A stretch of 20,000 nucleotides of DNA, from positions 53,767-73,766 of the forward strand of contig JALDZX010000078.1 in NCBI GenBank assembly GCA_022813865.1, given 5' to 3'. The notes below the pieces were generated by a model. It was not told where the DNA came from and did no database searches. It saw only the letters and a list, made by a program, of their open reading frames with translations. Made by a program: the position numbers and the translations under genes. Position 1 is the stretch's first letter. Each line of letters begins with the position of its first letter. Of the stretch, positions 1 through 20,000 are shown piece after piece. This DNA is from Xylographa opegraphella. Lineage: Eukaryota.

Positions 1-586
1 ACCAGTCAACATGGCGGCTGCTGAGGGGGTGCTTGAGGCGATTCGATCATCTGGTCAGCGCCCCGAGGCTGTTCACTATGCTTCACTCATCCACGCCAAA
101 GGATGTGTTTTACATGATATCACCGGAGCACGCCAGATTTTCGACAATGTGCTAGCAGACACTACCATACGTCCTCAAGCATGTCTCTACCAAGCACTTT
201 TCGAGTCTATGGTGGCAAATCACTGCGTCAGCGAGACCGAGTCGGTCTTGAATAACATGGCTGTCAGGGGCGTTGAATTGACTCCATACATCGCAAACAC
301 CTTGATTCACGGCTGGGCCATGGAGAAGGACATCACTCAAGCCAAGTCAGCTTATGATAGCATTGGCAAGGACAAACGAGAGCCTAGCACATACGAGGCT
401 ATGACAAGGGCCTTCTTGGCTGTGGAGGATCGGGAGAGTGCATCGACGGTAGTTCATGAAATGCTCTCACGGGGATATCCCTCGGCTGTGTCCGGCAAGA
501 TCCTGGAGCTTCTTGGCCACGGGATGAGTCGTACGAGCAGCGTGAAGCCTTCCGTGATGGCCTCTGACATCTCAAACCAATTGTGA
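1..586 (+). CDS. cya5: C-terminal part of a pentatricopeptide-repeat (PPR) mitochondrial translation regulator, Cya5/Pet309-like; 5'-truncated by the window edge
   Basis: The frame is open from base 2 to TGA 584-586. It has successive PPR-like helical repeats (P-x-x-x-x-Y-x-x-L-I/F/M: PEAVHYASLIHA, PQACLYQALFES, LTPYIANTLIHGW, EPSTYEAMTRAF). The C-terminus resembles fungal Cya5 as I recall it. Confidence 0.8.
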   Translation, partial: PVNMAAAEGVLEAIRSSGQRPEAVHYASLIHAKGCVLHDITGARQIFDNVLADTTIRPQACLYQALFESMVANHCVSETESVLNNMAVRGVELTPYIANTLIHGWAMEKDITQAKSAYDSIGKDKREPSTYEAMTRAFLAVEDRESASTVVHEMLSRGYPSAVSGKILELLGHGMSRTSSVKPSVMASDISNQL

Positions 587-1394
587 AAGTCCTTTGTGGC
601 GATAGGTTACTAACTTCCTCTTTCTACATGATACTCGAGCATATATGAATGGAAATGGCAGATTGGGTATCGCGGCTTTGCGGTTGGCTTACAAAAATTG
701 GCGTTATTGGTGGAAGCATAGCATGCGAGGTGTCTAGTGGCAGCGCTCCTGTATAACAGCGGTCGAGCAGATTATGTGGGTGGCATATCTTGGAAGATAT
801 CTTGATGGCGCAGAACAGTACTGTACGATAGATAGACATCTCAACTCAAAGCTAGATCTAGTGCTCTAGAATCTAGGTAGACAAACGATGATCGTTATCA
901 ACTTGCAAAATCTCCTCGGCGTTCGACTGTCAGCAGAGGTGACATGCGACATTTAAATGATCACGATCCATGAATGTGCTCCGGCCCGTTCTCTCAAACG
1001 ATTTCGGGCACAGCAAACAATGCGGCATTCAGCCAGGTCCACCAAGTGTGGGACATCGATGTTCTGCAACTGGATCTGGGAGAGCGGATACGATTGATGT
1101 TCTCATTTGGAAAGTCGGCCTTAGACAACGTACATATTGCAAATCGTTTGAAGCAGTGAAGCAGTCTGGCTACAGACCGACGAATGTTATGTGGAGGCTG
1201 CCCTCATATATCCTAATGACTGACTACCGCTATCGCTGTCACATCTCTCGGGATCCGGAAGAAATTACCTGGAGACACGACAAGCTTACCCGGCGATGCA
1301 CGATGACCACATTACAGACGACACCTGAGGTTCCAGGAACAGAACTGCAAATCAAACACTACTTGAAGCATCCTACGACCCACCTTCTCTACTC

Positions 1395-2222
1395 ATGCGG
1401 GCCCCCTCCCCGCTCCTCTCCCAGCTGTCCCGCATGACTTCCTCCACCCCCAAAGAACGACACATCCGTACCCTCCCTTTCCCTCCCACTCTCTTGCGCT
1501 CCCCAAACGCACTAACAAAGTCTCCAGTGACCCCCACCGACTCCACCGACGCCTCTTTCCGCGCACAGCAGTACCAAAAAGGCACCCTCTCGCGCTCGCA
1601 GCTCCTGCCCTCCGCTTTCGCTCAGTTCGCCGCCTGGTTTGCTGCTGCGCAAGCCTCGCACGTGCACCAGCCTGAGACGGTATGCCTGTCCACGGCCGCG
1701 CTGCCCTCGGGCGCCGTGTCCTCGCGCTTCGTGTATTTAAAGGAACTGGACGCCAAGGGCTTTGTGATCTACAGTAACTGGGCGACGTCGCGCAAGGCGA
1801 GCGACGTGCGCAGCAACCCTGTTGCCAGCCTCGCGTTCTGGTGGCACGAGGTCGAGCGGCAGGTCCGCGTCGAGGGGGCCGTGGAGCGCTTGAGCCGGGA
1901 GGAGAGTCAGGCGTATTATGATCTGAGGGCCCGAGGAAGTAAGATCGGGGCGTGGGCGAGCGAGCAGAGTAGCGTGCTGAGGGAGGAAGATGGGGAAAGG
2001 GAGGTGCTGGAGAAGAGGGTAAAGGAGGTGGAAGGGAGATTTGCGGGTATGGAGGATGGGGAGATCCCAGTGCCGGAATTTTGGGGTGGGATCAGGGTGG
2101 TGCCAACGGTAGTCGAGTTTTGGCAGGGTAGGGAGAGTAGGTTACATGATCGGTTCAGGTATACGAAGGTAGGGGAGGGAAAAGGGGAAGGAGAGTGGAT
2201 GATTGAGCGACTGAGTCCGTAG
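1395..2222 (+). CDS. PDX3: Pyridoxamine 5'-phosphate oxidase; probable exons 1395-1467 and 1528-2222 (60-nt in-frame intron); alternative start at 1434
   Basis: PNPO motifs: SSRFVYLKELD-KGFVIYSN, SRKASD, FWWHEVERQVRVEG, SKIGAWASEQS, PEFWGG, EFWQGRESRLHDRFRY, and terminal ERLSP. Intron signals: GTACCC 1468, ACTAAC 1511, CAG 1525-1527. Confidence 0.95.
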   Translation: MRAPSPLLSQLSRMTSSTPKERHIRTLPFPPTLLRSPNALTKSPVTPTDSTDASFRAQQYQKGTLSRSQLLPSAFAQFAAWFAAAQASHVHQPETVCLSTAALPSGAVSSRFVYLKELDAKGFVIYSNWATSRKASDVRSNPVASLAFWWHEVERQVRVEGAVERLSREESQAYYDLRARGSKIGAWASEQSSVLREEDGEREVLEKRVKEVEGRFAGMEDGEIPVPEFWGGIRVVPTVVEFWQGRESRLHDRFRYTKVGEGKGEGEWMIERLSP

Positions 2223-2300
2223 GACGCGTTAGCTGTGCGTGTAACTGGTGAACAGGTGAGTAGTATTGAACGAATACGAGATGAGCCACGATATATTATG

Positions 2301-4072
2301 CTATCCTATTCGATATGGTTCAGCGCCCTTGCCAAAAATAAGATGTGGCTTGCGAGCAGCCACGTCTAGCACTGTTTGTGCAAACACAGAATTAGCCCAG
2401 GCAAACCAACTCCCTGCTTGATATCAGCAATTTGTCATAGTTAAAGGAATCCCGACCACCTACGAGTATAGTCTGCAACTCTTTCGACATTGATGCTTTC
2501 GTGTATCAAGCCCAATTTGCTAGTCTTCAACACAGCCTCGAGACTGTCTAATATCTCTTCGTCATCATCACTAGTCATCGCCTGAACGAGCCTGCTCATG
2601 GGCCAAGCGTGCTGAAGTCCAATATGGGGACCTCCAATCGCGCTAAAGCCTTTCCCTGTCAGGTAATACGGATTACCTGACTTCTCAAGTATCATTTTCC
2701 GCGTATTTTGGTAAATTTTGTCAGAGACATCAACAAAGCCTAGGAGCGGCAAGGCCAGAAGTGACGGCAGATTAGCGTCATCCATCAGTATTTGCGAGCC
2801 GTACCCATCCACTTCGAAAGCAAACACCTCGCCGTAGTGCTTGTGCCTGACAACACCGTGCTCCCAAACCCCCTTCTCAATACTCGAGGCGCGGGCTAGG
2901 AGTACGTTGCGAAGTTCTACCTTGCCGGCTGATCCGACAACTTCGGCCGTGCGCTTGAGCTCTACGGCCATCATGGCGTTCGCAGGAATGAAAAACCCCA
3001 ATATGGTGGCATCGTCGCTGGGCCGGAAAGCGCTCCGAACGAGCCCTGTGCGACCATTGAGAGGATTACCGACTCCACCAAGGGCCAGTGTTTCACTGCT
3101 CACCGTAGTAACCCTCTGAAAAGTGTACTCGTTGATTTCAAACTTCCCTGTTGTTTCGTTGAACGTCGACTTCGACTGTTCATCTAGAACTACTAGTAGC
3201 GTTTCCAGGGCTGTATACCAGCGATTCGTCAGAAACGCTGTAGACTTTGTTGTGGCATAGAACTGGTTTCCGAGGGTTAAGAAATGAGCCAAAGAGTCTA
3301 GCTCATATTTGCATTCGAAAACTTGGGTCGATTCAAAAGCTGGGTGGACAGTATCGTGCTGACCGTTGCCAGTTGGTGGTATATTACTTGGTGGAGGTGG
3401 TTGAAATGCATTGCAATACGGCGACTCAATCACATATTCAGCTTGTGTATTGATCGCCCCTAGGATCAAAGCCTCAATCTTTTTGTCTTTCGGTGCCAAT
3501 GCTTGATATTGCGCCAACTGGTTGGTAGAGTCCCGTAACCATTCAGCATTGATATCTCCGGTCACAATAAAGCTCTGGGGTCCTTCCCAAACGCCGTTGC
3601 TACTCCCACCCACGTAGAGCTTAGCCTTGGTCTTCTTTTGCGTTCCATCAACATGCCATCGGACGGTGGTATCGAGCGTGTTCGGGAATGCATTCTCGAA
3701 TAGTCGGGCAAGGTCCTTATCCTCCATACGAGATGTGATATCCTCGATGACTTTCTCGACCAGAGGCGATGTAAATGTACGACAGGGTAGTGAAGGTCTT
3801 TGGTATGGTAAGGCCAATGGTCCTTCGCTCAACGGACGACTACCAGTGTTCAGCGGTTTCTTGAGACTCGCCAACGAGCATACTTACTGAGGAAAGACGG
3901 CGTAGTGCTGATAATCAGGACATGCTGCTCTGTATCTCGCACCATCCAGGTCAGACTCGAGAACATTCTGGCCCCCACCTGCTCTTGTGTCTTCGCCTGG
4001 CACTGCCATTGTCATAAGAAAGGCGCACGTCAAGCTCAGGAGTCGAGCGGCGAAACCCGGAGAAGCCATCAT
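2301..4072 (-). CDS. Glycoside hydrolase family 125 (DUF1237 / Mug157-like; metal-independent alpha-mannosidase fold) with signal peptide; exons 4072-3888, 3839-2464, 2413-2301 (557 aa)
   Basis: Motifs LFENAFPNTLDTT, TGDINAEWLRDS, ECKYELDSL, RSAFRPSDDA, MDDANLPSLL, IGGPH, WPMS and IHES, plus spliced YTRSWFAWANS. Introns are 3887-3840 (GTAAGT..TAG) and 2463-2414 (GTAGGT..GCTGAT..CAG). The N-terminus is hydrophobic (LLSLTCAFLMTMA). Confidence 0.9.
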
Positions 4073-4880
4073 ACAACTATCGATCAAGATGAAGGCTTGC
4101 TACGCAATGAACTTTCGCCGGGTAGACTACACGTATAGACGTGAATCCCGTGTGCTAGGACAATTGCTGCTTTCCGTAGCAGCCAAGCCCCACAGCATCA
4201 CATAGGTCCAAGGTCAATATGTCGTGGGCAGCATTTTGAAGCTCTGCATGTAGCGGGAAGTATCCCTTCTGCAAACCATAGCCGCTGCTATTGATGCAAT
4301 TGCACCCTTGATTATGGCTACAGAGAAATACCGCTCTTAAAGTTTGCGTCTGTAGAGTAGTCTAGAGCAAGGTAATTGCCGTAGAGTAGTCTAGCTGATG
4401 ATTCAGGCGGCGGCACGCGGCGGCAGGCGGCGGGTGAGTCAGCCTTGCCGCGGAAGACAAGTGACCACCCCGGTCAAGCCAATCCTCGATTGCATCAGAC
4501 AGTGTCAAATCTCTTCCTCGCCCAGCGCCTTCTCTCTTTTTTGCTGCAAACTTCCGCATCTGGTTCAAGGGGAAGCTTCTTGCACCAACCCTCTCTCTGT
4601 CATCTCTTACTGTAAGGGAAGCTTCGAGGTGTCACCAACGAGCTATAAGTGAAATCACGGGCACATGCACACAACTAATCTTTCTGCTCAGAGCATCTGA
4701 TCCGCATAGCGTGCTTTTCGGCCTGCAGCCTCCATAACCACCAGCAATAGCCTTCGGCTCGCAGAAGTGCGAGCAAGTCGATAGTCACCCGTCATTCACT
4801 CCCACGCAGACACTCCGGAGGTGGACAAAGTGGGCAAGCGGAAGACCTCCAGTGAAGATTTGCGCCCACACAAGAAGATC

Positions 4881-7800
4881 ATGACGGTTAGTGCCTTTAT
4901 TTATGATGCACGAGATGGCTCATGAATCATTCGGCTCGGACTTCTGCTGCTTGGCTATTGGAATAAGACAACCCGACAATCTGTCAGAAAAATACCTTAC
5001 CGTCGCGCTCTACTTGCTTTGCAATCAGCGGAGTCTTGCGTCTTCATCTCATAACCCTACTAATTTTTGCTAATAGGACAGCAAAATGGATGTCGATGTC
5101 CCTGCACCCGAGCGGGCACAGGACACCACCAACGCTGAGATAGATGAATCTCTCTACAGCAGACAGCTTTATGTACTTGGCCACGAAGCCATGAAGCGGA
5201 TGGGGTCTTCGCACGTCTTGATAGCTGGCATGCGGGGTCTCGGCATTGAAATAGGTGATGAGTACTGTATTGATTCCTCCTCGGACTGTGTCTGACCGTA
5301 TTACCTTCTAGCCAAGAACATCGCTCTTGCTGGTGTCAAATCTCTTACGTTGTTTGATCCTGCGCCTGCCGCCATGTCCGATCTCTCCTCCCAATTCTTC
5401 CTCCATTTAGACGACATCGGAAAACCAAGAGCACAGGTCACTGCCCCTCGAGTATCTGAATTAAATGCCTATACTCCTGTCTCAGTACACCATTCAGAGA
5501 GTCTTACTTCAGACCTTGATCAACTCCGGCGATATCAGGTTATCGTGCTTACTGACACGGGCCTGAAAGACCAGCTCATCATTTCCGATTACTGCCACCA
5601 GAATGGAATCTTCCTGATTATCACAGATATTTATGGTTTATTTGGATATATTTTCACGGACTTTGGTGACAAATTTCCCTGCGTGGACCCGACTGGCGAA
5701 AGTCCGTTAAGCGGAATTGTTGCGGACATCGACTCTGACGGACTTGTGTCTGCGCTGGATGAGACAAGACATGGTCTTGAGGACGGAGATTACGTTACGT
5801 TCACGGAGGTCGAAGGAATGGAAGGATTGAATAACGCGGAGCCGCGTAAGGTTGAGGTTAAGGGCCCTTATACGTTCTCAATCGGAGATGTGTCCGGATT
5901 GGGACAGTATAAGAAAGGCGGCCTGTTCACGCAGGCCAAGATGCCTAAAGTAATCAACTTCAAGTCGTTCACCGATCAGTTTGAAAACCCAGAATTCATG
6001 ATCTCCGACTTCGCCAAGTTCGATCGGCCTCAACAGCTTCACATTGGTATTCAAGCTTTACATGACTTTGTAGGAAGGCATGAAGGTCAATTACCGCGGG
6101 CACACAATGATGAAGACGCTGTGGAAGTATTCGAAGTGGCCCAGTCCATTGCAGCGAAAGGAAAGCAACCAGTTGAGCTTGATAGAAAGATTATCCAGGA
6201 ACTGAGTTACCAGGCTCGAGGAGACCTCAGTCCGATGGCTGCATTCTTTGGTGGACTCGCTGCGCAAGAAGTCCTCAAGTCTGTTTCGGGGAAATTTCAC
6301 CCAGTGGTACAATGGCTGTACTATGATTCGCTTGAATCGCTACCATCCTCTACACAACGATCCGAGGAGCTCTGCAAGCCCCTGAATAGTCGATACGATG
6401 GACAAATCGCCGTCTTTGGTCGAGAATTCCAGGAAAAGATCTCAAACACACAAGAATTTCTTGTCGGAGCGGGTGCTATCGGATGCGAGATGTTGAAGAA
6501 CTGGGCAATGATAGGACTGGCAAGTGGTCCCAATGGCAAGATCAGCGTTGCAGACATGGATACCATAGAAAAAAGCAACCTCAACAGGCAATTCTTGTTC
6601 AGGACCAAAGACGTTGGCAGAATGAAGAGTGATGCAGCAACAGAAGCAGTAGAGGCCATGAATCCGGATCTAAAAGGAAAGATTGTCACCCTGAAGGACC
6701 GAGTTGGACCGGAGACTGAACACATCTTCAATGAAAGTTTCTGGGAAGGACTCGATGGAGTTACCAACGCTTTGGACAACGTAGAAGCCCGACAATATGT
6801 TGACCGCCGGTGTGTCTTCTTTAGAAAACCACTGTTGGAGAGTGGAACTCTCGGCACTAAGGGAAACACACAAGTCGTCCTTCCAAATTTGACGGAATCG
6901 TACAGTAGTTCTCAAGATCCTCCAGAGCTATCTTTCCCACAGTGTACATTGAAGAGTTTCCCTAACAAGATCGAGCATACCATTGCCTGGGCTAAAGAGA
7001 AGTTCCATGGCTACTTTGTCGGCCCCCCGGAGATTGTCAACCTCTACTTGACAAAGCCTAACTACATTCAAGAAACCTTGAAACAATCGGGTAATGAGAT
7101 AGGAACACTTGAGACTCTACGAGATTACCTGGTCACTGAGAAGCCTCTGAATTTTGACGACTGTATAATATGGGCAAGGAACATGTTTGAAAAGGAATAC
7201 AACAACGCTATTCAGCAGCTTTTGTTCAATTTCCCGAAGGACTCGACCACATCCAGTGGGGCCGCTTTCTGGTCAGGCCCCAAACGTGCTCCAAATCCGC
7301 TTAAATTCAACGTCAATAACCCTACACACCTAAGTTACGTGGTTTCCGCAGCCAATTTACATGCATTCAATTATGGTATCAAGAGCGGAAGCGTTCCTGA
7401 GAGTCACTATAAGAAGGTGATGAGTAATATGATAATACCGGAATTCAACCCGGATCCCAAGGTCAAGATACAGGCAGACGACAACGAGCCTGATCCAAAT
7501 GCTCGACCTGAAGGATCATCCTTTGATGATAACGATGAGCTGCAGAAGATCCAGGATCAATTACCACCACCGAAATCCCTGCCTGGCTTTAAACTTGAAC
7601 CTGTAGAATTTGAGAAAGATGACGATACAAACTACCACATCGATTTCATCACTGCCGCCAGTAACCTGAGAGCAGAGAATTATGCCATAGCCACAGCTGA
7701 TCGACACAAGACCAAATTCATCGCTGGCAAGATTATTCCAGCCATTGCCACTACAACTGCACTCGTAACAGGCTTGGTGATATTAGAACTTTACAAGATA

Positions 7801-8302
7801 ATCGATGGTAAGACAGATATTGAGCAGTACAAAAACGGCTTTATCAACCTCGCTCTACCCTTCTTTGGTTTCGGTGAGCCAATGCCCAGTCCAAAGGGTG
7901 AATATATTGGCAAGAACGGCAAAGTCACAATCGACAAGCTATGGGACCGATTCGAAGTGGAGAACGTGACTCTGACTGAGTTCTTGAACGACTTTAAGGA
8001 GAAGGGACTTGATGTTACTATGATCAGCTCGGGCGTTAGTCTGTTATACGCAAGCTTCTATCCCCCAAAGAAGAATGCGGATAGATTGGGGTTGAAGTAA
8101 GTGCATCCACGGGATCATTCTACACCCGATAGCGATGATCTCATACTAATAGTTGCATTGCAGGCTCGATCAACTGGTAGAGACTATCAGCAAGAAACCC
8201 ATTCCATCGCATCAGAAGAACGTGATTTTCGAGATCACGGCTGAGGATCAAACAGAGGAGGATGTGGAGATTCCATACGTGATGGTCAAGTTGAGGAAGT
8301 AG
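4881..8302 (+). CDS. UBA1: Ubiquitin-activating enzyme E1; exons 4881-4886, 5077-5254, 5312-8096, 8164-8302 (1035 aa from the AUG; possible 17-aa GTG-initiated extension from 4830)
   Basis: Motifs [41 protein letters not shown], catalytic Cys in [36 protein letters not shown] and C-terminal EDVEIPYV. Introns are 4887-5076, 5255-5311 and 8097-8163. The spliced length of 3108 nt is in frame. Confidence 0.98.
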
Positions 8303-8784
8303 GCTGCATTGAATTCTAGATTCGCATGTGGATCCTGTGTGGCGGTTAGATCTCATGATGTACTGAACAACAACGACTGTGTGAGGGGCTCGGATGGAAC
8401 ATGGGTAGATCTCGAGCGTTCGGCTTATATATTAGACAGTCAACGTGTGCACTGGAAGGAGCATTCATGTACACCTTTCCATCCTTGGTCGTACGTGCAG
8501 CTTGTGATTCAAACCGAATGTTGCCTTGGCAAGACTACATATTCGGAACAACCGGAATGCTGCAACTTTGAATGTTGAAGTGACTGGTGTCTACATAGAC
8601 GCTTCAAGCTGTTATGTGGTACTCAAGTCATCCAATCCAAGCCTGGGGACCTAGATCTATATATCCGGAACTTTGGGGCAATGAACGTCTCGTTGTCAAG
8701 TTGTTCTCTTGCGGTCCATACACCATTCTGGGTTCTGTGCAACACACCGTCCCTTGACCCACCACCTCCACCAAGTTCTTCCTT

Positions 8785-10029
8785 TCACTTCTTCCCGCCG
8801 ACCGCGGCCTTCACCGCCTCCACTTCCTCATTCTCCGGTAGAATATCGGGCAACGGTCCGACGGGCGTAATACTCGGCGGGTTGATCTGCGTGTGGCTCC
8901 GGGTGTAATGCCGCTTGATATGCTCAAACTGCGTGGTGTCGTGGAATGCCGGTACGTTCCAATATAGATGACGCACCCACCTGTGTAATGCGGGGAAGCC
9001 GCTACGGATGTCACGAATGTTGCATTTGAAGTGTTGCACGTACACGGGGTCGAAGCGAATGATGGTGGTGAAGAGGCGGATGTCGGCTTCAGTGACGGTG
9101 TTGCCAAAGTAATAAGGGTGGGATTGGGAGGCGAGGTGGGATTCGGCGCGCGCGAGGGAGGCGAAGAGCGGGGCGATGGCAGATTCATACGCTTCTTGCG
9201 TGCTGTGGGAGACAGAGGGATGTTAGTGGTGTGTCAGGTGTTCGGATGGATAGGCATATGGAGATAGGCACGTACGAAGCGAAACCGGTTTTGTAGACGC
9301 CGTTGTTGATGTCGTTGTATGTCCAATCATTGGTGCTCTCGATTTCCTCCTGCAGGTGTTGCGGAAAGAGATCGACCTTCTTGTATTCCTCTGACAGGAT
9401 GTCGTCGAATTCGTTGTAGAACATGCGGATGATTTCGCTGGACTCGTTGCTCACGATCTTCTTCTGCTTGATGTCGTAGAGTGTCGGTACGGTAAAGCGA
9501 CCTTCATACTCCGGGTCGACTGCGAAATAGATGTCGCGTAGGTGCGTGTAGTCTGGATGAATGGGGTCGGGGCCCACGTACTCGCCTGGCAGCTTTTCAT
9601 CGGTGGTGGCAAAGCGCCAGCCTGGCGGGTTGTAAGAATAGTAGACCTGGTAGAGAGAAGAGCGGAGGGACAACACCCTTGTCTTGCATATGCCAATGGA
9701 CAGAAGTGTAGGGAATTATCTCCTCGAGACCTTTCAGCTTTCGGGCGATGAGGGTACGGTGTGCTGGCAAAAATCTTTCAGTCCTTTTCAATGCGCTGCA
9801 TCTTATCGTCGAAGACTTACCCCAAGGACATGCATAAGAGACATATAAGTGATATCTCCCTTTCTCAGGAGGAAATTCGGCGCCGGACTTCTTGGATATG
9901 AAGTGCCGGAAGGCAGATTGGCCGCGCTTGAACTCCCCAGTCTTGGAGTCCGCCCAAGCCGTAATTTTCTGTTTCCCAGTCAGTGTTTGCAGTATTGATG
10001 ATTCCTGTACGCACGGAAGATCCGGACAT
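8785..10029 (-). CDS. ECM4: Glutathionyl-hydroquinone reductase-type (Xi/omega-like) glutathione transferase, Ecm4/YqjG family; exons 10029-10015, 9968-9821, 9763-9677, 9621-9276, 9202-8785 (337 aa; 373 aa from upstream AUG 10137)
   Basis: Motifs GEFKR, GRYHLYVSYACPWAHRTLI (catalytic CPWA), RFTVPTLYD, IVSNESSEIIRM, INNGVYKTGFA, TEADIRLFTTIIRFDPVY and HIKRHY..SH.QINP. Four GT-AG introns restore one 1014-nt frame. Confidence 0.93.
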
Positions 10030-10244
10030 GGTTCTCGACAGGAAATAGAGATTCCTCGAGGACGAAGTGTAGAAACTACGTTCAATAGCAAGCACTCGAG
10101 CAATACGTGACCGAAAGCCAATCACAACGTTGATCATGGAGAACGGCGGCGGCACACATAAATAGGCGGAAATCACGATGTCAGCGTTTGAATAAACACC
10201 TGGCGCGGCGATGACGCGGGGCACATTTCGACGTCGATGCACGA

Positions 10245-10267
10245 TGCTGAATCATCATGATTCAGCA
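10245..10267. promoter_or_regulatory. Perfect 11-bp inverted repeat TGCTGAATCAT-C-ATGATTCAGCA (two TGAWTCA bZIP-like sites) upstream of the GST gene
   Basis: The palindrome is read directly from the sequence, about 110 nt upstream of GST AUG 10137. A regulatory role is inferred. Confidence 0.45.
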
Positions 10268-10409
10268 CTTTACATCCACAATCTACCCGAAAGCAGCTTG
10301 GATTTGATAACGGATTTTGGAAGGCCTTATGTACAAACGTAGAAGTTCATCGCCATCGTTAGCGTATTGCGACACAACCTGACACACATAAGATGACTCT
10401 AATTGAGCT

Positions 10410-11771
10410 CTAGATCGTGGCAGCATGAGGTGCAAATCCAATAGTTGCATCCCCATTATTAAACACAACGAATTGCGATTTGAACATAATATCTCCAAGA
10501 ATCTGGACGTTACCGCCCTGGTTCCATTGCATGGAGCCAAAGCACACTGGCAAGGGGAAAATTGTCAGCTAGCACTCGGTACGCACGCAGCAATCAAGAG
10601 ATACGGACCATTATTGCCCACCGTGGCAAACCTCATCAGATCGCCGGAGAGAGTAGCCATGTATGATGGGCCCAGTGCTAGGTGTAGATCTGGAAGGGCC
10701 GCGTCGCAGGGGAAGGTGATCCCGCCCTGGTTCTCGTCGAACTGAGCACCTTCCACGTGCGAGTAATAGCCTTGAATGACAGGGTCATCAACCAGCAGAA
10801 GTGAAGTGCCAGTGTCGGCGATTGCAGGATTGCCTTCTGTGTTCTGTTGAACCTGTCCATTTCCCACCGAGAAGCGGTTGGAAGAGAATTGCCAGAAGCC
10901 GGTACTGGTGTCGATGGGAGTGTAGTTGATACTGCCAGTGTACTGCGTTGTGTCGATCTTGCCGAATTCGTAGAAACCTGTGGCGTTATGCTTGAGGTTC
11001 GCAGTGAAGACAGGCAGCGCGAGAGATCCACGAATGTTGTCGAAGAACGTCATTTGCTGATTAGGCTTCACGGTATTGAGACTGCTCATCGCAAGTCCTA
11101 GAAGGCCGTTCGAGGAGAAATCGCTTACGAACCCTCCTGACACTGCTGTGGGGAGTTCGACCGCCTGAGAAGTAACCGTAGCACCACCAATGTTGACCGT
11201 ATCCGCTCCTACAACACCCGCGGACATAGAGCCGTCGCCGTATGAGATGCTGTATGACTCTCCCTTCAGAAGTTTGAAAGTGGATGATTTCTTGGGATCA
11301 AATGTACTGTGTTTTTGGATTTCCGCAGCGGAGAGCTGGGTATTGAAAACCCACCTGCAAGAAAAGTTGTCAGTCACCGAAGGTAATAAGGAGAGTATCT
11401 AGCGACGGTATTTACAGGTCGGAAGATCCAGTGTCGAAGTCCACCATCAAGGTCTGGCCCCCGACACTGATAGGCGCAAGGAACTCGACATCACCCTGAG
11501 TAGACTGATTCGTGACCTCTCCAGCCTCTCCGGACCCAGTATTCAATGCAGTGGTAGCTTCCACGGCGTTAGAAGCCGTTAATACGGCAGGTAAGGACAT
11601 TCCCCATTTCGAGTATGATTTAGTCAGCGCCCTTTGAGCATTTCGGATCTTCACGCCTTGCTGAATACGTTCAACCTTAAAGCTACGAGGTTGAAGCTTG
11701 GTGGGAGCTGCTGATGTCGCTTCAAAGAGGAGGAGAGCTGCAAAGCCGACTAGGCTGAAAAAGGAATACAT
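10410..11771 (-). CDS. Secreted pepsin-family (A1) aspartic protease, aspergillopepsin/endothiapepsin-like; exons 11771-11416, 11354-10609, 10546-10410 (412 aa)
   Basis: Signal peptide MYSFFSLVGFAALLL; both catalytic motifs (DFDTGSSDLWV, IADTGTSLLL); flap ISYGDGS; spliced C-terminus CFGSMQ...ILGDIMFKSQFVVF...IGFA. Introns are 11415-11355 and 10608-10547. Confidence 0.95.
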
Positions 11772-12302
11772 GTTTCGATGGTAGAGAGCCGACTGCCAGT
11801 CGCAAAATAATACAAGACCACGACAAGTGGGTACCGTATCAAGCGTGCAACGAAATTGAACAACGACGAAGTGAACGTCGGTCAGTTATTAATGAGCGCA
11901 GCGAAATTAGCTAAGGCATGAAGAAGCTATTCACAAGAACGTGGGATGAGCTATGAATGATATGACAAAAGAGTGAATGATATGAGTCAACCCGAGACTT
12001 CACCTCTGAATGGACCTTGAAAGGTGCATGCTCGTCACTTATCAACAACCGGGTAGTATGATGCACCATTCATCAAGAGGATGGAGATGCCGCCTCCACC
12101 GATGTACCTTCATCTGTTTCAGCGACGCCCTCCCTGCCTTCCTGGCTCGCTGCCTCGACTCCGGATCCGATCAAGCACGGAATCGTGGGGAGCGCGGTGC
12201 GCGAATCATTGGAGACCCTCGCGCGTGGTTTGCACGCATCCGCTGCACTGTTGGGGGGTGCACGATCACGGGACCGAGCAAGGCGAAGGTTCCAGCGACG
12301 AA

Positions 12303-12334
12303 GTGTAGTGGTGTAGTGGTGTAATGGTGTAGTG
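12303..12334. repeat. Tandem repeat (GTGTAGTG)x4, one variant copy
   Basis: The sequence reads GTGTAGTG GTGTAGTG GTGTAATG GTGTAGTG. Confidence 0.85.
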
Positions 12335-13073
12335 AAAGCATGAACGGCCGGTTATTCTTATCCTGGGAACGGTGAAACAAAACGCGGATCGCCAAAACAC
12401 AAACAATGCCCCTTCTCCACCAATCGATCAGCGCATCGCGAGCCGCCGCCAAGGAGAACATGCTACCTCCGTCCCCGCCCACGCAAGGGGTGCAGAGTGG
12501 AGCTTCTCGTTACTGGTCACGCCCCTGGATCATCTACAGATCTGCACCCCGGCAGCACGACGGAGGCAACGTCGATCAAACGTCCTGGAACATCAGGAAC
12601 AAGGCGTCTATGACCTATCATCATACTGCATTGATGACAGCCGACACATCGATCAGTTGTTCCTCGCTTTATCCGACCTATCCGACCAATCCTCCCTTTG
12701 CAGCTAACCTATACTGCCGTCTCTTTCCCCTACACCCTCTGTAGAACCTCATGTTTGTGTATTTGTACGACTTGTCGTTCCTAATGGTCATGGCAAGCAT
12801 CACAATTTCGTCCCGTCCTTTGTTTTGGATGCTCGTGGTCTTGACATCGGAGGCAGCGTGTGACGACTGCTTTCAAGCTCTCCCGAGAAAGCACACTGAT
12901 CAGCATTAGGACTGATGTACAACTGCTGCGACGCTGTCCGTGGCCCGACACGCCGAACATTATGGAGCTACTCTAGGATAAGGATACCCTTCAAACGGCT
13001 TTCGCTCGATCATGATGAGCGGAGTTAGGAGGAGGGGAAGATGACTTGCTCGGAGACGTCTATCAGGATGGCC

Positions 13074-14964
13074 CTACAGGATATACACGAAACGCTCCCG
13101 TTCGACCTCTCCATCGCTTGCCATCGCAAGCTCCTCCTCCTCCTCCTCCTCCTCCACCCCCTTAATTCGACTGTATTCAATCCTCGACTTGACGTTTTCT
13201 CGTACCAGCATCGCGCGGAGGATCCAAGAGAGGACGAAAACCAAGAACATGAAGCCTGCGCACACCGACATCCCCTTGACGTAGTACGGCTTGTCGCTAT
13301 CTGGATATAACCGTGTGCCAAGTAGTGGCCCCAGTTGCCCGATAATGTTCAGCATCACCATGCCTGTACCTTTTCTCGAATCCGATTCCTGGTTGTTGAT
13401 CGTCCATGTAATGATGATTGTAATGGCCGAGAAGAAGCCTGCTGATGCCGCATACACGCCTGCGTACCTCCATCCAGCTCCGGCTCTTTGCCAGCCAGCA
13501 ACAGCGATGACAATGTAGCCGGTGGTTCCCAGGATAGCGCTTAGGCAGACGTAAAAGCTCCTACTGCGGTGTTGGTCTGACAGGTAAGCGATCAGGAGCA
13601 CAACGAAGAAGGAAAAGAGATAAGGTGGCGCCGAGAGGGCTTGTGACTTCAAAGCGGTGTAGCCCATCCTTCCCATGCATTAGCCCCAGGCATGTAATTC
13701 GGAGCAGCTCCCTTACTTACTCCTCTAAAATTGTAGGTAGAAATGGCGGCAAGCTAGAAAATGCTACGTTGCAACTAAAGAACATTGCCTGTTATGGTTT
13801 TAGCCGTTTGGATCACACCAGCGGGTTGATTTCTCACAGCAGTAATGTAACATTTGGGGTCGGCCAAGGTTTGGAAAATCTCCTTCATATTGAGACCGGA
13901 CGCCTCAGATGATGCCTGCTTCGTATATTCCTCCTTTCTCAACCTCAGCCGGGCCACCTTCTTCTGTCGCTCAGTCAAGAACTTAGCCGAACCAGGGCTA
14001 TCAGGCATATGATACCATGTAAATACTGCCACAATCATGCTTGGAAATCCCTCAACCAAAAACAGTAGTCGCCACGCAGCAATCGGAACTTTCATGGCGA
14101 CTTTTGTGATAAGCCATGCTAGACTACTGGCAAACGAGGTCGCGAGTGGTGCTGCAGAGATAAATAGACCGGTACGCAGGGCCAGCTCTTCTGGCTTGTA
14201 AAAAAACGAAAGATAGAAAGGTACACCAGGCCCGAAAGCTGCCTCGCCGACACCGAGGAGGGCGCGAAGCACTAGCATCGAAGTAAACGAGTCCGCAACC
14301 GATTGTAGGGATGCTACCAGGCCCCAGGACGCAACGCATAGAGCTATATATATGTGCGGAGGGACTACGCGGTACAATATTGTCATCCACTCGAAGAGGA
14401 TGTAAGTAATGTAAAATGCCGTCAGAAGCCATTCGTACTGTGAAGTGCTGAGCTGCAAATCCTCAGATAAACCAGCAATCTTCGCATTCCCAATATCTGA
14501 GACCGTTAAGCCTCGAGTTCGAGTGCCTCAGGAGAATTTTACATACTCGACCGATCCAGGAAGCTTAACATATACAATATAGCCACGAAAAGTACAATGC
14601 GTCTATCGAACTTCTTCAAGACATACAATTCCTCGTCTGGTGTGTAGAGCATGAAGCTTTCCTTCTTTCCATTGCCTTGCCGTGGTGCTTCCTCGCCAAA
14701 GGCTTTGCTATCCTCAATGACACGGTCCGTGGGCGGTTTGACTCGATTGATAGAGTGACGCTGCAGTGGAGCAATGGTCTTGAGCTCAAAAGTGCGATCG
14801 AGATCTTCACGGCCACTGGGAGACTCCATCTCGTGATTTGAATCCGAAGTGGTTTCTGGGGTCAACGGGTCTGCCTGCGACGATCCATCGCTTTTGGGGC
14901 TTTGATGGGAAGACGGCGACCGACGCCCACGTGTCAGCTTGTGAGGTTTACAACTCGCCGCCAT
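13074..14964 (-). CDS. MFS permease, anion:cation symporter family (Dal5/Tna1-like); exons 14964-14547, 14496-13838, 13788-13721, 13668-13074 (579 aa)
   Basis: Motifs KKFDRRIV, LSFLDRSNIGNAKIAGL, RALLGVGEAAFGPG, FYKPEELALR, WRLLFLVEG, PDSP..AKFLT, SAPPY and WTINN. Introns are 14546-14497, 13837-13789 and 13720-13669. The spliced length of 1740 nt is in frame. The substrate cannot be determined. Confidence 0.93.
13131..13155. repeat. (CTC)8 microsatellite encoding a poly-Glu run in the MFS C-terminal tail
   Basis: CTCCTCCTC... on the plus strand; the minus-strand frame reads GVEEEEEEEELA. Confidence 0.9.
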
Positions 14965-15677
14965 GTGATTGTGTCTGATCTTTAAGTATAGGGTACATCA
15001 TTAGGTAGTTTAGTTCCATATATGCTGGATAAAAGCGTGCTGATTGTGTTACTGCAGCGCAGCTGCTCTAAGCTGGAAGGGGTTCAAAAGCTGGTGTTCG
15101 GGTGATACAGTGGTTTCCGCTCTAAAGGGTGGCTTTTCCATTCGAGGTTTAGACTCCTTAGGCAACATCACTTGCACGCACGAAAATGTCTCACGATGGA
15201 ACTTATTATTGTTGTAGTCAGTAAGGAACCATCTACTGAGAGCCAAGGTGGTGGTAAGAGGTCGGCTGCAGAATCTTACAGAGCCTGGCGAGACCCCTAA
15301 TCCTGACATTCAGGATTATTGCCAGCTAAAAGTGTTTCGCGGGGATGCACAATAGTGGATTGATACAGGAGCACGTAACCGGGGTAATTGTTTACCTCGT
15401 TGACCGGCAAGAGACATGCACAGAGCCATAAAGTCTACGACTCCACACGCATTTTTCTGTACTTTCCATCCGCATATGTCCTGGCACAAGGATTCATGCC
15501 TGTGATTAGAGCACTTTTCACAGACCAGGTGCCTAAACAGACATGCCACAAAATTCTCCACCTATGTAAGCTGCCACTGTGATCCCTCAGATAGATTCAG
15601 GGTCAAAACCTCCGAATAACCCAACCCATTATCACTACTTAACACTCCTCCATCTCTCGATTTGCTGGGTCGTCGTC

Positions 15678-15947
15678 TTAGTTTTGAGTCCCTCGAGCTG
15701 AGCTCAAATCCGATGCAACCTCGCGCCCATGTTCAAGCTCTTGCCGTAGACGCCTGAACCGTTGTTGTGCAGATTTTTCCGGAAGATTGGTAGCCGCGCT
15801 AACCTTGATGAAGTCAATCTGCATTAACATCATTAACGGAAATGAAAGTGCTGTACAATCCATGATCCTTACACTCTTGTAGTCCGAGTTTTTCAGCCAT
15901 AGGTATAGGAAGTTTAACGACTCCTCCACCGAAATCTTGCGAGGCAT
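15678..15947 (-). CDS. Small fungal Myb-like/helix-turn-helix domain protein; exons 15947-15873 and 15818-15678 (71 aa)
   Basis: In-frame 54-nt intron 15872-15819 (GTAAGG..GTTAAT..CAG). The spliced product MPRKISVEESLNFLYLWLKNSDYKSIDFIKVSAATNLPEKSAQQRFRRLRQELE... fits the FL..LK....IDF..V......A..RF.RL pattern of fungal Myb-like domains. Confidence 0.7.
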   Translation of the reverse strand: MPRKISVEESLNFLYLWLKNSDYKSVRIMDCTALSFPLMMLMQIDFIKVSAATNLPEKSAQQRFRRLRQELEHGREVASDLSSARGTQN

Positions 15948-16409
15948 GTAGGCTCCAAGGTTTATCGGAGAGAGATGCTGGTCTCAGTAACTTGAAATTG
16001 CGAGTAATGACACTTTCAGCTGATATTACCTAGGTTTGGAACCAGACCAGAGCTGAAGATGGCGAGCTCCAGATGTACCTGATGAGTGGCAAATCGAAAC
16101 TTACCGTGATCAACCAGGTAGCATGATGTTATCAGTAGACGTACACCATCAAAATGAATAACGAACATGGTCGAGAAGCCGCATTAACTTGAACTGCAAT
16201 ATCACAGACAAACATGGATTATGTATCCACCAAACCCATTGGTCCCCTGTGTGACACTCAGCTTGGGAGCCAGTATTTGCGACAATAGAGATCCAAGTTG
16301 GCTCAGTCCGCTCTGTACAATGTGGAGGAGCCCTTCTTGCTGATGCATCATGACCAGAAGACAAGTCGGAGATGTACATCAGAGCTAGCAAACATTGTGA
16401 ACGTGGCAT

Positions 16410-17435
16410 TTAAGTCATGATTTTCTGTTGTGCCAATCTATGCTCTGCTGGCTCTTTGGTGGCCTCAACGAGAACGTGCCGTGCCGCAATGGCAGCTTGT
16501 ACAGCACCGTCGATAAGACGAGTGATGCTATTTTGTTCATCTGACAAGGCTCCAAACGAGTGAGGTATTCCTCCGTTCATCCATAGTTCCGTAATCTCGT
16601 CCCGTGATTGGAGATAACTAACAATACATGAAGCCAAGATTTCTCTATGTTCCCAAAAGTTTGGATCCAGGATAACTTGTAAACCTTGATCACTTTCGCC
16701 AGGTCCAAGGGTCTTGTTTACAATTGCTGCCACACCTCCTGCTACTATGTCGATACAATCCAGTCCAGCATCAACGATTGCCGCGGACGCAACATTGATA
16801 CAGCCAGCAAGGATTGACATCATACCAGAGGCAGCAGTTATATGGGGTGCATCATCCGAACGGATTGAGTTCTCGTGCCACCAGTAATCCTCTTCGCCTT
16901 CCAAAATCGTTACAATGATTTCCACCCCACTTTTGGGCCATCTATCTCCGACAATGGCGCCTCTCAGCGCAGTCTCCAAATGAACTGCGAGATCTTTCTC
17001 GCTAGTTTCCCTCAAATAGCCTCGACGGCCTTTTGGAGCGAATGGTGCGAACTTTACGTGGGTAGAGAGTAGAATATTTGGTGCGAAAGGCGCTGTGCGT
17101 GGAAGTGGACGTGGGCCATGAACAGTACATGTCAACTTTAAGGGAGATGGAGAAAGGCTGAACAAGGATTTTTTCCTGGGTAGAGCTGAAGGTTGCTCAA
17201 TCTCTAGATAGGCTGAGCCGGATGCAGATGGGGTGAGTCCAGTTTTGAGAACTGTGCAGGAATTAAGTCAACAACGAGTCTCGGAGCAGCTCGGGACAAA
17301 AAACTACTCACATATTCTCTGCAGATTTGCTGTGGTCCTTGAAAGAGACGGTGAGGTGTTGGAGGTTGATAAGTTAGAGAGAAGTGGTGGTGCAGTCCCA
17401 CCAGTTGGGCCACTGATACGTCTTCTGTCAGTCAT
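16410..17435 (-). CDS. MTR3: RNA exosome core RNase-PH-like subunit Mtr3 (EXOSC6); exons 17435-17312 and 17251-16410 (321 aa)
   Basis: The N-terminus is MTDRRRISGP.GGT.PP, followed by FLKTGLTPSASGSAYLE, KLTCTVHGPRPL, VKFAPFA, WPKSGVEIIVTILE and ASAAIVDAGLDC. The intron is 17311-17252 (GTGAGT..CAG). Confidence 0.9.
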
Positions 17436-19140
17436 GCCGAACTGACCAAGATCGACTCTTGACGTATTGAGAAACTACGATTGCCGTTTGCTCAATATGA
17501 AAATATGGTCGGGGCCGGAGGTTAATTTACCGCGCTAAAGGATCACAATACAGCTTCGTTAGCTCCAAAAAAAATTCATTTTCTCCAGATTTCATATCTC
17601 CCTATTCCTGTCAATTGATGGACACAACTGAAAGCTCTACGGAACACAACGCTAGATCTACGTTTTTTTGCCCAGACAACGCTCGGTCGGAAATCGAAGA
17701 GCACACTATTGCATATTTACTCTCTAATATATTACAAAGCGGTCGAACCGTCAGGGATGGACATTCCAAATGCAAGCCTCTTAATAGTAAGTCATTTTAG
17801 ACCAGGTGCAGGTAGAATTTATACCAGGTACGTTACTTTGCGTTTCTACTCATTGCCATTCAATCATATGAGGAAATCTATTACACACCAGTTCTGGTTA
17901 TTTTCCATGCGCCATCGAACAACATGCACTACCATCTGAATCATTTCCCCCATATCTTTAGCATGCCGAATGTATGGACTTTGGACCGGAAGCTAACTCT
18001 TTGTCAGATATACACCGGAGTGATGGTCTCTCAAAAACTGTATGTGAAACTCCATGTTCGCACTTGTCTGGGCCAGCTTTTCCACAATGATGAAACCCAT
18101 TTTATCAGTTCTGCTTCTGAACTTATCTGTTGATACCCAATACCAAAATGCATTCATTCTGATATCAACGCTCAATTCCAATATCTCATCCTCCTTTAAG
18201 CCTAAGAACAGCCGCTTACATCATCAGTTTATCAGGTTTCACATAAACCCGTCTACCCGGATGGATTCCTGGAGTGTCTATTTATCCACATTTTCACCAC
18301 TAGGACTGGTGCTCTCGGAAGGTAGGAGAGGGTCTCGAACGCGGAAAGCCGTCGGTTTAGTAAGGTAATGATCCCACTTGTGCTTGTTACGTCCGTGCTA
18401 GGATGACAAAAGTCTATCCATTCCATGAAGTCATTCACTGCCGAGCCAACCTCCCGCACCAGACCGGGCTTTCAAGCCATGGGATGATCGGTTGTGGAGT
18501 CTTATTACTGTTGTCACAGATTGTAACATGGTTCTTGAGCCTCACATGCACGCAGGTCGTGCTGGCCAGCGTGTATTCGAGGCCGGTAGTCTTTGCATGA
18601 ATACGTTGGCTTGTCTGAGCACAAAATCCGGTTACGAGCGGTGCGCAATTATCGCCTAATCGTACATGCTAACGAGTGTTTATCATTCATTAGGTCTTCA
18701 ATTTCTATCACGCCACTAACTTAGATGTGAGGGAGTCTTTACAACGAAATATTGGTTTTCAGTTAATCAGTCGCATCATCTCATTTGGTTTATCACGTTG
18801 GTAAATCAGATGAGCAGCATAGTAATCTTCGAGACTTTATTGTTAATAATTGAATGCGAGGATTAATGACACCGGGTTACTCTTTTCGCCCTAGGCAAAT
18901 ATACTAGCTTAACTTAAACATAAAGAAAGCTATGGTATCTCTAGGCGATTTTTCCGGAGGGCACATTTGAATATTAAGGTAATCGACCTTCGCAACGACT
19001 ACAAACCATGTATTTAAACATTAATTACCTCTTCAATACTTGACAAAAAAATATTATAGCAGATTGTTCAAGTTTTAGCGTACGTATAATTTCAGCTATT
19101 CAGTAATTTCAGATATTTAATAGGGAAAAAGAACCCTATT

Positions 19141-19451
19141 TTCAAAACTTAAAGAACCGAATACCTTTACCTTTTCAAAAAGAAACAATACCACGCGTTA
19201 AAAAGCTAAACGGTTAAATTACTTAAGGTGGGTTAATTGGTCAAGGTCGAGCGCAGCGAGTTAAGGATTCAGGGTTAAAAATATATTTGATGTGTGTATT
19301 GCGCTCGTATATGTATTGCGCTCGTATATGTATTGCGCTCGTATATGTACTGCGCTCGTATATGTATTGCGCTCGTATATGTATTGCGCTGTGTGCTGAC
19401 ATCCGGTTCTTTTTCGAAAGGTAAGGGGCATTCGGTTCTATAAGTTTTGAA
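19141..19451. mobile_element. Fold-back / MITE-like non-autonomous element: inverted repeats 19141-19184 and 19407-19451 around a 222-nt spacer; true ends uncertain
   Basis: The left arm is TTCAAAACTTAAAGAACCGAATACCTTTACCTTTTCAAAAAGAA. The reverse complement of the right arm is TTCAAAACTTATAGAACCGAATGCCCCTTACCTTTCGAAAAAGAA. A manual alignment gives 39/45 identical positions. There is no transposase ORF and no clear target-site duplication. Confidence 0.55.
19296..19390. repeat. Minisatellite, 17-bp unit GTATTGCGCTCGTATAT, 5 full copies plus 10 nt
   Basis: Units start at 19296, 19313, 19330, 19347 (one T>C change), 19364 and 19381 (partial). Confidence 0.97.
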
Positions 19452-19529
19452 TACAAGGTATATGATTCTTTTACTTTATTTAATATTCTCAGTTATTTAA
19501 TCATAAATTTATTTAATAATAAGTTTTTT

Positions 19530-19606
19530 TTCAAAAATATTAAATTTATTCCAAAAATAATATATAATAAATTTATTCAAAAATATTAAATTTATTCCAA
19601 AAATAA
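19530..19606. repeat. 31-bp exact direct repeat TTCAAAAATATTAAATTTATTCCAAAAATAA (19530-19560, 19576-19606)
   Basis: Read directly from the sequence; the period is 46 nt. Confidence 0.85.
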
Positions 19607-20000
19607 AAAATCAATTTAATAATAAATCGAATTTTAATGTTAATTTATCGAAAAATTGAGTTTTCGAGGGGTTGTATAATATTTATTGTGCCCTTCGAAA
19701 TAAACCGCCTGAGTACATGATGAACGATGGATTTAAACAATAAAAAATTTAATAATTCAATTTAAATTATTTTAAAAGTTGAAATGAATGGGTGGAATCA
19801 AAATGGTGAAATCAGTATTTTATTGAATTATCTGTCAAAATGCGTAAGAAAGTTACTTTCTTTTTAAAAAACTTTTTTATATACGATCACGTTAGTTTAA
19901 AAGTAAATTAACGTTTAGACTATTTTTAAATAATATAAAATGTTGAAAATCAGGGCGTTAGCAGTCTGTGTTGTTGGTCCTTTACTATAGCCGATTAGGC

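Follow-up and report, generated by a model that had tools for sequence, protein, structure and literature searches.

Nearly all ubiquitylation begins with the ubiquitin-activating enzyme Uba1, and loss of the cytoplasmic UBA1 form in mammals causes VEXAS syndrome. To our knowledge, the sharing of Uba1 between nucleus and cytoplasm is understood in mammals only, where it is achieved through two AUGs. The abstract of the study of Wei et al. 2013 in J Biol Chem on start-codon stringency in Neurospora is said to mention conserved near-cognate extensions in N. crassa. Among the papers returned by a literature search, none links a fungal E1 to non-AUG initiation. In human cells, a nuclear Uba1A begins at the first ATG and a cytoplasmic Uba1B at the ATG of Met41, the first 11 residues being essential for nuclear localization (PMC4013028). 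This two-AUG precedent had been invoked in the initial annotation of the locus described here. For fungi, published cases include a near-cognate-initiated extension of about 180 residues, interwoven with uORFs, in cpc-1 of Pezizomycotina (Ivanov et al. 2017, PMC5487733), a PTS2 of 6-phosphogluconate dehydrogenase that is hidden in the 5' UTR and translated from AGG AUU (Kremp et al. 2020, PMC7214817), and near-cognate-initiated mitochondrial isoforms of Cryptococcus tRNA synthetases (Wallace et al. 2020, PMC7049704). In the passages covered, there are 0 occurrences of ubiquitin or Uba in Ivanov et al. 2017 (PMC5487733) and 0 occurrences of UBA1 in Wallace et al. 2020 (PMC7049704).

The window analyzed here is a stretch of 20,000 nucleotides from Xylographa opegraphella. 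It carries the UBA1 gene of this fungus on the forward strand, with 100% identity to the public model P0002 in a protein comparison. The gene product is the ubiquitin-activating enzyme E1 (Uba1) with a complete domain set; the Pfam domains ThiF, E1_FCCH, E1_4HB, UBA_E1_SCCH and E1_UFD were all found above their curated cut-offs. P0002 (1030 aa) begins with MDVDVPAPE at the second AUG (AUG2, 5086-5088) within exon 2 (5077..5254), and translation from AUG2 covers 3090 nt or 1030 codons, which is the length of P0002. The remaining part of the gene (5255..8302) comprises an intron (5255-5311), exon 3 (5312-8096), a further intron (8097-8163) and exon 4 (8164-8302, including the stop codon). Upstream of the annotated start, the first AUG of the mRNA (AUG1) together with a Thr codon (4881..4886) forms the end of exon 1 and is followed by intron 1 (4887..5076), which was read from the sequence (GTTAGT ... 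TACTAAT ... AG). The N-terminus MTDSK requires the removal of this intron, by which ATG ACG is joined in frame to GAC AGC AAA ATG. A junction of this type is also present in Lasallia pustulata models, which begin MTDCKMDVD, i.e. at AUG1, and in two spliced transcript contigs from other species. The counterpart of intron 1 is exactly absent from these transcript contigs, L035 and L062, when they are compared with L034 and L065, of which they are copies.

For comparison, 80 related loci were drawn from a single metagenome scan and ranked by Lecanoromycetes likeness. Together with the window they gave 81 upstream regions and 64 distinct leaders. The class labels of these loci denote the nearest among 30 named proteins, and Sordariomycetes, Eurotiales, yeasts and Basidiomycota as such lie outside the sample. 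The base at position -3 of AUG1 is a purine in 62/64 leaders, and GT stands directly after AUG1 and the Thr codon in 46/64. The UBA1 frame had been described as open from behind an upstream TAG to AUG1, and this is borne out by reading of the sequence: after the in-frame TAG at 4782..4784, the frame is open from 4785 to 4880 without an in-frame ATG before that at 4881. The only ATGs within 4300-4883 are those at 4314, 4398, 4665 and 4881. Since the TAG is in frame, an AUG-initiated extension from farther upstream would have to make use of a splice acceptor downstream of it. Two exceptions with an in-frame upstream ATG were found among the related leaders: L025, where it lies 78 codons farther up, and the lineage with MTKR-type extensions, where it is the aligned ATG. 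In-frame stops lie 5-15 codons 5' of the CTG found there in L032, L034/35, L062/65/66/76, L078, L049/54 and L072/74, with no in-frame ATG after them.

Between a GTG at 4830 and AUG1, the frame encodes the extension GKRKTSSEDLRPHKKI (4833..4880), with KRK at 4836-4844, serines at 4848-4853, an acidic ED at 4854-4859, Pro at 4866-4868 and KK at 4872-4877. An HMM of the extension, searched in the 81 upstream regions (80 loci and the window), matched 77 of them, and L075 has the peptide 1.1 kb upstream, which brings the count to 78/81. As the HMM selects in-frame peptides by construction, conservation of the frame rests on this hit rate and is not independently tested by it. The in-frame peptide pattern of the 78 leaders is K-L/V-G-KRK-x-S-acidic...P-x-KK-x-M-T, and the extension is kept in relatives nearest to named Lecanoromycetes, Dothideomycetes and Eurotiomycetes. 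In 46 aligned extensions, K, R and the M of AUG1 are invariant, and the second K is nearly so. In a nucleotide-only alignment, column entropy at the first, second and third codon positions from NTG to AUG1 is 0.72/0.62/1.40, third positions being about twice as variable as first and second ones, and upstream of a conserved ATT (see below) it is 1.12/1.42/1.30. Thus, the alignment upstream of the UBA1 AUG revealed what the initial annotation had looked for in relatives, namely a conserved in-frame KRK..KK peptide (78/81) with third-position wobble and a retained near-cognate codon. Its expectation that gene callers miss the extension was also correct, in that P0002 and the models of many relatives leave out the residues ahead of AUG1. 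An AUG-initiated extension is found in annotated proteins of Recurvomyces mirabilis (P0132), Meristemomyces frigidus (P0139) and Teratosphaeriaceae sp. (P0143), and MTKR... versions are annotated in P0135, P0148 and P0151. A region search with residues 1-40 of P0101 returned P0101 itself as the sole match. A profile of the extension and N-terminus, compared with solved structures, gave chance matches to designed TIM barrels and no E1 chain, which is a weak test.

The GTG at 4830..4832 stands in the context gacAAAGTGG; the A at -3 and the G at +4 agree with the original description. In the alignment of the 64 distinct leaders, its counterpart is CTG in 44, TTG in 4, GTG in 4, ATG in 6 and another codon in 6. 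It is therefore NTG in 58/64 and NTG or ACG in 59/64, the ACG being that of L061. In that ACG, as in every non-AUG NTG codon (52/52), the base is A at -3 and G at +4. This agreement, together with the peptide shared by 78/81 leaders, goes beyond what chance would produce. The Lys codon flanking the aligned start varies freely (AAA 18, AAG 19), and CTG accounts for only 24% of the Leu codons in the same genes. The ATG lineage has the weak context CAC ATG A, which fits what leaky scanning would need. Counting against use of this start, the window has GUG, which is a weaker start than CUG. In five Chaetothyriales-like leaders (L041, L053, L064, L068 and L073), GCT or GCC takes the place of NTG; thus the CUG is not universal, and initiation in these leaders would occur elsewhere, probably at ATT. 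Loci with the CUG form encode proteins that are 96-99.7% identical to those of the culturable relatives Alternaria and 94-99.7% identical to those of Aureobasidium. As a putative start, GTG 4830 thus aligns with a near-invariant NTG in optimal context, but it is probably not the 5'-most start, which would be ATT 4794.

This ATT (4794..4796, G at -3) is a putative AUU start from which the longest proteoform would be made. An in-frame ATT with a purine at -3 lies 3-15 codons 5' of NTG in 32/64 distinct leaders, compared with 2/64 and 3/64 for the other frames. All members of the window's 16-sequence clade have this ATT, and a coding signature starts directly after it, in the segment HSHADTPEVDK (4797..4829) that leads up to the conserved GTG. 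For the 8 codons behind ATT, column entropy by codon position is 0.77/0.59/1.44 (16 leaders). Single differences behind ATT show a ratio of synonymous to nonsynonymous changes of 166:185 in frame, as compared to 85:272 and 57:303 out of frame, i.e. a synonymous share of 47% in frame versus 24% and 16% out of frame. Both ATT 4794 and a GTG at 4821, which lies within the same segment, had been listed as alternative starts. The ATT is conserved in the clade, and GTG 4821 was rejected as a conserved start: GTG occurs at this position only in the window, L010 and L028/L030, and GCG is found elsewhere in that group.

Furthermore, the leader is free of AUGs. In the 150 nt before AUG1, 0 ATGs were counted in 62/62 loci versus 100.5 expected, while a control region contained 139 versus 125.6 expected. 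The distance to the closest upstream ATG is 165 nt or more, with a median of 274 nt (n=55). The region is present in mRNAs of relatives: the two spliced transcript contigs L035 and L062 contain the CUG and match the genome colinearly over 150 and 162 nt 5' of it, respectively, without an ATG there, and the transcript contig L036 is likewise without an ATG upstream of AUG1. Taken together, the conserved frame, the start-codon pattern, the AUG-free leader, the third-position wobble and the transcript contigs support a non-AUG-initiated extension well, and judging from these sequence features we consider it very probable that this extension is translated.

As a side observation, the presumed 5' leader also has a hairpin, GCUCGCA-GAAG-UGCGAGC, on the forward strand at 4757..4774, which precedes ATT 4794 by 19 nt. 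It has an MFE of -14.4 kcal/mol and a z of -2.11, with 4/200 shuffles folding as well. A hairpin with the core CUUGC/GCAAG is found at the same place in 15 relatives, and the window has CUCGC/GCGAG, a two-sided change that keeps the pair; this comparison is based on single-sequence folds and on arms read by eye. RNAalifold returned no consensus structure for 16 leader segments, the hairpin arms having been set out of register in the MAFFT alignment. For a hairpin that aids near-cognate initiation, no support was obtained in the 50 nt from NTG +6, where the mean z is -0.72 in 58 leaders and +0.99 in the window.

The extension had been interpreted as a classical bipartite nuclear localization signal (NLS). 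The arrangement KR-x10-KK is found as described, with KR at 4836-4841, ten residues and KK at 4872-4877, and the looser pattern KR-x9-13-[KR][KR] is present in 41/45 distinct extension peptides. A Ser follows the basic cluster in 37/45 distinct peptides, and acidic residues come next. The strict classical bipartite consensus has a linker of 10-12 residues and then at least three basic residues among five. In the window it fails, KKIMT being 2/5 basic, and it is present in 16/49 distinct relatives. Of the original claim, the two basic clusters and the ten-residue linker are therefore retained, but not the strict consensus. Since this consensus is absent from the window, it is the human precedent and the conservation of both basic clusters that lead us to infer a function as NLS, which we regard as plausible on balance, albeit with considerable doubt.

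The combined explanation that we consider probable is an AUG-free leader with near-cognate starts that gives rise to a minority long Uba1 carrying a nuclear import signal. On the UBA1 mRNA, as in many Pezizomycotina, a scanning ribosome would meet the in-frame AUU at 4794 and next the GUG at 4830 (CUG in most relatives). A minority of the ribosomes would start at a near-cognate codon and produce Uba1 with 17 (GUG) or 29 (AUU) additional residues ahead of AUG1, and most of them would pass on to AUG1 (4881) or AUG2 (5086) and synthesize the short enzyme. The KRK ... KK residues around the Ser-acidic stretch would most likely serve as a bipartite-type, possibly phospho-regulated, nuclear import signal. 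Nuclear E1 would thereby be the long form and cytoplasmic E1 the short one, comparable to human UBA1a/UBA1b. In this putative dual-start arrangement only the long frame has a basic N-terminus, and in relatives the leader lies on the same spliced mRNA.

Could the conserved stretch instead be a non-coding DNA or 5' UTR regulatory element from which no extended protein is made? Translation of the extension is predicted from its sequence signature, and the conserved hairpin at 4757-4774 illustrates that non-coding conservation occurs in this leader. However, third positions wobble, the frame is kept in 78/81 leaders, NTG or ACG alone occupies one position in 59/64 leaders, and ATG is found there in one lineage, with annotated upstream-AUG versions in others, all of which makes a purely non-coding element highly improbable. 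An AUG-initiated extension that arises from an upstream AUG-bearing exon or an alternative promoter spliced into the frame is a similarly improbable explanation. A plausible 5' UTR intron is present at 4613-4692 (GTAAGG ... CTAAT ... CAG), so that the leader may be spliced, but the in-frame TAG 4782-4784 lies downstream of the acceptor at 4692. The Teloschistaceae models P0034 and P0060 do extend to upstream ATGs, yet they are unlike each other upstream of TIHSHAD. Acceptors at TAG 4784 or CAG 4808 were rejected: there is no AG within 4785-4793, CAC GCA GAC corresponds in relatives to wobbling His-Ala-Asp codons and not to a conserved acceptor, and no ATG precedes AUG1 in the transcript contigs L035, L062 and L036, the first two of which are also colinear with the genome there.

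The remaining alternatives accept a translated extension and concern its main start and its function. The long form could be made mainly from AUU 4794, with GTG 4830 being an internal Val codon that drifted from an ancestral CUG start. This is in agreement with an ATT that is invariant (16/16) in the clade of the window and is directly followed by the coding signature, with in-frame stops 4-7 codons 5' of ATT in the window, L037, L041 and L064, and with the ATT that is still present in the five relatives without NTG. We nevertheless consider it rather unlikely. The window retains an NTG in the A(-3)/G(+4) context common to all 52 leaders with a non-AUG NTG, whereas its ATT has a poorer context (G at -3, C at +4), and AUU is a weaker start than CUG or GUG. 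Both starts may moreover coexist, as do several conserved near-cognate codons in cpc-1 (PMC5487733). Somewhat less likely still is a non-AUG-initiated extension whose motif is not for nuclear import but for phospho-regulated interaction or stability, or for another compartment, e.g. the nucleolus. Neither the window nor 33/49 distinct relatives conform to the strict bipartite consensus, and Ser and acidic residues, which we take to form a kinase-site arrangement, are about as conserved as the basic ones (37/45). Against this, K and R are invariant in the first cluster and K is nearly so in the second, 41/45 peptides retain the loose two-cluster pattern, and human Uba1A relies on its isoform-specific N-terminus for nuclear localization (PMC4013028).

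If the preferred explanation of a near-cognate-initiated long form with a nuclear import signal is true, filamentous fungi too would make two E1 forms, with a ratio tied to start-codon stringency, and UBA1 would gain 17-29 coding residues before AUG1 that are missing from P0002 and from many relatives' models. More tentatively, and with less confidence than for the parts of this explanation, we propose that ordered in-frame starts (AUU, CUG/GUG/UUG, AUG1, AUG2) across Pezizomycotina may set the nuclear E1 supply by the acceptance of near-cognate codons. Shifts in stringency (eIF1/eIF5 balance, stress, eIF2 phosphorylation) could then move ubiquitylation capacity between nucleus and cytoplasm. 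Such a system might correspond in fungi to UBA1a/UBA1b, whether by homology or by convergence, with repeated swaps of the near-cognate codon for an AUG in weak context.

When compared with the known systems, the locus shares with human UBA1a/UBA1b the enzyme itself and, in its putative pair of forms, a long one whose isoform-specific N-terminus is short and basic and a short one that begins just ahead of the conserved IDE(S/G)LYSRQ region. It differs in that the human forms use two AUG starts, whereas the upstream starts in the fungi would be AUU and GUG/CUG, with ATG in 6/64 leaders only. With cpc-1 it shares the fungal group, an open frame, a main frame under purifying selection and several conserved near-cognate codons placed in an A(-3)/G(+4) context (PMC5487733); the UBA1 leader is, however, AUG-free, and its extension has 17-29 residues before AUG1 and a targeting-like motif. 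Like UBA1, 6-phosphogluconate dehydrogenase is a housekeeping enzyme with a targeting signal in a non-AUG extension within the annotated 5' UTR and an AUU start, but there the signal is peroxisomal and experimentally demonstrated in Ustilago, while that of UBA1 is nuclear-like and putative (PMC7214817). Finally, the Cryptococcus study describes tRNA synthetases, i.e. other genes and another compartment, whose dual localization arises when initiation is leaky at a strong-context AUU or ACG, and the swaps between weak AUG and near-cognate codons reported there across fungi resemble the swap between ATG and CTG in UBA1 (PMC7049704).

The gene in the window is UBA1, encoding the ubiquitin-activating enzyme E1 with its complete domain set; over the large exon it shows 100% identity to P0002, the public Uba1 model of the lichen-forming fungus Xylographa opegraphella (1030 aa). 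The N-terminus of this model, MDVDVPAPE, corresponds to ATG 5086, the second AUG. Removal of intron 1 (4887-5076, canonical GTTAGT ... TACTAAT ... AG) links ATG ACG at the end of exon 1 in frame to GAC AGC AAA ATG GAT; these last 6 coding nt of exon 1 are left out of P0002. The frame that runs to 4886 is limited upstream by a TAG at 4782. It holds ATT 4794, GTG 4821 and GTG 4830 (context AAAGTGG), and the extension contains KR, ten residues and KK, all located as the initial annotation had placed them; its claim that gene calls miss the extension is true for P0002. Both neighbours lie on the reverse strand: a GH125 metal-independent alpha-mannosidase gene (2441-3883), whose transcription points away from UBA1, and one encoding a glutathione S-transferase (GST) C-terminal domain (8785-9222). 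UBA1 and GST domains are fused in some public models of relatives (e.g. P0061, 1416 aa), probably a merged gene call.

Related loci were collected in a single scan of metagenome contigs with an alignment of the exon-2 N-terminus as query and up to 2.5 kb of upstream sequence; the 80 loci analyzed are the best 80 of 450 confirmed stretches, from 568 pattern matches. A hidden Markov model of the extension, built on 19 leaders (sequence upstream of the first AUG) with contiguous peptide, matched 77 of the 81 upstream regions (80 loci and the window). In one missed locus, L075, the peptide is present 1.1 kb upstream, beyond a long intron; upstream sequence is limited to 71 nt in L008 and 190 nt in L039, and the model search found no extension match upstream of L080. 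The alignment of leaders proposed initially thus reveals an in-frame peptide kept in 78 of 81 regions, and since the model chooses in-frame peptides, frame conservation depends on this match rate. Aligning 46 extensions gives the consensus x-x-K-L-G-K-R-K-x-S-x-E...K-K-x-M-T, with K, R and M invariant. Assigned by closest named protein, the loci lie next to Lecanoromycetes, Dothideomycetes (Alternaria 96-99.7%, Aureobasidium 94-99.7%, plus Teratosphaeriaceae-like loci) and Eurotiomycetes (order Chaetothyriales, 77-87%); with just 30 named proteins in the comparison, these class labels are approximate.

The codon aligned with GTG 4830 was tabulated over 64 distinct leaders. It is CTG in 44, TTG in 4, GTG in 4 (the window, L052, L055, L057), ATG in 6 and another codon in 6. 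CTC, CTT, CTA and TTA, together 59% of the Leu codons of these genes (CTG 24%), occur at this position in none of the 64 leaders. Without exception, the 52 non-AUG NTG codons are flanked by A at -3 and G at +4, a context shared by the ACG of L061. The adjoining Lys codon is free to vary (AAA 18, AAG 19), as is the Gly codon that comes next (GGG, GGT or GGC), so synonymous sites here are not frozen. In one Dothideomycetes-like lineage (L004, L007, L009, L011, L014, L015, L016, L019; proteins P0135, P0148, P0151, with M-T-K-R-P/Q-L-S-E-A-E-A...KK-x-M-T) the position is ATG in a weak context (CAC ATG A), several leaders having an in-frame stop 3 codons upstream; this is a natural exchange of the near-cognate codon for AUG. 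Start-capable codons only, an optimal context and AUG in some lineages form the recognised signature of a conserved, here putative, non-AUG start; an argument of the same kind was applied to cpc-1 (PMC5487733).

Five Chaetothyriales-like leaders (L041, L053, L064, L068, L073) have GCT or GCC instead. Their CTG letters remain one base out of register (GG GCT GGC), which looks as though a 1-nt shift had deleted the in-frame start and left the upstream ATT in place. Intron 1 is lost in all five; their contigs reach 624 kb and are therefore genomic.

A coding signature also shows in a nucleotide-only alignment of 33 leaders, in which mean column entropies at codon positions 1/2/3 are 0.72/0.62/1.40 from NTG to the first AUG, 1.11/0.98/1.49 from ATT to NTG and 1.12/1.42/1.30 upstream of ATT. 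None of the 62 distinct loci has an ATG, whatever its frame, within the last 150 nt ahead of the first AUG (about 100 ATGs expected by shuffling), whereas the control stretch from -450 to -300 has 139 against 126 expected; the distance to the next ATG upstream is 165-563 nt (median 274, n=55). An in-frame stop precedes CTG by only 5-15 codons in several lineages, with no ATG between. L035 is the spliced transcript of genomic locus L034 (intron 2356-2497 absent) and L062 that of L065; both are genome-colinear and ATG-free over the 150 and 162 nt that precede CTG, so the mRNA of relatives includes these codons and no AUG-bearing exon is spliced in. L036, with no exact genomic copy within the set, is a third ATG-free leader lacking intron 1. 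Within 4300-4883 of the window, the ATGs are at 4314, 4398, 4665 and 4881. A likely 5' UTR intron is predicted at 4613-4692 (GTAAGG ... CTAAT ... CAG, 80 nt), preceded at 4510-4612 by CT-rich blocks, which are typical of fungal start regions; as it holds the sole ATG of 4399-4880, splicing would leave a leader with no AUG over about 400 nt.

Of 64 leaders, 32 have an ATT in frame with NTG, 3-15 codons 5' of it and with a purine at -3, compared with 2 and 3 of 64 in the other frames; only 35% of the Ile codons of these genes are ATT. In the window's clade (16 leaders, Lecanoromycetes-like and Chaetothyriales-like) it is invariant, and entropies are 0.77/0.59/1.44 in the eight codons after it versus 1.51/1.41/1.20 in the seven before. 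For codon pairs with a single difference in this clade, synonymous:nonsynonymous counts are 166:185 in frame, compared with 85:272 and 57:303 out of frame. The window, L037, L041 and L064 each have an in-frame stop 4-7 codons 5' of ATT, and from TAG 4782 to the conserved His-Ala-Asp, ATT 4794 is the window's only near-cognate codon. ATT is retained in 5/5 GCT/GCC leaders that lost NTG. ATT 4794, initially listed as an alternative start, is supported by this invariance and coding signature, and the longest proteoform therefore probably starts at AUU. The window probably has three or four in-frame candidate starts: AUU 4794, GUG 4830, AUG 4881 and AUG 5086.

A small hairpin (window 4757-4774; MFE -14.4 kcal/mol, z -2.11) precedes the conserved ATT by 9-25 nt across leaders and occurs at the same place in L001, L010, L012, L018, L022, L028, L052, L055, L026, L037, L041, L053, L064, L068 and L073. 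These 15 relatives share a CUUGC/GCAAG core and have loops of 4-7 nt; the window's core is CUCGC/GCGAG, both sides changed and pairing kept; outer pairs vary between clades. That loop length varies speaks against a DNA site for a dimeric protein. The hairpin is missing from ten leaders of other clades examined alongside.

Among the 120 best protein matches, 31 reach the N-terminal IDESLYSRQ motif, and most of these start at the second AUG; Lasallia models and one further protein start at the first (MTD...). Three extend further upstream with the window's peptide: Usnochroma P0034 (...TIHSHADIPVGVTPGKRKASNEHARPEKRFMM...), Xanthocarpia P0060 and the JGI protein P0101 (VAKLGKRKASDEHPRQEKKIMTGTSMDID). 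The Dothideomycetes models Recurvomyces P0132, Meristemomyces P0139 and Teratosphaeriaceae P0143, with an annotated AUG about 20 codons further upstream, read uninterrupted through ...KLGKRRLSGEE... Public models differ in the UBA1 start (window 4881-5088; related locus L048, P0157): the N-terminus of Aureobasidium pullulans P0157, MLTLWQDTK, is L048 intron sequence read in frame, and Chaetothyriales models start at the first AUG because this clade is without intron 1.

The best-conserved residues of the extension are two basic clusters with a Ser and then acidic residues between them; KR-x9-13-[KR][KR] occurs in 41 of 45 distinct peptides and the Ser after the first cluster in 37 of 45. The strict classical bipartite rule requires at least 3 basic of 5 residues following a 10-12 residue linker. 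This pattern occurs in just 16 of 49 distinct relatives and is absent from the window, so that of the bipartite nuclear localisation signal proposed initially, KR-ten residues-KK stands and the strict form does not. In mammals, the long Uba1A is mainly nuclear, its first 11 residues being essential for this localisation, and the short Uba1B from Met41 is cytoplasmic (PMC4013028). The fungal extension occupies the position of the Uba1A-specific N-terminus, right before the IDE-x-LYSRQ motif. Given the conserved basic clusters, the mammalian case and the shared position, a nuclear import signal would be the likeliest function, a reading we hold to be somewhat better than an even chance.

What appears to be new here is a putative Uba1 isoform from a non-AUG start in fungi, which we did not find in print. 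No published description of such an isoform was found in a comparison that leaves outside Wei et al. 2013 (J Biol Chem), reportedly a survey of conserved near-cognate extensions in Neurospora. The available parts of two papers on fungal near-cognate initiation (PMC5487733, PMC7049704) do not mention UBA1. The mechanism itself, a targeting signal gained through an N-terminal extension with a near-cognate start, is already known: fungal peroxisomal 6-phosphogluconate dehydrogenase has an extension read from AGG AUU (PMC7214817), and Cryptococcus mitochondrial tRNA synthetases carry one with a targeting signal (PMC7049704). A near-cognate-initiated N-terminal extension is likewise described for fungal cpc-1 (PMC5487733), and a dual-start E1 for mammals (PMC4013028).
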